Part shown: one piece after another, positions 1-64,000 of the stretch
How the letters are laid out: each line of letters starts with the position of its first letter
How positions within the stretch are numbered: the first letter of the stretch is position 1
Source of the DNA: Escherichia phage ECBP1
Sequence record: NC_018854.1
Length of the DNA stretch: 64,000 bases
Reading direction: 5' to 3' (one strand)
The notes under the pieces: model-generated
What the model was told of the DNA's origin: nothing
What the model saw: only the letters and a program-made list of their open reading frames with translations
Database searches by the model: none
Position numbers and translations under genes: made by a program

Positions 1-137
1 TTAGCAAAGATGCTACCGTAAGGAATAGTAGTGGTAATCCTAACCATCCGGACTATTACTCTAGTATAGCACGCATCATCACCAGAAAGCCCCATCTTAC
101 AGGATAACTTACACAATTAAGCTCTTAAGGATATTAA

Positions 138-464
138 ATGAAACTTACTAAGATAGGTTATGCTGATGGACCTATTTCCACTACCCATACAACCTTACAA
201 GACCTTGTACCTGGTAGACTCACTCCTATTATCCTAGTACCAGATGATCAGACTCTACACGAAGTTAAAGGATTAGCTTTACTACTAAATAAGGTGACTA
301 TTGTAGAAGTTCTTGAACCAGGAAAGGAATTACCGTGGTCCTCCTACATGTACTCCCCCTGGCATGTGAATACGGATAAGTACACTCTTACCTTTGGTAT
401 TACCAGTGAACTGCAAACTCCTCACTTGGTATATGCTTCCTCCTATTTAACTGCTTATAAGTAG
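138..464 (+). CDS. hypothetical protein (weak call; may be non-coding leader)
   Basis: 108-aa ORF from the track; unusual composition; no recognisable motif; repeat-rich non-coding DNA follows at 480-660. Confidence 0.25.
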   Translation: MKLTKIGYADGPISTTHTTLQDLVPGRLTPIILVPDDQTLHEVKGLALLLNKVTIVEVLEPGKELPWSSYMYSPWHVNTDKYTLTFGITSELQTPHLVYASSYLTAYK

Positions 465-665
465 GATAGCTATCATATTTTTGCATATGAAAAGTAGCAT
501 AGTTATGTATGGCTACAGTGGTGTGGCTGGGGCTACACCCTTACACTCAACCATCCCCCCCGGTATGTTGACGGTGTAGCCACTACCCTACCCCACCTTA
601 CACGTTACACATGCTCCGCATGTTATGGACATGTCGTCCTATCATCAACTATTGGAGCTATCATC

Positions 666-989
666 ATGACTACTCAAGCTACTGTACGTATGACCGCAGG
701 AACTTTACTTGGTACTGTTAACTCAGCTGCTACTACTGTTGCAGATACATTCGGTACAGCAACTAAAGCAGTAGGTATGCTTAATTCATATGTTAGTACG
801 ATGGCAGAGAAACAAGCCATTCGTACTAAATTAGAAATGCATACCTTTGTTAATAAACTGGCAGAGGAAACAGCTATGACTGAGACTCTGCGTAAGAAAA
901 GTATCGAGGAATTCTGCAAGGATTCAGAGAACGCTCGAATCTATAACGCAGAATATTCCAAAGTAATTGACATCCTGACTAAAGACTAA
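666..989 (+). CDS. hypothetical early protein
   Basis: 107-aa ORF; intrinsic terminator immediately downstream (998-1023). Confidence 0.5.
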   Translation: MTTQATVRMTAGTLLGTVNSAATTVADTFGTATKAVGMLNSYVSTMAEKQAIRTKLEMHTFVNKLAEETAMTETLRKKSIEEFCKDSENARIYNAEYSKVIDILTKD

Positions 990-997
990 GTCACATA

Positions 998-1023
998 GGA
1001 GACTCTTCGGAGTCTCCTTTTAT
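998..1023 (+). terminator. intrinsic terminator
   Basis: Stem ggagactc / gagtctcc with ttcg loop, followed by ttttat. Confidence 0.6.
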
Positions 1024-1076
1024 AAACATTAGATAGATAGTCAAAAGTAGATAACTATCTACTTTGGAGATAGATA

Positions 1077-1415
1077 ATGGCTAAGTACATTTGCATAAAA
1101 TCATTAACTAAAGATGTTCCTGTAGGAACAGAACTGGTAGGAAAATACCACTCACCAGGAAGATTCATTCTTACTGAAGATAGTAAATTAAAGTGTGTAT
1201 CAGGAACAGGACCACGTTGGTACAAAGATGACCAACTACCTCTTGCAGGTGCTTTATGGGTATGGCAATGCCAAGACCCTATTAAAGCTTTAGAACGCTA
1301 TGAGAAAGCTGTTCGTGCCCATGAAATGCTTGGTGCTCAAGACCCGGAAGATTGGCCTGGAATTGAGAAAGAGTATGAATCTGCTAAGGCAGAATTGCTT
1401 AATCATTTGTATTAA
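1077..1415 (+). CDS. hypothetical early protein
   Basis: 112-aa ORF; palindrome gtagat-aact-atctac just upstream; hairpin 1432-1450 downstream. Confidence 0.5.
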   Translation: MAKYICIKSLTKDVPVGTELVGKYHSPGRFILTEDSKLKCVSGTGPRWYKDDQLPLAGALWVWQCQDPIKALERYEKAVRAHEMLGAQDPEDWPGIEKEYESAKAELLNHLY

Positions 1416-1431
1416 AAACCAAGACCGCAGG

Positions 1432-1450
1432 CGTTGTCTGCAAGACAACG
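1432..1450 (+). promoter_or_regulatory. 8-bp stem / 3-nt loop hairpin (candidate N4-type vRNAP promoter hairpin or terminator-like element)
   Basis: cgttgtct-gca-agacaacg perfect inverted repeat; no T-tract after it. Confidence 0.3.
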
Positions 1451-1570
1451 ACGCTCCGCGTCTTATGGATGATGTAAATGCATCCACTAATCATTGAACT
1501 TTTATCCCTTTGTTTGGGTGTTCTCACCGACGAGTTCACCCGTAAATCACATAAATCTGGAGAGTACAAA

Positions 1571-1951
1571 ATGTCTATTCAAAAATTCACTTTCGGTCAA
1601 TCTAACACTGCTGCTTCTACTGCTAAAACTGATAAACCAAAAGCTCAGTTCTGGCTGAACATTGGTTATGTAGCTAACGAAGGCTCTGATGATGAGAAAT
1701 TCATCTCTCTGCCTACTGGTATTCCACTGGATACTCAGGAGCCACTGCCTACTAATAGCAGCAATGCTGACTTCCGTGCTATGCGTTGTGCACAGAACGA
1801 CTTGCTGGAACAGTTAATTGAGTATGCTCAGAACCTGGAACCAGGTGAAGAAGGTATCATAAACCTGCAAGTTCAACTTCGTCGTGTGAAAGCAGAGGCT
1901 GCTGACATCCCAGCAGACGAGAATAAATATGCTCGTAAACTGACTTTCTAA
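1571..1951 (+). CDS. hypothetical protein (alternative upstream start at 1478)
   Basis: ATG at 1571 preceded by GGAGA; terminator follows at 1961-1990. Confidence 0.5.
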
Positions 1952-1960
1952 TCAACCAAT

Positions 1961-1990
1961 AGACTCCCTTCGGGGAGTCTTTTATTTTTA
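1961..1990 (+). terminator. intrinsic terminator
   Basis: agactccc-ttcg-gggagtct followed by ttttattttt. Confidence 0.65.
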
Positions 1991-2091
1991 ACTAGACGAT
2001 AAGCTATTTCTACTTTTTGAGTATCTTTAGACGAAGGGTACTGAAACAGTAACCAGATAGATATAGATTTATATTAGAAGAGGAATTAACC

Positions 2092-2280
2092 ATGTTAGAC
2101 TTCATCGCTTTCTGTGTAATCTTCTACTTTCTGGGTTGGAAGTTACGTCATAAATGGTTGCTTATTGCTAAACTGCCATTCGTTACTATCGAGTGTCTCA
2201 TTGCTAGTATTAAACACAAGAAAGCAATGACTCAGTACTACAAGCAACAAGCAGAAGAGTTTGCAAAGAGGAACCAGTGA
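2092..2280 (+). CDS. small membrane protein
   Basis: 62-aa ORF with hydrophobic N-terminal segment (FIAFCVIFYFLGW). Confidence 0.4.
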   Translation: MLDFIAFCVIFYFLGWKLRHKWLLIAKLPFVTIECLIASIKHKKAMTQYYKQQAEEFAKRNQ

Positions 2281-2459
2281 TATTCACTAACATAGATGAT
2301 GCCATTGAAGAATGTATCTTTCGTAGGTATCACACTGGTGTACAGAAACGACACTATGGTGTTGTACAACTCAATGGCTATCAAATGGTTGTAAGAATTG
2401 TACGTAAGAATAAACCTTTTAACTTTATGTGGAGTACTAAATCATGCGTAAATCATTAA
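2277..2459 (+). CDS. hypothetical protein
   Basis: 60-aa ORF; start overlaps upstream stop. Confidence 0.35.
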   Translation: MIFTNIDDAIEECIFRRYHTGVQKRHYGVVQLNGYQMVVRIVRKNKPFNFMWSTKSCVNH

Positions 2460-2572
2460 TCATGGGAACCAGAGAAGACGTGCAAAAGATGAAAGAACGT
2501 CTGGTTGCTAAGAAACAGACGTCTGAACCAGTACGTAAGATTGTTACCTTCAACCATTCATGTATCAAGTAA
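2444..2572 (+). CDS. small ORF (42 aa), low confidence
   Basis: ATG-initiated basic ORF below the track threshold, ending just before terminator 2576-2610. Confidence 0.2.
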   Translation: MRKSLIMGTREDVQKMKERLVAKKQTSEPVRKIVTFNHSCIK

Positions 2573-2575
2573 CTA

Positions 2576-2610
2576 GGAGTCCTCCATTAGGAGGGCTTCT
2601 ATTTTTTATT
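2576..2610 (+). terminator. intrinsic terminator
   Basis: agtcctcc-atta-ggagggct followed by tctattttttatt. Confidence 0.6.
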
Positions 2611-2650
2611 CCTGAATAGTTAGATATGTATTTAAATAGGAGAAATAACC

Positions 2651-2959
2651 TTGAATGAAATTGTTTGTATACTTCCTCAATCAGCTAAGATAGCTGACAG
2701 GAATATCCGTATCCACTTACCCTTTCCATTAAGTAATCCATTCACTCGTAATGAAAGAACCACAGTAGAAGATGTAGAGGTAGCTTATGAAGCTTACCTC
2801 CGTAATCGTCTTATTAGTGGGGACAAACTAATTACAGCAGAGATGGAAAGGATTGCATCCTTTGTAACAGATAGTACAGGCAAGCCTGTTGGCTTAATTG
2901 GTACAGAGTCTGATGTTAACGTTATTCGTAAAATATTAATGGAGGCATTAAATGGCTAA
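2651..2959 (+). CDS. hypothetical protein, DUF4326-like paralog lacking the Cys/His motif (TTG start)
   Basis: SNPF...VEVAYEAYLRNRL resembles GNPF...VIAKYKVWLQEQI of ORF 4159-4539. Confidence 0.4.
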   Translation: MNEIVCILPQSAKIADRNIRIHLPFPLSNPFTRNERTTVEDVEVAYEAYLRNRLISGDKLITAEMERIASFVTDSTGKPVGLIGTESDVNVIRKILMEALNG

Positions 2960-3182
2960 ATATAAGGTAATACGCTTTGCAGATAATGAACGTGGTATTG
3001 GTGCAGAAGTAGAGAAAAAAACATTCTTTGGAACCAGTACATGGGTAAAAGTTAGTACACATGGACACAGTGAGTGCTTCGATAAATGGGTTAATAAAGA
3101 AACCGGTGTATCCGGTTATGCTGATACTACCCAATCAGAGATTAATGACTTCTATACTGCCAATCACATTACTAAGGAATAA
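2952..3182 (+). CDS. hypothetical protein
   Basis: 76-aa ORF; start overlaps upstream stop. Confidence 0.4.
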   Translation: MAKYKVIRFADNERGIGAEVEKKTFFGTSTWVKVSTHGHSECFDKWVNKETGVSGYADTTQSEINDFYTANHITKE

Positions 3183-3187
3183 ACAAA

Positions 3188-3409
3188 ATGTTGTTCAGCA
3201 CTAATTATGGTATTTGCCCAATTTGCAATAAAGGAAGAGGAGTTGCTAATCATAAGAAGTGTAGTCGTATATTACAGAAACAACGGAATCAGAAAGAATG
3301 GGATAAGGTGCTGAATAATCAGCATAAAGAAGAGAATCAACAGATGGCTGTTAAAGCATCTACTCAACGTATTCGCCGTATTAACTATATACAGGGGTAT
3401 CAGAAATGA
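3188..3409 (+). CDS. small basic zinc-ribbon-like protein
   Basis: CPIC...KKCS cysteine pairs; K/R/Q-rich. Confidence 0.4.
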   Translation: MLFSTNYGICPICNKGRGVANHKKCSRILQKQRNQKEWDKVLNNQHKEENQQMAVKASTQRIRRINYIQGYQK

Positions 3410-3663
3410 TTATTGCATATCCTACAGGCAAGACTGTGGAATATATGAAGCATACTATTCAAGTGCCTCACTGGGTTAAGTATATAGCATTACTACCTCG
3501 TCAATATAAGAGTGCTAATACCTCACTAATAGGATTCTCTAAAAAACCTAAGCTAACAGAAAACAATATCTGGGTATCCTCTGGGAGACAAGAAGAGATT
3601 GGTTTTTGTGATTTGAGTATTGTCAATAATAACGTTTACCTAACGCTGGAGAAAGTAGCATGA
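3406..3663 (+). CDS. hypothetical protein
   Basis: 85-aa ORF with ATGA-type overlap to neighbours. Confidence 0.4.
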   Translation: MIIAYPTGKTVEYMKHTIQVPHWVKYIALLPRQYKSANTSLIGFSKKPKLTENNIWVSSGRQEEIGFCDLSIVNNNVYLTLEKVA

Positions 3664-3851
3664 ATATTGAAAATTATGAAATCACTTTAGTAACAGCAGA
3701 CAGTAAAACTGTGATTAACAAACAATTAAATAATGACCCTGAGATGCTTAACTGGGTTGCAGAGCAATTTGCTGATGTTAACTCAGCACAGGTAACCCTA
3801 CGGAATATGTCAGGAAAAGTAGTAGCATTTACAGGCAAGGAGCCAGTATGA
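3660..3851 (+). CDS. hypothetical protein
   Basis: 63-aa ORF in a tightly packed operon. Confidence 0.35.
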   Translation: MNIENYEITLVTADSKTVINKQLNNDPEMLNWVAEQFADVNSAQVTLRNMSGKVVAFTGKEPV

Positions 3852-4162
3852 AAACTATTCTAGTAATCCATGATTCTACGTTTACTGATGTAGATAAGAT
3901 GATGCGTAATATTGATTATGTATCTCAGACAAGCCAAGCATTCAATGAAGAGTTTACTCTGTACTGCAATGCTGAATCTCCTCTGGTTCCTATCCTTAAG
4001 GAATCAGGTCTACCATTCTCTACAGAGAACTTCCCGGAAGAACCAGACTATGTAATCTCATTTATCTATGACTTACATGATGGTTCTGAAACTAGTGAAT
4101 TAGCTATGAACCAGTGGCGTAGTAAACGTCCTGTGTTTGCATTTCAGGTACTTAAACCATGA
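3848..4162 (+). CDS. hypothetical acidic protein
   Basis: 104-aa ORF with overlapping start and stop. Confidence 0.4.
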   Translation: MKTILVIHDSTFTDVDKMMRNIDYVSQTSQAFNEEFTLYCNAESPLVPILKESGLPFSTENFPEEPDYVISFIYDLHDGSETSELAMNQWRSKRPVFAFQVLKP

Positions 4163-4539
4163 AGATTATGTCATTAGGTGATGACACCAATGCTTTACTT
4201 GGTGTATCTGCACGTCCAATTATCATTGTTAATAAACATCACGGTAAATCCGGTGAGTATATTGGGCGTGGCTCACCATTAGGCAATCCATTCGTCATTG
4301 GTAAACATGGAACCAGAGAGCAAGTAATTGCTAAGTATAAAGTCTGGTTACAAGAACAGATTGATAAAGGTAATCCAGTTGTACTGGATGAACTTAATCG
4401 TCTGGGTAATAAAGCCATTGATGAGAAAGGATTAGCCTTACAGTGCTTCTGTTATCCAAAACCATGTCATGGTGAGGTTATTAAAGAGAAGCTAGTAAAG
4501 GCTATGTATAACTACTTTGTAGAAAATCTAAAAGGATAA
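4159..4539 (+). CDS. DUF4326-like protein
   Basis: Motif GRGSPLGNPF plus C-terminal CFCYPKPCHG, as I recall for DUF4326; not verified by HMM. Confidence 0.5.
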   Translation: MKIMSLGDDTNALLGVSARPIIIVNKHHGKSGEYIGRGSPLGNPFVIGKHGTREQVIAKYKVWLQEQIDKGNPVVLDELNRLGNKAIDEKGLALQCFCYPKPCHGEVIKEKLVKAMYNYFVENLKG

Positions 4540-4542
4540 TTT

Positions 4543-4893
4543 ATGAAAGAAATCTTAGTATTCACTACTAATGTACTTGGACAGCATAACAATGCTGCTG
4601 CCAAATTAGCTTATAAGAAACACGGTGCTCGCTGGGGCATGGCCTATGGTCATTATGGTAATAGCTTTGCCATTCCAGTAAAGGATGGTTATGGTAACCG
4701 TATTAAAGAAGGTGCTATCTATGGCTTCATTGAAGGCTTTATTGCATATGCATCTTCTAATCCACAATGGGATTTCAAAGTAATGGGAGATAACTTTCTG
4801 GACCCATACCTGTTCAATAATGTCACTGGCAATGTGCTATTGCCAGAAGCATGGCATAAATACTTAGGTAATGCTTACAACTATTGGAGTTAA
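4543..4893 (+). CDS. hypothetical protein, possible Rossmann-like fold
   Basis: ILVFTTNVLGQHNNAAAKLAYKKHGARWG...FAIPVKD strand-loop-helix pattern; 3 nt after the DUF4326-like gene. Confidence 0.45.
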   Translation: MKEILVFTTNVLGQHNNAAAKLAYKKHGARWGMAYGHYGNSFAIPVKDGYGNRIKEGAIYGFIEGFIAYASSNPQWDFKVMGDNFLDPYLFNNVTGNVLLPEAWHKYLGNAYNYWS

Positions 4894-5156
4894 TAATGAC
4901 TTATGAAGAACTATGGTCTGCTCAAGTCAGAGCCAGAGCACTCACACGACACGATATCTATTGTGCATTACAGAACGAATTAAAGAGTCGTACTAAGCTG
5001 GGTCACATATCCGGCTTAGTTAAAATACCTATGACTAGCCTAGTCTGGCCTTATCAGAAGAAAAGTAATGAGTTTAATGGTAATGGTCTGCATGTACGCA
5101 TCGACTACATCGGTAATGAAAACAGTATTCGTATTACCTTTTGGACTAAGCGTTAG
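4884..5156 (+). CDS. hypothetical protein
   Basis: 90-aa ORF. Confidence 0.4.
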   Translation: MELIMTYEELWSAQVRARALTRHDIYCALQNELKSRTKLGHISGLVKIPMTSLVWPYQKKSNEFNGNGLHVRIDYIGNENSIRITFWTKR

Positions 5157-5209
5157 TTAATGGCTGCTCCGCAGCTTTTGGTTATTAATCACATTTAGGA
5201 GAATAAGCG

Positions 5210-6028
5210 ATGTACTCATCCATTGAACATCAGAAGCAACTCGAAAAACTATTCAATAAAAATCAGCTCTTGCCTCGCATGAGGAAGGAATTCGAGGACT
5301 CCGAAGAAATTGACTTTAAGGCATTCGCTGCCTATTTAGAAATTGATTATAAGCTGCTCATTGATGCAATGGTGCAGATTGCCCTACATAAACGTGCTGA
5401 CATCCAAACTATGATTGGTTCTCTAATGAGTCACTCAGATGATGCTCAGTACATCGCTGACTGTCTGTATAAGATGGCAGAGAATGACTGCTTCAACTAT
5501 GACCCTACCATCGACAAGTTCGGTGTTATCTATGAGATTAGTGAAGATGTACAGATGGAACTGGAAGCATTCCAGTACCCATTACCTATCGTAAGTGCTC
5601 CTAAGCCTGTTAAGTGTAACCGTGATACTGGTTACTACGAAAGCAGAGGTAGCATCATACTTAAGAAGAATCATCATGAGATGGATGTCTGTCTTGATCA
5701 CATCAACCGCATGAACAATCAACGTCTCTGCATTAACTGGGACGTTGCTAACTACGTAAAAGACTCCCGTCCTAACATGGATAAACCCAAAGAGGGTGAA
5801 ACCCGTCAGGACTATGAGAAGCGTGTTAAAGCCTTTGAGAAGTACAGCCGTACAGCTAAGGAAGTAATGGAGTTAGTGACCAAAGAAGGTAATAACTTCT
5901 CACTGGCTCACAAATATGACAAACGTGGGCGTACATATGCCTGTGGCTACCACATCAACTATCAGGGAACCAGTTACAACAAAGCTGTACTGGAGTTCGC
6001 TGATAAGGAGTTAGTAAATGAAGACTAA
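5210..6028 (+). CDS. N4-type RNA polymerase II small subunit (N-terminal part of a split T7-like RNAP)
   Basis: 272 aa directly upstream of the RNAP catalytic-motif subunit; size and synteny match N4 gp15/gp16 as recalled. Confidence 0.6.
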   Translation: MYSSIEHQKQLEKLFNKNQLLPRMRKEFEDSEEIDFKAFAAYLEIDYKLLIDAMVQIALHKRADIQTMIGSLMSHSDDAQYIADCLYKMAENDCFNYDPTIDKFGVIYEISEDVQMELEAFQYPLPIVSAPKPVKCNRDTGYYESRGSIILKKNHHEMDVCLDHINRMNNQRLCINWDVANYVKDSRPNMDKPKEGETRQDYEKRVKAFEKYSRTAKEVMELVTKEGNNFSLAHKYDKRGRTYACGYHINYQGTSYNKAVLEFADKELVNED

Positions 6029-6179
6029 CATTGGCTCATATGAGCTATGGGTTAATGAAGAATGCGTTTACTCCGGTACATATGTGAAGTGCTTATACTT
6101 TGAAAAGCTTTACAAGCTTCAAAACCCTGAGAGTAAAACCATTATTTATAAACTATCTGCCGACGTAGTAACTGGCTAA
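6018..6179 (+). CDS. small ORF (53 aa) between the RNAP II subunit genes
   Basis: ATG overlaps the upstream stop (aATGAag); fills an otherwise empty 209-nt gap; below track threshold. Confidence 0.3.
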   Translation: MKTNIGSYELWVNEECVYSGTYVKCLYFEKLYKLQNPESKTIIYKLSADVVTG

Positions 6180-6236
6180 TCCATCCAATAAGCAGGCTCT
6201 CCATAGTGGGGAGCCAAGAAGCAAAAGGAACATAAA

Positions 6237-7454
6237 ATGCAACTGTTAACCGCTAAACAATACCTGAAAGTAGATATCGCCAATAACTATGGTCTGGATA
6301 AAAAGACATGGGATGAGCGTATTGCCTGGTTCGATGAGAACGAAGCTAACCTGCTTAATCTGGTAGATGAAGCTGAAGATTCTGCACTGTTCTATGCTGG
6401 TGTAAATGCATGGAAAGATATGAAAGCAGGTAAGCCTATTGGTTATGCCGTAGCTCTGGATGCTACATCATCTGGCTTGCAATTACTGGCTTGTCTGACG
6501 GGTGACCGCTCTGCTGCTGAACTGTGTAACGTAGTTAATTACATGGGTGAGAATGGTAAGCCATTACGTCGTGATGCTTATACAGTCATCTATCACAAGA
6601 TGTTGGACATCCTTGGTGAAGCATCTCGTATTAAACGTAGTGACACTAAGCAGGCAGTTATGACTGCGTTCTACGGCTCAGAAGCCAAGCCTAAAGAAGT
6701 ATTCGGTGAAGGTATTCGTCTCAAGACTTTTGAGAATGTAATGGAAACTGTTGCTAGTGGTCCTTGGGCATTGAACAAGTTCTTACTGCAATGTGGTAAT
6801 CCAGATGCCAACCGTTACATATGGATACTTCCTGACAACTTCCACGCTGTCATTAAGGTCATGGTTCCAGAAGTACAGACTGTTAACTTCTTAGGCAAAC
6901 CGTTCGACATTACTCGTATGGTTCAGGGTACTGAAGAGAAGACTCGTATGCTCTCTGCTAACATCACCCACTCTATTGATGGGATGGTGGTACGTGAGAT
7001 GCTGCGTCGTTGTAACTTCGACCGTGACTTAGTGGAAGCTGTGCGAGAACTCTGCGATGAAGGTCCATCAGAATATGGGGAGATTGCAGGTAATCTGGAG
7101 AAGGTACAAGAGCTATGGAGCCATTATGAGAAGTCTGGCTTCTTATCTTTATCCATCCTGGACTATCTTGACCCATGTACTATTGCTTATGTAGACCGTC
7201 AGGTAGTAGCAGATATGATTGACACTCTGCCTAAGAAACCATTCCCTGTAATGACTGTACATGACTGCTTCCGTTGCCATCCTAACTACGGTAATGACCT
7301 GCGTCGTCAGTACAATCAGATCCTGTCTGATATTGCTAAGAGTGACCTACTGGGCTTCATCCTGTCTCAGGTACTGGGGCAAGAGTTCTCTGCTGGTAAG
7401 CTGGATGACAGCCTCTGGCAGGACATTCTTGAAACAGACTATGCGTTGAGTTAA
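6237..7454 (+). CDS. N4-type RNA polymerase II large subunit (T7-like single-subunit RNAP catalytic domain)
   Basis: Motif B-like KQAVMTAFYGS and motif C-like VHDCF. Confidence 0.75.
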   Translation: MQLLTAKQYLKVDIANNYGLDKKTWDERIAWFDENEANLLNLVDEAEDSALFYAGVNAWKDMKAGKPIGYAVALDATSSGLQLLACLTGDRSAAELCNVVNYMGENGKPLRRDAYTVIYHKMLDILGEASRIKRSDTKQAVMTAFYGSEAKPKEVFGEGIRLKTFENVMETVASGPWALNKFLLQCGNPDANRYIWILPDNFHAVIKVMVPEVQTVNFLGKPFDITRMVQGTEEKTRMLSANITHSIDGMVVREMLRRCNFDRDLVEAVRELCDEGPSEYGEIAGNLEKVQELWSHYEKSGFLSLSILDYLDPCTIAYVDRQVVADMIDTLPKKPFPVMTVHDCFRCHPNYGNDLRRQYNQILSDIAKSDLLGFILSQVLGQEFSAGKLDDSLWQDILETDYALS

Positions 7455-7461
7455 TAAACTA

Positions 7462-7495
7462 GCCTCATTCCTTCGGGAGTGAGGCATATTTTTTG
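7462..7495 (+). terminator. intrinsic terminator
   Basis: gcctcattcc-ttcg-ggagtgaggc followed by atatttttt. Confidence 0.65.
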
Positions 7496-7694
7496 CTTGG
7501 AGGTAACAACTATGCTAATCCCTTTTGAAGTAATCTCTCAGTTAATACTGATAGTTTTATCTGTACTGGTTCTGTCTACAATAGTTCATGCCCACAAATC
7601 TAAGTTTGCTTATTACTACTATGGAGCATACTCACTAGGCTGCTTTGTAATGGCAGGATGGATAGCTTTTGCTATCTACTGTGTAAACAACTAA
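7479..7694 (+). CDS. small membrane protein
   Basis: 71 aa with two hydrophobic segments. Confidence 0.4.
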   Translation: MRHIFCLEVTTMLIPFEVISQLILIVLSVLVLSTIVHAHKSKFAYYYYGAYSLGCFVMAGWIAFAIYCVNN

Positions 7695-7721
7695 CCCTCC
7701 TAACGGAGGGTTTATTTTTTT
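7695..7721 (+). terminator. intrinsic terminator
   Basis: ccctcc-taac-ggaggg followed by tttattttttt. Confidence 0.65.
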
Positions 7722-7768
7722 ACATGTCATGTATACTAACTCTGCTATTTACTTATGAGGAAATTGAT

Positions 7769-8602
7769 ATGCCAACTTTGAAAGTAGGTTTTAACAAAAC
7801 CACTAATGTTGCAACTGTACTGGATGCCAGTGGTTCTATCCCAGGTGGTTCCGTAGAAGTAGGAACCTTTGTACACCCAGATGCCACTTACCCTGATAGC
7901 TTAGTTATCTTCCATGGTGTTCGTGACCTGCTGTATAAACGCTCTGCTAAAGATCCTTCTAAAGAAGGCTTCTGGCCTAACAACATCGTGGATATGCAGT
8001 CTATCTCTATTGATATGAAAGCTACTCCACGACTGACTATTGCTACCAAACTGCCTCGTGTAGTCTCTACTATCGAAGGTGAAGACATCAACTGGCACGT
8101 TGATGTAGCAGGTGGGAAAGCACCATTTACTTATAAATGGCAATTCAAAGCTGATACTGCTGGAGCAGCATTCGCTGATATTGATTCAGGTGAGAACGAA
8201 TCCGCTGCTACTGCAACACTGACTCTTAATGACGTAACAGCTACTTCTGCTGGTACTTACAAAGTGATTGTTACTGATGCTAATGGAACCACGGTAGAGG
8301 ATGAGTCACTATTAGCTGTAGGCTATTACGAAGCAAGTTCACTGGTAGCTACTCCTGATTCGCTGGCTCTGTCTGTTGCTGCTGATACAACTGCTGGTAA
8401 GACTGTAACAATTGTTGCTATGCCTGTTGGTTCATCTTCTGGTGCTTTATCTATCAAGACTGCTCCAGATTCTGGTCGTGCTACGGCTACCATTGCTGGT
8501 AACGTACTGACAGTTAAGCCAGTGGCTGCTGGTGATACTACTTCTGTAGTAGTTACCAATGGTACGGTAGATATAACTATCCCTGTTACTGTTGCAGAAT
8601 AA
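7769..8602 (+). CDS. Ig-like (Big_2-like) tandem-domain protein
   Basis: Start moved from track 7658 to ATG 7769 (GAGG RBS; track start runs through a terminator); beta-rich T/V/A repeats such as TVTIVAMPVGSSSGALSIKTAP and VVVTNGTVDITIPVTV. Confidence 0.5.
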   Translation: MPTLKVGFNKTTNVATVLDASGSIPGGSVEVGTFVHPDATYPDSLVIFHGVRDLLYKRSAKDPSKEGFWPNNIVDMQSISIDMKATPRLTIATKLPRVVSTIEGEDINWHVDVAGGKAPFTYKWQFKADTAGAAFADIDSGENESAATATLTLNDVTATSAGTYKVIVTDANGTTVEDESLLAVGYYEASSLVATPDSLALSVAADTTAGKTVTIVAMPVGSSSGALSIKTAPDSGRATATIAGNVLTVKPVAAGDTTSVVVTNGTVDITIPVTVAE

Positions 8603-8652
8603 GGGTATTCTTTGTTTGGGGTTATAAACCCTGAGATAAAACCCTCAAGTTT

Positions 8653-8682
8653 GACCTCCCTATTGAAGGGAGGTCTTTTTTT
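8653..8682 (+). terminator. intrinsic terminator
   Basis: gacctccc-tattgaa-gggaggtc followed by ttttttt. Confidence 0.65.
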
Positions 8683-8707
8683 GACTTAAGCATCCTGGAG
8701 CCAGGAA

Positions 8708-8896
8708 ATGTACAAAGAAATTGCATTCTTCTCATTCTTATTAGGTGGTTTAATAGGTGCAGGATTTGTAGCTATTTCTAATACCTACTTTGGTTCTACT
8801 CCAAATTCTGTAACGCAAACCCTCAAGCATGAATGTGAATTGAATATTCCTCGTAATCAAAACTGTGTAATGCAGTTCGTACCGGAGAAGAAATGA
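8708..8896 (+). CDS. small membrane protein
   Basis: 62 aa with N-terminal hydrophobic segment (FFSFLLGGLIGAGFVAI). Confidence 0.35.
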   Translation: MYKEIAFFSFLLGGLIGAGFVAISNTYFGSTPNSVTQTLKHECELNIPRNQNCVMQFVPEKK

Positions 8897-9153
8897 ATAT
8901 CCACAATCTACATTTGGTTGAGAAACTGTATGAAGAATACAACAACAACCGACAACAATTAGCTAGTTTGAAGAAGTCACCACATATGGTGAAAGTATCA
9001 TTCAATGGTACGGATTTAGGACCACAAGCCCGTACAAGAATACTTCCTGGACTACTGTCCTTTTATCAAAGGAGGGTTGCTGTTTTAGAGAAACGCTTTG
9101 AACATTTAGGTGTAGATTTATCACCACTTCCAGATGAAGGAGAAGAGGGATGA
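8893..9153 (+). CDS. hypothetical protein
   Basis: 86-aa ORF. Confidence 0.4.
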   Translation: MNIHNLHLVEKLYEEYNNNRQQLASLKKSPHMVKVSFNGTDLGPQARTRILPGLLSFYQRRVAVLEKRFEHLGVDLSPLPDEGEEG

Positions 9154-9359
9154 AAGTAACAAATCGTTCTGAGAACAATGAGGTAACTTTCGGTGATGTG
9201 GAGCCTGCTAATGGTTTTATTTATAACCAGACAGTGTGTTTAAAGATTCACTTACCTGATGGTAAACCTGCTGCTGTTGCTGTAGAAACTGGTAAATCAT
9301 TCTGTCTATCTGCAAGTACATTCGTAACACCAATAAACCTGGAAGGATATTACCTTTGA
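9150..9359 (+). CDS. hypothetical protein
   Basis: 69-aa ORF. Confidence 0.4.
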   Translation: MKVTNRSENNEVTFGDVEPANGFIYNQTVCLKIHLPDGKPAAVAVETGKSFCLSASTFVTPINLEGYYL

Positions 9360-9541
9360 AATTAACACAGTCCCAAGCAATCTTCCTTCGTATGGTTCAA
9401 GGTGGCTCTGCCACCAGCAACCGTAATAACAAAACCGCACAGTCTCTTAAGAAGCTGGGCTTAGTACAGTTCAATGCTGGTCTTGGGTGGTCATTAACCC
9501 CTATCGGTGTACTTAAACTCAATGAATTAAAAGGTAACTAA
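9356..9541 (+). CDS. hypothetical protein
   Basis: 61-aa ORF. Confidence 0.4.
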   Translation: MKLTQSQAIFLRMVQGGSATSNRNNKTAQSLKKLGLVQFNAGLGWSLTPIGVLKLNELKGN

Positions 9542-9871
9542 ATGAAAACTTTATTTAAAGGTATTGCAGTAGCTGCACTGATAGCTTTGGCTCCAAATGC
9601 ACAAGCTATTGAACCAGAACCAATTTTGGAAGGTGCTCAGGCTTATCTGGACAACACCCATGATGAGTTCGGACAAGGATTCTTCATGGGCAGTATGATC
9701 TCTTACATCGAGAACACAAATAACTGTGTTCCAGATGGTATGAAGTATTCAGACATTCTACCTAAGATTGCCAAAGTAGTTATTTATGACTCTGCAATCC
9801 TCAAACTGAAGAATACATCTCAAATTGTTGTGTACTCAGTACACAAGGCGTATCCCTGCACTAAATCTTAA
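9542..9871 (+). CDS. secreted/periplasmic protein with cleavable signal peptide
   Basis: MKTLFKGIAVAALIALAPNAQA|IEPEP: n-h-c regions with an AQA cleavage motif. Confidence 0.5.
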   Translation: MKTLFKGIAVAALIALAPNAQAIEPEPILEGAQAYLDNTHDEFGQGFFMGSMISYIENTNNCVPDGMKYSDILPKIAKVVIYDSAILKLKNTSQIVVYSVHKAYPCTKS

Positions 9872-9905
9872 TCAGTAATCCCATTAGCTTTAGGAGAGTA
9901 AGTAA

Positions 9906-10958
9906 ATGGCAAGCATTGACTCCTTGACTGTATGTAATTCACGTCAAGCTCGTAACTTTATTATTCGTGCCCTGAAAGCAGGTAACGTACCATTCCTGAC
10001 TTCATCACCTGGCATGGGTAAATCTGCAATCATTCGTTCTATTGCAGAAGAATTTGGTATGAAGTTGATAGATCATCGTCTGTCTACTTCTGCCCCAGAA
10101 GATCTTTCTGGTCTACCATTCCGTAATGGTGACCGTGCAGAGTTTATTCCATTCGCTGATTTATTCCCTATTGAAGGGGATGAAGTACCAGAAGGTTATA
10201 ATGGCTGGCTCCTGTTCCTTGATGAGTTCAACTCAGCTAAGAAAGAAGTAGTAGCTGCTGCATACAAACTAATTCTCGACCGTATGACTGGTCAGAAAAA
10301 ACTTCATCCTAATGTGATGATTGTCTGTGCTGGTAACAAAGCTACTGACCGTGCCATTGTTAATCCTCTGGGTACTGCAATGCAGTCTCGTGTGGTTCAC
10401 TTTGAAATGGAACTTAACTTCGACATCTTTGTTGAAGATGTAATGATTCCTCAACAATGGGATGAACGTCTGGTTGCATTTCTACATGCTAACCCAGGTT
10501 ATCTGCATGACTTCGACCCAGCCCATAAGAACAAAACATTCTGTTGCCCTCGTACTTGGGACTTTGTTAACAAAGACCTTAAGAATCAGCCGGAAGGTGC
10601 TCTTCCTGATGAAGATTCTATCTACTATGCAGGTCACGTTACTGCTGGTAAGGCTACAGAATTTGTTCAGTTTACCCAGGTATATAATCGTATGATTACG
10701 ATTGAGAAGGTAGTCAAAGACCCTATGGGTTGTGCACTACCAGAAGATAACAACCTGTGTTGGGCTACCGTTAACCATCTAGCTAACAAAACTACTGAAG
10801 AGAACTTCGCTGATGTTCTTCAGTACATCGAACGCTTTAAAACGTTCACCCATAAGATTCTGTACTTCCGTACAGTAGGCAGAACATTACCAGAACTTCA
10901 GGCTACTCCTGAATGGCGTAAGGCTGCTGCTAATATCTCTCGTTACATTCACGGATAA
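9906..10958 (+). CDS. AAA+ ATPase (MoxR-like; N4 gp24-like)
   Basis: Walker A SPGMGKSA and Walker B-like LLFLDEF; immediately upstream of a vWA protein. Confidence 0.65.
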   Translation: MASIDSLTVCNSRQARNFIIRALKAGNVPFLTSSPGMGKSAIIRSIAEEFGMKLIDHRLSTSAPEDLSGLPFRNGDRAEFIPFADLFPIEGDEVPEGYNGWLLFLDEFNSAKKEVVAAAYKLILDRMTGQKKLHPNVMIVCAGNKATDRAIVNPLGTAMQSRVVHFEMELNFDIFVEDVMIPQQWDERLVAFLHANPGYLHDFDPAHKNKTFCCPRTWDFVNKDLKNQPEGALPDEDSIYYAGHVTAGKATEFVQFTQVYNRMITIEKVVKDPMGCALPEDNNLCWATVNHLANKTTEENFADVLQYIERFKTFTHKILYFRTVGRTLPELQATPEWRKAAANISRYIHG

Positions 10959-10962
10959 AACA

Positions 10963-12138
10963 ATGAACCAATTTCCTCAGCACACACTTAGTGATGAACA
11001 ACTCATGCGCGAATATGACCGTATTCAGGCGCAGGCGTTTCTCGGACGCAGTGCTGCCTTCTTTGGTTCATTACTATGTAGTCTTAAATTCTCATGGAAA
11101 CGTGAGGATTGTCCCACTGCATGTACTGATGGGATAGAACTCCATTTCAACCCAGACTTCTTTATCTGGATGTGTCCAGATGCAAGGGAAACAGTATTAA
11201 TGCATGAACTATGGCATGTGGCATATCTACATGACATCCGTCGTGGAAGCCGTGACCCGGAAGTCTGGAACCAGGCATGTGACCACTTCATTAACCTTCA
11301 GTTAGAGGAGGATGGTTACAAGTTCACTGGTATTAATGAAGGCATTTGCAAAGACCCTCAATATAAAGGATGGGTCGAAGAAGACATCTACGATGACCTG
11401 ATGAAGAACCCTCAGAAAAGGCAGAAGCCGTCAGGGGGTGCTGGAGCAGGTCTTGCTGGCGACATGAAATCCCCCACTTCGGGACAGTCCCAGGGTGCTG
11501 TCGTCAACAACGTAGTACGTGCAATGCAGAGCCAGAAGATGGCTGGTGGAACAATGCCCGGTAAGGGTGCTGGTCGTATGGAAGAGGTTATTACCCAATT
11601 CCTTAAACCAGTGGTTCCATGGCAAGAAGTACTCATGAACTTCTTTACCGACATTGATGACACTCACTATACGTGGGCCAGACCTAACCGTCGTTACACT
11701 GACATTTATCTACCTTCCCTGGAAGATGATGAAGGACGTCTACGACACCTAGCCTACTTTGAGGATGTATCTGGTTCTATTAGTAGTGCTGACTCTCTGC
11801 GTTTTAACTCAGAGGTTGCCTACGTTAAGAGTCAATTCAATCCTAAGAAGATGACCCTAATCACCTTCGACGATGTTATCCAGGAAGAAATAGACATCAC
11901 TGAAGAAGATACTTTCGAAGAGATTAAGATTACTGGACGTGGTGGTACAAACCTGGAACCAGTACGCGAATGGATTATTAAGAATAAGCCAACCGCTGCA
12001 ATCATATTCTCTGATATGTATGTTCGTCCAATGGAAGAATTGCCATTTGATATTCCTATCATCTGGTGTGTTCTGAATAATCCTAATGCTACCGTACCTT
12101 TTGGGGAGGTAGTTCATATCCCTAAAGGAATGAAATAA
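10963..12138 (+). CDS. von Willebrand factor A domain protein (N4 gp25-like)
   Basis: MIDAS-like DVSGSIS; zinc-metalloprotease-like HELWH in the N-terminal part. Confidence 0.6.
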   Translation: MNQFPQHTLSDEQLMREYDRIQAQAFLGRSAAFFGSLLCSLKFSWKREDCPTACTDGIELHFNPDFFIWMCPDARETVLMHELWHVAYLHDIRRGSRDPEVWNQACDHFINLQLEEDGYKFTGINEGICKDPQYKGWVEEDIYDDLMKNPQKRQKPSGGAGAGLAGDMKSPTSGQSQGAVVNNVVRAMQSQKMAGGTMPGKGAGRMEEVITQFLKPVVPWQEVLMNFFTDIDDTHYTWARPNRRYTDIYLPSLEDDEGRLRHLAYFEDVSGSISSADSLRFNSEVAYVKSQFNPKKMTLITFDDVIQEEIDITEEDTFEEIKITGRGGTNLEPVREWIIKNKPTAAIIFSDMYVRPMEELPFDIPIIWCVLNNPNATVPFGEVVHIPKGMK

Positions 12139-12644
12139 TGGTTGTTAATGGTAATTCTCTATATCGTTCATCTCAGTTGCTGGATGTCCCAGACCGTAAG
12201 ATATCCGAGCATGGTGTAAGCTATGGATTAGGTGAAGCTGGTTATGATATTCGTATCAAACAGGATATTACCTTCTATCGCTTATTTGGGTTGATTCCAA
12301 TGGTGAAAGTCGTTGATGGAGGTCAAGTATCACGCCATCTAGGTAAGTTCGCGTTGGCATCTGCAATTGAGAAGTTCAACATGTCCCCATCCTGTGTAGC
12401 TATCGTTCACGATAAGTCTACATGGGCAAGACGTGCATTATCTGTGTTCAATACCGTAATAGAACCAGGATGGAAAGGGTATTTGACTCTTGAACTGGTC
12501 TATCATGGTCGTAAGAAACTACATATCCCGGCTGGTGCTGGGATAGCTCAAGTATTATTTCATCTGGTTCAGGAACCTGCTAATTACAATGGCAAGTATA
12601 TGAACCAGGAAAACAAACCAGTGGCTGCTAGACCTTCAAAATAA
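12138..12644 (+). CDS. dCTP deaminase/dUTPase-fold protein
   Basis: EPGWKGYLTLEL resembles the dCTP deaminase IDPGFRG..TLE motif; GYDIR earlier. Confidence 0.5.
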   Translation: MVVNGNSLYRSSQLLDVPDRKISEHGVSYGLGEAGYDIRIKQDITFYRLFGLIPMVKVVDGGQVSRHLGKFALASAIEKFNMSPSCVAIVHDKSTWARRALSVFNTVIEPGWKGYLTLELVYHGRKKLHIPAGAGIAQVLFHLVQEPANYNGKYMNQENKPVAARPSK

Positions 12645-12674
12645 AAGGCTATCCGGCTTAATCAAGGAAACAAC

Positions 12675-12884
12675 ATGTCAGTATTTCAAGTAACTCATGC
12701 AACCTCAAATCTACGTTTAACCATTAATGCTGCAAATGTAGTTGCAGTGGAACAGATTCCACTGTCTGATTGTGCACGTATTACGCTTGTAAATGAAGGT
12801 ACTTTGGATACCAAAGAAAGCTATCGTTCAGTACGCAATTACCTGAAAAAAGCTCTTGCTCCTGCAAGCAAAGACGCTGAGTAA
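12675..12884 (+). CDS. hypothetical protein
   Basis: 69-aa ORF; hairpin after its stop. Confidence 0.4.
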   Translation: MSVFQVTHATSNLRLTINAANVVAVEQIPLSDCARITLVNEGTLDTKESYRSVRNYLKKALAPASKDAE

Positions 12885-12894
12885 GTAGCTGCCT

Positions 12895-12921
12895 AAATAG
12901 CCCAGCATAGTTGGGCTATTT
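12895..12921 (+). terminator. hairpin, possible terminator
   Basis: 10-bp stem aaatagccca / tgggctattt with a 7-nt loop; no strong T-tract. Confidence 0.35.
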
Positions 12922-12957
12922 GAGAAGAAACTAACTCAACCTCACATAGGAACCATC

Positions 12958-13200
12958 ATGGAATCTTTAGCAGCAATCCTTGTTTTCTTATTCATATTAG
13001 CTGTATACCTTATCCCTACTATCATTGCTTTTGCACGAGGCCATGCCTCTAAGTGGGGTATTGGTGTACTCAATATCGTATTAGGCTGGTCATTAGTATT
13101 CTGGGTAGTAGCACTGATTTGGGCACTGTCTAATAAAGGTCAGAATCAAGTTACAAACGTAACTGTTGTTCAAACCAATAGTGGCAGTAAAACAGAGTAA
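12958..13200 (+). CDS. superinfection-immunity-like small membrane protein
   Basis: IPTIIAFARGH...LNIVLGWSLVFWVVALIWAL matches the recalled Imm-superinfection family signature; two TM helices. Confidence 0.55.
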   Translation: MESLAAILVFLFILAVYLIPTIIAFARGHASKWGIGVLNIVLGWSLVFWVVALIWALSNKGQNQVTNVTVVQTNSGSKTE

Positions 13201-13276
13201 CTAACCTAAGCATCATTGCATAGTGGTGCTTGTGGAAGTTACTTCCAGCTCATTGCTTATCCATCTCCTAACCCAA

Positions 13277-13305
13277 GCCCACCTAACCCGTGGGCTTTTT
13301 TATTT
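13277..13305 (+). terminator. intrinsic terminator
   Basis: gcccac-ctaaccc-gtgggc followed by ttttttattt. Confidence 0.6.
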
Positions 13306-13320
13306 ACAGGTACTCTTATG

Positions 13321-13704
13321 TCAAGCAGACAAAATGGTAAGTCTATCCTGCAAGGACTGGACTTAAGTAAGCTGGAACAAACTGCAATGCTTACTTTAGG
13401 TAAAACCATACATGACCAAGTGGAAATGGATGGGATTAGTTCTGATGTCTATGCAAAAATGCAGGCTCTTATTCAGAAAGGATGGCCCAGCAGAGTATTT
13501 AATATACCTACATACATTCCCCCAGAACCCCATCTGAAATCTAAGGTAGACCGAATCATAGATAAGTTCTGGCTTAACCCATGTGGAGATGACATGCATC
13601 TTTACCTGGCTCAAATACAAAAGAATCCTCGTACTAAGGATGTGTTTAAAAGTAAGAGCACTACCCATCACTACCCATGGTATAGAAGGGGTAGTAAATA
13701 CTAA
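13321..13704 (+). CDS. hypothetical protein
   Basis: Start moved to the ATG after the terminator (track start 13216 would read through it). Confidence 0.45.
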   Translation, partial: SSRQNGKSILQGLDLSKLEQTAMLTLGKTIHDQVEMDGISSDVYAKMQALIQKGWPSRVFNIPTYIPPEPHLKSKVDRIIDKFWLNPCGDDMHLYLAQIQKNPRTKDVFKSKSTTHHYPWYRRGSKY

Positions 13705-14147
13705 TGCGTATCCCATTCCTAAGAAAAAGGGAACGAAATCCTGTTCTTTATAATAAAGGCATAGAGGATGAGTATGAACTCAACCGTAAAGCTCGTTCCT
13801 ACACAACAAAACTATTCATGGGGACTAACAACCCTGATAGATTATTGGACTTTGTTTTTGAACAAGTCTTTATCATATACAGCTTAGCTATGTCTGCTGG
13901 TTCACGAGAAGTAAGTGATAAGGCAAGACATGCTCTCTGTATGCTCCGTAAAGAGTATGAAGCCCTCATGTATGAAGACTTGTACTCCTTTAAAGAAGAA
14001 ACCGCTGTAGCATGTTCTGTGGCTCTTACTGAAGGTGTAGCAGTATTACAAGAACTACCCCGTAGTGAGTTTAAGCTGGTATACGTTCAGGTTAAGAGAA
14101 TCACAGAGACAAGAAGTGGTATCACTAACTATCTAAGGTCATTCTAA
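13704..14147 (+). CDS. hypothetical protein
   Basis: 147-aa ORF; stop/start overlaps. Confidence 0.45.
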   Translation: MRIPFLRKRERNPVLYNKGIEDEYELNRKARSYTTKLFMGTNNPDRLLDFVFEQVFIIYSLAMSAGSREVSDKARHALCMLRKEYEALMYEDLYSFKEETAVACSVALTEGVAVLQELPRSEFKLVYVQVKRITETRSGITNYLRSF

Positions 14148-15091
14148 TGATTAAGGCATCAGTAATTGCAGATTCCGTTCATCCAGAAACAGGAACCCGT
14201 ATCACAACCTTTGAATTGGTTTATCCCCGATTCATTCACAGTGAGTTTATGACTCACCGTGTATTCAACCGCAATGCTTCAAGTAGCCGTGCTATTCCTA
14301 CCTCTAAGTTAATCGAACAGGTTCGCAATGAACCAGTGATGCCAAGTCACTGGGGCAAGAACCAGAAAGGTATGCAAGCAGATGGAGAACTCACTCCTAT
14401 GGAGATTGAGGATGCTAAGTTTATCTGGGATAACGCTGCATCTGCTGCTGCTGTGTATGCTGAACAGCTACGCCGTGGGCAAGTACATAAACAGATTGTT
14501 AACCGTATTCTGGAACCCTTCACACATATCCGTGTAGTGGTAACCTCAACTAGCTGGGCTAATTTCTATGGACTGCGTGACCACAAAGATGCACAACCGG
14601 AGATTCGTGAACTGGCTCAAGCAATGCGTAAGGCACATGAAGAAAGCACACCAAGAGCATTACCGTATGGGCAATGGCATTTGCCATATATTGCTCATAT
14701 TGACCGTGTTGGGGCTTACAATTTCTGCAAACGTAATCGAATTACACGCGATGAACCAAGTGATGCAGAAGTGCATGGACTACTTCTCAAGGTAAGTGCT
14801 GCACGCTGTGCTCGTGCTTCCTATAACAACTTTGAGGGACGTCCCTCTACTATCGAAGAAGATCTTGGCTTATTCGCTAAGTTAGTGGAAAACCAACCTA
14901 TTCATGCTTCACCAACGGAACATCAAGCTACGCCTATGAACCTTGGTGAGAAGTATGTGAATAACATGAACCCAGTTACCTGGGAACAAGGTGTTACATC
15001 CATGGATAAAGAAGGGAATCTGTACTCAGGTAACCTGCTCCACTTTATCCAATTCCGTAAATTAATTCCTGGTGAGACTATTACTGAATGA
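14147..15091 (+). CDS. thyX: flavin-dependent thymidylate synthase
   Basis: ThyX-type motif THRVFNRNASSS (RHRxxxxxxxS-like). Confidence 0.7.
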   Translation: MIKASVIADSVHPETGTRITTFELVYPRFIHSEFMTHRVFNRNASSSRAIPTSKLIEQVRNEPVMPSHWGKNQKGMQADGELTPMEIEDAKFIWDNAASAAAVYAEQLRRGQVHKQIVNRILEPFTHIRVVVTSTSWANFYGLRDHKDAQPEIRELAQAMRKAHEESTPRALPYGQWHLPYIAHIDRVGAYNFCKRNRITRDEPSDAEVHGLLLKVSAARCARASYNNFEGRPSTIEEDLGLFAKLVENQPIHASPTEHQATPMNLGEKYVNNMNPVTWEQGVTSMDKEGNLYSGNLLHFIQFRKLIPGETITE

Positions 15092-15327
15092 AAAAACTAG
15101 CTCTATACGCAATGCTAATTAGTACCCTACTAACACTGACCTACGCATACAAAGTTGCCTTTGTCGTAGAAACAGATATGCAGTTCATTCGAGCTAGTAT
15201 TCTGTTCTTTGTAAGCGAGATTGGTTTATGGTGTGTTTACTACTTTGCTCGTGACTACGAAGCAATTCGTGAGCAAGAAGAAGTGAAAAAACAAATGATA
15301 CGATTTGTAGAACAAAATCGTAAGTAA
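15088..15327 (+). CDS. small membrane protein
   Basis: 79 aa with two hydrophobic helices. Confidence 0.45.
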   Translation: MKKLALYAMLISTLLTLTYAYKVAFVVETDMQFIRASILFFVSEIGLWCVYYFARDYEAIREQEEVKKQMIRFVEQNRK

Positions 15328-15333
15328 ACCTAA

Positions 15334-15358
15334 GACCTCCTCCGGGAGGTCTTTTTTT
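15334..15358 (+). terminator. intrinsic terminator
   Basis: gacctcc-tccg-ggaggtc followed by ttttttt. Confidence 0.65.
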
Positions 15359-15387
15359 GGTTTCAATTAACTCTTTCAGGAGGGCAT

Positions 15388-15600
15388 ATGCCTGCTAAAT
15401 ACCGTATCAAAGACACACCCGTAATGTGTGAGGGTGAGAAGGGCGACATTGTATATGCCTGTATCCAGGATGATTTCAATGCTGCTCAGATGCTAACCCA
15501 AATGACAAATACACTGCATGTGTCAGTAACACTGGACCCTACCGGTGACTATCCATGCTTCCCTATTCCTGCCCATAACCTGGAGCAAATCCATGATTAA
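15388..15600 (+). CDS. hypothetical protein
   Basis: 70-aa ORF. Confidence 0.4.
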   Translation: MPAKYRIKDTPVMCEGEKGDIVYACIQDDFNAAQMLTQMTNTLHVSVTLDPTGDYPCFPIPAHNLEQIHD

Positions 15601-15919
15601 CCCTGAAGTAATTCATAGTAAAACCGGTAAGGCTGTCCCACTCAGTGAGATTGCAGTAACTGGTGATATTGCTGCTTGTCCAGCTAACATTGCCTCTCTA
15701 TGCATATGCATCGCTGCACTAGCAGAGGAACGTAAGTTATGGCTGGAACCAAGCAAGGAAATGATTCAGGCTGGTTTAGCTGAAGTACAAAACACGTTAG
15801 ATAACTGGGAAGAGAACGGCCCACTACCATATGGAACGGTCAACGATATAACAGATGACATGGCATCAGATATGGCTGTGTTTGTATTACAAGCAATGGC
15901 AGGTAAACGCAATGGCTAA
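15593..15919 (+). CDS. hypothetical protein
   Basis: Start chosen at the ATG overlapping the upstream stop (track start 15545). Confidence 0.4.
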   Translation: MINPEVIHSKTGKAVPLSEIAVTGDIAACPANIASLCICIAALAEERKLWLEPSKEMIQAGLAEVQNTLDNWEENGPLPYGTVNDITDDMASDMAVFVLQAMAGKRNG

Positions 15920-16103
15920 TGTAAATATCGCCTCAGAGAAAACGTATAGCATTCAGATTAATGGTTTAACCGAGTATCAGGTCTTATTCCTAATGAATGC
16001 TTTTCAAAATAGTCCTGTAGGTCACCATCCTAATGATGAACCACGGGAAGAAGCTGAACTTCGTAAAGCTATTTTTGATAAGTGTAAACAAGTTCTAATG
16101 TAA
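15912..16103 (+). CDS. hypothetical protein
   Basis: Start chosen at the ATG overlapping the upstream stop (track start 15855). Confidence 0.35.
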   Translation: MANVNIASEKTYSIQINGLTEYQVLFLMNAFQNSPVGHHPNDEPREEAELRKAIFDKCKQVLM

Positions 16104-16130
16104 GCAACATTTAATCTGGAGAGTAAATAA

Positions 16131-18698
16131 ATGTTAGTTGCAGATACCAACGAAATAGCTACCTCAGCGACACTGGGTGGCAAAGAAACAATTGCCTTTG
16201 GCATCTCAGATGACTCGGCATTCTTCCATGTATTAAGTACTTCCCTGTATAACAATCCTACTCTGGCAGTAGTTCGTGAGACTATATGTAACAGCTGGGA
16301 TGCTCATATTGAGGCAGGTAAAACTGATACCCCTATTCGTATCACCATTGATACAGACAACTTTATTACCTTCCGTGATTACGGTAGTGGTATTCCAGAT
16401 GAACTCATTGGTTCCATTTATGGTGTCTATGGTGCATCTACTAAGAAAGCCAACATTAGTGTTACTGGTGGCTTTGGTCTGGGATGTAAATCTCCATTCG
16501 CTTATACAGATAGCTTCCAGGTTACTTCATGGAACCAAGGAAAGATGTCTGTATATAACGTAGCTAAGGCTGCGATTGAGAATGATGGTAAGCCGGGTAT
16601 TGTCCCTATTGTTACCAATATACCTACTGAGGAATCCGGTCTGGAAGTTAAATTCCAGTTAGGCAAACATGATTTAAATACCTTTATTCATTACATCAAG
16701 TCAATCGTATTTAACGGTGAGATTAAAGCTGAGCTTAGTATCCCTAAACTCGTTAAAACAGAAGAAGGTAATAGTATTCAACAAGGTGACTACACTTTAC
16801 TGAATACGCTGGGCATGTCATTTGAACCTGGTTCATATGATATGTCTGATAGATGGTATCAGGGCTATATGGGTAGCAGTAACATATACGTTCGCTACGG
16901 TAATGTAATGTACCCAATTGTATCCAGCCCAGCTAGTGAAGAAGCTGTAGGTCTTATCCTCAACTTCATGAATATTATTGGTGCTGGCAATTTAGTAGTT
17001 CAGGCTGCACCAGACACCTTAGCTATTGCTCCTAGTCGAGAAACACTGTCTAACCAGAAGTTAACCGACGATGGTATTACTACTCTATGCGTAGATTTAG
17101 TAGACCGTATGGAGAAAGAGATTAAGGCTAAGATTCCTGAAGCCATTAAGCAGGTTGAAGAATATGCCTCTAAATCCTCTACTCGCTTTTGGGAATATCC
17201 ATCTTTCTTGGGTGCTGTTACAGATAGAACTGTTCAACGCTATATGTCTTCTAGTTTATGGACTAAACAACGTAAGCATCACATAAAGCACTGGCGTAAC
17301 TTATCCAATAAGGCGTTATTAGCTCGTCCTGAATATGCAGGTCTTAAGAAGCTGTATGGTAAGGCTATGCATGCTCTTAAGGATACTCGTGAGGAAAGTA
17401 CATACTCCCCATTCTCAGAATTAGTATATCGCCATCTGCATTTACCTCGGCTTGCTGCTTTAAAAACCTCTGGTATTAAGTGGTCTGGTTACATAATGAA
17501 TCAAGGCAACCGTGTTGACTTGGTAAAAGGTAAACTTACTGACTACTTTAGGATATACAATAACTCTCACCAAAGTATTGGCATATTTACTACCAAGAAC
17601 GTTGTAGTTACCCGACGTTTATCTGACTGTGCAGACTCTTTCTCATACTTCCCTGAATACAATCGAGGTGACCTGGAGCGTACAGCTTTTGTTCATGTCG
17701 TTGGTCCTAAGAAAGGTGCAGCAGAGGAAGCTGTAGCTAAGTTCACTGCTATGGGTTATCGGGTGATTGACCTTACTCAATATAATGAGTGGGACAAACC
17801 AACTAACTTCCGCAGGGAACAAGCTAAGATAGCTGCTGAGAAACGAGCCAAGACAATAGCTGCCAATAAAACCAAAGCAGGTGGTAAAACCAATGCTCTG
17901 ATTTCATTGAATGCAGTTCTTGGTGCTACCCAGGTACGTAATAAAAATGGGGATTGGGAACCCAGGCCGTATATTCAGAAAGAATTTGCTGACCCAAGTC
18001 GTCATGAGAAATATGGTTTCGTTGAGATAGAACAGCCTAAGTACTACGTACTAGCCAATCAGGTTGGTTCTGGTAGTCCTGTAACTGCTCGAATTGGAAC
18101 CATGTGGAAATGGTATGAGTTGCCTGATGAGATGAAAGCAGAGACTGTTGTCTGTCGTAATCAAATCGAAGCTAACAAGGCCAAACGACGAGGTGCTATC
18201 CACATTGATGATGTTCGCTTTAGTGAATTGATGTCTGTTATTACCAGCAAAGGCTTCAAGAAATATGTTACTGAACATCGCATCGGTATTCTTGAATACG
18301 TAGGACTGGATGACAGGGAATACTGGGAAATTCTAGACATACTGGGTCTAACCTTCAAACCCTTACAGAATCTGATTTTCAAACCAGAGTATGAATGGGC
18401 ATATGACTTTTTACGAAATCGACCACACGACAACAAAGAAAAACTTGTTGAAATGGGTTGTATTAAGTCAGTTGATGACTTAGAGCCATATGTAAAACTG
18501 GTTAATCCCCGTAACCATAAGTACTTTAAAGTACTTAATGATTACAAAGAATTATTCAGTTATAGCTGGAATAAAAATGACATCCTACAGACGCTGGACT
18601 TAGGTAGTTTGGTCAAACACCTTAAGAAGAATCCAGAGGATATTCCTGGGTTTAAGTCCCTCTACCGTAATCGTCTAAATAAACTGAAAGGTAACTAA
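16131..18698 (+). CDS. rIIA: rIIA-like protein with N-terminal GHKL-type ATPase fold
   Basis: N-box-like ICNSWDA and G1-box-like DYGSGIP; large protein before an rIIB-sized partner. Confidence 0.5.
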   Translation: MLVADTNEIATSATLGGKETIAFGISDDSAFFHVLSTSLYNNPTLAVVRETICNSWDAHIEAGKTDTPIRITIDTDNFITFRDYGSGIPDELIGSIYGVYGASTKKANISVTGGFGLGCKSPFAYTDSFQVTSWNQGKMSVYNVAKAAIENDGKPGIVPIVTNIPTEESGLEVKFQLGKHDLNTFIHYIKSIVFNGEIKAELSIPKLVKTEEGNSIQQGDYTLLNTLGMSFEPGSYDMSDRWYQGYMGSSNIYVRYGNVMYPIVSSPASEEAVGLILNFMNIIGAGNLVVQAAPDTLAIAPSRETLSNQKLTDDGITTLCVDLVDRMEKEIKAKIPEAIKQVEEYASKSSTRFWEYPSFLGAVTDRTVQRYMSSSLWTKQRKHHIKHWRNLSNKALLARPEYAGLKKLYGKAMHALKDTREESTYSPFSELVYRHLHLPRLAALKTSGIKWSGYIMNQGNRVDLVKGKLTDYFRIYNNSHQSIGIFTTKNVVVTRRLSDCADSFSYFPEYNRGDLERTAFVHVVGPKKGAAEEAVAKFTAMGYRVIDLTQYNEWDKPTNFRREQAKIAAEKRAKTIAANKTKAGGKTNALISLNAVLGATQVRNKNGDWEPRPYIQKEFADPSRHEKYGFVEIEQPKYYVLANQVGSGSPVTARIGTMWKWYELPDEMKAETVVCRNQIEANKAKRRGAIHIDDVRFSELMSVITSKGFKKYVTEHRIGILEYVGLDDREYWEILDILGLTFKPLQNLIFKPEYEWAYDFLRNRPHDNKEKLVEMGCIKSVDDLEPYVKLVNPRNHKYFKVLNDYKELFSYSWNKNDILQTLDLGSLVKHLKKNPEDIPGFKSLYRNRLNKLKGN

Positions 18699-18702
18699 TC
18701 TG

Positions 18703-20751
18703 ATGAAAATCGAACTGATTTCTATCATCGCACTGGCAGTTGACAGTCGTAACCTTACATTGTGGAAGCCCGATGGCTCCACGATTGTATATCCTCAGAG
18801 CGACCCACGGGTTGCTCGCATTGTATCTGAAGCTCAAACTAAAGGTCTGGGAACTACCAAAGACCAAATAGAAGTAAACATCGCACCAGAAGTAAACCTG
18901 CGTACTGAATATCTGGAAGCAGAGAAGAACACTAACGGATTCGTCCGTTTCTTCAAGGTAGCTAAAGCTAAACTCAAAGAGTTCTTTCAGGATGGTACAG
19001 GTGTTCCACCTGACCGTATTATTTCTGATATTAAGCTGGGTAATCCTACTAAGACACTGGTGTCTAAAGCTATGGATACCTTTCTGGCTGTACAGGCCAA
19101 TGAACCAGAAGTAACTGTAACAGATGGTTGTTATGACAAACGTGACAATCTGATGTGGGTTACTGGCTGGGACAAAGACCATAACCATCCTGCACTGGTT
19201 CGTTTTATTAACGACGTAATGGGTTGTGGGTATGAATATACTAACACCATGCTCAAACAGGAATGGCCTGTTGCAGTTCGTGCAGTATCTGATGATGAAA
19301 TGGGTGAGTTTGCTAAACAAGCCGAACACATCAAAGGGGTTCATGTTGTATTCACCAGTCGTAAACATACCCCACCACCTTACATTGAAGTAACTAAAGT
19401 TACGAACCAGGATAAGCTGGCTGCTGCCTCGGAGAAACTAGCTGCATTGGGTGCTATTAGTACTGATGACGCTAACTTCCACACCGATGTGAAGGAAGAT
19501 GAAGTGGTTGTTGCTGTTACCAACAATGGGGTTATCCCCGGAGTTGAGAACCTGCAACGTCACTTACGTCAGTCTGCCAAGCTGAAAGACTACAAGGGCT
19601 TTACTAAGTTCCTTGAACGTCTGGCTCCGGTTATTAAAGACCGTCTGCACTCAGTAGAAGACCTGATGAAGTTCATGGAAACTGCTGAACTGCCTATTGC
19701 CGATGATGGTTCAATCCTGTTCCTCAAACGCCTTAAGTCTAGTGGTATAGAAAACGGTAAACGTGTATTCGTTGACTGTCACTCGGGTAACATTCGTCAA
19801 TGGGTAGGCTGTAAAGTGCAGGTACGCGAAGACCTGGTAGACCCTGACCGTCGTCAGGATTGCTCTAACGGTCTGCACGTAGCATCCATGAGCTATCTAC
19901 GTGGCTTCGGTGGTAATGTGACCATCCTTGGTAAAGTAGCACCGGAAGATGTATTTGCTGTTCCTCAGTACAGCACCAATAAAATGCGTGTATCTGCATA
20001 TCATATTATTGCTGAACTACCGGAAGAGGAACGTAATAATGTTAATAATGGTATCTACCTGTCTAAGACAGAAGTAGGTAAGAAATTGCTTAATGATGCC
20101 ATCGTTGGGAACCATAGCTCACCTACCACACTTATTATGGTTGGGGGTCATTATGGTACTAACCTCAAATACACTAATCTCACATCTGGTTCTGTAGAAC
20201 AATTCCGTACAGTTGCTAGCAAAGAAGCACTGAACATGGAAGAGTCACTGAATGAAGCTGTAGCTGCTGAACCAGTGAAGGCTACTGACCTTAAACCTGT
20301 TATTAAGAAGGCTCCTACTGTGAAAGAACAAATCCAGGAACTGGTCAAAGAGTTCCTTACTGCAACAACCCCAGAAGATAAGTTAGCTGCTGCTGACCTT
20401 CTGGTAGAACTGCGTGGTAAAGCTCGTAAGCCTTGGGCTGCATTCGATGTGGGTAATGATGTAGTAGCTAAGATTGCTGATGTACGTGCTACCTATACAG
20501 CTAAGCCTATTGGTAAACCTAAAGCTGTTAAGCAGGATAAGACAGTTAAACCTACTAAATCTAAGCCTGCTATTAATAGTACTAATGCCAACATCATCAG
20601 AGGTTATCTAGCAGATAGTGGTATGTCTGATTATCAGAAAGCCCACTCCATTCATGACCTGAAACGTGCAGCTAAGAAGTCTTATGCTGCTATGGGTCTT
20701 ACTGAAGAAGAGTGCAAAGCCATTGATAAGCTGAAGCACCACCTTAAGTAA
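18703..20751 (+). CDS. rIIB-like protein (assignment by position only)
   Basis: 682 aa directly downstream of the rIIA-like gene; K/A-rich C-terminal tail. Confidence 0.4.
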   Translation: MKIELISIIALAVDSRNLTLWKPDGSTIVYPQSDPRVARIVSEAQTKGLGTTKDQIEVNIAPEVNLRTEYLEAEKNTNGFVRFFKVAKAKLKEFFQDGTGVPPDRIISDIKLGNPTKTLVSKAMDTFLAVQANEPEVTVTDGCYDKRDNLMWVTGWDKDHNHPALVRFINDVMGCGYEYTNTMLKQEWPVAVRAVSDDEMGEFAKQAEHIKGVHVVFTSRKHTPPPYIEVTKVTNQDKLAAASEKLAALGAISTDDANFHTDVKEDEVVVAVTNNGVIPGVENLQRHLRQSAKLKDYKGFTKFLERLAPVIKDRLHSVEDLMKFMETAELPIADDGSILFLKRLKSSGIENGKRVFVDCHSGNIRQWVGCKVQVREDLVDPDRRQDCSNGLHVASMSYLRGFGGNVTILGKVAPEDVFAVPQYSTNKMRVSAYHIIAELPEEERNNVNNGIYLSKTEVGKKLLNDAIVGNHSSPTTLIMVGGHYGTNLKYTNLTSGSVEQFRTVASKEALNMEESLNEAVAAEPVKATDLKPVIKKAPTVKEQIQELVKEFLTATTPEDKLAAADLLVELRGKARKPWAAFDVGNDVVAKIADVRATYTAKPIGKPKAVKQDKTVKPTKSKPAINSTNANIIRGYLADSGMSDYQKAHSIHDLKRAAKKSYAAMGLTEEECKAIDKLKHHLK

Positions 20752-20763
20752 TAGCCTGTTCAA

Positions 20764-20794
20764 ATAGCCTCACTTATAATAAAGTGAGGCTATC
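20764..20794. promoter_or_regulatory. perfect 31-bp palindrome centred on TATAAT
   Basis: atagcctcactttat-a-ataaagtgaggctat read directly; sits between the rIIB-like stop and the HTH gene. Confidence 0.4.
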
Positions 20795-20813
20795 TTTGAA
20801 GAGGAAATAAGCT

Positions 20814-21209
20814 ATGTCTAAAGTATTCAGAAGTAATCGCAAAGCAACTGATGAAGACATCATTCGTATGAATGCTGTTGGTCTGTCCCTCGCAACTATC
20901 GCTAAGACGTTGGGGGTTCACCCAACCACAGTCACTTTGCGATTGCGTTCTCTAAACATTGAACCAGCCGACACACGTCGGACGTTCATGGAAAACGTAT
21001 TACGACCTTTACCAACCCATGTGGCTGATTGGCTGTCAGAACAAGTTGGTCCTGCTTATGAGATTCGCTCATATGTAAGAGACTTGATTCTGGAGGCATA
21101 TAATAATCGCCACCTTAACCAAGAGAGTGAGCATGACAAGTTCATCCGTTTGTACGCTGGCAAATACGGAAGCCTGGTTCCGGAAAGCAGTAGCAAATCC
21201 AACAAGTAA
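20814..21209 (+). CDS. helix-turn-helix DNA-binding protein
   Basis: LSLATIAKTLGVHPTTVTLRLRSL resembles an HTH. Confidence 0.45.
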   Translation: MSKVFRSNRKATDEDIIRMNAVGLSLATIAKTLGVHPTTVTLRLRSLNIEPADTRRTFMENVLRPLPTHVADWLSEQVGPAYEIRSYVRDLILEAYNNRHLNQESEHDKFIRLYAGKYGSLVPESSSKSNK

Positions 21210-21594
21210 GAATATTAGTACCCAGATTGGTTGTCATCTGGAAGAAGTATGTGAAATGTTAGATGAGTTGACCCCATCCTGTGAGGATAGTATGCAAGTA
21301 TTAGCCGATGCACAGGCTGCTTTGAGTAAATTATCTCTGCTGATGAAAACAAATCACATGGCTATTTTCCCAGCGAATAGCAATCGCTTAGCTTTGCTGG
21401 ATTCACTGGCAGACCAGATTGTTACAGCAACTGGAGTCGGTACTTTTCTTGGGATGAATGTCCCTGGAGCATTGGCTGAAGTCAATCGCTCAAACTATTC
21501 TAAGTTTGAAGATGGAGAACCTGTCTTCAATGGGAACATGAAAGTTATGAAAGGGAAAGACTACACTCCCCCGGATTTAACCCCTTACATCTAA
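21127..21594 (+). CDS. hypothetical protein, possibly MazG-like; start uncertain
   Basis: LEEVCEMLDEL resembles the MazG EExGE motif; track start overlaps the upstream gene by 83 nt. Confidence 0.3.
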   Translation: MSMTSSSVCTLANTEAWFRKAVANPTSKNISTQIGCHLEEVCEMLDELTPSCEDSMQVLADAQAALSKLSLLMKTNHMAIFPANSNRLALLDSLADQIVTATGVGTFLGMNVPGALAEVNRSNYSKFEDGEPVFNGNMKVMKGKDYTPPDLTPYI

Positions 21595-21615
21595 CCCTCT
21601 ACGGAGGGTTTTTTA
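21595..21615 (+). terminator. intrinsic terminator
   Basis: ccctc-tacg-gaggg followed by ttttttac. Confidence 0.6.
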
Positions 21616-21627
21616 CTGGAGATTTTA

Positions 21628-22938
21628 ATGTTTTCCAAACCTACCAAAGCCCCACTGAACAAGGGGCAAGAAGCGGTTGCGAAGGAGTTCTTCGACTTCC
21701 TGCTCGACCCTAATGCTACCGAATTCAATATTAGTGGCCCAGGGGGAACTGGCAAGACATTCCTGATGTCGCACCTCATTGATGACACTATGCCTGCATA
21801 TATGGAAACTTGCTCCCTTATGGGAACCAAGCCCCTATATAACGAAGTTGTTATGACTGCGACCACGAACAAGGCTGCTGAAGTTCTGGCTCAAGCTACT
21901 GGGCGTCCAACATCTACCTATCATTCCTTCCAGGGATTGATTGTTAAGAATGACTTTAAGACTGGTGAGGCTAATGTCGTACCGTCCAAATCATTCAATA
22001 TTAAGAAGAACAAAATCATCTTCGTAGACGAAGCATCCATGATTGACCGTCAGTTACTTAAGTATGCTCGTGAAGGTACTCACCAGTGCAAACTGGTATT
22101 TGTAGGCGATGCTTCTCAGCTTCTGCCTGTTAAAGAGAATAAGTCTCCAGTGTATGCAGGTAATATCCCAACACACTATCTGACTGAACAGATGCGTACC
22201 GATGCACCGGAACTTAAAGCATTGCACCAGCAATTGCGTGATACGGTAGAAGGTAAGACAGGCTTCCTGCCTATTAAATGTATTCCAGGCATCATTGATT
22301 GGGTACAGGGGGAAGAGATGGAGAAACTGGTTCTCAGTCACTTCACTCAACCTACTAATAGCCGTATTGTTGCTTACACAAATGACCAGGTTATTAATTA
22401 CAATAACTACATTCGTGAAGCTAATGGCTACGTGGGTGAGTACTCCATTGGTGAACAGCTAGTCTCTAACTCTGCTATTCGCTTAGGTGTGGATAATCGT
22501 CTGTCTATCGAGCAAGACGTAAAACTCATTGACCAGGATAGCAGTACTCGCATGATTCCAGTTACAGATGACCTGGAACTGGAAGTTCGTGATAGTACTC
22601 TGGACCTTGGTTATGGTGGTATTGTAAGTGAAGTCCCAGTACCTACCGACCCAGAATACTTCAACCGTTTGGTTAAGTGGCTAGGTAAAGAGAAGAACTG
22701 GGAACCCTACTTCCGTCTTAAAGAAACCATTCCAGACCTACGTGCTACTCATGCATGTACTGTCCATAAATCACAAGGCTCTACTTACGACACAATCTTC
22801 ATTGATGCAGATGACCTCTCAAGCTGTCGCCAACCTGATATGGTTGCCCGTCTGCTTTACGTCGCTGTGTCTCGTGCCCGTAAGCGAGTAGTGTTTTATG
22901 GCAATCTTGCCAGTAAGTATGGTGGTCTAACTTTCTAA
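21628..22938 (+). CDS. SF1 DNA helicase (Dda/RecD-like)
   Basis: Walker A GPGGTGKT; Walker B-like IIFVDEASM. Confidence 0.7.
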   Translation: MFSKPTKAPLNKGQEAVAKEFFDFLLDPNATEFNISGPGGTGKTFLMSHLIDDTMPAYMETCSLMGTKPLYNEVVMTATTNKAAEVLAQATGRPTSTYHSFQGLIVKNDFKTGEANVVPSKSFNIKKNKIIFVDEASMIDRQLLKYAREGTHQCKLVFVGDASQLLPVKENKSPVYAGNIPTHYLTEQMRTDAPELKALHQQLRDTVEGKTGFLPIKCIPGIIDWVQGEEMEKLVLSHFTQPTNSRIVAYTNDQVINYNNYIREANGYVGEYSIGEQLVSNSAIRLGVDNRLSIEQDVKLIDQDSSTRMIPVTDDLELEVRDSTLDLGYGGIVSEVPVPTDPEYFNRLVKWLGKEKNWEPYFRLKETIPDLRATHACTVHKSQGSTYDTIFIDADDLSSCRQPDMVARLLYVAVSRARKRVVFYGNLASKYGGLTF

Positions 22939-22948
22939 GGGAGGATAT

Positions 22949-23479
22949 ATGCCTCAGATTGGTTCAGCGACTATTGGTCAGGTTGCCAATAGCAGTGAGA
23001 TAGTCAAACACCTGTTCTTAGCAGAACTGGTTCGTCTTGATAGTGTGTTAAACGGTATCATTGATAAGAACGACCGTATCAATGGTATTGATATATCGGC
23101 TGGATTTCTTTATCAAGGGGAGTTCTATCAGCGTTCTAATGCTGCCAGACCTCCAACCTACGGTGAACGATTAACACTTAATCCAGAACTTTGGCCTGCA
23201 ATGGACAAGTATCTGAAAGCCTCCAGTCGCCTGATTATGGAAGTACACCTTGTGAACCAGACTGTATATCGCCTGGTTCGTGGTTGTATGTCCTATCAGG
23301 ATGTACGTGATGCTTTACCTGAATGCCTGGTAGCCCAGGACCAGACTGGTAAGTACAAGGAACTGCCACGTACTCGTGAAGCAGCCTGGACACTTGCTGG
23401 TGATCCTATGGCAATAAAACAGTATGAGAAGATTCTTCCCTCTATTGAGTACTATGCAGCTTCCCATCTGATTTTCTAA
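22949..23479 (+). CDS. hypothetical protein
   Basis: 176-aa ORF between helicase and polymerase. Confidence 0.45.
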   Translation: MPQIGSATIGQVANSSEIVKHLFLAELVRLDSVLNGIIDKNDRINGIDISAGFLYQGEFYQRSNAARPPTYGERLTLNPELWPAMDKYLKASSRLIMEVHLVNQTVYRLVRGCMSYQDVRDALPECLVAQDQTGKYKELPRTREAAWTLAGDPMAIKQYEKILPSIEYYAASHLIF

Positions 23480-23488
23480 GGTAAGGCT

Positions 23489-26068
23489 ATGCGTTACATC
23501 ACCTCTCAGGATACGGGTAAGTATCCTATTGCTATCCTCGGTCATCAAATCCGAAGGGAGGAGATGATTAAAACCTACCTGCTGCCTAATGACCTAAGCA
23601 TGGAAGATTTCATCTTCATCGAACTTCATTCTGCCCCCGGCAAGAAGAAGACTCCTGCAAGGGAGATTAAGGAGTTCATACAGCAGGAGTTGCAACAAGT
23701 ACTGGACGATGCAGAGACTCAATACATTATCTGTACCGATTCTGACTACTTCAAAATACTGACTAAAGAAGCAAAAGCAGAGGCTAACCTCGGCTACGTT
23801 TGTGATTCAGTATGGGGTAAGCAGAAGGTTATCTATGCACCTAGCTACAGACAGGTCTTTTATGACCCTCCTGTAGTGAAATCTAAGATTGCTCAGGGTA
23901 TGGATGCATTACTTAACCACATACGTGGGCAGTATGCAGAACCAGGTCAGGGAATCATTGAGTTTGAGGCTTATCCAGATACCCCAGAGAAGATTAAAGC
24001 CTGGCTAGACCAGTTGCTTGAGATGAATAAGCCATTGGCTATAGACATCGAGGCATTCGGTTTAAAGCACTATAACGCAGGTATAGGAACAATTACGTTC
24101 TGTTGGAGTAAGACACAAGGCATAGCCTTTAATGTGGACTACGAGCCGATTCCTGGAGCTACTGAAGCACCATACGGGCGTATCAACAGAAATGATGTTG
24201 TTCGAAATCTTCTTCGTGAGTTCTTCATTAAGTACACTCAACGGCAGATGTATCACAACATTAGCTACGACGTGTATGTGCTTATCTATCAATTATTCAT
24301 GGATAACCTGATTGATACAGAAGGCTTACTGCATGGTATGGAAATCATGCTACGCAACTGGGACTGTACTAAGTTAATCACCTACCTGGCTACTAACAGT
24401 TGTGCTGGTAATCACCTTAGTCTAAAAGACCAGGCTCAGGAGTATGCTGGTAACTATGCTCAGGATGACATTAAAGACATTCGTCTTATTCCTAATGAGC
24501 AACTCTTACGTTACAACCTCATTGATGGTTTATGTACCTGGTACACCTATGAGAAACACTGGGATACTCTCATTGCTGATGACCAACTAGATGTTTACAA
24601 CAACATCTTTAAGCCAGCCTGTGAAGATATTATCCAGATGCAGTTAACTGGTATGCCCATGAATATGGATACCGTTAACCAAGTAGCTAAGGAGATGGAA
24701 ACTGACAGGAACCAGGCTCTGAAAACTATTCGTGAGTCTAAGCTCATGAAGAACTTTACCCTGATGCTTCGTCAGGAATGGGTAGATGATAAGAATGCTA
24801 AGCTCAAGAAGAAGCAGGTAACACTTGCTGACTGTGATATCGAGTTTAATCCTAACTCCGGTCCACAACTACAGAAGCTATTATTTGACTATATTGGCTT
24901 ACCGGTTCTTGGTCTTACTAAGAGCAAGCAACCTGCTACTGACGGTGACACTATTAAAGCACTGCGTACACACACGCAGAGCGAAGATGTTAAGGAACTG
25001 CTCAATGCACTTATCGACTATAAGCTCGTGGATAAGATTATCACTTCATTCATCCCGGCTTTCCGTAATGCACAACCGGGACCAGATGGATGGCACTACC
25101 TATTCGGCAACCTCAATCTGGGGGGAACGGTTTCTGGTAGATTATCTGCCTCTGAGCCAAACCTGCAAACTATTCCGTCTGGCTCCAAATACGCCAAGAA
25201 GATTAAGAAATGCTTCGAAGCACCCCCAGGTTGGATCTTTTGTGGACTGGACTTTGCAAGCCTTGAGGACCGTATCTCAGCTTTAACTACTAAAGACCCT
25301 AATAAATTGCGTGTGTATACTGACGGGTTCGATGGGCACTCCCTCAGAGCTAAATTTTATTTCGGCGAGCAAATGCCGGATATAGATGATTCTGTGGAAA
25401 GCATCAACTCTATTCAGAAAAAATATAAAGCCTTACGTAGTGAATCGAAAGCTCCCACTTTCTTATTGACTTACGGTGGGACTTATATGGGCTTGATGAA
25501 AAACTGCGGTTTCCCGGAAGGGAAGGCTAAGTTAATCGAATCCAGATACCATGAAATGTATACGGTTAGTGATGCCTGGGTTCAAGCTAAGCTAGACGAT
25601 GCTGCCAAAACTGGTTATGTTACTGCCGCATTCGGTTTGAGAGTGCGTACTCCTTTACTGGCTCAAGTATTACGTGGGACATGTAAGACTCCGTATGAAG
25701 CAGAAGCAGAAGGCAGAACTGCTGGTAATGCTTTAGGGCAAAGCTGGTGTCTACTAAATAACCGTGCTGGTTCAGAGTTTATGCGTAAAGTCAGAGCCAG
25801 TGAGTTCAGGTTAGATATTCGTCCTAGTATTCATATTCATGATGCTCAGTACTTCATGATTCGTGACAACATGGATACTTTGCAATTCACGAACAAGCAC
25901 TTGGTTGAAGCCGTTAACTGGCAAGACCATCCTGATATTGCTCACCCAGAAGTTGGTTTGGGTGGGGAACTATCCTTGTTTTACCCAACGTGGGCTAACG
26001 AGATTGAAATTCCAAATCACGCTACCCCAGAAGAAGTTCATCAAATAATTCAAAAGGCATTCGCATGA
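23489..26068 (+). CDS. family A DNA polymerase with 3'-5' exonuclease domain
   Basis: Exo I-like LAIDIEAFG; motif A-like GLDFASLEDRI; motif B-like RSESKAPTFLLTYGGTYMG; motif C-like IHIHDAQ. Confidence 0.85.
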   Translation: MRYITSQDTGKYPIAILGHQIRREEMIKTYLLPNDLSMEDFIFIELHSAPGKKKTPAREIKEFIQQELQQVLDDAETQYIICTDSDYFKILTKEAKAEANLGYVCDSVWGKQKVIYAPSYRQVFYDPPVVKSKIAQGMDALLNHIRGQYAEPGQGIIEFEAYPDTPEKIKAWLDQLLEMNKPLAIDIEAFGLKHYNAGIGTITFCWSKTQGIAFNVDYEPIPGATEAPYGRINRNDVVRNLLREFFIKYTQRQMYHNISYDVYVLIYQLFMDNLIDTEGLLHGMEIMLRNWDCTKLITYLATNSCAGNHLSLKDQAQEYAGNYAQDDIKDIRLIPNEQLLRYNLIDGLCTWYTYEKHWDTLIADDQLDVYNNIFKPACEDIIQMQLTGMPMNMDTVNQVAKEMETDRNQALKTIRESKLMKNFTLMLRQEWVDDKNAKLKKKQVTLADCDIEFNPNSGPQLQKLLFDYIGLPVLGLTKSKQPATDGDTIKALRTHTQSEDVKELLNALIDYKLVDKIITSFIPAFRNAQPGPDGWHYLFGNLNLGGTVSGRLSASEPNLQTIPSGSKYAKKIKKCFEAPPGWIFCGLDFASLEDRISALTTKDPNKLRVYTDGFDGHSLRAKFYFGEQMPDIDDSVESINSIQKKYKALRSESKAPTFLLTYGGTYMGLMKNCGFPEGKAKLIESRYHEMYTVSDAWVQAKLDDAAKTGYVTAAFGLRVRTPLLAQVLRGTCKTPYEAEAEGRTAGNALGQSWCLLNNRAGSEFMRKVRASEFRLDIRPSIHIHDAQYFMIRDNMDTLQFTNKHLVEAVNWQDHPDIAHPEVGLGGELSLFYPTWANEIEIPNHATPEEVHQIIQKAFA

Positions 26069-26370
26069 CCAAAAGTACTAAAGAAACTGTTGTCAGAAAA
26101 TATCATTGGATGGTAGCAGCACAGGTAGTATTCCAACTTCCTAAAGTGGATGATGGTTCCCTGCTTACCATGAACACAATGTTGCTCACAGATGAACCTT
26201 ACGTGACCTATAAAGATTTGGCTCGTGCCAATCACTCTCTGAAAATCAGTCTGGACCAGCGTTTCGACACTTCAGTTGACTTGAAAGACATCGTTTATCT
26301 GTCTCTTAGCAACCTGGGTCTGATGTCTGAACCAGAGTTCCAGGCAAACATGATTCCCAAGGAGAAATAA
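26065..26370 (+). CDS. hypothetical protein
   Basis: 101-aa ORF. Confidence 0.45.
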   Translation: MTKSTKETVVRKYHWMVAAQVVFQLPKVDDGSLLTMNTMLLTDEPYVTYKDLARANHSLKISLDQRFDTSVDLKDIVYLSLSNLGLMSEPEFQANMIPKEK

Positions 26371-26846
26371 TGGCTAAGCTCTCCGGTGGATTGAATAACT
26401 GGTATGTAGTACCAGTTAAGCACCCTCAACGGAAAGAGCAAGAGCCATACCAAGCAGAGTGTGAGGATATTATCCAAGCACTGGGCATGACCTTCGATGA
26501 AGGTTGTGCCTTTAAAGCTCTATGGCGAAATGCTGCTGCCCGTATGGGTAATGGTAAACCTGGAAACACTGCTGTTTACGATGCAGAGAAGCTGGTTCAT
26601 TATGCTAATCGTATTCTTGCTAAGGAGAAGTTAGCTAGTGAGTTATTTCCGGATCCTGCTACGAATGTAAATACCGTTGGTAGTTATTGGCACCATACAA
26701 ACAATGGTAAACCTCACTTCACTAAAGAATTTTCATTCATTGAGATTGTTTATAAAGATGAACGAGATGAAATTTACTCGTATAACTTCAATCAGCTAAG
26801 TGAAATTAAGTGGAACTGGGTTCACAGATACAGGATTACTTACTAA
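26370..26846 (+). CDS. hypothetical protein
   Basis: 158-aa ORF. Confidence 0.45.
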   Translation: MAKLSGGLNNWYVVPVKHPQRKEQEPYQAECEDIIQALGMTFDEGCAFKALWRNAAARMGNGKPGNTAVYDAEKLVHYANRILAKEKLASELFPDPATNVNTVGSYWHHTNNGKPHFTKEFSFIEIVYKDERDEIYSYNFNQLSEIKWNWVHRYRITY

Positions 26847-26911
26847 TGAAGATAACCAACAACCATGATGTATCACTGGCCCTGGCTGTATGGCTATTGC
26901 ATGACGAGTAA
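26846..26911 (+). pseudogene. 21-codon diverged duplicate of the 5' end of the nuclease gene at 27412
   Basis: Translates MKITNNHDVSLALAVWLLHDE versus MKLTNKHDVSLALAVWLVTDD of the intact gene. Confidence 0.45.
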
Positions 26912-26917
26912 CTAATT

Positions 26918-27415
26918 ATGAAACAGAGGATTGCCCATGACAGGCTTTTACAGCTTGTTAGTTATGACCCTATTTCCGGGATTTTTACTCGTAGGAATAC
27001 CGGAAAGGTATCTGGTTACCTAATGAAGAGTGGTTACGTTCAACTCCGTGTGGATAGTGTGTTGTACTATGGGCATATCCTTGCATGGTTCTATGTGCAC
27101 GGTGTATGGCCTACGGATAGAATTGACCATAAGGACAATATTCGCCATCACAACTGGATAGATAACCTCAGAGAAGCGACCCACAAGCAGAATAACCAGA
27201 GTGCTGTTTTATCTAAAACAAACACATCTGGATTTAAGGGGGTATCCTTTTCAAAGAATTTAGGTAAATACAGAGCAACTATTTGGGTTAACAGTAAACC
27301 AATTACATTAGGTTTTACAGATGACCCAAGAGAAGCTGCTGTTCTCTATGATGAAGCTGCTATAACTCATTATGGTGAGTTTGCTAAAACTAATAAGCAA
27401 TTGGGACTGTTATGA
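26918..27415 (+). mobile_element. HNH-AP2 homing endonuclease gene
   Basis: HNH-like HKDNIRHHNWIDNLREATHKQN followed by AP2-like GFKGVSFSKNLGKYRATI...FTDDPREAAVLYDEAAITHYGEFA. Confidence 0.65.
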
Positions 27416-28392
27416 AACTTACCAACAAACACGACGTTAGTCTTGCACTAGCTGTATGGCTTGTAACGGATGATTATGATTATGTAGACAATCCTAAGTA
27501 TCTGTCTGTTACTACCTTGCTTAAGCCCATTAAGCAAATAGTCATGAAGCATCGTGTAGATCTTAGTGACCAGTCAATTGATGTTATGGATTTCGTCTCC
27601 ACATCAATGGGTACTGGTTTACATGATTCTATCGAGAAGGCCTGGAAGCTGGGTCATAAGACTGCATTGAAAAAGTTGGGTTATCCTCAACGAGTAATTG
27701 ATGCAGTAGTCATTAACCCAACCAAAGCAGACTTTGATGCTAACCCTGACCTTATCCCAATCTACATTGAACAGCGTGGAACCAGGATAGTTAAGGGTTG
27801 GACTATCGGTGGTAAGTTCGACATCGTAACAGAAGGTCTGCTGCAGGACTTTAAGTCTACCTCAACCTATTCCTGGGTTGCTGGTTCCCGTGATGATGAA
27901 CATAAGATGCAAGGCAGCTTGTATCGTTGGATTCACAACGACATCATTACCGAAGATGTAATCCGTATTAACTACATCTTCACTGACTTCATGAAACACA
28001 TGGCTAATAGCAATCCGAACTATCCTGCTAATCGTATTATGCATAAGGATATTCCGTTGCTATCTGTCGAGAAAACTGAACGTTGGGTAGAAGAGAAGAT
28101 TCACCTCATTGAAAAGTACTGGAATGCACCTGAAGAGGAAATTCCTGAATGTACTGATGAGGAGTTGTGGCGAACAGAGCCACAGTTCAAATACTTCTCT
28201 GATGCTTCTAAGGTAGATGTACCTGGAGCCAGAAGTACCAAAAAATTTGACGATATGGCATCTGCTCGTATCTTCATGGCTGAAAAAGGTGGCAAGGGTG
28301 CTATCAAGGTCGTGGAGGGGCAGGTTAAGCGTTGTCTATACTGCCCTGTCGCGTCCATTTGCAAACAAAGAGAGAGATATTTTCCATCATGA
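27412..28392 (+). CDS. PD-(D/E)XK nuclease with C-terminal Cys cluster (Cas4/RecB-like)
   Basis: GGKFDIVTEGLLQDFK (D...E.K pattern) and C-terminal RCLYCPVASIC. Confidence 0.5.
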   Translation: MKLTNKHDVSLALAVWLVTDDYDYVDNPKYLSVTTLLKPIKQIVMKHRVDLSDQSIDVMDFVSTSMGTGLHDSIEKAWKLGHKTALKKLGYPQRVIDAVVINPTKADFDANPDLIPIYIEQRGTRIVKGWTIGGKFDIVTEGLLQDFKSTSTYSWVAGSRDDEHKMQGSLYRWIHNDIITEDVIRINYIFTDFMKHMANSNPNYPANRIMHKDIPLLSVEKTERWVEEKIHLIEKYWNAPEEEIPECTDEELWRTEPQFKYFSDASKVDVPGARSTKKFDDMASARIFMAEKGGKGAIKVVEGQVKRCLYCPVASICKQRERYFPS

Positions 28393-30542
28393 GTATTGAC
28401 CTGACCGGAGTCACTCACCACCCTGCAATTGAAGAAATTGTAGACGTGCTGTGTAACAAGACACAAAACAACGACAGAGGATTCTTCCGTGTCGAAGTAG
28501 CCTACTTCCTGGCTAAAATGGCATCCTGCATGGGTGCAACCATTGTCACTAAAGACCGTGGTGACTTACCAGTCAACATTTACGCTATGGCATTAGCAAC
28601 GTCTGGCTTCGGTAAAGGTCACTCGGTAAATATTATTGAAGACGGCTTCATGACTGGCTTCCGTAAACGTTTTATGGAAGACACCATGCCCGTCATTGCA
28701 AATGACCGTTTATGGAAGATTGCTAACGAACGTGCTGCTCGACAAGGTACAGACCAGAATGATGAGTTTGATAAAGTCGAAGCAGAGTATAAACGTGCTG
28801 GAGCATATCCGTTTACGTTTGACTCTGGTACTCCACCAGCAGTTAAACAGCTACGACATAAGCTGTTAATGGCTGGGTGTGGTTCAATCAACCTACAGAT
28901 TGATGAAATTGGTTCAAACCTGTTGGCTAACACGGATGTATTAACTCTGTTCCTGGAATTATATGACCAGGGTAAGGTTAAACAGAAGTTAACCAAGAAC
29001 ACTGCTGAAAGTGTTCGTGGTGAAGAACTGGATGGTAAGACTCCAGCTAACCTGTTGCTGTTTGGCACGCCAAGTAAGCTACTAGATGGTGGTCAGACCG
29101 AAGACCAGTTCTATGACTTTCTGGATACAGGGTATGCACGTCGTTGCTTATTTGCCATTGGGCATTTAGATAAACGAGCACATGCAACAATGTCCCCAGA
29201 AGAAATCTACCGTAACCTGATTAAGCAGGATAACGTACAGTCTCTGGGTAAGTGGGCTAATCACTTCCACAGTCTGGCTGATCCAAACTTGTTCGGCTTT
29301 AAGATGGTTGTAGAAGATGCTGTGGGTATTGCTCTGATTACTTACAAGATCGATTGTGAGAAACAAGCAGAAGCTATGGCTGACCACGAAGAAATTCGTA
29401 AGGCTGAAATCTCCCACCGTTACTTTAAAGCTCTTAAGCTGGCTGGAGCACTGGCATTTGTTGACCAAAGTTCATTCATTGAAATGTCTCATCTTAAACA
29501 AGCAATCTTGCTTGTAGAAGAATCCGGGGCAGCATTCCAGGGTATTCTCAATCGTGAGAAAGCCTATGTGAAGCTGGCTAAGTATATCGCTTCTGTAGGT
29601 AAAGAAGTGACTCATGCTGACTTACTGGAGTCGTTGCCGTTCTATAAGAGTGGCAATGCAGCTCGTAATGAGATGATGACTCTTGCTACAGCATGGGGAT
29701 ACAAACAGCACATCATCATTAAGAAAACTTTTAATGAAGGTATTGAGTTCTTCCGTGGAGAGACTCTGAAAGAGACTGACATCAATGAGATGATAGTGGC
29801 CTATAGTGATAGCTTTGCTTATGACTACATTGGTGAACGTGTACCGTTCGACCAGTTGCATGTATTAACCCAAGCTCCCGGTATGCACTGGGTAAACCAT
29901 CACATGAAGAACGGGCATCGTTCCGAAGAGAACGTTATTCCAGGATTTAACATGATTGTTATTGACTGTGATGGTGGAGTACCACTGCATACGTGCCATG
30001 AACTGATGAAGGAATATAAGTTCATGACCTATACCACTAAACGTCATTCTGATGAAGAGAACCGCTTCCGACTGATTATTCCAATGAACTATGAGTTACA
30101 CCTCGACACTGAGGAATACAAAGAGTTTATGAATAACGTTATGTCTTGGCTACCGTTCGAAACGGATGAATCTGCTAACCAGCGAGCCAAGAAATGGATG
30201 TCCTGTGAGACTGGTTCCTATCATTACAATCTTGAAGCAAATCTGTTGGACGTGCGTGACTTTATTCCTCGTACTAGTAAGAACGAGCAGTTCCAGAACC
30301 AGATGAAGGAAGTACAGTCGTTGGATAATCTGGAGCGTTGGTTCGCTAGTCGTATTGCTACCGGTAATCGTAATAATCAAATGATTAAGTACGCACTGGC
30401 ATTGGTTGACAGTGGTTGGGATTTTGCCCAAGTACAGCAAGCCGTCCACTCATTCAATAAGAAACTGGCTAATCCATTACCAGATGATGAATTGAATGCA
30501 ACCGTAATGGTCACCGTGGCTAAACGCTTCGCTGGCAAATAA
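28389..30542 (+). CDS. DNA primase-like replication protein (N4 gp43-like by position)
   Basis: Start set at the ATG overlapping the upstream stop (track 28332); VIDCDGG acidic motif; size and synteny. Confidence 0.45.
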   Translation: MSIDLTGVTHHPAIEEIVDVLCNKTQNNDRGFFRVEVAYFLAKMASCMGATIVTKDRGDLPVNIYAMALATSGFGKGHSVNIIEDGFMTGFRKRFMEDTMPVIANDRLWKIANERAARQGTDQNDEFDKVEAEYKRAGAYPFTFDSGTPPAVKQLRHKLLMAGCGSINLQIDEIGSNLLANTDVLTLFLELYDQGKVKQKLTKNTAESVRGEELDGKTPANLLLFGTPSKLLDGGQTEDQFYDFLDTGYARRCLFAIGHLDKRAHATMSPEEIYRNLIKQDNVQSLGKWANHFHSLADPNLFGFKMVVEDAVGIALITYKIDCEKQAEAMADHEEIRKAEISHRYFKALKLAGALAFVDQSSFIEMSHLKQAILLVEESGAAFQGILNREKAYVKLAKYIASVGKEVTHADLLESLPFYKSGNAARNEMMTLATAWGYKQHIIIKKTFNEGIEFFRGETLKETDINEMIVAYSDSFAYDYIGERVPFDQLHVLTQAPGMHWVNHHMKNGHRSEENVIPGFNMIVIDCDGGVPLHTCHELMKEYKFMTYTTKRHSDEENRFRLIIPMNYELHLDTEEYKEFMNNVMSWLPFETDESANQRAKKWMSCETGSYHYNLEANLLDVRDFIPRTSKNEQFQNQMKEVQSLDNLERWFASRIATGNRNNQMIKYALALVDSGWDFAQVQQAVHSFNKKLANPLPDDELNATVMVTVAKRFAGK

Positions 30543-30598
30543 GCAAACAGGAGTCTTTCTTTGGTTTGAAGGACTCCTAAATTAAATGAGGAAAAATA

Positions 30599-31351
30599 AT
30601 GTCCGAAGTAATTCCCAATGATATGAACACTCAGCTAATCCTGATTGCAGGATTCTCAGCGAGTGGTAAATCAGCATCACTGCGTAACATCAGGAACCAG
30701 GAACGCTGGCTCTATCTGAACACTGAGGCAGGTAAACGTCTACCTTTCCGTAACAAGTTCAATACCTACAACATCGAAGACCCATACCAAATCTGGGAAG
30801 CATTTGATGTTGCATCTCCTGGTGGAGAAATGGCAGATGATGTTGATGGTATCATCATTGACTCAGCAACTTTTATGATGGATATGCTGGAATCCCAGTA
30901 TGTTCTGCCTTCTGCAAACACGCAAAAGGCATGGGGGGATTTTGCACAGTTCTTTAAGATACTGCTGCAACAAAAAGTCGTTAAGTTTGGTAAGCCAGTA
31001 ATCATTACTGCTCATGCTAAAGACGAACTGGATGAAGCTGCTGGTGTGATGAAAACGTTCATCCCAGTGAAAGGCTCTCTGAAGAATAACGGGCTTGAAG
31101 CCTACTTCTCTACAGTGGTTTACGCAGAACGTGTAGACATTAAAGAACTGGAGAAGTATGGAAACAAGATGCTTGAAATTACGGAGGAAGAACGTGATTT
31201 AGGCTATAAACATGTATTCCAGACCCGTCCAACCAAGAAGTCTGTTGGTAAACGACTTCGTTCTCCTATGGGTATGTTCGATAAGTCCGAGACTTACATT
31301 GATAACGATGCCCAGAAACTCTTAGACCACCTGGCTGAATACTACGCTTAA
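30599..31351 (+). CDS. P-loop ATPase (RecA/Sak4-like)
   Basis: Walker A GFSASGKS; Walker B-like IIIDSAT. Confidence 0.5.
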   Translation: MSEVIPNDMNTQLILIAGFSASGKSASLRNIRNQERWLYLNTEAGKRLPFRNKFNTYNIEDPYQIWEAFDVASPGGEMADDVDGIIIDSATFMMDMLESQYVLPSANTQKAWGDFAQFFKILLQQKVVKFGKPVIITAHAKDELDEAAGVMKTFIPVKGSLKNNGLEAYFSTVVYAERVDIKELEKYGNKMLEITEEERDLGYKHVFQTRPTKKSVGKRLRSPMGMFDKSETYIDNDAQKLLDHLAEYYA

Positions 31352-31390
31352 GCGTTTGTCTGGTTGTTAATCACTTATTAGGAAAATCAT

Positions 31391-32194
31391 ATGTCATTGT
31401 TCAGTAATCTGAAAGAAAAAACCAAAAACGTTGAAGCTGCTAAAGACTCTCTAGGTGGTGGTGGCTTCGGTGCAAAAGAAACCGATATCTACACTGGTAC
31501 TGTAAAAGTAGCTTACGTAGGCAAAGCTGATTCTGGTGCAGACTGGATGCAGTTAATTATTGAAGACCTGAAAAACTCTGATGGCGTGCCTGCTGGCGAG
31601 TTCCGTGCTCAGGTGTACTTCACTTCTGGTAATGCTAAAGGCAACAAGCCGACTTACGAGAAAAATGGTAAAGAGTACTTCCTGCCTGGCTACACTGTCA
31701 TTAACGACATGATGCTGATGGCTACTGGTACTGAACTGCCTGAAGCAGACTTCGAAGAGAAGATTGTTAAAGTCTACGACTACGACGCTAAAGCAGAAGT
31801 TAATAAATCTGTCATGGTTCCAGTTGACCTGGTAGGCCAGACTGTTACCTTCGCTCTGGAAAAAGTTCTGGAAAACAAGCAGGTTAAAGGCGACAACGGT
31901 TATGTAGACTCTGACGAAACTCGTGAAGTAAACGAGATTCAGAAAGTGTTTCACCCGGAACTGCTGGTCACAGTCGTCGAGGCTCAGGAAGCAGAGAAGG
32001 CTGAAAAAGAACTAACCCCAGAACTGGCTGTATTCTATGCAGCATGGCTGGAAAAGAACAAAGGCAAAACTCGTGACAAGACTAAGAGTTCTGCTGGTGG
32101 TAATGGTAAAGGTGGCTTGCCTCCTAAACCAGGTGCAGGTGCTGGCACGGGTACTGCTCCTGCTGGTGGTAAATCACTGTTTGGTAAACGTTAA
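31391..32194 (+). CDS. single-stranded DNA-binding protein (by synteny and size)
   Basis: 267 aa with Gly-rich flexible C-terminal tail; position matches N4 SSB as recalled. Confidence 0.4.
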   Translation: MSLFSNLKEKTKNVEAAKDSLGGGGFGAKETDIYTGTVKVAYVGKADSGADWMQLIIEDLKNSDGVPAGEFRAQVYFTSGNAKGNKPTYEKNGKEYFLPGYTVINDMMLMATGTELPEADFEEKIVKVYDYDAKAEVNKSVMVPVDLVGQTVTFALEKVLENKQVKGDNGYVDSDETREVNEIQKVFHPELLVTVVEAQEAEKAEKELTPELAVFYAAWLEKNKGKTRDKTKSSAGGNGKGGLPPKPGAGAGTGTAPAGGKSLFGKR

Positions 32195-32748
32195 TGAAAA
32201 TCCCAATTGTCGGTGCAGACATTAGTCTCCGCAATTGGGGTTTAGCTCGTGGGATGCTGGACATTGAGTCCGGCGTCTTCGAGCAGGTCGAACTTAAACT
32301 GGTTCAAACTGAAGTTGACCACAACAAACAAGTTCGAACCAACTCCAAAGATATACAAGCCGCTCACGATTTGTTTCTTGGTTGTGAGGAATGGTTACGG
32401 TCTGCTAAAGCAGTATTCGTAGAAGTACCAGTAGGCTCTCAGTCTGCTAACGGTATGAAATCCTATGGCGTATGCGTAGGATTAATAGGTGCATTTCGTG
32501 CATTGGGTTGTCCAATCTTTGAAGTATCCCCAATTGAAAACAAACTTGCACTGGTCGGTGATAAAACTGCATCTAAGGACACGATGATTCGTGCTGCTCA
32601 TGCCATCTATCCTGAAGCCAACTGGCTCACAGATAAGAAGGGCAAACTTCTGAATAAGAATGAGCACTTAGCTGATGCAATCGGTGCAATCCATGCTGGT
32701 GTAAATCTCCCAGCTTTCCAAAACCTCCTTAATTTAATAAAGGCATAA
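32194..32748 (+). CDS. RuvC-like Holliday junction resolvase
   Basis: N-terminal MKIPIVGADISLRNWGLA resembles the RuvC-family start. Confidence 0.4.
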   Translation: MKIPIVGADISLRNWGLARGMLDIESGVFEQVELKLVQTEVDHNKQVRTNSKDIQAAHDLFLGCEEWLRSAKAVFVEVPVGSQSANGMKSYGVCVGLIGAFRALGCPIFEVSPIENKLALVGDKTASKDTMIRAAHAIYPEANWLTDKKGKLLNKNEHLADAIGAIHAGVNLPAFQNLLNLIKA

Positions 32749-32749
32749 C

Positions 32750-33190
32750 ATGCAAATCATTTTGAACCAGTCCGAAGTAGAAGCTGCTGTACAGGCTTAT
32801 GTCGATGATCAAATCAATCTTGCTGGTGACATCAATATTGTCATCAATGCAGACGGTACAGCTTCCGTTGGTATCAACGAAGAGGTTCATGAAGATACTC
32901 CACCCGTGGGAGTAGAGAAGAAAACTCGTCGTTCTCGTAAGAACCCACAGGAAGCTAAACATCGTCCGGTAGAACCAGAGCCGGAAGAAGTAGTTGAAGA
33001 GGTAAAGGTAGAAGAAACCCAGACCTCTACTGGTGGTCAGAACGAGAGTTCTACGCCGGAACCTGAAGAAGAAGCAGTATCTGAACCAGAAGCACAAGAA
33101 GAAGTTGTGCAGGAAGAGGCTAAGGCTGAAGAACCAGCAGAGAAACCTGCTACTAAGCCTTCACTGTTCGCTGGCCTTAAACGTAGTTAA
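32750..33190 (+). CDS. acidic low-complexity protein
   Basis: Ordered N-terminal 45 aa followed by an E/P-rich tail (PEPEEVVEEVKVEE...). Confidence 0.5.
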   Translation: MQIILNQSEVEAAVQAYVDDQINLAGDINIVINADGTASVGINEEVHEDTPPVGVEKKTRRSRKNPQEAKHRPVEPEPEEVVEEVKVEETQTSTGGQNESSTPEPEEEAVSEPEAQEEVVQEEAKAEEPAEKPATKPSLFAGLKRS

Positions 33191-33421
33191 TCTGGTAGGT
33201 GGCTCAGAAGCTGCTGCTAGGTGTGGTAGTGTTTATAGTCCTGATGCTACTACTGGTCAGGATTATAGACGTGTCGGCTCCATACATAGCTTTTATCATC
33301 ACTGTCATTATCCTGTGGAAATGCAGTGGTAAACACGGTGGTGACAAGCCGCCAGAGTAACAACAACCGAACCAGTGTGCAGGAATACTCTCCCCTGTGC
33401 ATTGGTTCAACTGAGGCTAAT

Positions 33422-33592
33422 ATGAACAAATTTACTATTCACTGGCTCAATGGAAAGGTTAGTTCTTTCATGGGTGGAGAACCCGTTGAAGGAAAGAAAG
33501 CATTTCACATTGAATCGGAAGGATGCAAAATCTTAGTACCGTATGCTTGGTATAAAGAAGGTGAAGTAGAAGCATTAAAAAAGAGTAGTTAA
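33422..33592 (+). CDS. small hypothetical protein
   Basis: ATG preceded by GAGG; track start 33326 is probably over-extended. Confidence 0.3.
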   Translation: MNKFTIHWLNGKVSSFMGGEPVEGKKAFHIESEGCKILVPYAWYKEGEVEALKKSS

Positions 33593-34010
33593 TATCGTGA
33601 AGGGTTCTGTTAGAATCCTTTGAGATAGGAACTCCTATCATAACCTTTCTTATCTTAATCTTTGCCGTATGGCACTGACGCTAGGGTTTATGCCCATCCG
33701 TCAGGTAGACTATTTTAAGAATGGGTTATCACAGAAAATGTAAAGCAACATTCGGGTTAATCAATGGCCTCTCCCTATAGGGGCCATTTCTGAATGATAG
33801 GCTATATCCCAAAGGTTAGTATCTTTGGGATAAGGCTTCAGATCCCTTATCAAACTAACCTCTCAATGTTGAGCATTTTAATCACATAAGCCCCTATATG
33901 GGCTGGGTTAAATGTCGGATAGCATAGCTACCTACAGCATCGAATTGTTAGGTCTTACATGCAACATAGGGTATAAAGGGAGGACTCGTCCCCTCCCTCC
34001 TATTATAATG

Positions 34011-34080
34011 GTCGAGGTAGCACGTAGGCATGTGCAGATGGTCGCTACTTCTCTCGCTGGTTCGAATCCAGCCCCCGACC
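34011..34080 (+). other. tRNA-like element (T-arm and acceptor present; no canonical anticodon arm)
   Basis: T-arm gctgg-ttcgaat-ccagc; 6 of 7 acceptor pairs; D-arm-like gcac-gtaggcat-gtgc; preceded by TATAAT. Confidence 0.3.
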
Positions 34081-34371
34081 TATTGACATCCTATCAATGA
34101 GTACATTAAGCTAACGTGCGGAGGTTTACACTATAGCTGGTGTAGGTGGAGAAGACGGCAGGGTAGCTACCTGTGCTTAGTGTACTCTTTGATAGTTTTC
34201 GTAAGCGATTATGCGGTTTTTTAGAAACGAACCAATAACATAAATGCAAACGATGATGTTGTTCTGATGGCAGCCTAATAAGCCAAGCGTCAGTCGGGAG
34301 TGAGTCGTCCTGATTATCAAACGACCATGGAGTGTCCTCGTCCGTGTATTAGAAACGGGGAGTTAATCAAT

Positions 34372-34450
34372 GGTGTGTGATAGCTCAAATAGGTAGAGCG
34401 TGAGGCTACAGTGCTGAATGGTTTGTGGGTTCGATTCCCACCCATGCCTA
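34372..34450 (+). other. tRNA-like element (D-arm and T-arm present; anticodon arm not foldable)
   Basis: D-arm tagctcaaataggtagagc; T-arm gtggg-ttcgatt-cccac; acceptor 6 of 7 with wrong spacing. Confidence 0.3.
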
Positions 34451-34516
34451 CAGTCCAGACGATATCTGAGTGACTATAAAAACAGATGGAGCCAGGTGGA
34501 ATCCCTGGCAATTAAT

Positions 34517-34582
34517 TCCGGTGTAGGTACTAGTGTCGTGCACGGCATAAGTGTTCTGGTTCGAGTCCAGACGCCGGAACCA
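34517..34582 (+). other. tRNA-like minihelix (acceptor + T-arm + encoded CCA; body too short)
   Basis: Acceptor tccggtg / cgccgga; T-arm tctgg-ttcgagt-ccaga; CCA encoded; only 31 nt between acceptor and T-arm. Confidence 0.3.
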
Positions 34583-34584
34583 AT

Positions 34585-34708
34585 TATCAGTTGCACGAGA
34601 TGGCTTGATATGTTCAAGTTTGGACTAAGTGTGACACCGCTAGATTGGAGAGCTGCTGCGGTAAGCTATAGACTCCAACCGGGGGTTCGAATCCCTCACT
34701 GATAACCA
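34585..34708 (+). other. tRNA-like element, about 121 nt with encoded CCA (too long for a canonical tRNA)
   Basis: Perfect 7-bp acceptor tatcagt / actgata; T-arm ggggg-ttcgaat-ccctc; CCA encoded. Confidence 0.3.
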
Positions 34709-35153
34709 ATTCAAAGTAGCATTGCACTAATCCATCCCGGAGTTCAAAGGCCAAACATGGAGCAGTGCTACTTTGAATTAGAAAGATTATGGGGGTAAGT
34801 CGTAACCATACGACGGCGTAAGTACCAGATGAGACTTCTGGACGCCCCTACCAGATTTGGGGTGTAACAGTTAAATCCAGTTGCCGGAAGTGCTATTCTA
34901 GATACGCTGCCAATGTGTGAACGGTAAGGCTGTACAGGACTCGGACTCCCGCCTCAAACCAAAGTCGCCAGGTACTTATGGCAAACGGGTAGTAACGAAC
35001 TAGTCATTCGTCAAACGCCCACCCTATTATGAGTCAGCAAGAACGCCTTCACTTAAACTTAAACAATATAAGCTTAACGCAATAATTATGTAGGGGTATG
35101 TAAGGATTGCGAAGAAGGAGCCAGTTAAAGTCTGGCATGACTCACTCATTTAT

Positions 35154-35227
35154 GCCCACTTAGCTTAGACGGGGAAAGCAACCGACTAATAATCGGAAGG
35201 TCACTGGTTCAAATCCAGTAGTGGGTA
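35154..35227 (+). tRNA. tRNA, canonical 74-nt cloverleaf; anticodon reads AAU (Ile) by standard numbering, unusual A34
   Basis: Acceptor gcccact / agtgggt; D-arm gctt-agacgggga-aagc; anticodon arm accga-ctaataa-tcgga; T-arm actgg-ttcaaat-ccagt. Confidence 0.6.
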
Positions 35228-35454
35228 CTTATTAATAGAGAACATAGTCCTGATTGCATTGCACTCTAAAGACAATGCCGGTGAGACAGTCCGGCACTCT
35301 AATTATTGAAAACATACCTAACGGTGTGAGTATGAGCAGACTATAATGCTCAATTACAGTTAACTATTATCGGACTATCAATCCTGTTTGCTGGTACAAG
35401 CACCGGTGGTAATAGTTAACTGGCCTAGCCTCGTTAGCTGCGTTAAAGCTACTA

Positions 35455-35484
35455 AGTCCCTCTTCGGAGGGACTTTTTTATTTG
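35455..35484 (+). terminator. intrinsic terminator ending the tRNA island
   Basis: agtccctc-ttcg-gagggact followed by ttttttattt. Confidence 0.65.
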
Positions 35485-35531
35485 AGTATTGATGAACGCA
35501 ATCATGCTTAAGTACAAATTCAAACCACTCT

Positions 35532-35924
35532 ATGAGGCTAATAATGGCAACAGTAAGTAAAGAAGCAATCGAAGCTAAGATTAAGAGCGTTTACTATTTT
35601 AATGGTGCTGATGCAGTGAAATCTGCATTCGTTGATCCTTCTGCACTCCCGGCAGATGATTTGGCTAACCTGGGTCTGGTAACCTATTGTGTTATCATTC
35701 TGGAAAACAATTTTAAAGTTGAAGGTGTATCTGCTTGCGTAGACCCAACTATCTATGATGAGCAGTTAGGTCGCCAGTATGCATATGAAAATGCATTCAA
35801 TAAGATTTGGGAATTAGAGGGCTACCTACTACGTCAGGCACTGCATGAGAAGGAAGAGACTGCTAAAGCTTTGGCTTCCTTTGCAGAAAACAATACCTGT
35901 GATGGTGGTGGTTGTACAATTTGA
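35532..35924 (+). CDS. hypothetical 130-aa protein (possibly the N4 gp49 family, by position and size)
   Basis: Last-but-one plus-strand gene before the vRNAP; family assignment from memory only. Confidence 0.45.
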   Translation: MRLIMATVSKEAIEAKIKSVYYFNGADAVKSAFVDPSALPADDLANLGLVTYCVIILENNFKVEGVSACVDPTIYDEQLGRQYAYENAFNKIWELEGYLLRQALHEKEETAKALASFAENNTCDGGGCTI

Positions 35925-36043
35925 TTCAAAGGTGTATGGTAGTTTTTACCGAAAGGTACTGAACTACCCGACAAAGTAGTAAGGCTCATGAAGCCAAAAC
36001 AAAACAAGCCCTCCTAGTGAGGGCTTTCTCATTTGAGGTAGTT

Positions 36044-36535
36044 ATGTCAGAAGAAATTAAAGTCCATTTCACCAACTACATTGGAACCAAGTGTGTAAAT
36101 GGTTTTCCGATGAGCAAAGAAACATACTGCAAACTTCGTGGTTGGGATGTACCAGCAGATGAAGACCCGCTAGAAGAAGGCTACTTAGTCGAGTATCCAG
36201 ACTCTAAGTCCAACCATCCCCAATTCCGTGGCTATATTAGCTGGTCACCTAAAGCTGCATTCGAAGCTGCATACCGTGACGTAGAAAAAGGTTGTACCTT
36301 TGGTCATGCAGTAGAGCTTCTCAAATCAGGCTTTAGAATGACCCGTAAAGGTTGGAACGGAAAAGGAATGTATATCACCTTAGTATCTGGTGAAAATTGG
36401 GCCATGGATAAACATGAAAATACCGTTTGTGAGAAACGGGATTGGCTGGGTATTAAAACCGTTGATAACCAGTTTATGCCATGGGTTCCATCTCAATCAG
36501 ATGTATTAGCAGAAGATTGGGTGTTAGCTCAGTAA
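36044..36535 (+). CDS. DUF2829 (Tad2-like) protein with about 90-aa N-terminal extension
   Basis: C-terminal half GHAVELLKSGFRMTRKGWNGKGMYITLV...FMPWVPSQSDVLAEDWVLAQ matches the recalled DUF2829 pattern; ATG start chosen (track GTG start lies inside a hairpin). Confidence 0.5.
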   Translation: MSEEIKVHFTNYIGTKCVNGFPMSKETYCKLRGWDVPADEDPLEEGYLVEYPDSKSNHPQFRGYISWSPKAAFEAAYRDVEKGCTFGHAVELLKSGFRMTRKGWNGKGMYITLVSGENWAMDKHENTVCEKRDWLGIKTVDNQFMPWVPSQSDVLAEDWVLAQ

Positions 36536-36542
36536 AAATAAA

Positions 36543-36571
36543 AGCCCCTCATTAGAGGGGCTTTTTCATTT
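36543..36571. terminator. bidirectional intrinsic terminator between the converging plus and minus blocks
   Basis: agcccctc-atta-gaggggct with an A-tract upstream and T-tract downstream. Confidence 0.65.
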
Positions 36572-39500
36572 AGTTAGTAAGGTTGAGCCAAGGGTTCAGG
36601 TTGTGGGCACGTAAGCCTTGACCGAAACCGAAGGAGTAACCGAGATTTCCCTGTGCAGCAATACTAAAGATGTTGTCCTGAATAGGCAGACCAACGTTAC
36701 CAAACATGGTAGGGGTTGGAGCCAACATAGCCATAGCAGCATGGACTGGGTTATTACGAATCATGGACACTGCAACTTTTGCAGAACGAATCTTAAAGTT
36801 ATAGAACCACATCAGACCAACACTTTCCATATACCCACGGAATCGACCAGGCAGACGGTCATAGTTAATGAACTCTTCCGTTACACGCCCCAGTGCTTCT
36901 TCACGAGTCTTACCTTTACGCTGAGTCAGTTCATCATAGATGATTGCTTTAGCAATAAAGTCAGAGTACTCAACCGTCTTCTGAATACCCTGGAAGAGAG
37001 CAGTATCCTTAGTGATAAGTGCATAGCGACCTGCGTTACGAACAGACTTAGGCAGCTTATCAGCCAGCTTTTCCATGTATTCGTGGAGTTTACCTTCAGT
37101 AATCAGGATGTCATCACGACCAATACCAGCATCTGCAATTGAAGAGAACTCACCAGCTTCCAACAGAGGCCAGATACTCAAACGTTTATGGCTATCAGAG
37201 ATGGACTGAATCTCAGCCTTGAGTTTACGAATCTGGTTCGGGTTAGTAGCTGCACGTAATTCTGCTTCTGCATCTACCTGACGCAGACGAGATTTCAGGT
37301 ACTGGTTAATCTCAGCAGTCTTCTGTGAAATGCTCTTAGCAATGTTCTTAACCGGTACACCACGAGCAACCATCTGATAAAGGTTAGCCAGGAAGTTAAC
37401 AGCAGGTACGACTACTGACTTAACCACAATCAGAGTCTTAGCTTCTTTAACTAAGTTCTGAACCAGGTTCTCACCACCCATTACATACTTATAGGCACGG
37501 TTGCCAAAGACACCCAGCATAGCTTTCTTGAAGGTATCCAGTGTTTCTGGTGACCAACGGGAATTACCAGACCAGGCATCACCTACAGAAGCTGCACGAT
37601 AACCCAGAGCATCGTTGAGCATGTCACGACGTACCCATAATTCACCCGGACCAAACAAACTTTCTGCTTTCTGACGGGTTTCACTGTTCATCAGCTTAAG
37701 TGCATCGGCAGTTACTGGGTCCAGTTTAGAACCAAGAAGGTTAACGTACTGGGACTTATTAGAAGCAGACATCTTAATGTCGTTCTCATACATGCTATGC
37801 AGGTTTTCAATCAGCATATCGTTGAATCGCTGAGCCTTAGCTTCTTCCACCTGACGACCACGCCATACACCGATTGCACGAGCAAGATGGTTCTCACCTT
37901 CAATGTGCTTCAGCATGTTAGGGTCAATGGATTGCTCATAAGCAACCACATTACCATTGGCATCATATACAGGCAGCAGTGGTTCATTACCACGTTCACC
38001 ACGAGCCAGTGCTTTAGTGATACGGTCTACGGAAGGCTTGTCAGTGATACGACCAGCTACCATGGTTCCCATAGTAAAGCCCGTACCGAGATCTACACCA
38101 CCAGCAGTATTACGAACGTTCTGTAAGATACCTTGCGAGAAAGGAGCCTGTGCCTGTACTGGTGCAAAGTAGTAGCTACGTGCTGGTCCACGATTAGCAG
38201 AGCTACCCTGATAAGTACCAAGACGTACATAGGATTTCTCAATCAAATCAGCAAACTGACTATCTTCAGCAACAATCAGGTTAACACCCTGCTTGTTCTC
38301 GCTAGGGATATACCCTTTGTACTGGTTCAAGGTTGCACGACTATCAGACTTAGCTTTAGCCATTTCATCTTTACGCTGACCAACCAGATAAGAAGTAGCA
38401 AAGTCCATGCCTTCAATTTCTGTCTGAGCCAGTGAAGATAACATCTCACGGTCAGTCTTATTCATTGCTTCCAGTGCATACAAAGTAATCAGTTTATCCA
38501 ACTGAGCTACATCTACAACAGAACGTGTAGTCTTACGTTCACCCAGTAAACGAGAAATTGCAGTAGCATTACGTAGCAGGTTGTTACCAACCGTACCTTT
38601 AATCATGTACTGAGCCAGTTGCTTAGATTTACGATTAATCAGAGGCCAGTTTCGTCCAGCTTGTTTCTGCAAATCTGCTTCCAGTTTATTAACCTCACGG
38701 TCAACAATCTTTTGGTCAGTCAGCAAGTCACGGATTTCATCCAGAGACATAGTGTCACGCAGAACAGCTAAGTCAGTTTTACCCATACCAGTATGCATTG
38801 CTTTCCACTCTTCATTAGTCAGCTTACGGCTGAACTTAGATGCGATAGTGGTAGGCAAGTGTTCACGGAACTGTTGACGGTCAGCCTGTACCTGTGCACG
38901 TACTGCCTTAATCAAATCATATACAGAAGCATTGCTCTTAGTACGTCCGATTATGTCATTAACCAGGTCATGGAAAGGTTGCCATACTTTACCCTGGTTC
39001 ATTGCAGCCATAACACCTTCGGCTACGATTGCACCATTCTTCTCTGTAGCAATAGCAGCTACCAGTTGTGCAGCATGAACAGCACCTTTGACCAATGGAT
39101 TCTTGGTATTAGCTGCAATTTCACGAGCACCTTCTAAAGCACGGGTAGACAATGCATCAATAGAGTCCACCAAATACTGGTTAGCACGGTCGATAGCATT
39201 ACCGGTAGGAGTAGCAACGGAATCATAGAAGGATTCTGCGTTAAGACTGGTCTGCATGATTGTCTGAGCTAATGCATCCATACCTTCCTGTACGTTAGTG
39301 GCTTTAGTATCACCTGCTACACGAGCGTTCAGACTAGCCATTGCAGCAGTACCGATGTTAGTCAGCATTGCATCAACAGTATTGCCGGATTTCTTATCTG
39401 CTTTCATGACAGGAATATCAGCCAGTACCTTACGTACCTCTTCACTTACCATTGCCAGACCAACAAAGGTAGGTAATAAGGAAGAGCGACCTTGAGCATC

Positions 39501-42500
39501 AAACTCAATGTTATTAGCACCCATGATGGTATCGAACTTCTGCTGTGCATAATAACGGTCAGCAGGGTTAGTACTATCCGGGTCAGCCATAAAAGCTTCA
39601 ACAGTCAGGTTCTTAGTAACATGTGTGTAGTATTCCTGTGCACGAGCCATAGCAGCTGGGTTAATAGCAGCCTCAGTAGCCAGTGCAGCAACAATGTTAG
39701 TAAAGAGGCGTTGTTCCTGCATATTCATGGTGAAGCCATGAGCCTGAACATCACGAGTTACTTTAGTTGCATTCACTACTGCATCAGAAAACTTACCTTT
39801 TCGAATTACTTGCTGTACTGGTTCTGAACCGATGTAGTCAGTAATCAGCTTATCAAAAGTCTTACCTAACTCTTCCAGACGAGTATTGTCACCATATGCT
39901 TTGTTATGGAACAGGGTAGTGTCTTTGGCCACAGCAGCAGTAGGAGCTTGTCCACGCATTACTACAGCAGAGTTAAACAGTAGGCCAGAGAACATATCAT
40001 CTGCATTAGCCGGAGCTTTCTTACGTCCAAATACCAGACGCTTGATTGCTTCATATACAGCCTGAACCATAGCTTTAAGTGCAGTGGTTTTCTTCTGCTT
40101 ACCAATCAATTCACGGTTGGTTAAGCCCCATGCCATGTACTCATTCAATGCAGCAGCTTTAGCCATTGCTGGTTCAATGAAGCCATTAGACAAATGACCA
40201 TTAATGGTATTGAGAGCATCAGCATATGCTTCACGTACTGCCGGGGGTTCATTCTTAACATCCAGAGTACGGAACTGGTTCATCAGGTCTTCAATGTTCT
40301 GGACTGCTTCATTAGGAGTGCCTTCATAGTGAGCCAGTACAGATTCAAAAGTAGAAGCATGAACCAATTCATGAACCAGAGTCTCTAAAGAAGGAGTAAC
40401 TAAATAGATGGTCTTATCATCAAAGTTAGTCCAGCCGTATGCATTACCTGCTTCAGCAGCTTCAATATCTTCCGGTGCTGGGCGAGTAATATTCTTCTCA
40501 ATAGCGTAGGCATCCAGTTGAGAAGGCGTACCATAAACAACCTTGTAGTCTTTAGCAGCAAGGGATTTCTGTACTTCTTTCAATACTGCTTGCTGTTCTG
40601 GAGACATCTCTTTAGCCAGCTTAGTGATAGCAGTATTGGACAACAGACGTACACCAGACTTCAGTACACGACCAACCTGTTCCATTGCCGGTACTTCTTT
40701 AGCTGGTTCTGCTTTAGCAGCACGTACTGCATCACGACGCTTATTTAATTCAGCATCAAACAGTTCGTTCAGCTTTGCTACTTGCTGGTCTACAGTCAGA
40801 CCTTCAAGAGAAATTTTACCGTCGTTCACATATGGAGCACCAACAGCAGCCATCTGGTCAACAGTGACTTGTACCTGGTTCATTACCTTGTGGCGAATAT
40901 CTACACCCAGAGCAATGTTACGCAGGTTACGTTCAATCTGTTCAGCACCAACACGTAACAGGTCATCAGTAGCACCTTCACGCTGGTCATATTCCAGAGC
41001 AGACTTAGCGATAGCCTGTTTGGTTTTATCAGACAGTTTGCTGAAGTCTACATTCTTCATGAACTTAGCGTAGGAGTCATAAACATTCTTGATAGGGTTA
41101 CCCTGCCAGGAAGTATATACAGCCTCATTAGCTTTACGACTTGCATCAGTAATGTCATTGATACCAATGTTCATACCATCAAAGATTTTCAGGGTATTCT
41201 TCGGAGCACCTTTCATAGTAGAAAGGGTCTGCATCATCATGCCATCACCAGTACCGATGGTCATAAATGGAATACCTGCTACACCTGCCTGTGAAGGAGC
41301 ATAGATGCTCATTGGCACACGCATACGGTCATCTAAGTTGGTAGCCAATACTTGGTTAGCAACATCAGTATTCTCACTACCAGCAATGTAGAAAGTCTGG
41401 GAACCAGTCTCAATCATTGGAGCCAATGGAGATAATGATTCCTGGATTTCATTCAATTCTTTCTGTGTTAAAAAATCACCCTTCTTCCATGTTGGGTCTT
41501 TTTCTTTTTCTGCCAGTTTCTCCTGAACACGTTGCTGGAACATGTCTTGCAGAACCAGAGATTGAATCTGGGTAGCTTTCTGCAAGTTCTCAGTAGAGTA
41601 CATCAGACCTTCACCCACGGTATTTCGGATACCAGTACGCATTGGTTCAACGAACAGATGGAGCATATTCTCCTGCAAGTTCTTCAGAGCATTACCTGAT
41701 ACAGTAAACTTCTGAGGGTCTAACTTACCAGTCAGAGCACCATCTACCTGCTGAATAGACAACTCACCTTTACGCATAACCGGAACATTACCAGTTAGTG
41801 CTTCCATAGAAGTAAGGAAAGTATCCAGCATAGCCTGAGCATCAGCCTCAGACGCAGCCTCCTTACCAAACATAGCCATAGCTGGGGAAATGCTAGGGTC
41901 AGCAGCACGGGCTTGTAGAACGTCACTGAATCGTTCATAGATGACATCAGTAATTGCACTAACCATTTTGCCTGCAATACCACGAGCACCAGAACCATAG
42001 ATGGTAATAGTCAGTGGGTTTTTAGCGATACCACGTTTCAGGTCCAGAGTACCATCTTCATTCAAATTAAAGTCTTTAATGAACAGGTCCATTAACTTCT
42101 GGAGATGGTTCATCTGGTTCATAACAGGAACGTTGTTACGGTAAGTACTACGTAATTCATTCAGTGCTTGTTGCAGACCATTAGTGGATGCTTCATACAG
42201 GTCAACGCTGTCCTCATGCGAATGATGCTCGTTCATGGTCTTACCAGCTTTACCGAAGAACAAACCACCTTTGGCAGTATTCTTAATCCAGTCTGGGGTG
42301 AACTTACCACCAGTCATTAATACCATTGCGTTGATTGGTCCGTTGGTTACACCATCAGCTTCAACGTACAGTGGGGTATTAAAGTTGGTACGGTCATCAC
42401 TGTTAAGGTAACGGGCATATTCCATCAGAGCCATAAGAGCTACGAATGATTTATCACTACCCAAAGAAGTCTTCAGAATATCCACTGCATCGGCAGGTAA

Positions 42501-45500
42501 GTGTCCAGACTTATCAAATTCAACCATCATATCAACGGCAGGTTTAAGTTTGCCTTCCAGAGCTTTAGTCAGCTCATCTGACATAACTTCACGGGACATT
42601 TTATGAACTTTGATACCCAATGCCTGAGCCAGTCCAAGCTGGAAGTCAGAGAACGTTTGACTGTTTTCATTACTTAAGTCGATGGTAGAGAAGGTTGGAA
42701 GGATTGCTTCACGAACCAGCTTACTGGATTGTGGGTTGTTCTTACCAAGCATCTGCATACGACCTACACGGGTCATGTTGTAGCCGTAGTGAATAGGTGT
42801 ATCCAGTCCATTCTCCTGTTCCTTAATTTGATTGATTACACCAAACAAGGAATCATACGCCATGGACACGGACAGGTTTTTACCTTCCAGAGACTTAGCA
42901 GTATTCACATTCAGCAATTCTGGATTAAGAGCACCAGCACCCATTAACTCCAGAATGTTGTCACAACCCAATGCTTCATAGAAATTAACCATCGGCATAT
43001 GTACACGAAACTCAGTAGCTTGTTCTGCTTTGAGAGCAGCTTTCTGTTCCGGGGTATTCTTAACAGCCGGGTTACGTAACTGAGTTTGAGCCACGGAAGG
43101 AATGTCATCACCCAGATACAATTTCTCTACTGGTTCTAAAAGGACAGTTTCCTCAATAGCAGTAGGGAATTTATTAATGGCATCGTTATCATCCAGCTTC
43201 TCAATGGTATACAGACCAACAGTCTTATTAGATTCTGGGTCAATCTCAGACACATCTAACATGGACTCTTTAACTTCACCCATCTCAATAAGGGAAGACA
43301 GAATCTCTGTAGCCATTGCCATTGGGATACCCTTGGTATACCCCAGAGGTGCATTAGGATTACGATTCAAACCCCAATAGGATTCAATCTTTTGAGCCAG
43401 TGAGTTAGTAGCTTCAACCAGGGTCTGAGCATTCTCGAAGTCAGCCAGAATACCTTCTGGTAGCAGAGATGCTTCCACACCAGTAATAGCAGCTACGTCT
43501 TTCATGTCTTTAACAGCAGCATTCTGTGTAGCAGTCAATCGCCATTGCAGACCAGCAAGTACAGCAGTTTCTAATAGCTGGTCATTGAACTTAAAGGTGT
43601 CACCATCTTTCTCTACGATGTTAAGTAACTTACCACCTACCCAACGGTTAGCCTCAGTACCTTCCGCAAAACGTTTACCAACGTTCTTGTTAGCAAGGAA
43701 CTTAGCCAGACGGTCAGACAGAGTAGTCTTCAGAGTTTCACCAAACTCAAATAAGTCCTGATAACGCTTAATCACATCACTTGTGAGAGCGTTATTTTCT
43801 TTTTGAGTGAATGCTTCAAAGCGAGCAGCAGAAGACAGTGCTTTCTTAACATCAGTCAAAGGAGATTCAGAACCAATGGTACGAGACTTAGGCTCTTCTG
43901 GTAGGGAAAATGCTTTAAGGAACTGGTTTGGTGTCTTATCATTATTATAGACAGGGAACACTGTTTCCATTTCCGATAAAGGTTTACCACCAACGGTATA
44001 GTCTGCTTTCAGTTGAGCCAGTGATACTTCTTCCTTCTCAACGTTATTGGTATTACGTTCAGACGTATCTACACCAATCTGAATAAGTGCATTGTTTGCT
44101 TCAACGAAAGATTGAACAGTATTGAATTGTTCAGCAGTCAGTTTCTGATTATCAAACAGTTGCAGAGATACAAATGGTTGCTCACTACCTTTATAGAAGG
44201 TAGAGCGAATAGCACCAGTATCCAGAGACATATCACGATAACCATCATGCCCAAATACGTCGGACAAGCTGATATGGTCGCCATTAGAACCAACCACAGT
44301 ACCATCAGCAAACAACCAAGGGCTTTCTCTACGGTCACCATTCTTATTAAGAGTTTCCTGTGAAATAGTATTTTCTTTCACATAAGCATCTCTTTCAGAT
44401 TCAGTAGTAGAGACTTCTTCTGCTTTTGGACTAGTCTCTTTAGTAGGAGCAGTCTTATTTTCTACCACTGGTTTATCTTTAGGCTGTACAGTAGTGGTGT
44501 CCTCTTGCACTAGTGCAGGAGTTTCATCAACCTGATTCACTGGTTCATTAGTCTGTTGAGACTGAGTGGCATCAAGACCACCTTGACGGAACTCTTTAAC
44601 TACCTGGGCAGCTGGCTTGTTCAGACGTGAATCCAACGAGGTAACTTTCACATGAGAAACATTAAGCTCCGGGTAAGCCGTAGCAAGTGCGTTAGCAATG
44701 TCAGCTACGGTCTTAGCTTCCAGTGCTACTTGCTGGGCAAACTTAACAGACTTGGTATCGTAAGGATTGACACCGAGGCCAGTACGACTACGTACCCATT
44801 CACGGGAAGGCGAGAGAGCCTGATAATGAACAGACTTATTCTTATCCGCATTCCCCGAAATCAGATGCTCATTCAACGCTCCGACCTTATTCTGCATGTG
44901 CTGGGCGAACTTCATAAAATCGCTCAGATAAGCGGAGGCCAAATCGAAGTTACCAGAGTTATACGCAGAACGAATGCGTTTCGCATGTTGCAACGCAGAG
45001 TACTGTCCTTCATTAGAACGAGACTCATCGGTTTTAATTTGTTTACTAACAATGTCTTGAGGACGTAAGCCTAGTTCTTCTGCTTTAGCGTCGAACTCTC
45101 GTGCACCCTGTAATAAGGCAGCAGCAGATTGCAGGGCAGCACGTTGACGATTCCCCAGTGTAATCTTACCTTCACTTGCATGTTTCAGAACCATGTTCAC
45201 TGAATCTGCATCCAGCACTTCTGGAGATACATCAGCAGCCATAGCAATGTTGTTTGCTTGGGCTTGATTAGCTTCTTCAGTAGCTTTCAGCTTACCCGCT
45301 TCAGCCTGTTCCTGAATCATGGAATGGATGGCACGAAATGCACGGAGTACTTTAGGGGTATTCTGTACGTTAGCCATCAGGCCGGAGAATTGGTCTACGA
45401 TTGCAGCAGCAGGGGAATCTTGTTCCAGATTAGCCAAAGCACCCGGGTCACGGTTAATGAAGCTATCCATAGACATGATATTGTCATACATCTGGATTGC

Positions 45501-47300
45501 AGCTTCCATTTGAACGTTAGGGTCTTCGGCAGTATTAACCAAGTCAGCCATCTTCTGAATAGCTTCTACACGGTTAGTGGAACCAGAAACAGCTTCACGG
45601 ATTGCTGGGTTAGTTTGTTCCAATTCTACCGGGTCAAACTTCATTGCTTGAGTTAAGTCAGCAGCATACTGGGTAGCAGCAGCTTTCTCTTCTGGAGAAA
45701 TATCCATTGCATCCACTGCTTCCTGAACAGTTGCTTGAGCTTGTTCTGCCTGAGCAGTAGCTTCTTGTGCAGCAGCGTTAACCGTAGCATCAGATACGGG
45801 GGATGCTTGTTCATTACGCTTAGCAACTTCTTCCCCACGTTGAACCAGGATGTTAGTAATAGGAGAAGCTACTTTTGCTAGTGCCTTACCAGCCAAAGAA
45901 GCACCAGCCAGGGTAGTACGTACAGCAGGACCAACGGCAGCACCAGCAGCCTTAACAGTTGCACCAGGAGCTTGAGCAACTCCAGCAGAACCGAAGCCAT
46001 ACAATGCACCAAGACCGGTTTGTTCACCCACACCTTTAAGCAAATCACGCTTAGCATCTACATTACCTTGAATTGCCTTGTTCTGTGCAAACTGACTTGT
46101 ACCAGACTGGATACCTTCTTCTACAGTCTCACGCAGCATGTTAGAACCAGCACCAGCCAGTGAACCTACCTTAAGTGGATTAAGTTCAAACTTGGATACC
46201 AGTGGACCAGTAAGAGCAGCAACCGGAGCAGTTAAGCCAGCAGCAGTAATACCCGTTTCAGATGCAGTCTGGCGACGTGCTTCTTCAGGAGATAAACCGT
46301 CTTTAATATGCTGTTGGTATACAGGAGATTTAGCAGCCAATTCACTGAATGGCATTTCCATAATTTCATTAGCAGTCTGTTGGTATGCACCACCAGCTTC
46401 CATACCACCAATTGCTATAGCAGGTGCAGCAACACGACCAGTAGCTAATGCAGTACGTGCAGGACGTGAACCTAACTCAGCAGCTAAGGTAATGCCTTTA
46501 ACAGCTTTATCACCACCTACCATTACTTTACCGAGTGCAGATACACCACGAATCAATGGACCGCCGGTAAAGAGAGAACCAACACCCTCAGCCAGACCAT
46601 CAGTAGCAGCCATGCCATTGGACAAGGTGTTAGCAACAGAATCGTAAGCATCTCGACCAATGCGAGACAGGGAAGCAACGAGATCACTTTCTCCTTTAGC
46701 AATATCCTGCTTATAGAGTTTCTCGTTTTCCTGTGCAGATATTACGTTCTGGTTCTGTACTACATTACGACGAGCATTTAATGCATCAGACTGTAGGTTG
46801 TGTACACCTTTATTCAACCAGTCAAGACCGGAAGCAATGGTTGCCCCGGCATTATCATTGACCAAGCCTGTACCAAGAGCAGCAATGCCCCCAAGAGTAT
46901 TAGCAACACCAAGACCAACACCAGAAAGGGTATCACCAAGTGCTTCACCATATGTACGACTCTTAGTTAAATCACGACGAACAGCATTAGCTGCATTGAC
47001 ACGAGCATTGAGAATGTCCATTCCTTGCTCATTGCCATACTTGTTTATGATTTCAAGAGGAGAGGCATTAGTAAAATCTGCCTGAAAAGAACCTGGGTCA
47101 AATGCACCAGCACCTAAGTTACCAGCACGGCCTGCCTGTAATTGGTAAGCGTTCTGTGGGGTTAGTTGGAAGGGGCTTTGCCCTTGTTCAGCTTGTTTCC
47201 GAGAGGTTGCAGTAGAGACATCGACTTGCTTAGCAGTAGTGATGCTGTCTGCGAAACCTGCCAGACGGTCAAATGTTGACATAGCATGATTCCTGTTCAA
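36570..47300 (-). CDS. virion-encapsidated RNA polymerase (N4 gp50-like giant vRNAP)
   Basis: 3576 aa; T7-like RNAP motifs LYVEADGVTNGPINAM, TITIYGSGARG and KIFDGMNIG in the central region. Confidence 0.85.
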   Translation of the reverse strand: MNRNHAMSTFDRLAGFADSITTAKQVDVSTATSRKQAEQGQSPFQLTPQNAYQLQAGRAGNLGAGAFDPGSFQADFTNASPLEIINKYGNEQGMDILNARVNAANAVRRDLTKSRTYGEALGDTLSGVGLGVANTLGGIAALGTGLVNDNAGATIASGLDWLNKGVHNLQSDALNARRNVVQNQNVISAQENEKLYKQDIAKGESDLVASLSRIGRDAYDSVANTLSNGMAATDGLAEGVGSLFTGGPLIRGVSALGKVMVGGDKAVKGITLAAELGSRPARTALATGRVAAPAIAIGGMEAGGAYQQTANEIMEMPFSELAAKSPVYQQHIKDGLSPEEARRQTASETGITAAGLTAPVAALTGPLVSKFELNPLKVGSLAGAGSNMLRETVEEGIQSGTSQFAQNKAIQGNVDAKRDLLKGVGEQTGLGALYGFGSAGVAQAPGATVKAAGAAVGPAVRTTLAGASLAGKALAKVASPITNILVQRGEEVAKRNEQASPVSDATVNAAAQEATAQAEQAQATVQEAVDAMDISPEEKAAATQYAADLTQAMKFDPVELEQTNPAIREAVSGSTNRVEAIQKMADLVNTAEDPNVQMEAAIQMYDNIMSMDSFINRDPGALANLEQDSPAAAIVDQFSGLMANVQNTPKVLRAFRAIHSMIQEQAEAGKLKATEEANQAQANNIAMAADVSPEVLDADSVNMVLKHASEGKITLGNRQRAALQSAAALLQGAREFDAKAEELGLRPQDIVSKQIKTDESRSNEGQYSALQHAKRIRSAYNSGNFDLASAYLSDFMKFAQHMQNKVGALNEHLISGNADKNKSVHYQALSPSREWVRSRTGLGVNPYDTKSVKFAQQVALEAKTVADIANALATAYPELNVSHVKVTSLDSRLNKPAAQVVKEFRQGGLDATQSQQTNEPVNQVDETPALVQEDTTTVQPKDKPVVENKTAPTKETSPKAEEVSTTESERDAYVKENTISQETLNKNGDRRESPWLFADGTVVGSNGDHISLSDVFGHDGYRDMSLDTGAIRSTFYKGSEQPFVSLQLFDNQKLTAEQFNTVQSFVEANNALIQIGVDTSERNTNNVEKEEVSLAQLKADYTVGGKPLSEMETVFPVYNNDKTPNQFLKAFSLPEEPKSRTIGSESPLTDVKKALSSAARFEAFTQKENNALTSDVIKRYQDLFEFGETLKTTLSDRLAKFLANKNVGKRFAEGTEANRWVGGKLLNIVEKDGDTFKFNDQLLETAVLAGLQWRLTATQNAAVKDMKDVAAITGVEASLLPEGILADFENAQTLVEATNSLAQKIESYWGLNRNPNAPLGYTKGIPMAMATEILSSLIEMGEVKESMLDVSEIDPESNKTVGLYTIEKLDDNDAINKFPTAIEETVLLEPVEKLYLGDDIPSVAQTQLRNPAVKNTPEQKAALKAEQATEFRVHMPMVNFYEALGCDNILELMGAGALNPELLNVNTAKSLEGKNLSVSMAYDSLFGVINQIKEQENGLDTPIHYGYNMTRVGRMQMLGKNNPQSSKLVREAILPTFSTIDLSNENSQTFSDFQLGLAQALGIKVHKMSREVMSDELTKALEGKLKPAVDMMVEFDKSGHLPADAVDILKTSLGSDKSFVALMALMEYARYLNSDDRTNFNTPLYVEADGVTNGPINAMVLMTGGKFTPDWIKNTAKGGLFFGKAGKTMNEHHSHEDSVDLYEASTNGLQQALNELRSTYRNNVPVMNQMNHLQKLMDLFIKDFNLNEDGTLDLKRGIAKNPLTITIYGSGARGIAGKMVSAITDVIYERFSDVLQARAADPSISPAMAMFGKEAASEADAQAMLDTFLTSMEALTGNVPVMRKGELSIQQVDGALTGKLDPQKFTVSGNALKNLQENMLHLFVEPMRTGIRNTVGEGLMYSTENLQKATQIQSLVLQDMFQQRVQEKLAEKEKDPTWKKGDFLTQKELNEIQESLSPLAPMIETGSQTFYIAGSENTDVANQVLATNLDDRMRVPMSIYAPSQAGVAGIPFMTIGTGDGMMMQTLSTMKGAPKNTLKIFDGMNIGINDITDASRKANEAVYTSWQGNPIKNVYDSYAKFMKNVDFSKLSDKTKQAIAKSALEYDQREGATDDLLRVGAEQIERNLRNIALGVDIRHKVMNQVQVTVDQMAAVGAPYVNDGKISLEGLTVDQQVAKLNELFDAELNKRRDAVRAAKAEPAKEVPAMEQVGRVLKSGVRLLSNTAITKLAKEMSPEQQAVLKEVQKSLAAKDYKVVYGTPSQLDAYAIEKNITRPAPEDIEAAEAGNAYGWTNFDDKTIYLVTPSLETLVHELVHASTFESVLAHYEGTPNEAVQNIEDLMNQFRTLDVKNEPPAVREAYADALNTINGHLSNGFIEPAMAKAAALNEYMAWGLTNRELIGKQKKTTALKAMVQAVYEAIKRLVFGRKKAPANADDMFSGLLFNSAVVMRGQAPTAAVAKDTTLFHNKAYGDNTRLEELGKTFDKLITDYIGSEPVQQVIRKGKFSDAVVNATKVTRDVQAHGFTMNMQEQRLFTNIVAALATEAAINPAAMARAQEYYTHVTKNLTVEAFMADPDSTNPADRYYAQQKFDTIMGANNIEFDAQGRSSLLPTFVGLAMVSEEVRKVLADIPVMKADKKSGNTVDAMLTNIGTAAMASLNARVAGDTKATNVQEGMDALAQTIMQTSLNAESFYDSVATPTGNAIDRANQYLVDSIDALSTRALEGAREIAANTKNPLVKGAVHAAQLVAAIATEKNGAIVAEGVMAAMNQGKVWQPFHDLVNDIIGRTKSNASVYDLIKAVRAQVQADRQQFREHLPTTIASKFSRKLTNEEWKAMHTGMGKTDLAVLRDTMSLDEIRDLLTDQKIVDREVNKLEADLQKQAGRNWPLINRKSKQLAQYMIKGTVGNNLLRNATAISRLLGERKTTRSVVDVAQLDKLITLYALEAMNKTDREMLSSLAQTEIEGMDFATSYLVGQRKDEMAKAKSDSRATLNQYKGYIPSENKQGVNLIVAEDSQFADLIEKSYVRLGTYQGSSANRGPARSYYFAPVQAQAPFSQGILQNVRNTAGGVDLGTGFTMGTMVAGRITDKPSVDRITKALARGERGNEPLLPVYDANGNVVAYEQSIDPNMLKHIEGENHLARAIGVWRGRQVEEAKAQRFNDMLIENLHSMYENDIKMSASNKSQYVNLLGSKLDPVTADALKLMNSETRQKAESLFGPGELWVRRDMLNDALGYRAASVGDAWSGNSRWSPETLDTFKKAMLGVFGNRAYKYVMGGENLVQNLVKEAKTLIVVKSVVVPAVNFLANLYQMVARGVPVKNIAKSISQKTAEINQYLKSRLRQVDAEAELRAATNPNQIRKLKAEIQSISDSHKRLSIWPLLEAGEFSSIADAGIGRDDILITEGKLHEYMEKLADKLPKSVRNAGRYALITKDTALFQGIQKTVEYSDFIAKAIIYDELTQRKGKTREEALGRVTEEFINYDRLPGRFRGYMESVGLMWFYNFKIRSAKVAVSMIRNNPVHAAMAMLAPTPTMFGNVGLPIQDNIFSIAAQGNLGYSFGFGQGLRAHNLNPWLNLTN

Positions 47301-47341
47301 ACTTATATCGTATAAGAAGATTCACTGTACAGTAAGTGAAT

Positions 47342-47368
47342 GTAAGAGAAAAGCCCCGGATGGGGCTT
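47342..47368 (-). terminator. hairpin terminator/attenuator upstream of the vRNAP gene
   Basis: aagcccc-ggat-ggggctt; on the minus strand followed by ttttctctt. Confidence 0.45.
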
Positions 47369-47385
47369 TATTAGTATGTAAGATT

Positions 47386-49332
47386 TTATCGAGGTTGCAT
47401 ATAGGGAGGTAAACCCTCTGCTAATTTTCGATAACGTTTAGCTCGTTCTTCATCTTCACGACTACGTTCACGTTCTACTGAAGCATTAGAACGGAAGTTC
47501 TGTGGAACCAGATTTCCCTGGTCAGCTACCACAGTATTAACAGCAGCATCTAATGCAGCTCGTGCCCTTGCTAACTCAGCCTCACGAGCAGGGATAGTAG
47601 CAGCAAGCCCGCTTTGCCCAGCAGCTACACGACGACGAGTATCAGCAAGTAAGGCTTCTGCTTGTGTTACCTGGTTCTGAGCATTAGCAATATTACCCTG
47701 TACCTGGGTAAGAACATTATCACGAGCAGTAGCTTCAATGCCTTCCCCACGACGTACTGAACGTGCTAGTTCTCTGGCAACGGTATCATCAATACGAATA
47801 CCTCCACCACCTTCATTGGAGATGAACGGATTAAGTGCATCAAGTGCTCGACTAATCATACCTTCCGGTACGTTGGTAGTAGACTGCTTAAGAATCTCAG
47901 CAGCTACAGCAGGAGACTGCCCGGATTCTTGCATAACATCATTGAGTCGAGCAATCATCCATCCTTTTTCAGAACCTTTAAAAGCATCCTTAAGAAGACG
48001 GTCTGCTACTTCACCAATAGTAGAGTTGTCACGTAATGCACGAGCATAATTAGCAGTAATGGTTCCAGTGTTATCTTCAGACTGACGTGCAGCAACTGTA
48101 TTGCCTGCCATGTTTGAGACTACTTGCTGAGTCTGTAACTGATCAAGGGGTGCTCCTACTTCTGCCTGTGCAATTAACTGGCGTGCTTCACTCCACGGCA
48201 TATCCTTATAACCACCTACACCTAAGTCAGGCAATGCAGCCCAGGTCTTAGAAAGGTTACCATTCTTACGGTCATTGAAGATTGCTTCTGCTATTTTGTC
48301 CTGTACTTCAGGAGTCATTTGCTGATTACGCCAATCTGAACCAAGCACTTTAGGGGCATAGTCTTCCAGAGTAGCTTTATTAATCTGAAATGCACCTACA
48401 GGAGAATGACCTTGTGACGGGTTATTAATCATACTCTGTTGATGATTAGTAACCTCACCTAGTGTCATCTCAGTAATAGGCTTATCAGTAGCAGCAAAGG
48501 TATAGGTTGCATCATAAGGAGAACCAGAACGAGTACCAGCAGTTCCCGGAGCAGAGCCAGAAGGAGACGTAGCGTAAGTACCTGGGAATCTCTGGTTTAC
48601 ACCTCGCATGATTGCAGCACGTACACCTGGAGAAGCATTCTGCATAGCAGACTCTGCCAATGTAAGAGCATCCATAGGAGTGGAAGCACTACGGAAAATA
48701 TCCGTCAGTATACCGGATGCAGCTTGTGAATCAGCATCATTACGTTGAGCCACACCCAAATCAAAGCGGTTCTGTGCTTGGTTAATAGCCTGACCACCTT
48801 GCCCTTGAAGACGGCTCAGCATATCCAGTTGTTGGTCGGCAGGGAGTGCAGATAATGCATCACGGGTTTGGTCCAATGCAGTATTAATACGGTTCTGGTC
48901 ACCAGACTGATAAGCCTCAGACAATAAACGAATAGCTGGAGAAGCATTATCTAATGCAGAGTCAGTATTCTGTAAACGACCAAAACGATAAGCATTGTAG
49001 TCATTAATTCCCTGCTGACCTTGTTGAGTCAGAAGAGTACTTGCTCGCTCATCCAGATTCTGCAGGGTATGTTGGTTTACGAGTGAAGGGTCAACCCCCT
49101 GGAACAATGCACCGGATGCCAGAGCATTACGATACTCAGTAGGGTCTTGATACTGCATAGCATTCATCATGACGGCATTGCCAGCCTCCTGCTTGGCAGC
49201 GTTCTGGAAGTTACCCAGTGCATCACTTAAGCCGGAGGTGGCGTTACCAATCATGTTGCCAAATGTGCGAATGCTGTCACCAACTCCAGAGAAGTTAGGT
49301 GCATCAACATTACGCCATGTAATTTGAGCCAT
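47386..49332 (-). CDS. virion protein (N4 gp51-like by position)
   Basis: 648 aa directly upstream of the vRNAP in the late operon. Confidence 0.5.
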   Translation of the reverse strand: MAQITWRNVDAPNFSGVGDSIRTFGNMIGNATSGLSDALGNFQNAAKQEAGNAVMMNAMQYQDPTEYRNALASGALFQGVDPSLVNQHTLQNLDERASTLLTQQGQQGINDYNAYRFGRLQNTDSALDNASPAIRLLSEAYQSGDQNRINTALDQTRDALSALPADQQLDMLSRLQGQGGQAINQAQNRFDLGVAQRNDADSQAASGILTDIFRSASTPMDALTLAESAMQNASPGVRAAIMRGVNQRFPGTYATSPSGSAPGTAGTRSGSPYDATYTFAATDKPITEMTLGEVTNHQQSMINNPSQGHSPVGAFQINKATLEDYAPKVLGSDWRNQQMTPEVQDKIAEAIFNDRKNGNLSKTWAALPDLGVGGYKDMPWSEARQLIAQAEVGAPLDQLQTQQVVSNMAGNTVAARQSEDNTGTITANYARALRDNSTIGEVADRLLKDAFKGSEKGWMIARLNDVMQESGQSPAVAAEILKQSTTNVPEGMISRALDALNPFISNEGGGGIRIDDTVARELARSVRRGEGIEATARDNVLTQVQGNIANAQNQVTQAEALLADTRRRVAAGQSGLAATIPAREAELARARAALDAAVNTVVADQGNLVPQNFRSNASVERERSREDEERAKRYRKLAEGLPPYMQPR

Positions 49333-49344
49333 GATGGTTTCCTA

Positions 49345-49809
49345 TTAACGAGTTAGCTTATTAGCTGCAATGTAAGCATCAGCTGAAGACTGGTCACGGT
49401 TCTCTGCAACAGCACGACTACGAGCACGGTCTTCCAGTGCAGTGTTATAAGACTTAATCTGGTTGTTCAGGTTAGTGTTAGTAACACTCTTAGCAAAGTT
49501 CAACTGGTCTTTGGCTAACTTATTGGCCTGGAAACCACTATAGATACCAGCTAAGGAACCAAGTGCACCGAGTCCTAGTTGGAAGGTGGGTACATTCATA
49601 CCCAACTGATTAGCTGAACCAGACAAGAAGGAAGTAGGGGAGGCTACTCCTGTACCTGCATTCATACCAATAGCTGCACCCGGATTGTAGTTCATAGCTG
49701 GGGTATTAAAATTCTGATTGTTATTAGACATCCAAGACATAGCAGCTGGCTGTGGGGTTTGGTTGCCTGTTAAGAATGACAAATCCATAGGGATTCTCCT
49801 GTTAAACAA
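49345..49809 (-). CDS. small virion protein (N4 gp52-like by position and size)
   Basis: 154 aa; N/Q/G-rich. Confidence 0.45.
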   Translation of the reverse strand: MFNRRIPMDLSFLTGNQTPQPAAMSWMSNNNQNFNTPAMNYNPGAAIGMNAGTGVASPTSFLSGSANQLGMNVPTFQLGLGALGSLAGIYSGFQANKLAKDQLNFAKSVTNTNLNNQIKSYNTALEDRARSRAVAENRDQSSADAYIAANKLTR

Positions 49810-52456
49810 GGTCAGTATTAAGAGTCATATCAGAGTAGCTTCCAATCATGTTTAAAGACATGTCAGCTATATCCGAACCAGTCATGAGAGTACGTGAGAG
49901 GAAAGAATCCATCGACTCCATTGACACAAATTGCATAGGGTCAATTACACCCTGCCCAGCAGTACCAAACATCTCTTCATACTGCTTATTGATTGCCATC
50001 ATATCAGTATTGTACTGCTGCATTACTTTCTCTGCTTTCTGAATAGTAGCAGCCGTAGATGCATTAATATACTGGCTAATACCATTACCTACTGAACTGG
50101 TAAGCTGCATGATGTTCTGAGCATTCATCATTTCACTGGCTAAGGTAGATAAGGATGAACCAGTAGATAGAGCAGTACCAACATTCATAGCTACCATTGA
50201 AGCAACAGCAGTAATGATAAAACCTAGCTTATCACCAAAGAGTGAAGTGGATACTTTAGTGATAATAGATACCAGAATCATTGCAGCAATGGCGTTTGCT
50301 ACAGCACCTACTATTACAGCAGCTAATCCAACAAAACCGAGTGACGCCCCAACTGCTCCATATGCCCCAAGTATACCTGCACCACCAGTACCCATAGTGA
50401 ATACGGATACAACGACAGCAACCACAACAACCACAATCTTAAAGGCAGATGTTTGATACCACTTCTGCTTAACCTTCTTATATGAGTTCATCACTAAGTA
50501 GGAGCAGGCAGTGGATAGCTGAGTACTTCGAATCAGTGACATTGAACGATAGATGTTAGTATGTAGTGGAATAATGAACCCACTCTCCTCTGCATCACCC
50601 ATTGCTTCGGCAACATCAATATGCACTGACTTATTCTTATATACCCTGTTATTGTGATTTAGACCCAGTACTCTAAGTTTACGGTAAGTGTTATTACCAT
50701 CCTGCCAAAGCAGTTCATACTCCTGCATAGAATAGAATGTAGTGGTAACCTCTAACTTCTTAGCTGAACCGGAGTTACTAGCAGTTCGTATGTTCTTGCG
50801 AGTAAGAGTTATATCCCCTGCATACCTGGCTCGAAGTTGTCCTTGCTTAGCACCAGACCATGCTTGCCCTGAGTGGGTAGTTTCAGATACGTAATTCCAA
50901 CCAATGGTCATGTCATACTTGTAATGCTTATTACTATGTACCCTAAATTCTCTCTTAGGTATGACTGGGTATTCTGGCAGTGGTGGAGGAGTTCCAATAG
51001 TGTGCCCTTCAGTCCTATTCCACCATTCTACATATGCATCAACTGCATCATTAGCTGCCTGATAACCTGCAATCACTGCCTCCAAGGTTGGATAGGTTGG
51101 GTCAGGTGGGAATGCTTCAGTAGCCATCTGAAAGAAACGGTAGATGTATTCCTTAGCAGTATCTTCAGGAGTATTAAGAGATACGCCAAATGTGCCATAA
51201 ATGTACTGAATATCACCTATATCATCATTCTTCTTAAGCTCTGTTACTACCTTATCAATTTTTCCACCGGTAGCTTTATAAAGAGCTTTCTTACAGTATG
51301 GATAGATTGGGTCATTCTCTACCCATTGTTTATCGTTCCTGATTGGAATAAATGGATAGAATCGATTATCGGTAGCCTCAGTATCGAACAGTGAGTCTAG
51401 TGCAACGTTACCAGAGTTCTGCTTATAGATAAGCATCTTAGGTGTACCAACAGCAGTCATCTCTGTATCTGTACGAGTAGTCTGGGAGGAATACTTACGA
51501 ACCAGTGTCTCTGTGGTTGTAGTAATTGTATCAGTACGAGTAACACCACCACCTATATCAACTACGTTGGTAGTTACAGTAGTGCTGGATTGAATCTCAC
51601 CAAACTTTTTATGAGTCATTACCCTGTCAGATACAACTACAGTTACATCATCGGGTTTCTCAGTGAATCCTTTACGGTAAACCTTAACGTAAGAGTTCCA
51701 GTTATCCACACTTGGTTCAGTGACAGTATTGTCTTCATCTGGTCTACCATCAGAGTAAACAGAGTGAGTATGTATGGTCTTAGTAAGGTTAGTTGTATTA
51801 GCTGTTGTATCACTTGATATGGTAGTCCATAGCAAAGTGGAAGGTAAGTCACCCTCACTATCATAGACAGTAGTCGGTCCTACTACCGGTGGATTGGTAG
51901 AGGGAGATTTATAGAAAGAGTAATCAGCATAGAGATACAAAGCACCTGGTTCAAAGTTAGTAGGTGTGAATTTAATAGTAGAACCACCATCCAGGGAGGT
52001 CATAGTAATTTCATTAGTATCTTCATTGATGTCTATGTCGAATCGTTCCATGATTCGACTAGGAGCATTTTCATAAAGATATTGGGCACACCATTGCTCA
52101 AAGTCAGCAAAGCCAATTTCTGCTGCCTGAACATAGACAGACTCTCCAGCAGGTGGTGTAATTTGACCCTCTATAACAGTAGGGTCAATCTTAGCCAATA
52201 CACCCAACGAAGAACCAGCCATACCAACTTCTGAATCATAGTGGTTCTTACTCCAGCTGGAGAACAATCGCATACGAATACCAGGTCCATTCAGATAACT
52301 ATCAGAGATAGTGTCTGCCATAGTGAATCCTGTATTGGAAACAATGTTACCGATGACTACAGTCTTCATATAGTTAGGACGTTTGTGTATATCCCCTGCC
52401 ATGTTATAGACAGAGGATGCTACGTATACTTTAGTCTTCCCACTGAATAAGCCCAT
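49802..52456 (-). CDS. large virion protein with C-terminal Gly/Ala/Val-rich hydrophobic region
   Basis: 884 aa; VVVVVAVVVSVFTMGTGGAGILGAYGAVGASLGFVGLAAVIVGAVANAIAAMILVSIITK. Confidence 0.5.
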   Translation of the reverse strand: MGLFSGKTKVYVASSVYNMAGDIHKRPNYMKTVVIGNIVSNTGFTMADTISDSYLNGPGIRMRLFSSWSKNHYDSEVGMAGSSLGVLAKIDPTVIEGQITPPAGESVYVQAAEIGFADFEQWCAQYLYENAPSRIMERFDIDINEDTNEITMTSLDGGSTIKFTPTNFEPGALYLYADYSFYKSPSTNPPVVGPTTVYDSEGDLPSTLLWTTISSDTTANTTNLTKTIHTHSVYSDGRPDEDNTVTEPSVDNWNSYVKVYRKGFTEKPDDVTVVVSDRVMTHKKFGEIQSSTTVTTNVVDIGGGVTRTDTITTTTETLVRKYSSQTTRTDTEMTAVGTPKMLIYKQNSGNVALDSLFDTEATDNRFYPFIPIRNDKQWVENDPIYPYCKKALYKATGGKIDKVVTELKKNDDIGDIQYIYGTFGVSLNTPEDTAKEYIYRFFQMATEAFPPDPTYPTLEAVIAGYQAANDAVDAYVEWWNRTEGHTIGTPPPLPEYPVIPKREFRVHSNKHYKYDMTIGWNYVSETTHSGQAWSGAKQGQLRARYAGDITLTRKNIRTASNSGSAKKLEVTTTFYSMQEYELLWQDGNNTYRKLRVLGLNHNNRVYKNKSVHIDVAEAMGDAEESGFIIPLHTNIYRSMSLIRSTQLSTACSYLVMNSYKKVKQKWYQTSAFKIVVVVVAVVVSVFTMGTGGAGILGAYGAVGASLGFVGLAAVIVGAVANAIAAMILVSIITKVSTSLFGDKLGFIITAVASMVAMNVGTALSTGSSLSTLASEMMNAQNIMQLTSSVGNGISQYINASTAATIQKAEKVMQQYNTDMMAINKQYEEMFGTAGQGVIDPMQFVSMESMDSFLSRTLMTGSDIADMSLNMIGSYSDMTLNTDLV

Positions 52457-52457
52457 A

Positions 52458-53300
52458 TTAGTTCAGCCCGTTGTTAGTCTTCAGCTTGGTCAAAATGGTA
52501 TCAATACTTGCGTTAGTGAAACCATTAGGAGGATTCAAGCCTTCATCAATAGTCTTCTGTGTAATCCATGCATCAGTAAACAACTTAGATGCTTTGACTT
52601 CTGCATCACGTTGGTAAGAAGTAATCTGTTGAGAGTACAACTCTTTCTGTTTACCTACAGAACCAGTAACAGTAGCACCATCACTACGAGTATCCAGTGT
52701 CTGTGCACGTTGTGCTTCTGTCTGCTCAGTAAGCAATTTAAGCTGTTGAGGTAACATCTGATTAGCATTAAACAATGCAGCACAATACGTCTCAGACTCA
52801 GTAGCAATCTTCATCTTAGTAAGAGCGTATTCACTCTTAGCAGACAATGCCTGAATCTTAGCCAGTACAAACTGAGCCTTAGAAGTAGCCAGTTGAACAC
52901 GAGCAGTAACTGCCTGAATCTGTGCCATAGCAGCAGCCCAGTATGCCTGGTCACGTCCAAGTAAGAACTGAACAGCATTACTCATGCATGATTCCATCAT
53001 AGCAATGTATGCTTTGGTATATTCACCACCAGTAATACGGTTAGCTTTAAACTCAGCTTTAAGGTGATTGTGAGCAGATTCCATTAATGCATCAAACGTA
53101 CCACTGCCTCCTACTTCACGGGTAGTAAGAGATTCATTGGTTATTTTAGTAATAGCCCCAAAGATTGGAGAATCATCTCCACCAGGGATATCCCATTCAG
53201 GACCAGACATATCAATATCAGGAAGGGTAAAGTCATCACCCTTAGTTAACTCTTCTAGGAGTCGGTTAGCTTCTACCTCAGCAGAACAAGACATAATCAT
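52458..53300 (-). CDS. virion structural protein
   Basis: 280 aa in the late operon. Confidence 0.45.
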
Positions 53301-53370
53301 TCCTCTTGGTTCAAAAAGAAACGGCCCACGGAGTTACCCCAGTGAGCCGTGTTGAACTGTAGCTTATACG

Positions 53371-54012
53371 TTAATCGTTAAGGCTACCAGCAGCAATCTG
53401 TGCTTGAGCCAGCTGAGCCAATTCAGCTTCAGTCAACGGAGGCAGTACTTCAATGGAGAACTCACGTGCTTCTGTTGCACGAATGTCCGGTAAGCCATTC
53501 TTACCTTTACGAGTAGTAATGTTAATGAACTTACGTTCTTTAAGGAACTCGTAGATACAGTACGGAATATGATAACCATTGTCGGTTACTTCACCGAACG
53601 GAACAAACTTACGTACAGTACCCATATATTCGTTAGCTACGGTGATAATTTCACCCGGCAGGTCTTTCTTCTTAGGGTCAAGGTTCTGGATACGTACACG
53701 AATCAGTCGAGTCTGTTCTGCACGAATCTTCTGACCCAGGGTCATCTTCTTAACACCAGCTTCCTGCTTAGCACCCAATGGGTTAACAGCAGCTTCTTCT
53801 ACTACTGGTTCATCTTTTACTTGTGCAGCTTCAATCTTCTCACGAAGCTTTTCAACGGAAATGTTGTTAGAGAACTTAATATTCATCAACGTTGCACGTT
53901 GCTTAAGAACTTCAAGTTCGCTAGGCATTGCAATATCGTTAACGGTATCTTCGTTGCCCTGTACGTTCACTTCTACGTCAGTGGTCGGTTTATCGTTAAT
54001 GCTCATGTTCAT
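53371..54012 (-). CDS. virion structural protein
   Basis: 213 aa immediately downstream of the capsid gene on the minus strand. Confidence 0.45.
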   Translation of the reverse strand: MNMSINDKPTTDVEVNVQGNEDTVNDIAMPSELEVLKQRATLMNIKFSNNISVEKLREKIEAAQVKDEPVVEEAAVNPLGAKQEAGVKKMTLGQKIRAEQTRLIRVRIQNLDPKKKDLPGEIITVANEYMGTVRKFVPFGEVTDNGYHIPYCIYEFLKERKFINITTRKGKNGLPDIRATEAREFSIEVLPPLTEAELAQLAQAQIAAGSLND

Positions 54013-54079
54013 ATTTCCTGTGGTTCATTTAGTTTTATTAAGAGGGGGACTTATGTCCCCCTTGTTTTATTTCGGACTA

Positions 54080-55282
54080 TTACAGAGGAGCAACAGTCTT
54101 AATCAGAGCCAGACGTTCTGGACGTTTAACCAGGATACCATAGTACCACTTGATAGAACTGAAGCCAGTTTCGCCATACGGGTCATTACGGTCAGCAGTT
54201 TCTTTACCCGGCATCTTAGTCATGATGGTGAACTTAACAGACTTACCATCAGTCTGGAAGCCAATGGTAGAGAAGGAGTCATCACCAACTACCAGCATCG
54301 GGAATACGTCGTAGTGTTCCTGACCAGATACCATAGAGGTACGGTAACCCGGGTTAGTAGTAACCTGAGCACCAGCACCTGCCCAATGCAGCATCTCTGG
54401 AACCTGGATGATACGGAACTTATCAATACAACCAATTTCACCATTCATCAGAGTACCAGCATCAGCATAGTGCTGAACTTCGATGAATGCTTTATTACCA
54501 AACAGGTCTTTCATCGCTTTCAGTTCTGGAACCAGTTCAGAACCAACGTACATTACACGAGTACCACCGAGTACTTTGGTATCTGTCAGTTTAGAACCAG
54601 TGATGATAGTAGTCTGGGTCGGGGTACGGTTCTCAGTAAGAATCTGGTCAAGACGCATCAGGTTCTTATAAGAAACTACAGACGGGGTAGAACCTTCACC
54701 AGTAATGGTAGCATCAGAGACGGCAGCACCTGCATACAGTACAGTACCAGCAGCAGCCAGCAGGTCTTTCTGGAGAACAGCTTCAGTCAACTGTACAGCA
54801 CCGTTCATCAGTTCACGAGACAGGTGTTCTTTCAGTTGGTCATCAGAATCAAAGTCCAGGGACTCTTGAGTAAATTCGTAGAAGAAGCCGAATTTATGAA
54901 TAGAGCCTTCACGAGCCAGACGAGTAAAGCCTACACGGTTAACACGACCACCATTCTCTGACAGCAGAGGCAGTTTAGAAGTGATGTTACCAACGTCTTT
55001 GGAAGAGCCATAAAGGTTACCGTTAACGATGGTAGCACCATTAGCATCAATACCCTGGTCGTTAATGTTCTTATCGTCGAGCAAAGGAACATACTCGTAC
55101 ACCTTAACAGTCTTACCGTAGTTCTTCGGCATGTTAACGGTGTTAGCCAGAGGCATAAAATACTGGTCTTTACGAGACTGAATAATAGCCTTCTTCAGCC
55201 AGTAATAGGTATTCATCTGGTCGGAACCAGCACCATCAATGCTAGATTTCTGACCGTCAATTGGAGCGTTATAGTTTAACAT
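54080..55282 (-). CDS. major capsid protein (by size and synteny)
   Basis: 400 aa, matching N4 major capsid size as recalled; follows an acidic scaffold-like gene. Confidence 0.6.
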
Positions 55283-55298
55283 ATCATCTCATTCCTGT

Positions 55299-56519
55299 TT
55301 AAAGACTACCCGGTACTGGGAGTTTAGCGAAATCTTCATCACTCATAGCGAGTGGGTTTACAATAGGCGTTGCTTTACGTGTAGCAGCCCGATTAAGGGA
55401 AGCTGCTTTAGCTTGCTCACTGTTAGCCAGAGTCTGCTTAGGTTGTGCTACACGCACTACCGGCTGAACTGCTGGTTTAACTGCTTGTACTGGTTCAGGC
55501 TTAGACACTTGGTTAAATGCTCCCTGCTGTGCAAGAAGGTTACCAACGTAGTTATAAGCCTGAATAAACGGAGTACCTACCGGAATCTGACCTAACACCT
55601 GAAGACGATTCACTTCATTAGCAATGGTGTCATAAATACCATTCTCACGCTGTTCGTGAATGGTGTGGAGTAAGCCACGATTCTGATAAAGAGCATCTTT
55701 ACTGGCAGCATCCCATGTCGAGCTAATAACACCTAATGTAGCTTGTCCTTCTTGAGTAGACTTTAAGTCGTCAATTTCGGTTGCAAAATCTGCTTCGGTG
55801 TCTGTAACACGGTGTTTGCCACCCTGGTAGTTAATTTCCTCTTCCGGATTAAAGTCCAGAGGATCTGTACCAGAGTCTTTCAACAACTTTTTAATGGCTT
55901 CAGGATTCTTCTTATCCAGGTCAATCAGGAAAGAAAGTTTTTCCTCATCCATTAAACCGTTGTTCTGTAACATCAGCATTACCTTACGGTACGGCTGAAG
56001 TTCTTGCATCTTACGAGTATAGTTAGCACCCATCTGCATCAGGCTAATGGCCTCCTCCGGTGAACGGGGAGTAATCATTTTGCCGTTAGCTTTAAAAGGA
56101 GCCATCAACTTCTCATAACCTTCCTTATAGTTGAAGTCAGCAGGCAGACCTTCAGACTGTTTGCCTTCTTCTTTCTGTTCCTGGCCTGGTTCAGCAGTAG
56201 AAGGTTCAGCTTCAGTAATCGGCTTACCGTTACTATCAACTTCTGTGTCAACAACTTTATCATCAACTTTATCAGAAGTTAAAGAATTTGCTGAATCATC
56301 TTCATCTGCGTCAGTTTCGGGGGAGGTTTCTTCGGTTGGTAGGTCTTCAACAGCAGGGGTGTCAATTTCTTCATCAGGAGTCTGTACGCCATTGGTTTCT
56401 GGGTTGTTCTGAGTGGAAGTATCTTCCTCAGCAATAATAGCTGGGGCTTCCATATTCAGAATCTCATCATCCGACATTGCGAGAATGTCGGAAGCTGTGG
56501 TTGCAGCTTCCGTAGTCAT
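55299..56519 (-). CDS. acidic scaffold-like/assembly protein
   Basis: 406 aa with highly acidic N-terminal third; between portal and capsid. Confidence 0.45.
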   Translation of the reverse strand: MTTEAATTASDILAMSDDEILNMEAPAIIAEEDTSTQNNPETNGVQTPDEEIDTPAVEDLPTEETSPETDADEDDSANSLTSDKVDDKVVDTEVDSNGKPITEAEPSTAEPGQEQKEEGKQSEGLPADFNYKEGYEKLMAPFKANGKMITPRSPEEAISLMQMGANYTRKMQELQPYRKVMLMLQNNGLMDEEKLSFLIDLDKKNPEAIKKLLKDSGTDPLDFNPEEEINYQGGKHRVTDTEADFATEIDDLKSTQEGQATLGVISSTWDAASKDALYQNRGLLHTIHEQRENGIYDTIANEVNRLQVLGQIPVGTPFIQAYNYVGNLLAQQGAFNQVSKPEPVQAVKPAVQPVVRVAQPKQTLANSEQAKAASLNRAATRKATPIVNPLAMSDEDFAKLPVPGSL

Positions 56520-56538
56520 AGGAAATATCTCCGGTTAA

Positions 56539-56883
56539 TTATTCGTCTTCGGGTTCAGCACGAACTGCATCGAGTTCTTCTTCTACCTGAAGAATAACGT
56601 CAGCTTCATTTTCACCCATACGAATGGCGAGGTCGAGCCAACGACGTAAGTGACCAGCAGCTTGAGCCATGTTAAGTGCATCTGCACGGTTATTCGGTTC
56701 AAGCAGTGGGTCACCAGACTCCTGCACGTAACGTGCACAATCTTCTACACAGAACTGTCGAAGGATTACTTTACGGAACAGTGGATTCTCCAGAAGTTTA
56801 CGTACATCCTCTGCGTGTGCAACTGCACCTTTAGCAGCTTCCAGTCGATGTTCCAGTCCTGCGATTGTTGATTCTTTACTCAT
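56539..56883 (-). CDS. hypothetical virion assembly protein
   Basis: 114 aa between portal and scaffold-like genes. Confidence 0.4.
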   Translation of the reverse strand: MSKESTIAGLEHRLEAAKGAVAHAEDVRKLLENPLFRKVILRQFCVEDCARYVQESGDPLLEPNNRADALNMAQAAGHLRRWLDLAIRMGENEADVILQVEEELDAVRAEPEDE

Positions 56884-56896
56884 GTGAAGGTCTGCC

Positions 56897-59167
56897 TTAT
56901 AAGTTCATACCAAGAGCCGATGCTGGGTCTTGGCTAGGGTCATAAAATTGGGAACTAAGAGAATAAGTCGGGTCTTGCTGTGCAGCTAAGTCACGTTCCT
57001 GTAAAGAGTTCCCGTTAGTCAAAGCGTTATATCCGACAGCAGCAGATATGTTGGGGGTAGTTTCACCTTCTTTAGTAGGTGTTGTCAACGCCTTAGTTAT
57101 TTGAAGGTTCTGGTTTCCTTGAGATTGTGCTTTTTGTTTTTCCATATCACGAGCATGTTTAGTACCAGATTCCTGTTCCAGATAATCCAGGTCTTTAAGG
57201 TCACCACTAGAAATAGCTTCTTTAGCCTTAGCATTATTGAGTGCAATCTTACTTTTCAACTCTTCATTCTCAAGCTGTGCTTTTTGAATTGCCAATTGCT
57301 TAAGCTGTTCTTCCATAGGGTCTGGTTGTGGTCGCCAGGTACGTAATTCATGAGCAAGGTCTGGCATACGCTTAAGTTCTGCAATTTTAGCTACGAGAGA
57401 TAATGTAATAGTCTGGTCAACTGTATTACCTAACGTTTGAACCATGAAGCTCAAGTCCTGAGATTTCTGGTTATCAATTTCAGCAGTATTAATATCAACC
57501 TCAATATCGAAATTACCTTTAAGGTCTTCACGGTTAATTTCTACGTACTGTTCATTGGTAATACGTACTACTTCCTTCTCAGATAAGAATACGGCATTCA
57601 TTGCACAAATCTTAGTACCAATGTCTGCCATACCCTTAGCTAATCGACGAAGGATTGCCATCTCACGTTTGGATGCTGCATCGAGTGCACCACGAATACC
57701 AGCAGCCACATCTCCATAAGCTGCACCAGTTACACCTCCAGAGAATGCTTTAACACCAGTTAGTGCTTCTGCTTCCTGGTTCTGCATCTGAGTCATAACT
57801 ATTGCCGACTGAGGTAACTCAGGGAACTTATGTTCCATAATGGCCTGACTAGGGTTGCCCTGCATTGGGTTATACTCATAGTCTTGTCCGTCATCATATC
57901 GACGTCGGTTCAGAGTATCTAACATCCCTTTAGGATAACCACGCTGCCCGTTTGCACTTCGACCTAACAGGTCAATCATCCCACGCATAGTTGCACCAAG
58001 AATTGCTTGGTTATCTCCTAACAATTCTGCATCTGCTTCACCGTAGAGTTCACGTTTACGTGGCATGTATGGAACAACTACCAAAGGTAACTTACCATCA
58101 GGGAATGGGTTCTTCTCCATACGAATAAGAGTAGAACCAATCCAGGTAGCAACAATCGGTTCCAGTGAACCATCATCATTAATGTCGTAAAATCCCCAGT
58201 ATTCATAAGCGACTACTTTCTTACGTAGTGCATCTTTAAACTGGAAGTCACCAGGAGTTTTACTTTCATGGTCTGGGTCAGTCATAGGACTGGAACTTTC
58301 CCAGTCAATCTTATCCAAATTGTGATAACGGTCTTTGTTCTTCATGAGGTCTGCTTTGCACGTCTCAAACGAGATAACTGCATACAGAGCCTTGTCCAAA
58401 TCACCATTACAACTCGGGTCAATAACTACGTTATTAGGATTAAGCATTTCAACAGTAGGTCTGTTAACCAGTGCCTTCTCTACCTCTACCTCAGTAACTC
58501 CAGTCTGGATTGCATAAGTAGCTTCTCCAGTTTCATTGAAGTAGTTAACAGCTTCCTTAATATCTTCCGGCATTGTTTCGTCATACTCACGGGGATTTTC
58601 TGCCTGAAGCTGTAAAGCCTGCTGAAGAATATCTGCTTGTTCCTGGTTCTCAATTGGATACAACTGGAAGACTGGTGTTTCTGTTTTAATCTTAACGGTC
58701 TTACGTTCCCAACCAATACGGGCAATACCAGTACCATCATCTACGACACTATGTACGTAATCATCCACCAGTTTTACTTTATTAAGCTGGGTACGGAATT
58801 GGTAGTTAAGAACTAATTCATTCTGTCGTGCAGCTAACTCATCCTCAAAAGTAACAGGGGTTACCTTAAAGAGTTTATTAGATGAGAGAAATGGTTCAGA
58901 TAATGGTGCATAACGCCACTCTGCCTGACGGCGAACCAGTCTAGGTTGGACTTGTGAGCGTCCTTTAACCTTTGGGGGTTTAGCCTTGCCTTTGACTTCC
59001 ATCAAGTCATTCCACTCACGAATCTGAGCCATGATTGCATCGTGAGCAGGTTTAGCTGATTCCAAATCACCCTTCAGTAATTGGATACTTGGTTCCTTCT
59101 TCCAGTCCGTTAACTTCTCTGATTGAGCCGGGTCTGGTAAAGGCTTAAAAGTGTCTTGGTGTTCCAT
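56897..59167 (-). CDS. portal protein (by size and synteny)
   Basis: 756 aa; sits between the lysis cassette and the capsid module. Confidence 0.6.
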
Positions 59168-59169
59168 AG

Positions 59170-59697
59170 TTATTCCTGTTCAAAAAGTTTACGGTCAGCC
59201 TGAATCTGTTTACCCAACTCAATTAGTTGGCTGTCACGGAGTCTAACAGTTGCCCGGAGTTCTTCAACCAAACGTCTGCCTTCTTCAAGACTGTTGTCGA
59301 GTCTGGCTGCATGGCTTGCAAGACTTCTGCACTCAAAGGTTCCGGCTTCGGCTTGACGTTTATATACCGATGCTCGTCTTTCAGACTGTTGCATCCGGCT
59401 GTCATAATCACTGCTAACGCGAGCAAGCTCGCTTGCGTAATTACTCTCAGCCGTCTGCAACCGGGAAGTGAGTAACCCGACTTCGTAACTATGGTTTCTT
59501 TGGAGAGCATTGTATTTGTCCTGTAATTTTTGTAGTGCCTTCTGATCTTCAACCTTTTGGGCATCCCACTTCTTTTGAACAGTAGACTGTCCATTGGAAT
59601 TACCCCAAAAGTAAATGGTGGCCCCGAGGACCACCACCAGAAGATAAGGCCAACCTTTAGAGATTAGCATCTTCATTACATGCCTCCAGTGGCACAT
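59170..59697 (-). CDS. i-spanin (Rz-like)
   Basis: N-terminal TM helix then coiled-coil-like sequence; start may be at an internal Met. Confidence 0.5.
59223..59510 (-). CDS. o-spanin (Rz1-like lipoprotein) embedded in the +1 frame of the i-spanin gene
   Basis: [12 protein letters not shown] lipobox-like segment, then Pro-rich KPKPEP; start uncertain (track ORF 59223-59594). Confidence 0.4.
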   Translation of the reverse strand: MLSKETIVTKSGYSLPGCRRLRVITQASLLALAVIMTAGCNSLKDEHRYINVKPKPEPLSAEVLQAMQPDSTTVLKKADVWLKNSGQLLDSVTAN

Positions 59698-60292
59698 TGC
59701 CTATTCGGTTAGCTACCCAACCATACGTAAAGTCTGGCATGTTTAATGAGGTGTAGTGGTTAAGTTGTTTAGCATCAAGTAACTTAATCATTACCTGACA
59801 TGCTGCAACTTTGCCTCGTTTTTTCTGTAATGCTTTATATGCATTAACAGTACTTGTACCGACTTTACCATCAACCTGTATTTTAGGGTAGTCTTTGCCA
59901 TCACGGGACATTTCATTAAGAGATTGCTGCAACCACTTAGCCGGACGGGTTACACCCGTATTAACACCAGCATCTACCAGCTTATGTGTTACAGCAGGAG
60001 ATATATCAGCGAAGGCTACGAAGTTAGGCTTAAGTACGTAATCATCAATGTATATCTCAGCAGCCATCTCTTTAGATAAACCCTTCATAGAACCATCCCA
60101 GCCATACTCAGTAGCCAGAACTTCTTTGTGAGATTTAGCTACAGCTTGGGTAATACCATGATTGGTTTCACCACCTGGGTCACGAGGATTATTTACATAT
60201 CCCCCTTCCATATAAAACACTGCCCCCAGGATAGCAGCGACAACTCCTCCCACTGCACCACCTTTCGTAGCAAGTTTCTGTTTAGCTTTCAT
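59657..60292 (-). CDS. signal-anchored (SAR-type) endolysin, GH108-like N-acetylmuramidase
   Basis: N-terminal GGAVGGVVAAILGAVFY then EGGYVNNPRDPGGETNHGIT. Confidence 0.6.
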   Translation of the reverse strand: MKAKQKLATKGGAVGGVVAAILGAVFYMEGGYVNNPRDPGGETNHGITQAVAKSHKEVLATEYGWDGSMKGLSKEMAAEIYIDDYVLKPNFVAFADISPAVTHKLVDAGVNTGVTRPAKWLQQSLNEMSRDGKDYPKIQVDGKVGTSTVNAYKALQKKRGKVAACQVMIKLLDAKQLNHYTSLNMPDFTYGWVANRIGNVPLEACNEDANL

Positions 60293-60542
60293 GTGAATCT
60301 TCCTTTGATCGGAATCGTATTAATCTGCCTACAATATTTAAGGCAAACAGCGCGATTGCAATATTGGAACCATGGGGAATATCTTCCAGGATGTGACGAG
60401 GTAATCCTGTCAGCATTGGTTGAATGATATCTATGGTAGAAAACATAATTAACCCGAGCGTACTAATCTGGATGGATGCCCACTTCCAGCATCTTTTCCA
60501 GTTAGGTACTAACTCTACTTTTCTTTTTAGCCTGCGAACCAT
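60282..60542 (-). CDS. holin-like membrane protein (two TM segments)
   Basis: ISTLGLIMFSTIDII and IAIALFALNIVGRLI with charged C-terminus; start at internal Met (track 60282-60608). Confidence 0.35.
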   Translation of the reverse strand: MVRRLKRKVELVPNWKRCWKWASIQISTLGLIMFSTIDIIQPMLTGLPRHILEDIPHGSNIAIALFALNIVGRLIRFRSKEDSHES

Positions 60543-60856
60543 GCGAATATCTCCCGTCTTGCAGCAGCCAATACACCAATAATTGCACCTGCCCCAGCCC
60601 ACACCCACTTACCAAAAATTCCAGCACCAACAACTTTATGCTTAATGGTGATGAACTCTTCAATAGTAGGTTCATTCTTAGCTAAGCTATCCTCCACATT
60701 TTTTAGTCTATTGCCTATGTCATTGATTGAATCCCGTAGTTCTACCAGAGTTTCCTCCAGCTTCTCACGATCCTGCCTGTCCCTTGTCTGGTTCTCAAAC
60801 AGAGTCTTCAATCGTTCCTCCAGTCTGACTAGAAGCAGTTCACCTGATTCATTCAT
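60527..60856 (-). CDS. coiled-coil protein with C-terminal TM anchor (possible lysis regulator)
   Basis: Charged helical N-terminus then GAGIFGKWVWAGAGAIIGVLAAA. Confidence 0.4.
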   Translation of the reverse strand: MNESGELLLVRLEERLKTLFENQTRDRQDREKLEETLVELRDSINDIGNRLKNVEDSLAKNEPTIEEFITIKHKVVGAGIFGKWVWAGAGAIIGVLAAARREIFAWFAG

Positions 60857-61068
60857 AAAATTACCGTAGTGATGTAGTTAGATTCCCCAACAGGGCCATA
60901 TCATAAGATGACTCTTAGATAATACTTAGTATGATGGGATACATCCAGACATAGTGTCTGGTAGCAACCCATGGTGGATGGTATTCAGTTAGGTATGTTT
61001 AACATATCCGGGCAAGTAATTACCCTAACAGCAGTATCGGTTAGGGTAATGCAAACAGTAACTCTATA

Positions 61069-61092
61069 TAAGAAAAGGCCCAAACTGGGCCT
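61069..61092 (-). terminator. intrinsic terminator after the tail gene
   Basis: Minus strand reads ggccc-agttt-gggcc followed by ttttctt. Confidence 0.5.
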
Positions 61093-61101
61093 TAGTTTTA
61101 A

Positions 61102-63216
61102 TTAAATCAATCCGTAAACTGCATTGTGTATTACGACGCCCCCAACAACTGAAGAAACATTAAAATTAATTTCAGCTTTGTAGGCTCCTTGTGGAACGCA
61201 ATCCACCAAAGCATAAAAGTTGAACGTGTTTACCACTGGGATGATATATCCTATGGAATCCGCAACAGCATTTCCTTGCTGGTCCAGGAATCTAATTGAC
61301 GCCAGGGTGGTTGTTGTATTTTTAGCCCAAAAACCAAGCTGAAAATAACGACCCGGTTCACAATCAATGATTGTTTGAGTGAAGTTAGCTGCTGCATCTG
61401 CTGATGGTACAGATAAAACAAAAGAAGTTGTAAACATTAAATCGTTAGGAACATCGTTTGCTGTAGTAGCAGTGACAGCACCTGTTCCAGTTTGAGAGAG
61501 TGTCCAGTTAGATGTATTTCCAAACTGTCCTGAGCCATTGCTAATACTATTAATATAAGGGCTTACAATGCTTCCTAGATTCCAGTTAGTTGTAATAAAG
61601 CCTGCACGAGGGAAGCACCCTCTAGACATTACTTTCTTGCTAGAGCCACCTATCAACTGTCTTGTGGCAAATCCAGTAGCAATCGTTGTGTTACCGTAGA
61701 GGGGCAATGAGCAGTTATTTAAACTAACTACCCCGTCACCATTACTAGCAATAGGCACTGTACTGTAGCCTTCCGGAAGCAGAATAGTAGAATCTTTAAT
61801 ACTGAGGCGTGAGCTTCCACTCACAGTAAAGCCTACAAAGCTCTGCCCAGGTTGATACTCAATATTACCGTTAGCAAATACTAGGGTAGCATTATCACTT
61901 AATGCCACTGCTGGATCGAAGTAGCCTGCCTTTTTACCTGCTGGTAATGAGCATGAATCAAAGATGAACTGCCCATTCTCAAAAGTAAATGGACCCCCAT
62001 TATCAACCATCCAGCAGTGGTTGAATTTTATAACCTCACCAGTATTAGCCGGGGAATTAAAGATTACAGAGTTAGTAAAACTGCGAGAAATAGTGCACTT
62101 ATCAAATAGAATACGGTATGCATTATCTTTAAACTCAATACCTGCGGTAGATATAAACCCACAGTTAGATATACGTAATTCTGCTATCTCCCCTCCAGTA
62201 CTACTACCCAAACACATCTTTCGAGTACCTTTACCTACAAAGGAAATACCTGTTAATAGGGCAGTAGCATTAATGGCATCACGAGCTGTGTAATCCGTAT
62301 TAGAGTTGATTATGGTTAAGTAATACTCTCCTGTTACACCTTCCAGTTCCGTAAGGGTACACTTATTAGCTCCTACTAAAGCCCCCTTAGCTACATCCAG
62401 TAAGATAGGTGTACTGATAGTCCCTGATGTAGGTACAAGACAATCGTAACCGGCAGAGTTTACCTTGTTAATGAATGGGGCAATATCCCCCGTACCAGTA
62501 TAACCTGCATCATATACCGTAGCAGTACCTTCAAAGAACTTACGCTTCCAGACCACACCTGCACCGGTGAAAGTTACAACTTCATCTACAGGAGTAGTAT
62601 TAGGAACCGCAATCATAATACCCCCACCAACGGAAGAGCCTGAGTATGAATCTAGCATTACACTAGACCCTACTGTTGCTCCGACAGAAGCCAGGGCAGT
62701 TACGTCAGGTACACTACCAATTAAGGTCATACCATCCTGAGATGCCAACTGAGCACGCAAATTAGGATCCGTTTGAGACTTCCAGTCCGTGTTGCCAACA
62801 GGGTTGGTCCCTTCAACAATAGTTACGGGTAGAGAACCTAAGTAGGTATAACCAATACCATTATGCATCAAAAGCTCATTTCGAGTATTTACTACTAAGC
62901 CCGTAGTAAATGAATCAGATAAGCATACAAACTCTCTACGTGCAGCAGCCAGTTCACCCAAATCAACTGTACCTGCTGAATGAACCAAGACTGCATGTTC
63001 ACTGAGACTTACAGCAATGGTTCCTGCTGGAAGTACAGGCAATGAGTAAGCACGTTGAGTAGTCTTGTCATAAATGACTTTGTATCCACCCAAGTCTACT
63101 CCTACAGAAAAGTAGACCACTTCATTCTGCTTAATACCAAACTTACGGGCAATGGCTTGCTTGTTGGTAAGAATACCAGTGGAACCTTTACCGCCTTGAC
63201 TGAACATCTCGTTCAT
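61102..63216 (-). CDS. tail fiber/tailspike-like protein with probable beta-helix
   Basis: 704 aa; repetitive G/S/T/N-rich beta strands (ISNCGFISTAGIEFKDNAYRILFDKCTISRSF). Confidence 0.5.
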   Translation of the reverse strand: MNEMFSQGGKGSTGILTNKQAIARKFGIKQNEVVYFSVGVDLGGYKVIYDKTTQRAYSLPVLPAGTIAVSLSEHAVLVHSAGTVDLGELAAARREFVCLSDSFTTGLVVNTRNELLMHNGIGYTYLGSLPVTIVEGTNPVGNTDWKSQTDPNLRAQLASQDGMTLIGSVPDVTALASVGATVGSSVMLDSYSGSSVGGGIMIAVPNTTPVDEVVTFTGAGVVWKRKFFEGTATVYDAGYTGTGDIAPFINKVNSAGYDCLVPTSGTISTPILLDVAKGALVGANKCTLTELEGVTGEYYLTIINSNTDYTARDAINATALLTGISFVGKGTRKMCLGSSTGGEIAELRISNCGFISTAGIEFKDNAYRILFDKCTISRSFTNSVIFNSPANTGEVIKFNHCWMVDNGGPFTFENGQFIFDSCSLPAGKKAGYFDPAVALSDNATLVFANGNIEYQPGQSFVGFTVSGSSRLSIKDSTILLPEGYSTVPIASNGDGVVSLNNCSLPLYGNTTIATGFATRQLIGGSSKKVMSRGCFPRAGFITTNWNLGSIVSPYINSISNGSGQFGNTSNWTLSQTGTGAVTATTANDVPNDLMFTTSFVLSVPSADAAANFTQTIIDCEPGRYFQLGFWAKNTTTTLASIRFLDQQGNAVADSIGYIIPVVNTFNFYALVDCVPQGAYKAEINFNVSSVVGGVVIHNAVYGLI

Positions 63217-63263
63217 ACGAACCTCTTTGTTTTTCTATTAAAGGTCACTTAGTGACCCTTTGC

Positions 63264-64000
63264 TTAAATAATGTTAATTGGAATAAGGGAAACTGTAATG
63301 TTACCCGGAACGTAAGTGAGTAAATCCCCTACTACAGATTTAATTCTGACATTAGTTGGTAGTGTAGGGAGCTTGTATGACTTCTGCTGAGAAGCTACAT
63401 ACACAACCACTTTACCATTCAAGTAGGTAACAGTATCCGTATCTAAAATTATCTCAGAATCCCGTAAGTTGAATCCGCGAGCTACTTCCTGGATTGTTCT
63501 ATCAGAAACATAAATTATTTCTTGATTGCCCCCAATAGTAATAATTACCCTATCATCGGTTACAAGTGGTTCTGTCAGGAAGATTCTCTTATTCTCTGCA
63601 TCGACAGTGTATGACTTATTGGGCAAACCTTTATACAATCTTGCCCCATTCTTATACACAGCAGGTACATCAATGAAAGCGAATGGGATATCTATAACCT
63701 GCTCACCTCCTACAGCATTACCAAAATTGTATAACCAGTTAACAACCTTCCAGTTATCAATAGCAACAGTATCTGGGGAAGCAGGCACACCTGTAAGGAA
63801 CATAATAACTTCGTCACCTTCTTCCAGTTCCTGAGCTAATTTAATCTCAGTATCACCAGTAGAATATGTGAAACCCTTCCCATTGAGCTGTGTGAATCCC
63901 CCTACTGTAATAAAAGGTATGCCAACGGTATCAAACTCAACTGGTATAGAAGTTTCCCCTCCAGCAGAGGTATACCCAACAACTATATAGGTATTTGTAT
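63264..64000 (-). CDS. tail-associated structural protein, 5'-truncated by the window end
   Basis: Minus-strand frame stays open from 63264 to the window edge; track Met at 63803 is internal. Confidence 0.45.
   Translation of the reverse strand, partial: TNTYIVVGYTSAGGETSIPVEFDTVGIPFITVGGFTQLNGKGFTYSTGDTEIKLAQELEEGDEVIMFLTGVPASPDTVAIDNWKVVNWLYNFGNAVGGEQVIDIPFAFIDVPAVYKNGARLYKGLPNKSYTVDAENKRIFLTEPLVTDDRVIITIGGNQEIIYVSDRTIQEVARGFNLRDSEIILDTDTVTYLNGKVVVYVASQQKSYKLPTLPTNVRIKSVVGDLLTYVPGNITVSLIPINII

Follow-up and report, generated by a model that had tools for sequence, protein, structure and literature searches.

The window is the whole 64,000-nt stretch of Escherichia phage ECBP1 DNA that was analyzed (record NC_018854.1). 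Its region 20600-21800 matched 77 phage records, all from N4-like podoviruses (Schitoviridae, Enquatrovirinae, mostly Gamaleyavirus), and was 98.5% identical to that of Escherichia phage Bp4; the ECBP1 window is that of a Gamaleyavirus (Schitoviridae). The gene order at the locus is rIIB-like, HTH ORF (gp35-like), gp36-like and RecD/Dda-like helicase, and the two central genes are homologues of N4 gp35 and gp36, as judged from the record annotations of relatives. The position of the gp36-like gene in the replication module, flanked by the rIIB/gp35 genes on one side and the RecD/Dda-like helicase gene on the other, is conserved in the Schitoviridae. The minus-strand ORFs found at the locus were 31-49 aa long, none of them with support. 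The genes, and the two hairpins at the borders of the central pair, are listed here.

18703..20751, rIIB-like gene, upstream of the gp35-like gene
20764..20793, + strand, hairpin with a 12-bp perfect stem and a 6-nt loop, between the rIIB-like stop (20751) and the gp35 start
20814..21209, + strand, gp35-like HTH gene, 131 aa, with an ATG start and TAA at 21207-21209
21133..21594, + strand, gp36-like gene, 153 aa plus stop, of the putative all-alpha NTP pyrophosphohydrolase family; most likely true start ATG 21133
21593..21618, + strand, intrinsic terminator-like hairpin with a 7-bp stem and T6, which begins within the stop codon of gp36 and precedes the helicase gene
21628..22938, RecD/Dda-like helicase gene, starting at ATG 21628, downstream of the gp36-like gene

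The first hairpin folded with a dG of -20 kcal/mol (z -7.9; 0 of 200 shuffles folded equally well) and is followed directly, on its 3' side, by a weak T-tract (CTTTG, 20794-20798). It was not reported by a terminator scan because the T-run is weak; a stem_loop is annotated at the equivalent site in the record of phage G7C. The element is likely a terminator, an attenuator or an RNA-stability element. The second hairpin was less stable (dG -11.4 kcal/mol, z -2.5), and terminators are annotated at the corresponding place in the PhAPEC5 and JWAlpha records.

The geometry set out in a preliminary description of this DNA, with an 83-nt overlap between the HTH gene and the downstream ORF within 20814-21594 and an EEVCE motif just before the downstream ATG, was borne out in the sequence. 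The features of the overlap region are as follows.

21121..21131, + strand, purine-rich Shine-Dalgarno (SD)-like tract AGAGAGTGAGC, upstream of ATG 21133 and within the gp35 coding sequence
21127..21129, + strand, GTG, the first canonical start of the +1 frame (83-nt overlap, 155-aa product); probably not used
21133..21209, + strand, dual-coding segment of 77 nt, encoding gp35 residues 107-131 (frame 0) and, in frame +1, gp36 residues 1-25 together with two bases of codon 26
21241..21255, + strand, codons for E37-E38-V39-C40-E41, the EExxE acidic motif
21256..21258, + strand, internal Met42 codon, directly after the EEVCE codons; a residue of the conserved EEVxEM

The downstream ORF, in frame +1, is open from 21088 on and ends with a stop at 21592-21594. 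An in-frame ATG (21133) is found 6 nt after GTG 21127, and the overlap counted from it is 77 nt. There is no in-frame ATG, GTG or TTG between 21136 and 21255; the only in-frame canonical start 3' of the HTH stop is ATG 21256, from which a product of 112 aa with the N-terminus MLDELTP would be made. The chance of an open alternative frame of this length (41 sense codons) is, by our own estimate, about 0.14; openness of the ORF is not significant by itself, and the case for a real overlap rests on conservation.

The long form, numbered from the GTG, matched 305 phage records by tblastn. Alignments to distant phages (of Achromobacter, Vibrio, Rhizobium, Stenotrophomonas, Pseudomonas, Agrobacterium and Sinorhizobium) began at query residue 2-16, with 37-55% identity; query residues 1-11 are where the matches begin in the phages of Achromobacter, Vibrio, Rhizobium, Stenotrophomonas and Pseudomonas. 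A protein alignment of seven genomes gave the conserved N-terminus TLxxTxxWFxKAxPNPTxKNxSTQIGCHxEEVxEM. An exhaustive HMMER search of 1.84 billion cluster representatives returned 1284 relatives; among the best 150 of these (50%-cluster representatives), 149 aligned from query residue 1-14, the sole exception being the closest cluster, in its short-annotated form of 112 aa, and the pattern Q.G...EE..E was present in 143. Residues E37, E38, E41, D90 and D94 were invariant in 96 stand-alone homologues (39-52% identical to the query), and W15, F16, Q31, G33 and H35 were at least 90% conserved in the same set; the helix-1 Trp had a median position of 13 in stand-alone homologues, compared with 15 in ECBP1 gp36. 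The score against the PHROG profile dropped from 107.7 to 80.8 bits when the protein was cut at Met42. An AF2 model placed helices at residues 5-19 and 25-43, so that two of five helices would be lost in the short form; residues 1-20 of the model are of low confidence (pLDDT 47-56).

The homologues evidently need the region encoded inside the HTH gene. The preliminary description had stated that the downstream protein requires residues encoded in the HTH gene, and that a start at the downstream ATG would cut the EEVCE motif, and both statements agree with the alignments from residues 1-14 and with the invariant E37, E38 and E41. The homologue alignment, a check suggested at that time, showed a family that neither starts at the downstream ATG nor lacks EExxE.

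These data bear on the reading in which there is no overlap, gp36 starts at ATG 21256 as a 112-aa protein and the open frame upstream is fortuitous. A start of this type is used in several database records, the ATG is invariant and a GGAAGAAG tract lies upstream of it. Met42 is, however, also invariant in phages without the upstream overlap, where it is clearly internal, and the 41 codons that precede it are conserved across phage families and include those for E37, E38 and E41, which are invariant, and for W15 and F16, which are nearly so. The 112-aa form would also be without helices 1-2, and the selection signature described below follows the gp36 frame upstream of 21256. We consider this reading very unlikely. 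The invariance of Met42 is argued to be what draws gene callers to it; the same codon may serve as an additional, minor internal start.

A non-canonical start after the HTH stop had also been offered, by which EEVCE would be kept with no overlap at all, and three such codons (ATT 21214, ATT 21226 and CTG 21238) do occur in frame, 3' of the HTH stop and 5' of the motif. The product of any of them would miss helix 1, with its nearly invariant W15/F16 and conserved PNPT; none is preceded by an SD-like sequence (-1.4 to -2.2 kcal/mol), and a conserved canonical ATG is available upstream. Initiation at one of these codons is therefore highly improbable.

The start codon was compared in 13 Enquatrovirinae loci spanning four genera, namely that of ECBP1 and those of 12 other genomes (Bp4, nithesis, UE-S5a, PBM-2, G7C, PhAPEC5, phi G17, Moo19, N4, AlfredRasser, VLCpiP4a and BaqKoxi). 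An ATG was found exactly 77 nt before the gp35 stop in all 13 (these are related sequences, and the counts are not independent events). The GTG at -83 was absent in 5 of the 13, being replaced by GCG in phi G17, by CTG in N4 and AlfredRasser and by CAG in VLCpiP4a and BaqKoxi. The predicted anti-SD duplex was -4.5 kcal/mol for ATG 21133, -2.9 for GTG 21127 and -3.3 for ATG 21256; the pairing of ATG 21133 is modest, compared with about -6 kcal/mol for the neighboring genes. AAGGA or AAAGG was found about 8 nt upstream of the gp36 ATG in N4 and the Klebsiella phages. The ATG equivalent to 21133 is the annotated gp36 start in N4 (EF056009, 20462), G7C, PhAPEC5, AlfredRasser and nithesis.

A start at GTG 21127, which would give the 83-nt overlap and a 155-aa protein, is suggested by the rank of this codon as the first canonical start in the open frame and by its presence in most Gamaleyavirus loci and in Moo19. 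Unlike the universal ATG that lies 6 nt 3' of it, however, the GTG is not conserved; it also has the weaker SD pairing (-2.9 vs -4.5 kcal/mol), and no record has it annotated as the start. Use of the GTG is accordingly judged unlikely. The overlap announced in the preliminary description is real, and its length has to be corrected from 83 nt to the 77 nt given by the conserved ATG 21133. This ATG, not the GTG, is almost certainly the true gp36 start as far as sequence comparison can tell, and the N-terminal part of the protein would include MTSSSVCTLANTEAWFR. Its use in vivo, led by the SD-like tract, would be expected; no proteomics or ribosome profiling of N4 gp35/gp36 was found in the literature. 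A T21134C substitution would be silent in gp35 (CAT to CAC, both His) and would turn the gp36 ATG into ACG.

Codon-position variability was scored in eleven Enquatrovirinae sequences, which have no indels from the gp35 start to Met42. Outside the overlap, 31, 17 and 89 columns were variable at gp35 codon positions 1, 2 and 3, respectively, of 106 columns each; within the overlap the corresponding numbers were 17, 10 and 10 of 24 each. The wobble-like maximum within the overlap was therefore at gp35 position 1, which is gp36 position 3 (17/24). Variability at gp35 position 3 was lower inside than outside the overlap (10/24 vs 89/106, p = 5e-5) and that at position 1 was higher (17/24 vs 31/106, p = 3e-4); the comparison of position 1 with position 3 within the overlap alone was weak (p = 0.08), and the strength of the result comes from the contrast with the non-overlapping part. 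These contrasts between codon positions are descriptive and not phylogenetic, in view of the relatedness of the sequences and the short length of the overlap. Mean pairwise amino-acid identity was 0.88 for the gp35 core and 0.56 for the gp35 tail, and 0.74 and 0.92 for gp36 residues 1-25 and 26-42, respectively. Some residues of the gp35 tail are common to the Enquatrovirinae (H..F...Y.G). The shift in the variability pattern, together with the conservation of the encoded residues in distant phages, shows that purifying selection acts on the downstream frame within gp35, and the gp36 frame is the dominant constraint in the shared 77 nt.

The presence of two overlapping frames on one strand, the second of them open from 21088, is also what would be expected of a programmed +1 (or -2) frameshift fusing the HTH protein to the pyrophosphohydrolase domain, another of the mechanisms first offered. 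Neither a slippery heptamer (X XXY YYZ) nor a homopolymer of at least 4 nt is present in 21088-21209, however, and the RNA fold of 21085-21185 was no better than that of shuffles (z -0.86), with no Rfam match. A gp35-like N-terminal domain was present in 0 of 150 family representatives, 54 of which have other, unrelated N-terminal extensions. The two genes are moreover separated in Klebsiella phage Kpn16-P2 and Agrobacterium phage OLIVR2, and Vibrio and Rhizobium phages have gp36 but no gp35. With neither a slippery site nor a fused homologue, a frameshift can be given next to no credence. The same fold and Rfam results led to the rejection of an RNA-structure coupling at the gp36 start.

The long translational overlap, which was the remaining mechanism proposed at the outset, is the one supported by conservation. 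Given the observed ORF geometry, the conserved ATG and N-terminus, the relationship to the family and the frame-specific selection, it is very probable that gp35 and gp36 are separate proteins made from one mRNA in two frames, gp36 starting at ATG 21133. Ribosomes would start the gp35-like HTH protein at ATG 20814, and gp36 would be started independently, after the purine-rich SD-like tract, at ATG 21133, which is in frame +1 and precedes the gp35 stop by 77 nt. The 77 nt would encode helix 1 of the pyrophosphohydrolase (TLxxTxxWFxKAxPNPT) in the more constrained frame and, in the other, a poorly conserved gp35 tail, the length of which would be set by the stop in the gp35 frame. The product would be a 153-aa helical enzyme with the invariant EExxE and D90/D94, encoded in a replication and nucleotide-metabolism module.

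The gp35 protein belongs to phrog_6377 (E 5e-74), a PHROG of unknown function. The preliminary call of an HTH gene is plausible and unproven: the putative HTH DNA-binding domain would occupy N-terminal residues ~16-47, and the Pfam matches at residues 16-44 were sub-threshold (HTH_38, E 2.8e-4; HTH_23, E 6.5e-4). The conserved core spans residues 1-~100, ending just before the gp36 start, after which conservation falls; residues 107-131, encoded in the overlap, are a variable C-terminal tail.

The extent of the overlap differs among lineages. In Pseudomonas phage Holyagarpour gp35 has 105 aa and the overlap is of the canonical 4-nt type, and overlaps of 56 nt in Stenotrophomonas phage C121, 77 nt in the Enquatrovirinae, 185 nt in Achromobacter phage Axy12 (in the record of which the gp35 homologue is unannotated) and 209 nt in Achromobacter phage JWAlpha were found. 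A third start, a GTG with a 20-nt overlap, is the one annotated for VLCpiP4a and KP8 (Kaypoctavirus-type; KP8 was taken from a published table). Agrobacterium phage OLIVR2 has one more small gene between gp35 and gp36, and the Vibrio and Rhizobium phages, which have no gp35, encode a stand-alone gp36 with the full N-terminus. The simplest reading of this series would be that the gp35 frame reads on into gp36 until the next stop, and that the resulting tail, which varies in length, is tolerated.

Klebsiella phage Kpn16-P2 has an insertion after gp36 codon 8, an unannotated ORF of 170 aa that encodes an HNH_3 domain (E 7e-18). The inserted ORF starts at the ancestral overlapping ATG and retains the first 8 codons (MSDSSNDT). 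Past this point the gp35 tail is replaced, and gp36 resumes 443 nt downstream from a new ATG, with the complete conserved N-terminus. Since the homing endonuclease relies on this ATG, the ATG is argued to be a working initiation site; since the gp35 tail was replaced, the tail is argued to be dispensable. A broader reading is offered tentatively and is, taken as a whole, rather doubtful: the gp35 tail would be a recent, lineage-variable overprint on an ancient gp36 N-terminus, synthesis of the pyrophosphohydrolase would be coupled or limited to translation of the HTH gene by the location of the gp36 ribosome-binding site within gp35, and the site would be a hotspot for homing endonucleases.

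As in other long same-strand overlaps of phages, arising by overprinting or stop loss, two frames are used on one strand. The asymmetry is likewise that of overprinted phage pairs, with a constrained and presumably old gp36 N-terminus against a variable and presumably young gp35 tail; the ECBP1 overlap differs from such pairs in that it yields only a C-terminal tail and no new protein.

The gp36-like protein matched phrog_671 ('nucleotide pyrophosphohydrolase') with an E-value of 1.2e-30 over residues 8-153, and two 'MazG-like' PHROGs weakly. Pfam and NCBIfam scans of the ECBP1 protein gave nothing relevant; a lone, weak match to Trns_repr_metal (E 0.088) was set aside as noise. Neither the ECBP1 protein nor any of the 96 relatives matched PF03819 (MazG) at E <= 0.01, and gp36 is not to be classed with MazG proper. 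Matches to PRA-PH were found in 7 of the 96 relatives, all sub-threshold (best E 5.7e-4). Four more distant phage proteins, recovered by tblastn, exceeded the Pfam threshold for PRA-PH (30-56 bits vs a cutoff of 21.3), and hhalign against these four gave a probability of 99.7% (E 1e-26) over residues 84-153, a transitive link that covers the C-terminal half only (LLDSLADQIVTATG...EVNRSNYSKF.DG.PVF...K..KG.DYTPPDL). A permissive, extended alignment superposed the two EExxE motifs with low confidence.

A 7-sequence profile searched against solved structures found only DR2231, which accounted for all of the top 7 matches (E 0.0025-0.01, helices 3-5); the match of a broader, 96-sequence profile to DR2231 was weaker (E 0.19). 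DR2231 of Deinococcus radiodurans (PDB 2yeu, 5hwu and others), the sole solved structure reached by profile, is a MazG-like all-alpha NTP pyrophosphohydrolase. The AF2 model of gp36 is all-helical, and fold searches with it against solved structures were uninformative; weak matches to phage 'MazG' models were obtained in BFVD. The acidic, putatively metal-binding EExxE motif lies in predicted helix 25-43, and the second acidic motif, the ExxD-like D90/D94, aligns with the D..D of the PRA-PH-positive phage proteins and with LADLL of DR2231.

PRA-PH-type (PF01503) phage proteins include Bordetella phage CN2 gp53, cyanophage NATL1A-7 CYIG_00020 and Gordonia phage Neville gp55. Their C-terminal half is clearly homologous to that of ECBP1 gp36 and both have an upstream EExxE helix, whereas proteins of the gp36 family alone have helix 1 (WFxxAxPxPT). 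We place gp36, on these profile matches, as a probable distant all-alpha NTP pyrophosphohydrolase, nearest to the PRA-PH-type and DR2231-like proteins; the earlier term 'MazG-like' holds at the level of the superfamily and fails at that of the Pfam MazG family. By homology, gp36 should hydrolyze (d)NTPs to (d)NMP and PPi, and a house-cleaning or dUTP/dCTP-hydrolyzing role beside the replication genes is plausible. A paper of 2014 notes an NTP pyrophosphohydrolase gene adjoining the helicase gene in Achromobacter N4-like phages.

The closest known counterpart is the pair of phage N4 (EF056009; gp35 20143..20538, gp36 20462..20914). N4 gp35 is 76% identical to its ECBP1 homologue, and N4 gp36 (P0117) aligns with 100% of the query at 65% identity. 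The order rIIB, gp35, gp36 and helicase gp37, the position of the ATG and the 77-nt overlap are shared, and the two loci differ in sequence divergence only, N4 being an Enquatrovirus and ECBP1 a Gamaleyavirus (G7C/Bp4-like). No published function of N4 gp35 or gp36 was found in the literature.

The 77-nt overlap is already known: the N4 reference has carried it in its annotation from the time of deposition, and it is also annotated in G7C and PhAPEC5. The 112-aa form is annotated in Bp4, UE-S5a, Moo19, phi G17 and PBM-2 (Gamaleyavirus and Moovirus records), and the ECBP1 protein on record, ECBP1_0042 (P0006), likewise has 112 aa, 100% identical to the protein of the window. In Bp4, ECBP1 and Moo19 this form is, to all appearances, a mis-call. 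The main value of the analysis is thus for annotation: the databases are inconsistent, and the 112-aa records are argued to be truncated. A 112-aa product is without the invariant EExxE and two helices, and its expression would probably give an inactive fragment. A description of overlap variation across the Schitoviridae was also gained, with no new biological question opened. The comparison is also a small, clean illustration of how a dual-coding segment can be constrained asymmetrically. If the hotspot reading is true, Kpn16-P2 would be an example of a homing endonuclease hijacking the overlap site for its expression, and the coupling of gp36 synthesis to gp35 translation, if true, would be a small regulatory device conserved across the Enquatrovirinae.

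The gp35/gp36 gene pair is flanked by two hairpins in the window, and both sites are annotated in the records of relatives, as stem_loop and terminators:

20764-20793, very stable stem-loop directly 3' of rIIB (12-bp stem, dG -20 kcal/mol, z -7.9), with only a weak T-tract
21593-21618, canonical terminator-like hairpin followed by T6, beginning within the gp36 stop codon

Within the pair, a single substitution at window position 21193 changes both proteins. Codon 21 of gp36 is GCA (Ala21) in the window and in Bp4 and CCA (Pro) in nearly all close relatives; through the same base, a Thr in the tail of gp35 becomes Ser.

The overlap was also found in Achromobacter phages. The Axy12 record (MK962631.1) places a 48-aa reverse-strand ORF where the following gp35 homologue sits; the overlap between this gene and the gp36 homologue is 185 nt long:

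L005 (Achromobacter phage Axy12, MK962631.1) 473-976, gp35 homologue without annotation, 167 aa, 61% identity over 125 residues

In the JWAlpha record the equivalent gene pair is annotated, with an overlap of 209 nt. Another long 5'-end overlap in a gene of the gp36 superfamily is annotated in a cyanophage:

L020 (Cyanophage NATL1A-7, NC_016658.1) 221-339, annotated 119-nt overlap between a 'nucleotide kinase' gene and a downstream PRA-PH-type nucleotide pyrophosphohydrolase gene

The overlap of Klebsiella phage vB_Kpn16-P2 holds an inserted homing-endonuclease ORF:

L009 (vB_Kpn16-P2, PP848842.1) 275-787, HNH_3 homing-endonuclease ORF without annotation, 170 aa

This ORF starts at the ancestral gp36 ATG, retains the first 8 gp36 codons and rewrites the gp35 tail. 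The new gp36 start lies at position 777 of the same locus and gives an 11-nt overlap with the HNH_3 ORF.

Among the 150 best family representatives, 54 (within proteins P0132-P0270) were 175-317 aa long. Their N-terminal extensions were diverse and without relation to gp35; they may reflect genuine fusions or, in metagenomic contigs, genes that were called too long.

A third form of gp36 annotation occurs in Klebsiella phages of the Kaypoctavirus type. In VLCpiP4a the gene is annotated from a GTG (locus L016, position 758), with a 20-nt overlap and a product of 134 aa, and the published table for KP8 lists the same variant, with the same start, overlap and length (PMC6950046). This GTG start is probably another mis-call; the 134-aa form would lose helix 1, including W15/F16.

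Follow-up and report, generated by a model that had tools for sequence, protein, structure and literature searches.

The window analyzed here, a 64,000-nt stretch of Escherichia phage ECBP1 (NC_018854.1), comes from a Gamaleyavirus, a G7C/Bp4-like relative of phage N4. Downstream of gp41 it contains a short open reading frame (ORF), a gene for a putative homing endonuclease, and the exonuclease gene gp42, arranged as follows (features are named according to the reading argued for below).

26370–26846, + strand: gp41, homologue of N4 gp41 (ORF list, PHROG 9919)
26846–26911, + strand: orphan mini-ORF, native gp42 codons 1–21 (26846–26908) closed by a cassette-supplied TAA (26909–26911)
26909–27474, + strand: inserted cassette, 566 nt, consisting of the TAA, the spacer CTAATT, the endonuclease gene, and a replacement gp42 5′ end
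26918–27415, + strand: free-standing HNH_3/AP2-like homing endonuclease gene, 165 aa (Pfam, PHROG)
27412–27474, + strand: imported, recoded gp42 codons 1–21, 42/63 nt identical to the resident copy
27475–28392, + strand: resident remainder of gp42, codon 22 to stop, which with 27412–27474 encodes the 326-aa exonuclease

gp41 is annotated under that name in G7C, St11Ph5, and Bp4, and its 3′ half occurs as several allele types that are roughly 65%–70% identical. Its stop codon overlaps the ATG of the native gp42 start, now that of the mini-ORF, at 26846 (TAATG). The 21 codons of the mini-ORF translate as MKITNNHDVSLALAVWLLHDE, and the mini-ORF is absent from the annotation of every examined record that carries the endonuclease gene. 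The latter shares the reading frame of the mini-ORF, from whose TAA it is separated by a 6-nt spacer, and among the Shine-Dalgarno energies computed for the operon that of the endonuclease start is the weakest. The endonuclease stop overlaps the ATG of gp42 at 27412 (ATGA), and the gp42 protein of the window begins with MKLTNKHDVSLALAVWLVTDD. Because the dinucleotide TA is common to both junctions, the boundaries of the cassette are ambiguous by 2 nt. In a promoter and terminator search of the cassette, promoter-like sites were fewer than in shuffled sequence, and none was positioned to drive the endonuclease gene or gp42.

The segments 26846–26908 and 27412–27474 are in-register copies of each other, identical at 42/63 nt (66.7%) and at 16 of 21 amino acids. 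The coordinates and the amino acid match bear out the original prediction that a 21-codon mini-ORF in front of the HNH-AP2 gene mirrors codons 1–21 of the nuclease gene; the similarity at the nucleotide level is also real, although slightly higher than the 60%–65% first given. In a scan of the downstream copy against all 127,876 positions on the two strands of the window, the top non-self match was the upstream copy (z = 7.3; background mean 16.1, SD 3.6), the runner-up scoring 33/63, and a repeat search of the region ranked the 26846/27412 pair first among direct repeats. The 21 codon pairs comprise 6 that are identical, 10 that differ only synonymously, among them a serine codon switched from TCA to AGT, and 5 that change the amino acid. 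Thus, 10 of the 14 codons able to vary synonymously differ between the copies.

The endonuclease was identified by matches to Pfam HNH_3 (PF13392; E = 2.8e-9, 36.9 bits against a 24.8-bit cutoff) and to PHROG 99, HNH endonuclease (E = 9e-59). Its C-terminal match to Pfam AP2 scores 19.2 bits, under the 33.3-bit cutoff, and the match to the AP2 protein WRI1 (7wq5) is weak (E = 0.005). The gene has its own ATG and stop, and stop codons part it from both pieces of gp42, so it does not lie within an intron or intein. gp42 itself matches PHROG 2139, exonuclease (E = 9e-151), and at 981 nt (326 aa) is as long as in the endonuclease-free phage St11Ph5. The AlphaFold model of gp42 (pLDDT 90.9) is ordered over residues 1–21, which form a strand and a helix, and its best fold match in the PDB is the Cas4 protein SSO0001 (4ic1). 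With four invariant cysteine residues, gp42 is a Cas4-like PD-(D/E)XK exonuclease that looks essential.

When relatives that have the endonuclease gene and relatives that lack it were aligned to the window, the locus resolved into a 566-nt insertion made up of that gene and a divergent 63-nt gp42 5′ end. In seven sequenced endonuclease-free relatives (PE007, St11Ph5, PhAPEC5, IME11, pSb-1, and two metagenome contigs), gp42 starts uninterrupted with the sequence of the mini-ORF, to which their 5′ ends are identical at 57–63 of 63 nt; the mini-ORF is therefore the native 5′ end of gp42. The imported copy is identical to the resident alleles at only 42–45 of 63 nt, and the next 900 nt of gp42 are 91%–98% identical across relatives. 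The mini-ORF sequence was also sought as a separate feature in genomes that lack the endonuclease gene, where it occurs only as the in-frame start of gp42 and never as a second copy. The native ATG lies 63 nt from the conserved anchor TATGATTA in endonuclease-free genomes, compared with 629 nt in carriers (626 nt in the carriers 24-32N and EC1-UPM). The empty native junction of the PE007/St11Ph5 type reads GGCTATTACATGAYGAG followed directly by TATGATTACGTAGAC. The insertion point, after codon 21, is inside the most conserved N-terminal motif of gp42 (AVWLLHDE/YDY, with the slash at the junction), and in a comparison of 80 N4-like loci the junction fell within the near-invariant motif LAVWLLHDEYDY. 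Where N4-like phages almost always have LLHDE, the imported copy encodes LVTDD.

Ten carrier sequences were read, among them L009, which matches the window at 100% over gp42, and Uz-1 (OP312987), which was excluded as an assembly artefact. As a candidate carrier with a native-type junction, Uz-1 shows 167 substitutions and no indels relative to Bp4, and a block of 838 nt identical to Bp4 spans exactly the variable and cassette region, so that the record looks like a reference-guided consensus. The order of TAA, CTAATT, endonuclease gene, and replacement end, together with the junctions, is common to all eight reliable carrier phages. GenBank phage records with two copies of the 5′ end all carry the endonuclease gene, the other Gamaleyavirus-like records having a single copy, and in the 80 N4-like loci the duplicate was found in carriers only. 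Across the genomes compared, the imported sequence co-occurs with the endonuclease gene except for partial tracts in four chimeric endonuclease-free genomes.

The site is polymorphic among close relatives, occupied in eight carriers and vacant in at least seven sequenced relatives, and the cassette sits on unrelated gp41 backgrounds. Between G7C and Mimir124, the endonuclease gene is 98.2% identical and gp41 65.6%; between EC1-UPM and the window, the corresponding values are 90.5% and 98.3%. The endonuclease-free phage PE007 has a gp41 that is 99.1% identical to that of the window, and between endonuclease-free IME11 and the carrier 24-32N identity is 97.9% for gp41 and 98.2% for distal gp42. 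This discordance between endonuclease similarity and gp41 allele type suggests mobility or recombination. No SNPs linked to the endonuclease gene, such as a co-conversion tract would leave, were found downstream of the junction. Variability is slightly raised over the first 300 nt of gp42 in every pair, which is not diagnostic because pairs in which both members lack the endonuclease gene show it too.

The four chimeric genomes (K57alpha1.2/NAN33P5, L097, and L098) represent three types of 5′ end with distinct crossover points. In each, imported-type sequence lies beside the junction and native sequence distally, and each allele matches one particular cassette subtype. K57alpha1.2 is closest to the carrier Mimir124 (gp41 94%, gp42 98.5%). 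They resemble scars, left by loss of the cassette or by partial conversion; simple repeat recombination would explain the alleles equally well, and they are not direct evidence on cleavage.

Taken together, these comparisons make it probable that an HNH-AP2 homing endonuclease gene inserted into gp42 after codon 21 and brought a replacement 5′ end with it. As judged from the alignments, the stop codon of the cassette closes the displaced native 21 codons into the orphan mini-ORF, and its 3′ end is a foreign, synonymously scrambled version of codons 1–21 with its own ATG, so that full-length gp42 is re-created without splicing, protein splicing, or gene splitting. The mapped insertion supports the proposal that a homing event imported the endonuclease gene and flanking sequence from a different allele of the nuclease gene. 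In two respects that proposal is refined: the mini-ORF is the resident native end and the copy now used by gp42 the foreign one, and the insertion lies within the gp42 coding sequence rather than between genes.

The insertion point suggests that the enzyme recognizes the uninterrupted native sequence across the junction. In a carrier this target would be destroyed twice, since the native left half abuts cassette DNA and the recoded copy precedes the right half, and the carrier should therefore be immune to its own enzyme. Recombinational loss would also be suppressed by the 33% divergence of the two copies. The geometry of the locus further suggests a route for translation, in which the gp41-coupled native start still loads ribosomes; after translating the mini-ORF, these would stop 6 nt short of the endonuclease ATG and start again at that codon. 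The endonuclease gene and, through the ATGA overlap, gp42 would thus be joined to the existing translational-coupling chain of the operon. A single origin, through one-sided repair of a break at codon 21/22, is probable for the cassette: the right end of that break would have been copied leftwards from a diverged donor, through the donor gp42 5′ end and the endonuclease gene upstream of it, and the left end joined illegitimately at the TA microhomology. The cassette may later have spread, or been exchanged by recombination, among Gamaleyaviruses. Endonuclease-free alleles with imported sequence at the junction would arise if the two copies recombined or if the imported copy served as the repair template, and such sequence, left after loss, is predicted to act as a resistant scar.

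It could be argued that nothing was imported from another allele, and that the 63 nt of the resident 5′ end were duplicated locally at insertion, with the downstream copy diverging rapidly under selection against self-cleavage and repeat recombination. Cassette subtypes differ at 7 of 63 positions in the imported stretch, so this stretch does evolve, and the imported copy is no nearer to any other sampled N4-like genus than it is to the resident copy. Moreover, no donor lineage with the imported 5′ end natively beside this endonuclease gene was found in 50,697 phage records, in IMG/VR, or in a metagenome scan. Carriers aside, none of the 80 IMG/VR N4-like loci exceeded 45/63 identity to the imported copy, an exact-pattern scan of viral contigs returned only the G7C genome and the 69,855-bp contig L009, and a protein word search with the N-terminal 60 aa gave no donor candidates. 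The metagenome pattern scan yielded two scar alleles, no carrier, and one distant natural LVTDD allele (L096), which is only suggestive because the search pattern fixed 26 of the 39 nt compared; a search for relatives of L096 returned a single distant match, carrying LLHDD. A local origin is nevertheless quite unlikely. The copies differ by 33%, whereas divergence in adjacent gp42 and in the endonuclease gene does not exceed 10% across these genomes; the TCA to AGT serine switch and the changes H19T and E21D at near-invariant residues would be hard to reach stepwise; LVTDD with similar codons exists naturally in the distant N4-like contig; and the mitochondrial precedent discussed below has been ascribed to horizontal acquisition (PMC3630166). 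Somewhat less improbable, though still disfavored, is that the element no longer homes and has long been inherited vertically, perhaps as a domesticated resident, with its patchiness reflecting losses and ordinary recombination of the hypervariable gp41. Indeed, the endonuclease genes differ by 5%–10%, about as much as the genomes and flanks do, and long vertical residence with occasional loss is for this reason also possible; the lack of an endonuclease-linked co-conversion tract, the three kinds of loss or scar allele, and the two scar alleles against zero carriers in the metagenome scan point the same way. However, each of the 9 carrier sequences has an intact endonuclease ORF of 165 aa, and about 11 amino acid changes accompany 9.5% nucleotide divergence; as judged from these intact ORFs and few changes the gene is under purifying selection, a pattern, common to all eight reliable carriers, that a defunct selfish gene would not be expected to show. 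The near-isogenic pairs with and without the cassette (PE007 and the window, IME11 and 24-32N) and the discordance of the endonuclease and gp41 groupings in both directions also speak against an inactive resident.

Selection on the mini-ORF itself, as a leader, a regulatory upstream ORF, or a source of a small peptide, would be compatible with insertion of a cassette carrying a replacement end and is a possibility, if a minor one. The mini-ORF is open in all carriers and ends at the same TAA, its sole indel (3 nt, in 24-32N and EC1-UPM) keeps the frame, and it is in frame with the endonuclease gene, stopping 6 nt from an ATG with the weakest Shine-Dalgarno. Its polymorphisms, however, are synonymous variants of functional native alleles that could be inherited by recombination without selection, the indel is a single event, and no RNA structure was detected around the mini-ORF and endonuclease start (MFE z = 0.18). 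That the insert is instead a self-splicing intron, an intein, or a translational-bypass element, with the mini-ORF as exon 1 of gp42, is hardly conceivable and was rejected. Short N-terminal exons beside endonuclease genes are known in phages (PMC10448857), and in the related phage PhAPEC5 the DNA polymerase gene is interrupted by a true group I intron that contains an HNH gene. Yet an Rfam intron search of 26300–28000 gave nothing at E ≤ 5, including RF00028, whereas the same search found the PhAPEC5 intron, as a positive control, at E = 6e-8. The mini-ORF is closed by a TAA, and gp42 reaches full length from the downstream ORF alone; since a complete, ATG-initiated duplicate of codons 1–21 is present, splicing is unnecessary.

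If the preferred reading of an inserted cassette with a replacement end holds, the element may be a "gene-restart" cassette, a distinct, as yet undescribed way for a phage homing endonuclease to colonize the interior of an essential gene. This full package is put forward tentatively, at rather less than even confidence. The recoded 5′ end may both make the intragenic insertion harmless and destroy the element's own target; the stranded native start may be re-used as a ribosome relay for the element's translation; and loss may leave a recoded scar that immunizes the site instead of a susceptible one. If true, scar immunity would break the classical homing cycle of gain, decay, loss, and reinvasion. 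Within one genus there is an unusually complete series of a susceptible allele (meta_72588), a carrier (Mimir124), and scars (K57alpha1.2/NAN33P5, L097, and L098), which offers a ready panel for mapping the recognition site and could show whether loss of a homing element leaves resistance. Carrier records nowhere mark the first 21 codons of gp42 as foreign. Local phylogenetic artefacts arise from such cassettes, which can also misdirect reference-guided assembly; the Uz-1 record appears to be an instance of the latter.

The layout does not appear to be general, at least in the small sample compared here. In seven tests covering six other free-standing HNH genes (two at the Gamaleyavirus gp42/gp43 site, the two KIL4 genes singly and paired, FSL SP-012, and Kc283), no flanking coding duplicate was found, with scores of 24–32 against a null of about 29 and a positive control of 88. 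The HNH enzyme encoded between gp42 and gp43 of PhAPEC5 is a paralogue of the ECBP1 endonuclease (49% amino acid identity), in the same operon and with the same ATGA coupling on the downstream side. Unlike the ECBP1 gene, the gp42/gp43 HNH genes of PhAPEC5 and EC1-UPM lie between genes as clean ATGA-to-ATGA insertions and duplicate no coding sequence. In the literature searched, which did not include the original G7C paper, neither this feature of N4-like phages nor any phage endonuclease cassette that replaces a gene end was described.

With no match to a ribozyme core, the cassette lies outside the class of group I intron-encoded endonucleases. A second group comprises free-standing phage endonuclease genes that split their host gene, such as mobE in nrdA of Aeh1, mobA in gene 39/60 of T4, and a seg-like gene in gene 43 of phage 25 (PMC2988022). 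Like the mobE/nrdA type, the ECBP1 gene is free-standing in a conserved, critical part of a gene for replication or nucleotide metabolism, whose function is kept without splicing. In that type, however, two non-redundant polypeptides must reassemble and nothing is duplicated, whereas the replacement 5′ end supplied by the cassette makes the downstream ORF of ECBP1 complete (326 aa), and the upstream 21 codons are redundant. In T4, mobA is associated with the 50-nt bypass cassette of gene 60, and collaborative homing with a neighboring intron occurs in T3/T7-like phages and cyanophages. As in ECBP1, the endonuclease gene there travels with adjacent sequence that disrupts its own target, and an unusual expression trick keeps the target gene working; the protective companion is a bypass element or a ribozyme intron in those systems and would be a recoded duplicate of the gene start in ECBP1.

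The closest precedent is the mobile endonuclease ORFs (mORFs) of fungal mitochondria, elements with a foreign gene terminus found in atp6 of Allomyces macrogynus and in atp6, atp9, cox2, and nad3 of Glomus sp.; they carry foreign C-terminal gene ends, and their duplicates are 63.5% identical (PMC3630166). In both systems an endonuclease ORF lies inside conserved coding sequence between two copies of a gene end, the divergent, element-borne end joined to the gene body becomes the expressed copy, and the native end survives as an adjacent orphan that is nearly identical to that of relatives. The duplicates are about 63%–67% identical in both, with mostly synonymous differences. By analogy, the ECBP1 cassette may be regarded as a 5′ mirror-image variant of the mORFs but not as a member of the group. 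It replaces the 5′ end of the gene rather than the 3′ (C-terminal) end; its endonuclease gene is upstream of the rebuilt gene, whereas in mORFs it is downstream of the hybrid gene and often in phase; and the three ORFs of the ECBP1 locus are separate, though stop/start overlaps connect them. The mitochondrial enzymes belong to the LAGLIDADG or GIY-YIG type, as against HNH-AP2 in a lytic phage. The cassette would represent a fourth route into the most conserved part of an essential phage gene, besides introns and inteins, gene splitting, and translational bypass, and, within the literature searched, the first phage and 5′-end counterpart of the mitochondrial elements that provide foreign C-terminal ends.

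The insertion lies within the 5′ part of gp42, just downstream of gp41, in a Gamaleyavirus of the G7C/Bp4 group of N4-like phages. The window is 98% identical to Bp4 and PD38 over 2.5 kb. The locus comprises:

26370-26846, gp41; its stop overlaps the ATG at 26846 (TAATG)
26846-26908, mini-ORF of 21 codons, MKITNNHDVSLALAVWLLHDE; its TAA is at 26909-26911
26918-27415, endonuclease ORF, 165 aa; starts six bases past the mini-ORF TAA
27412 (ATG), gp42 ORF, 326 aa, beginning MKLTNKHDVSLALAVWLVTDD; the ATG is overlapped by the endonuclease TGA
26909-27474, the cassette, 566 nt; its exact ends are ambiguous because both junctions share TA

The middle ORF encodes an HNH_3 endonuclease, with an AP2-like C terminus below threshold, and the downstream ORF the N4 gp42 exonuclease (PHROG 2139). 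The mini-ORF and the first 63 nt of gp42 (27412-27474) are identical, in register, at 42/63 nucleotides and 16/21 amino acids. When the gp42 copy was scanned against every position on both strands of the whole window, the mini-ORF was its best non-self match (z = 7.3; background mean 16.1, sd 3.6; next-best score 33), confirming the diverged duplicate ahead of the HNH gene described in the original prediction. The pair was also the top direct repeat that a repeat search reported in the region. Ten codons differ synonymously only, including a serine changed from TCA to AGT, and five change the amino acid.

Alignment to relatives lacking the endonuclease gene, as the original prediction had proposed, maps the junction after gp42 codon 21. 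In all seven empty relatives (PE007, St11Ph5, PhAPEC5, IME11, pSb-1 and two metagenome contigs) the 5′ end of gp42 consists of the mini-ORF nucleotides (57-63 of 63 identical), and the sequence runs uninterrupted from the gene start into ...GAG/TATGATTACGTAGAC..., the slash marking the junction. In carriers, native codon 21 runs into TAA-CTAATT; next come the endonuclease gene and then the second, divergent copy, after which the sequence returns to TATGATTA. Empty genomes span 63 nt from the native ATG to the downstream anchor, and carriers 629 nt, except for two at 626 nt. The rebuilt gp42 has exactly the length of the uninterrupted gene. As judged from these alignments, the mini-ORF is the native 5′ end of gp42, stranded by a 566-nt insert, and the working gene uses imported sequence for codons 1-21. 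The proposed import of an endonuclease gene with flanking sequence from a different allele is thus supported, with position and polarity refined: the insertion is intragenic, and the downstream copy is the foreign one. Among GenBank phages the motif occurs twice only in records with the endonuclease gene, so that no endonuclease-free record carries the mini-ORF alongside gp42; among 80 N4-like loci in IMG/VR, the duplicate is present in the two carriers only.

At the motif that reads LLHDE in nearly all N4-like phages, the imported copy has LVTDD; the N4-like family also includes the related variants LVNDD, LLTDE and LLADD. Duplication in situ, followed by divergence of the downstream copy, is an improbable origin for this sequence, since the two copies are 33% apart, compared with 2-9% over the next 900 nt of gp42 and at most 10% among the endonuclease genes of the same genomes. 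The boundary of this divergence is sharp and falls at the junction. An unsampled lineage is the favored source; searches of the phage collection, IMG/VR and metagenomes found no donor. A single natural LVTDD allele turned up, on the minus strand of a short metagenome contig (L096; Ga0256842_1040672, 1761 bp) whose gene order is N4-like, with DNA polymerase, two small ORFs and gp42; here gp42 natively starts ...SVSLAMAVWLVTDDYDY. It matches the G7C-type imported copy at 33/39 bases, including the AGT serine; because the search pattern fixed 26 of the 39, this codon likeness is only suggestive, and the contig is possibly a relative of the donor lineage.

The AlphaFold model of gp42 is confident (pLDDT 90.9), its best fold match being Cas4 SSO0001, followed by RecE and Exo5, and four cysteines are invariant in the family. 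The junction falls within the family's most conserved N-terminal motif, LAVWLLHDE/YDY (invariant residues N5, V15, W16, D20, Y22 and D23), and residues 1-21 form an ordered strand and helix in the model, so a gp42 truncated at the 5′ end would probably be defective.

Beyond this anatomy, we infer the mechanism. The enzyme's target would span the native junction, and a carrier would be immune because each half-site now adjoins other sequence; divergence between the copies may limit loss of the cassette by recombination. Translation would follow the coupling chain of the operon. The native start remains coupled to the gp41 stop through TAATG, ribosomes leaving the mini-ORF would terminate 6 nt upstream of the endonuclease ATG, whose Shine-Dalgarno sequence is the weakest in the operon (-2.5 kcal/mol), and the endonuclease stop overlapping the new gp42 ATG would provide the next coupling step. 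Structure prediction indicated no involvement of RNA structure at the mini-ORF/endonuclease start. The cassette may have arisen when a break at codon 21/22 was repaired homologously on one side and joined illegitimately on the left, at the TA microhomology; such an origin would account for both copies stopping at exactly the same codon. Illegitimate one-sided repair was reportedly described in T4 intron acquisition by Parker, Belisle and Belfort in 1999.

The mini-ORF and the endonuclease ORF share one reading frame (ATG to ATG, 72 nt), with only TAA CTA ATT between them. Readthrough of the stop would yield an endonuclease fused to the N-terminal peptide of gp42, and the shared frame could be a coincidence. 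The sole indel seen in the carriers removes 3 nt from the end of the mini-ORF in 24-32N and EC1-UPM and keeps this frame.

Eight reliable carriers have the same layout: the window (with contig L009, 100% identical over gp42, counted with it), Bp4, PD38, PW8, G7C, Mimir124, 24-32N and EC1-UPM. The 165-aa endonuclease ORF is intact in every one, with few amino acid changes despite nucleotide divergence of up to 9.5%, a pattern that indicates purifying selection. The grouping of endonuclease genes by similarity conflicts with that of the highly divergent gp41 alleles: G7C and Mimir124 share 98.2% identity in the endonuclease gene and 65.6% in gp41, and EC1-UPM and the window 90.5% and 98.3%, respectively. 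Near-isogenic pairs without and with the cassette also occur (PE007 and the window, gp41 99.1%; IME11 and 24-32N, gp41 97.9%). Taken together, these sequence relationships imply that either the cassette moved between backgrounds or the backgrounds recombined around it.

Chimeric gp42 5′ ends are present in four endonuclease-free genomes. K57alpha1.2 and NAN33P5 are native over nt 1-9 and then match the G7C/Mimir124-type imported copy at 54/54 positions. In contig L097 the crossover is near nt 35, and in contig L098 it lies inside the shared core GCTGTATGGCT, so that imported-type sequence is confined to the last 13 nt. Because every chimera corresponds to one particular present-day cassette subtype, and the genome otherwise nearest to K57alpha1.2 is the carrier Mimir124, the chimeras are most simply derived from carriers. 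They could form by recombination between native and imported copies with deletion of the endonuclease gene, or by repair of a break on the imported copy as template; either route would always keep imported sequence adjoining the junction, and the chimeric alleles are predicted to resist the enzyme.

Uz-1 (OP312987.1, vB_EcoS_Uz-1) was rejected as a carrier; its record appears to be a reference-guided consensus for a phage actually without the cassette. At 72,583 bp it is exactly as long as Bp4, from which it differs over 3.5 kb by 167 substitutions and no indels. An 838-nt block (locus 1125-1963) equals Bp4 from the variable 3′ half of gp41 through the mini-ORF and endonuclease gene to nt 50 of the imported copy, past which the last 13 nt of the copy turn native-type.

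The 3′ half of gp41 (window 26630-26846, compared with loci L001-L015 and L089-L093), directly upstream of the insertion site, is hypervariable, with at least three allele types about 65-70% identical; in pSb-1 and L097 the C-terminal half is short and unrelated. Conservation exceeds 90% in gp42 and in the N-terminal half of gp41. A hypervariable segment beside a homing site recalls the observation that "nuclease genes occupy boundaries of genetic exchange" (PMC10448857). Two records carry questionable annotation. In Klebsiella phage vB_Kpl_K57alpha1.2 (OY979416.1), the polymerase-gp41-gp42 region is annotated as "portal protein," "Rz-like spanin," "endolysin" and "holin," all pseudo and on the opposite strand, and the annotation appears offset from the sequence. 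In Bp4 (NC_024142.2), the CDSs for DNA polymerase and primase are annotated as partial or split, probably through errors of sequencing or annotation; in the window, 98% identical, each is one intact ORF (23489-26068 and 28389-30542).

Other sites in the same genus show two other solutions, an intron and an intergenic insertion. The PhAPEC5 DNA polymerase contains a group I intron with an HNH gene at the conserved motif SASEPN/LQTIPSG (NC_024786.1 22000-25900, locus 2168-2837; RF00028, E = 6e-8, below the gathering score). The counterpart in the window is polymerase residue ∼558 (about 25160), and the polymerase is uninterrupted. With this intron as positive control, no intron was found at the gp42 locus. 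The gp42/primase (gp42/gp43) junction, ATGA at window 28389-28392, is a second homing site, empty in the window. The sequences of PhAPEC5 and EC1-UPM have clean ATGA-to-ATGA HNH insertions there, and BLAST and annotation place HNH genes at matching positions in ZQ2, PBM-2/3, UE-M6 and Moo19. The PhAPEC5 enzyme at this junction is a paralogue of the cassette endonuclease (49% identical).

The cassette layout is not common, as the flanking duplicate was absent in all seven tests of other free-standing HNH insertions, in six genes. Literature searches found no description of it in N4-like phages. The case is clean, spans many genomes and is directly testable, and it has an evolutionary corollary in endonuclease-free scars that are possibly resistant. 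The intragenic free-standing phage endonuclease genes mobE/nrdA, mobA/gene 60 and seg43 split their host gene into two required polypeptides (PMC2988022), whereas gp42 is not split here. The closest precedent for a foreign-end endonuclease cassette is in fungal mitochondria, where mobile ORFs carry a foreign C-terminal gene end (Allomyces atp6; Glomus atp6, atp9, cox2 and nad3), the duplicates are 63.5% identical, and the native copy is like that of relatives (PMC3630166). The phage cassette mirrors this arrangement: it replaces the 5′ rather than the C-terminal end, its endonuclease gene precedes the rebuilt gene, coupling links ORFs that remain separate, and the enzyme is of the HNH type in a lytic-phage host.

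Follow-up and report, generated by a model that had tools for sequence, protein, structure and literature searches.

The 64 000-nt stretch of Escherichia phage ECBP1 analysed here (NC_018854.1; the window) contains, at positions 33593–35454, a non-coding RNA island of an N4-like coliphage. It is the 'tRNA island' of the N4-like phages, flanked by homologues of gp47 and gp48. No open reading frame of ≥100 aa was found on either strand between 33593 and 35531. The T-arm motif GGTTCRANTCC occurs five times in the window, on the plus strand only (at 34059, 34428, 34558, 34684 and 35206), and the five copies span 34059–35216. Shuffled versions of the window contained 0.12 copies on average and at most 1, and none of 100 shuffles reached five. 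An earlier note on this DNA had described five plus-strand T-arm motifs in a non-coding island where, beside one intact tRNA, several tRNA-like units had no usable anticodon arm; this description holds.

The features of the island are collected in Table 1. Most Gamaleyavirus relatives share its leader (33593–34009) at 87–98% identity, the 3′ half falling to 72–74% in two; the leader is absent from N4 and KP8 and has no match in Rfam. The island probably forms a single transcription unit up to the terminator. Its layout is mosaic: modules meet at sharp boundaries, and their set varies among close relatives. The ECBP1 version is assembled from interchangeable RNA cassettes.

Table 1. Features of the ECBP1 RNA island, with positions in the window
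Feature	Position	Strand	Evidence
Island leader, run of short perfect hairpins, no ORF	33593..34009	+	conservation among relatives
tRNA-like unit 1, 'Ala-like', ARAGORN Ala(cgc)	34010..34081	+	ARAGORN; tRNA-Sec 26.3 bits, sub-threshold
Hairpin A, 19-bp helix 34093-34111 with 34175-34193, one mismatch, abuts tag module	34093..34193	+	fold z -2.75
Predicted pseudoknot 1: S1 34194-34199 with 34224-34229; S2 34209-34213 with 34239-34243	34194..34243	+	alignment A1, pair counts
Tag frame GCA AAC GAU GAU GUU GUU CUG AUG GCA GCC UAA UAA, ANDDVVLMAA and two stops	34246..34281	+	Rfam partial match; ARAGORN -ps80
Hairpin P5, stop codons in loop	34264..34293	+	helices 3 and 4 in pair counts
Pseudoknot 2: S1 34295-34299 with 34308-34312; S2 34304-34307 with 34322-34325	34295..34325	+	helices 5 and 6
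Pseudoknot 3: S1 34327-34330 with 34342-34345; S2 34335-34341 with 34355-34361	34327..34361	+	helix 8; covariation
tRNA-like unit 2, 'Cys-like', ARAGORN Cys(aca)	34372..34451	+	ARAGORN; homologues; covariation
Conserved module AGUCCAGACGAUAUCUG...GCCAGGUGGAAUCCCUGGC, two hairpins	34452..34516	+	comparison with N4-like loci
66-nt tRNA-like RNA	34517..34582	+	ARAGORN -mt; compensatory changes; fold z -2.6
124-nt tRNA-like RNA	34585..34708	+	5 pairs with compensatory changes
Long near-perfect hairpin, punctuation type	34711..34776	+	folding of containing segment versus shuffles
Putative small unit: acceptor-like helix, two hairpins, 3′ end ...GCCCCU ACCA	34791..34853	+	read from sequence
Module	34858..34950	+	98% identity to phage N4
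Canonical tRNA-Ile, anticodon AAU	35154..35228	+	ARAGORN; Rfam 64.8 bits
Strong intrinsic terminator, 9-bp GC-rich stem then T run, end of island	35454..35479	+	sequence

As the criterion for a decoding tRNA (RF00005), we took a cloverleaf with a 5-bp anticodon stem, a 7-nt loop and a score of at least 29 bits. Among the five T-arm units only 35154–35228 has all of these (ARAGORN anticodon AAT; Rfam tRNA 64.8 bits), as anticipated by the note, which had singled out 35154–35227 as the only clean cloverleaf, with anticodon AAU. None of the other four reaches the threshold. By default ARAGORN also calls Ala(cgc) at 34010–34081 and Cys(aca) at 34373–34451, but both have poor anticodon arms and lie below the Rfam tRNA score; the best Rfam match for these two units is tRNA-Sec, at 26.3 bits against a gathering score of 47. 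The Cys-like family falls short of a decoding tRNA because of its 3-bp stem and variable 5–6-nt loop, the 66-nt unit because it lacks a D arm and has a 4–6-nt loop, and the 124-nt unit because of its two expanded arms.

The last two units, which the note had put at about 63 and 121 nt with an encoded CCA, measure 66 and 124 nt with the CCA and 63 and 121 nt without it; both have a 7-bp acceptor and A73. In the 66-nt unit, the acceptor (with U1:A72) is followed by U8 and A9, by a single hairpin with a GUGCAC loop, and by a canonical T arm; ARAGORN in -mt mode reports a D-loop-replacement form with a 6-nt loop. Homologues in N4 relatives, which carry compensatory changes, are annotated as tRNA-Undet. 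A reading as a D-armless tRNA-Cys, with GCA in the loop, was rejected, the loop having 4–6 nt in most variants and 7 nt in one subtype only. The module AGUCCAGACGAUAUCUG...GCCAGGUGGAAUCCCUGGC precedes the 66-nt unit in all N4-like loci examined, and the module is also present in the T1-like phage DS8; unit and module together are 96% identical to phage N4, whilst the flanking protein genes are unalignable at the DNA level. In the 124-nt unit, two long arms replace the D and anticodon arms and the T arm is canonical; in KP8 and L115 this unit lies immediately 3′ of the tag module described below. The Cys-like unit occurs in 82 phage records from Straboviridae (T4-like), RaK2-like jumbo and N4-like phages, with 10 of its 22 pairs showing compensatory changes and an 'anticodon' loop that varies in both sequence and length.

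Because these three units are conserved across phage genera or families and show compensatory base-pair changes, we conclude that they are non-decoding tRNA-like RNAs. The island as a whole contains at least four conserved RNAs of this non-decoding kind. For the three units the option of decaying tRNA genes offered in the earlier note finds no support, whereas its alternative of a processed structured or tRNA-derived RNA pointed in the right direction. Decay survives as an option for the Ala-like unit 1. Its 8-bp acceptor contains an A-C mismatch (repaired in one genome, L005); D and T arms are present, the latter canonical, the anticodon arm is poor and a CCA is lacking. The unit is present in only 12 phage records, all close relatives with 91–100% identity, and is the only one of the four that could be a young pseudogene.

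tRNA mimics without anticodons include the bacterial YrlA/Y RNAs, plant-virus 3′ tRNA-like structures and the stable RNAs C and D of T4; some are processed by tRNA enzymes, and T4 RNAs C and D lie inside a phage tRNA cluster. The ECBP1 units share with them an acceptor/T-arm stack in which the anticodon arm is missing or replaced, but differ in their encoded A73-CCA and canonical T loops, and we found no relationship to them by sequence or in Rfam. A YrlA match in P1 (25.6 bits) was spurious and spans two real tRNAs.

Two further segments lie 3′ of these units. The segment 34711–34857, which includes the long hairpin, has a fold z of −4.7, with none of 200 shuffles equally stable. For the module at 34858–34950 no stable predicted fold was found (z +1.3).

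Between units 1 and 2, at 34194–34361, lies what we identify from its sequence as a tmRNA-like message module, i.e. the message half of a tmRNA. Its order is a predicted pseudoknot 1; AUAAAU; a frame that has no start codon, opens directly with a GCA resume codon and runs for 10 codons; UAAUAA in a hairpin; and pseudoknots 2 and 3. With its threshold relaxed (-ps80), ARAGORN gives the same tag, ANDDVVLMAA with two stops. At its default setting it calls no tmRNA in the window, and no tRNA-like domain closing the tag module was found. Neither this module nor the ACCA-ending unit and the terminator (34791–34853 and 35454–35479) appeared in the earlier note. The element it missed between units 1 and 2 is the most important of the island.

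The proposed helices were examined in an alignment of module copies. RNAalifold gave a nearly empty structure for the whole module, with its pseudoknots and indels, and hand-specified pairs were used instead. Double-sided changes occur in 20 of 37 proposed pairs, a number that none of 500 shuffles reached, and 81.5% of cells are paired versus 39–49% with slid partners. Compensatory changes are many in hairpin P5 and the following pseudoknots (helices 3–8); e.g. at columns 88:111 P5 has a G:C pair in 46 sequences and an A:U pair in 39. The pseudoknot subtypes switch both strands together: CUUUG:CAAAG, UUAUG:CAUAA and ACUUU:AAAGU in S2 of pseudoknot 1; CCGA:UCGG, CCAG:CUGG, CCAA:UUGG and GUCG:CGAC in S2 of pseudoknot 2; and AUGG/CCGU, GCAG/CUGU, GGAG/CUCU and GUGG/CCAU in pseudoknot 3 (alignment A1). 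S1 of pseudoknot 1 is nearly invariant, and its 5′ strand was misaligned by MAFFT.

Codon statistics were compiled from 87 aligned copies, with coding tests made by comparing the tag frame with the other frames. The stop at codon 11 is present in all 87 copies (TAA in 86, TGA in 1), and there are no indels in the frame. The last tag codon is Ala, spelled by all four codons (GCC 42, GCT 22, GCG 21, GCA 1), and codon 9 is Ala or Val, by four codons each. Column entropies at codon positions 1, 2 and 3 are 0.60, 0.37 and 0.94, and 27% of codon differences are synonymous in frame, versus 2% and 15% in the other two frames. By these measures the tag frame evolves as a coding sequence does. Upstream, U is found at −5 in 84 of 87 copies and A at −4 in all 87, positions that match U85/A86 of E. 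coli tmRNA. The region of E. coli tmRNA upstream of the resume codon, with U85/A86, is treated in PMC2481249. The codon-level conservation and the helix covariation together argue that the tag module is functional and translated.

We think it unlikely that the module is instead a functional tmRNA-derived RNA that is not translated, acting either as a base-pairing sRNA or as a decoy (sponge) that titrates proteins binding the message–pseudoknot portion of tmRNA, such as ribosomal protein S1, RNase R or ribosome-bound SmpB, and so damping or redirecting host ribosome rescue in infected cells. Such a role would suit an RNA without an attached tRNA-like domain, and two precedents favour it: the neighbouring STnc100/PasD cassettes have been described as Hfq-type base-pairing sRNAs rather than tRNA mimics (bioRxiv 10.64898/2026.05.13.724894), and the tmRNA of mycobacteriophage DS6A, which has a tRNA-like domain only, inhibits host tmRNA, so that partial tmRNAs can be inhibitors (PMC4131195). 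It is hard, however, to explain in this way the coding-type substitutions, the fixed 10-codon length and the invariant stop, or the degron-like AA or VA peptide ends that are kept through synonymous changes. The phage tags end in ...LMAA, ...MVAA or ...LAVA, compared with ...ALAA in the host, and terminal Ala-Ala and LVA-type endings are potent ClpXP signals (bioRxiv 10.1101/2024.01.29.576913).

The tag module belongs to a previously unannotated family in enterobacterial phages. It was found by a pattern scan in more than 120 viral contigs and by blastn in 259 phage records, including P1, RCS47, HK620, T1-like phages, Ackermannviridae (Vi1-like) and N4-like phages, and in none of the records found is it annotated. 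Of 5426 E. coli genomes, 350 also have it, or 6% of the complete genomes of this species. At least eight unrelated phage lineages carry it, and 100 of 102 unique copies have a 10-codon frame starting GCA AAC GA. N4 itself and one close relative are without the module, which is thus dispensable.

This distribution bears on a further alternative, in which the decay option of the earlier note is extended to the tag module, namely that the odd units and the tag module are functionless remnants of captured tRNA and tmRNA genes hitch-hiking in a recombination-prone tRNA island. The mosaic layout, the sharp boundaries and variable content among close relatives, the confinement of the Ala-like unit to 12 close relatives, and an ECBP1 module that departs from the family in lacking the usual linker after pseudoknot 3 would all fit. 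That the tag module occurs, with its frame almost always intact, in eight or more unrelated phage lineages, that all tested units show compensatory changes, and that modules are 96–98% identical between ECBP1 and N4 amid unalignable flanking genes largely refutes this alternative already for units 2–4 and the tag module, and we regard it as very improbable.

The surroundings of the module follow a pattern. Long hairpins equivalent to hairpin A, with different sequences, occupy the same place in other phages. In 76 of 94 unique loci the other side has an uninterrupted stem of ≥9 bp that begins no more than 15 nt beyond pseudoknot 3; in ECBP1 the Cys-like unit directly follows the module in place of this 'hairpin B'. 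A tRNA-like unit also holds the position in KP8, L115 and L134, where it is ACCA-ended. A non-decoding tRNA-like motif lies ≤1.2 kb downstream of the module in 66 of 89 loci, and STnc100-type units lie 250–1200 nt downstream in 51 of 89. In DS8 the module has its own promoter 10 nt upstream.

In its message part the module resembles one-piece tmRNA (SsrA, RF00023). Both have a pseudoknot (predicted in the phage module) just 5′ of a short AUG-less frame, the U-5/A-4 signal, a GCA (Ala) resume codon, a 10-residue tag that starts AND and has hydrophobic residues and Ala at its end (ANDENYALAA in E. coli), a stop in a hairpin loop (the doubled UAAUAA in P5 of the phage module) and H-type pseudoknots downstream. 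Unlike SsrA, the module has two downstream pseudoknots rather than three, no long P2 helix and no tRNA-like domain built from its ends (7-bp acceptor with G3:U70, T arm and 3′ ACCA); it is flanked by self-contained long hairpins or tRNA-like units, and is sporadic and phage-borne rather than universal. Because the neighbours of the module differ among phages, including its own promoter in DS8, there is no conserved closing helix. The G3:U70 alanine determinant is in none of the neighbouring tRNA-like units. At the level of sequence, homology to E. coli ssrA was rejected, with a 12-nt match only (GCAGCYUAAUAA).

The best partial match of the module in Rfam is to the two-piece (permuted) tmRNA of alpha- and beta-proteobacteria and cyanobacteria (RF04321; 33.4 bits, E 1.9e-4, gathering score 47), and covers the resume and tag region only. 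Modules of other phages give partial matches to RF04321 and RF01850, and none of 20 module loci (the window and 19 others) reaches the Rfam tmRNA gathering score. With two-piece tmRNA the module would share a division of tRNA-like and message functions between separate pieces of one precursor. In two-piece tmRNA, however, the coding piece begins with the acceptor 5′ strand and joins the acceptor piece through acceptor and P2 helices. Such pairing was not found in ECBP1, where the neighbouring tRNA-like units hold both of their own acceptor strands. The permuted layout, with an upstream acceptor piece, is absent since the upstream unit (34010–34081) pairs with its own 5′ strand and the DS8 module starts at its own promoter.

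The module might also be part of a one-piece or permuted tmRNA that is complete and highly divergent, with a tRNA-like domain from distant strands of the island, but this reading is quite improbable, weaker than that of an untranslated RNA. ARAGORN -ps80 does propose such foldings, RF04321 is the best Rfam match, and reading of the sequence gives a candidate 7/7 complement (34026–34032 AGGCAUG with 34441–34447 CAUGCCU) beside the T arm at 34423–34439. The acceptor assignments of the three ARAGORN models are nevertheless mutually inconsistent, the candidate strands lie inside other well-supported units, and finding complementary 7-mers within 400 nt by chance is nothing unusual. Several further candidates for the missing parts were rejected. 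The sequence GUGCUCUUUCC, which precedes the module, is not an acceptor 5′ strand: it belongs to a local hairpin, of which it forms the 3′ strand, with its partner on the upstream side. AACCA after pseudoknot 3 is not a CCA end: the family consensus there is RMCAYAAY (ACAUAAC, GCACAAC, etc.) and forms the base of hairpin B. The flanking strands do not form a P2/acceptor helix, the hairpins of Serratia phage 3M and of Ackermannviridae each being self-complementary and of unrelated sequence. A tmRNA call by ARAGORN in L064 was spurious, combining the 3′ half of a real tRNA-Met with a nonsense tag.

Our main reading, to which we give a probability of roughly 0.6, is that the island consists of a tRNA-Ile, non-decoding tRNA-like RNAs and a translated tmRNA-like module whose tRNA-like function is supplied separately. 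tRNA-processing enzymes would cut the cassettes apart at the flanking tRNA-like units and long hairpins, releasing a tag RNA of ~170 nt. The tag frame would be read without initiation, on stalled ribosomes as in trans-translation, and nascent chains would gain at their C terminus a degron that the phage specifies and that ends in AA or VA. The tRNA-like function would come from an adjacent tRNA-like RNA or from host components; in N4-like phages the candidate partners are the units that end in CCA, and in lambdoid and T1-like phages and P1 they are the STnc100-type units. For ribosome access to the tag we favour this split arrangement using neighbouring tRNA-like RNAs, although separate supply is the weakest of the three inferred steps. 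Counting against the main reading, the hairpins flanking the module in Serratia phage 3M, paired by hand, are self-contained and unrelated in sequence. RNAduplex, compared with shuffles, gave no signal (z 0.0 to +1.0) for an interaction in trans between the tag RNA and either E. coli ssrA or the tRNA-like units of the window.

We extend the proposal only tentatively, and with some doubt, to enterobacterial phages at large: P1, P22-like, T1-like, Vi1-like and N4-like phages might carry a mobile message-half cassette that appends a phage-chosen degron on stalled ribosomes. The tRNA-like half might be provided in trans by phage tRNA-like RNAs, as a multi-piece tmRNA, or might not be needed, if the message loads into the empty mRNA channel and an ordinary Ala-tRNA reads GCA.

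Half a tmRNA kept by a phage has a precedent in the tmRNA of mycobacteriophage DS6A, which consists of a tRNA-like domain only (PMC4131195; PMC11915505; PMC7162821) and, having no tag, is the mirror image of the module. The full tmRNAs of mycobacteriophages (Bxz1 group), Bacillus phage G and huge phages are complete and detected by ARAGORN, and none is enterobacterial. The STnc100/PasD prophage sRNAs (RF02076) occur in the same cassette arrays as the module (the lambdoid late-leader region, P1 and T1-like phages) and, by our reading, STnc100-type units fold as tRNA-like domains; unlike the module, they have no tag frame. No STnc100 of ≥47 bits was found in the window, the best score being 24 bits at 35402–35485, mainly from the terminator. 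None of the tmRNAs listed in surveys that include phage genomes comes from an enterobacterial phage (PMC4131195; PMC11915505); the tmRNA literature that we searched reports none from these phages and gave no relevant paper on the tag strings. tmRNA is otherwise exhaustively catalogued.

If the wider proposal for enterobacterial phages is true, viruses would have taken over ribosome rescue, and trans-translation would have an architecture not known before. A coding-like message domain without an attached tRNA-like domain would show that the two halves of tmRNA can be uncoupled in nature, and the module would offer a direct experimental handle on the placement of the resume codon. That model phages such as P1 and HK620 carry it, as do 6% of the complete genomes of E. 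coli, would add to its importance. P22-type and Mu phages have long been known to depend on host tmRNA, a dependence on which the module bears. The module points to phage manipulation of ribosome rescue and of what becomes of truncated proteins. More generally, the results reclassify the 'tRNA-Undet' and pseudo-tRNA calls in many phage genomes as conserved families of non-decoding tRNA-like RNA, and show phage tRNA islands to be arrays of structured-RNA cassettes.

A permissive Rfam scan revealed, within the island, a module that the inventory of the earlier note lacked. The permuted-tmRNA model matched with 33.4 bits (E 1.9e-4), below its gathering score of 47, and the match covers ...CAUAAAU GCA AAC GAU GAU GUU GUU CUG AUG GCA GCC UAA UAA. 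The frame, ANDDVVLMAA followed by two stops, has no start codon and there is an in-frame stop eight codons upstream. With default settings ARAGORN called no tmRNA at the tag module in the window; with -ps80 it returned the same tag with three mutually incompatible placements of the tRNA-like domain. At Rfam gathering scores, 19 diverse module-bearing loci gave zero tmRNA matches.

Features of the island and its borders (window coordinates)
Feature	Position	Strand	Remarks
Small ORF, left border	ends 33592	+	
Short perfect hairpins	33593-34009		e.g. GAUAGG-AACU-CCUAUC, UAUCCCAAAG...CUUUGGGAUA, GGGAGGACUCGUCCCCUCCC; conserved only in Gamaleyavirus relatives
Ala-like unit	34010-34081		ARAGORN Ala-cgc
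Hairpin A	34093-34111 with 34175-34193		19 bp, z -2.75
Permuted-tmRNA match	34175-34278		
Tag module	34194-34361		
Cys-like unit	34372-34451		ARAGORN Cys-aca (34373-34451)
Two-hairpin module and 66-nt unit	34450-34585		96% identity to N4
66-nt unit	34517-34582		encodes CCA
Hairpin site inside 66-nt unit	34534-34547		loop palindrome GUGCAC in all variants
124-nt unit	34585-34708		encodes CCA
Long near-perfect hairpin	34711-34776		enclosing segment 34711-34857, z -4.7
63-nt unit	34791-34853		acceptor-like helix, hairpin with 7-nt loop, ...GCCCCU-ACCA end
93-nt module	34858-34950		98% identity to N4, 93-95% to two other N4-like contigs; no stable predicted fold (z +1.3), no Rfam match
UGUAGGGGUAUGUA	35089-35102		shared with T1-like phages (DS8, ~2150-2180)
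Canonical tRNA	35154-35228		Rfam match 35154-35227, 64.8 bits
Strong intrinsic terminator	35454-35479		closes the island
Homologue of N4 gp48, right border	starts 35532 or 35544	+	

A blastn search with 34085-34372 matched 259 phage records. Beyond N4-like phages these include P1, RCS47, HK620, T1-like siphophages (DS8, Sf11 and others), Ackermannviridae (Serratia 3M and Kuttervirus-size Salmonella phages), Salmonella 7-11 and a Vibrio phage, and the underlying DNA is almost always unannotated. A motif scan of IMG/VR found the module in at least 120 contigs. A 10-codon frame starting GCA AAC GA. lies 51-61 nt past a GUUUUCG motif in 100 of 102 unique copies, which carry 18 tag alleles, including ANDDVVLMAA, ANDDLMMVAA, ANDDLMLMAA, ANDEQFLAVA and ANEEMYLAVA. 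The module of P1 is found between dmt and tRNA-Asn/Thr, that of HK620 within the pR'-tQ late leader, and that of DS8 10 nt downstream of its own promoter (TTGACA-17-TAGATT). N4 and one close relative (L005) lack it, and close relatives resembling PhAPEC5 have another allele, ANEEAYLMVA. Among 5426 complete E. coli genomes, 350 carry the module, in 141 places on chromosomes and 219 on plasmids; an annotated feature underlies only one of the E. coli matches listed. The plasmids behind these 219 of 360 places are about 95-115 kb and are probably P1-like phage-plasmids. Only 4 of 100,044 species-representative bacterial genomes carry the module (three are Enterobacterales), and it is therefore phage cargo rather than a host tmRNA.

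Eight helices were specified on an alignment of the module copies (A1): pseudoknot 1, the stop-codon hairpin P5 (two helices) and pseudoknots 2 and 3. Paired cells amounted to 81.5%, against 39-49% with the partners slid; 20 of 37 pairs showed both-sided changes, and none of 500 shuffles reached the observed covariation. Covariation is clearest at a P5 pair (G:C 46, A:U 39) and in the second stems of pseudoknots 2 (CCGA:UCGG, CCAG:CUGG, CCAA:UUGG, GUCG:CGAC) and 3. Stem 1 of pseudoknot 1 (RGUUUU:GAAACU) is a proposal only, because it is nearly invariant and misaligned in A1. Ahead of the resume codon, U-5 and A-4 are conserved; their counterparts in E. coli tmRNA are U85 and A86. The tmRNA region holding those two bases is treated in PMC2481249. 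We are highly confident that the anatomy described here is right.

Codon usage was analysed in 87 unique module sequences. The last codon is Ala, with four codons in use (42/22/21/1); codon 9 is Ala or Val, with four codons each; codon 7 is CUG, UUG or AUG, with one exception; and the stop is codon 11 in all 87 (TAA 86, TGA 1). There are zero indels inside the frame and indels in both flanks. Column entropy at codon positions 1/2/3 is 0.60/0.37/0.94, and the synonymous share of codon differences is 27% in frame versus 2% and 15% in the shifted frames. Across these sequences the substitution pattern is the signature of peptide-level selection. The peptides retain an AND(D/E) start and a hydrophobic end in ...AA or ...VA; in an unbiased screen, terminal Ala-Ala and LVA-type ends were the strongest ClpXP degrons (bioRxiv 10.1101/2024.01.29.576913). 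We put the probability that the tag frame is translated at roughly 0.7. An untranslated decoy or sponge, a reading that the codon pattern would not predict, is unlikely.

No tRNA-like domain closing the tag module was found. The flanks are two long hairpins, each self-contained. Of 94 unique loci, 76 have an unbroken stem of 9 bp or more that begins no more than 15 nt past pseudoknot 3, and the stems 3' of this pseudoknot covary freely. The downstream hairpin includes a T arm in some phages; in the window the Cys-like unit takes its place, and in KP8/L115 and L134 it is swapped for an ACCA-ending tRNA-like unit, 7-8 nt after pseudoknot 3. A common P2-like helix built from both flanking hairpins was ruled out, the hairpin sequences being unrelated in Serratia 3M and relatives. 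G3:U70 was sought in the neighbouring tRNA-like units and is present in none. An overlooked complete tmRNA, to which the Rfam model match might point, is very unlikely. Exhaustive tmRNA surveys, which covered phage genomes too, name no phages beyond mycobacteriophages, Bacillus phage G and DS6A with its tRNA-domain-only form (PMC4131195; PMC11915505), and huge phages carry complete, ARAGORN-detectable tmRNAs (PMC7162821). We found no description of the tag sequences or of such an element in the literature searchable without a subscription.

Downstream of the tag module, 51 of 89 loci contain STnc100, an Rfam family and known prophage sRNA. In our reading of six loci (DS8 [L018] 2001-2125, L019, L016 2683-2803, L087, L094 and L022) STnc100 folds like a tRNA, UGYGGUG-AA-D hairpin ... 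T arm-CACCRCA-A, with a 7-9-bp acceptor (UGYGGUG/CACCRCA), AA, a D-like hairpin, an insert, the T arm and A73; U3:A70 covaries to C3:G70. The 5' strand GUUGUGGUG has an alternative pairing partner in the CACAAC after the tag module, pointing to a possible structural switch.

The window belongs to an N4-like coliphage of the genus Gamaleyavirus, and phages PD38 and Bp4 share its island at 99% identity. The island and both genes bordering it are on the plus strand. Beyond the gp48 homologue is the virion RNA polymerase gene, on the minus strand; the equivalent gp47-gp48 gap of N4 contains tRNA-Asn, Ser, Thr and Pro and one "tRNA-Undet". GGTTCRANTCC occurs five times, on the plus strand only (34059, 34428, 34558, 34684, 35206), versus a mean of 0.12 and a maximum of 1 in shuffled sequence, in agreement with the five T-arm motifs of the earlier note. 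Its single clean tRNA is likewise the sole Rfam tRNA, ARAGORN reads the same AAU anticodon, and the two units it described as encoding CCA are those of 66 and 124 nt. The further ARAGORN calls, Ala-cgc and Cys-aca, fall below the Rfam tRNA score. For a tRNA-Ile of bacterial type, AAU (A34) is an unusual anticodon; another tRNA-Ile(aat) was called by ARAGORN in a T1-like contig (L133). Where a canonical tRNA follows, UGUAGGGGUAUGUA lies ~50-70 nt upstream of it; the motif may be a processing or promoter signal.

The suggestion that the other units are decaying tRNA genes does not hold for three of the four (Cys-like, 66-nt and 124-nt), which on comparative grounds are conserved RNAs rather than debris. 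Copies of the Cys-like unit are present in 82 phage records (T4-like Klebsiella, Yersinia and Erwinia phages, RaK2-type jumbo phages and N4-like phages), mostly within tRNA clusters and with their label absent or "Undet". In five divergent copies 10 of 22 pairs have compensatory changes, the D arm is invariant, and the "anticodon" stem, of 3 bp, carries a freely varying 5-6-nt loop; the unit is a conserved tRNA mimic incapable of decoding. In the 66-nt unit U1 pairs with A72, U8 and A9 are present and the D arm is missing; its single hairpin has a GUGCAC loop, and it combines a canonical T arm with A73-CCA. Its variants replace U:A by C:G in the hairpin and have compensatory changes at two T-stem pairs, and the palindrome could mediate loop-loop dimerisation. 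The 124-nt unit forms a four-way junction, two arms of which are expanded, and five of its pairs show compensatory changes. The 63-nt unit, in which the GGTTCGA motif is missing, would bring the tRNA-like elements to six. The Ala-like unit, found in 12 close relatives only, could still be young or decaying, although one acceptor mismatch is repaired in a relative. As an overall account of the odd units and the tag module, non-functional remnants are highly improbable.

The island is mosaic, and its modules are sharply bounded: two of them match N4, yet the flanking protein genes have no DNA-level alignment with it. The cassettes are mobile: KP8-type phages (L141/L115) carry the 124-nt unit before the 66-nt unit, the reverse of the window. 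Shared junction sequences precede differing cassettes (GUGCUCUUUCC in lambdoid phages, CUCUUUGAUA in N4-like phages), which suggests cassette exchange, with recombination at the punctuating hairpins.

The tag module is conserved, structured and coding-like in its evolution, with a layout homologous to that of the message half of tmRNA. It and the surrounding tRNA-like cassettes are probably one transcription unit, because they share a strand and a single terminator. We propose that the tag RNA would be freed by tRNA-processing enzymes acting on the tRNA-like units and hairpins at either side. Because the frame has no initiation signals and yet shows peptide-level selection, ribosomes would come to read it by switching templates, as they do in trans-translation, and a phage-specific degron would thereby be added to incomplete proteins; any one specific entry route has a fairly low probability. 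Least certainly, the tRNA-like function might be supplied separately by a neighbouring tRNA-like RNA, or be unneeded.
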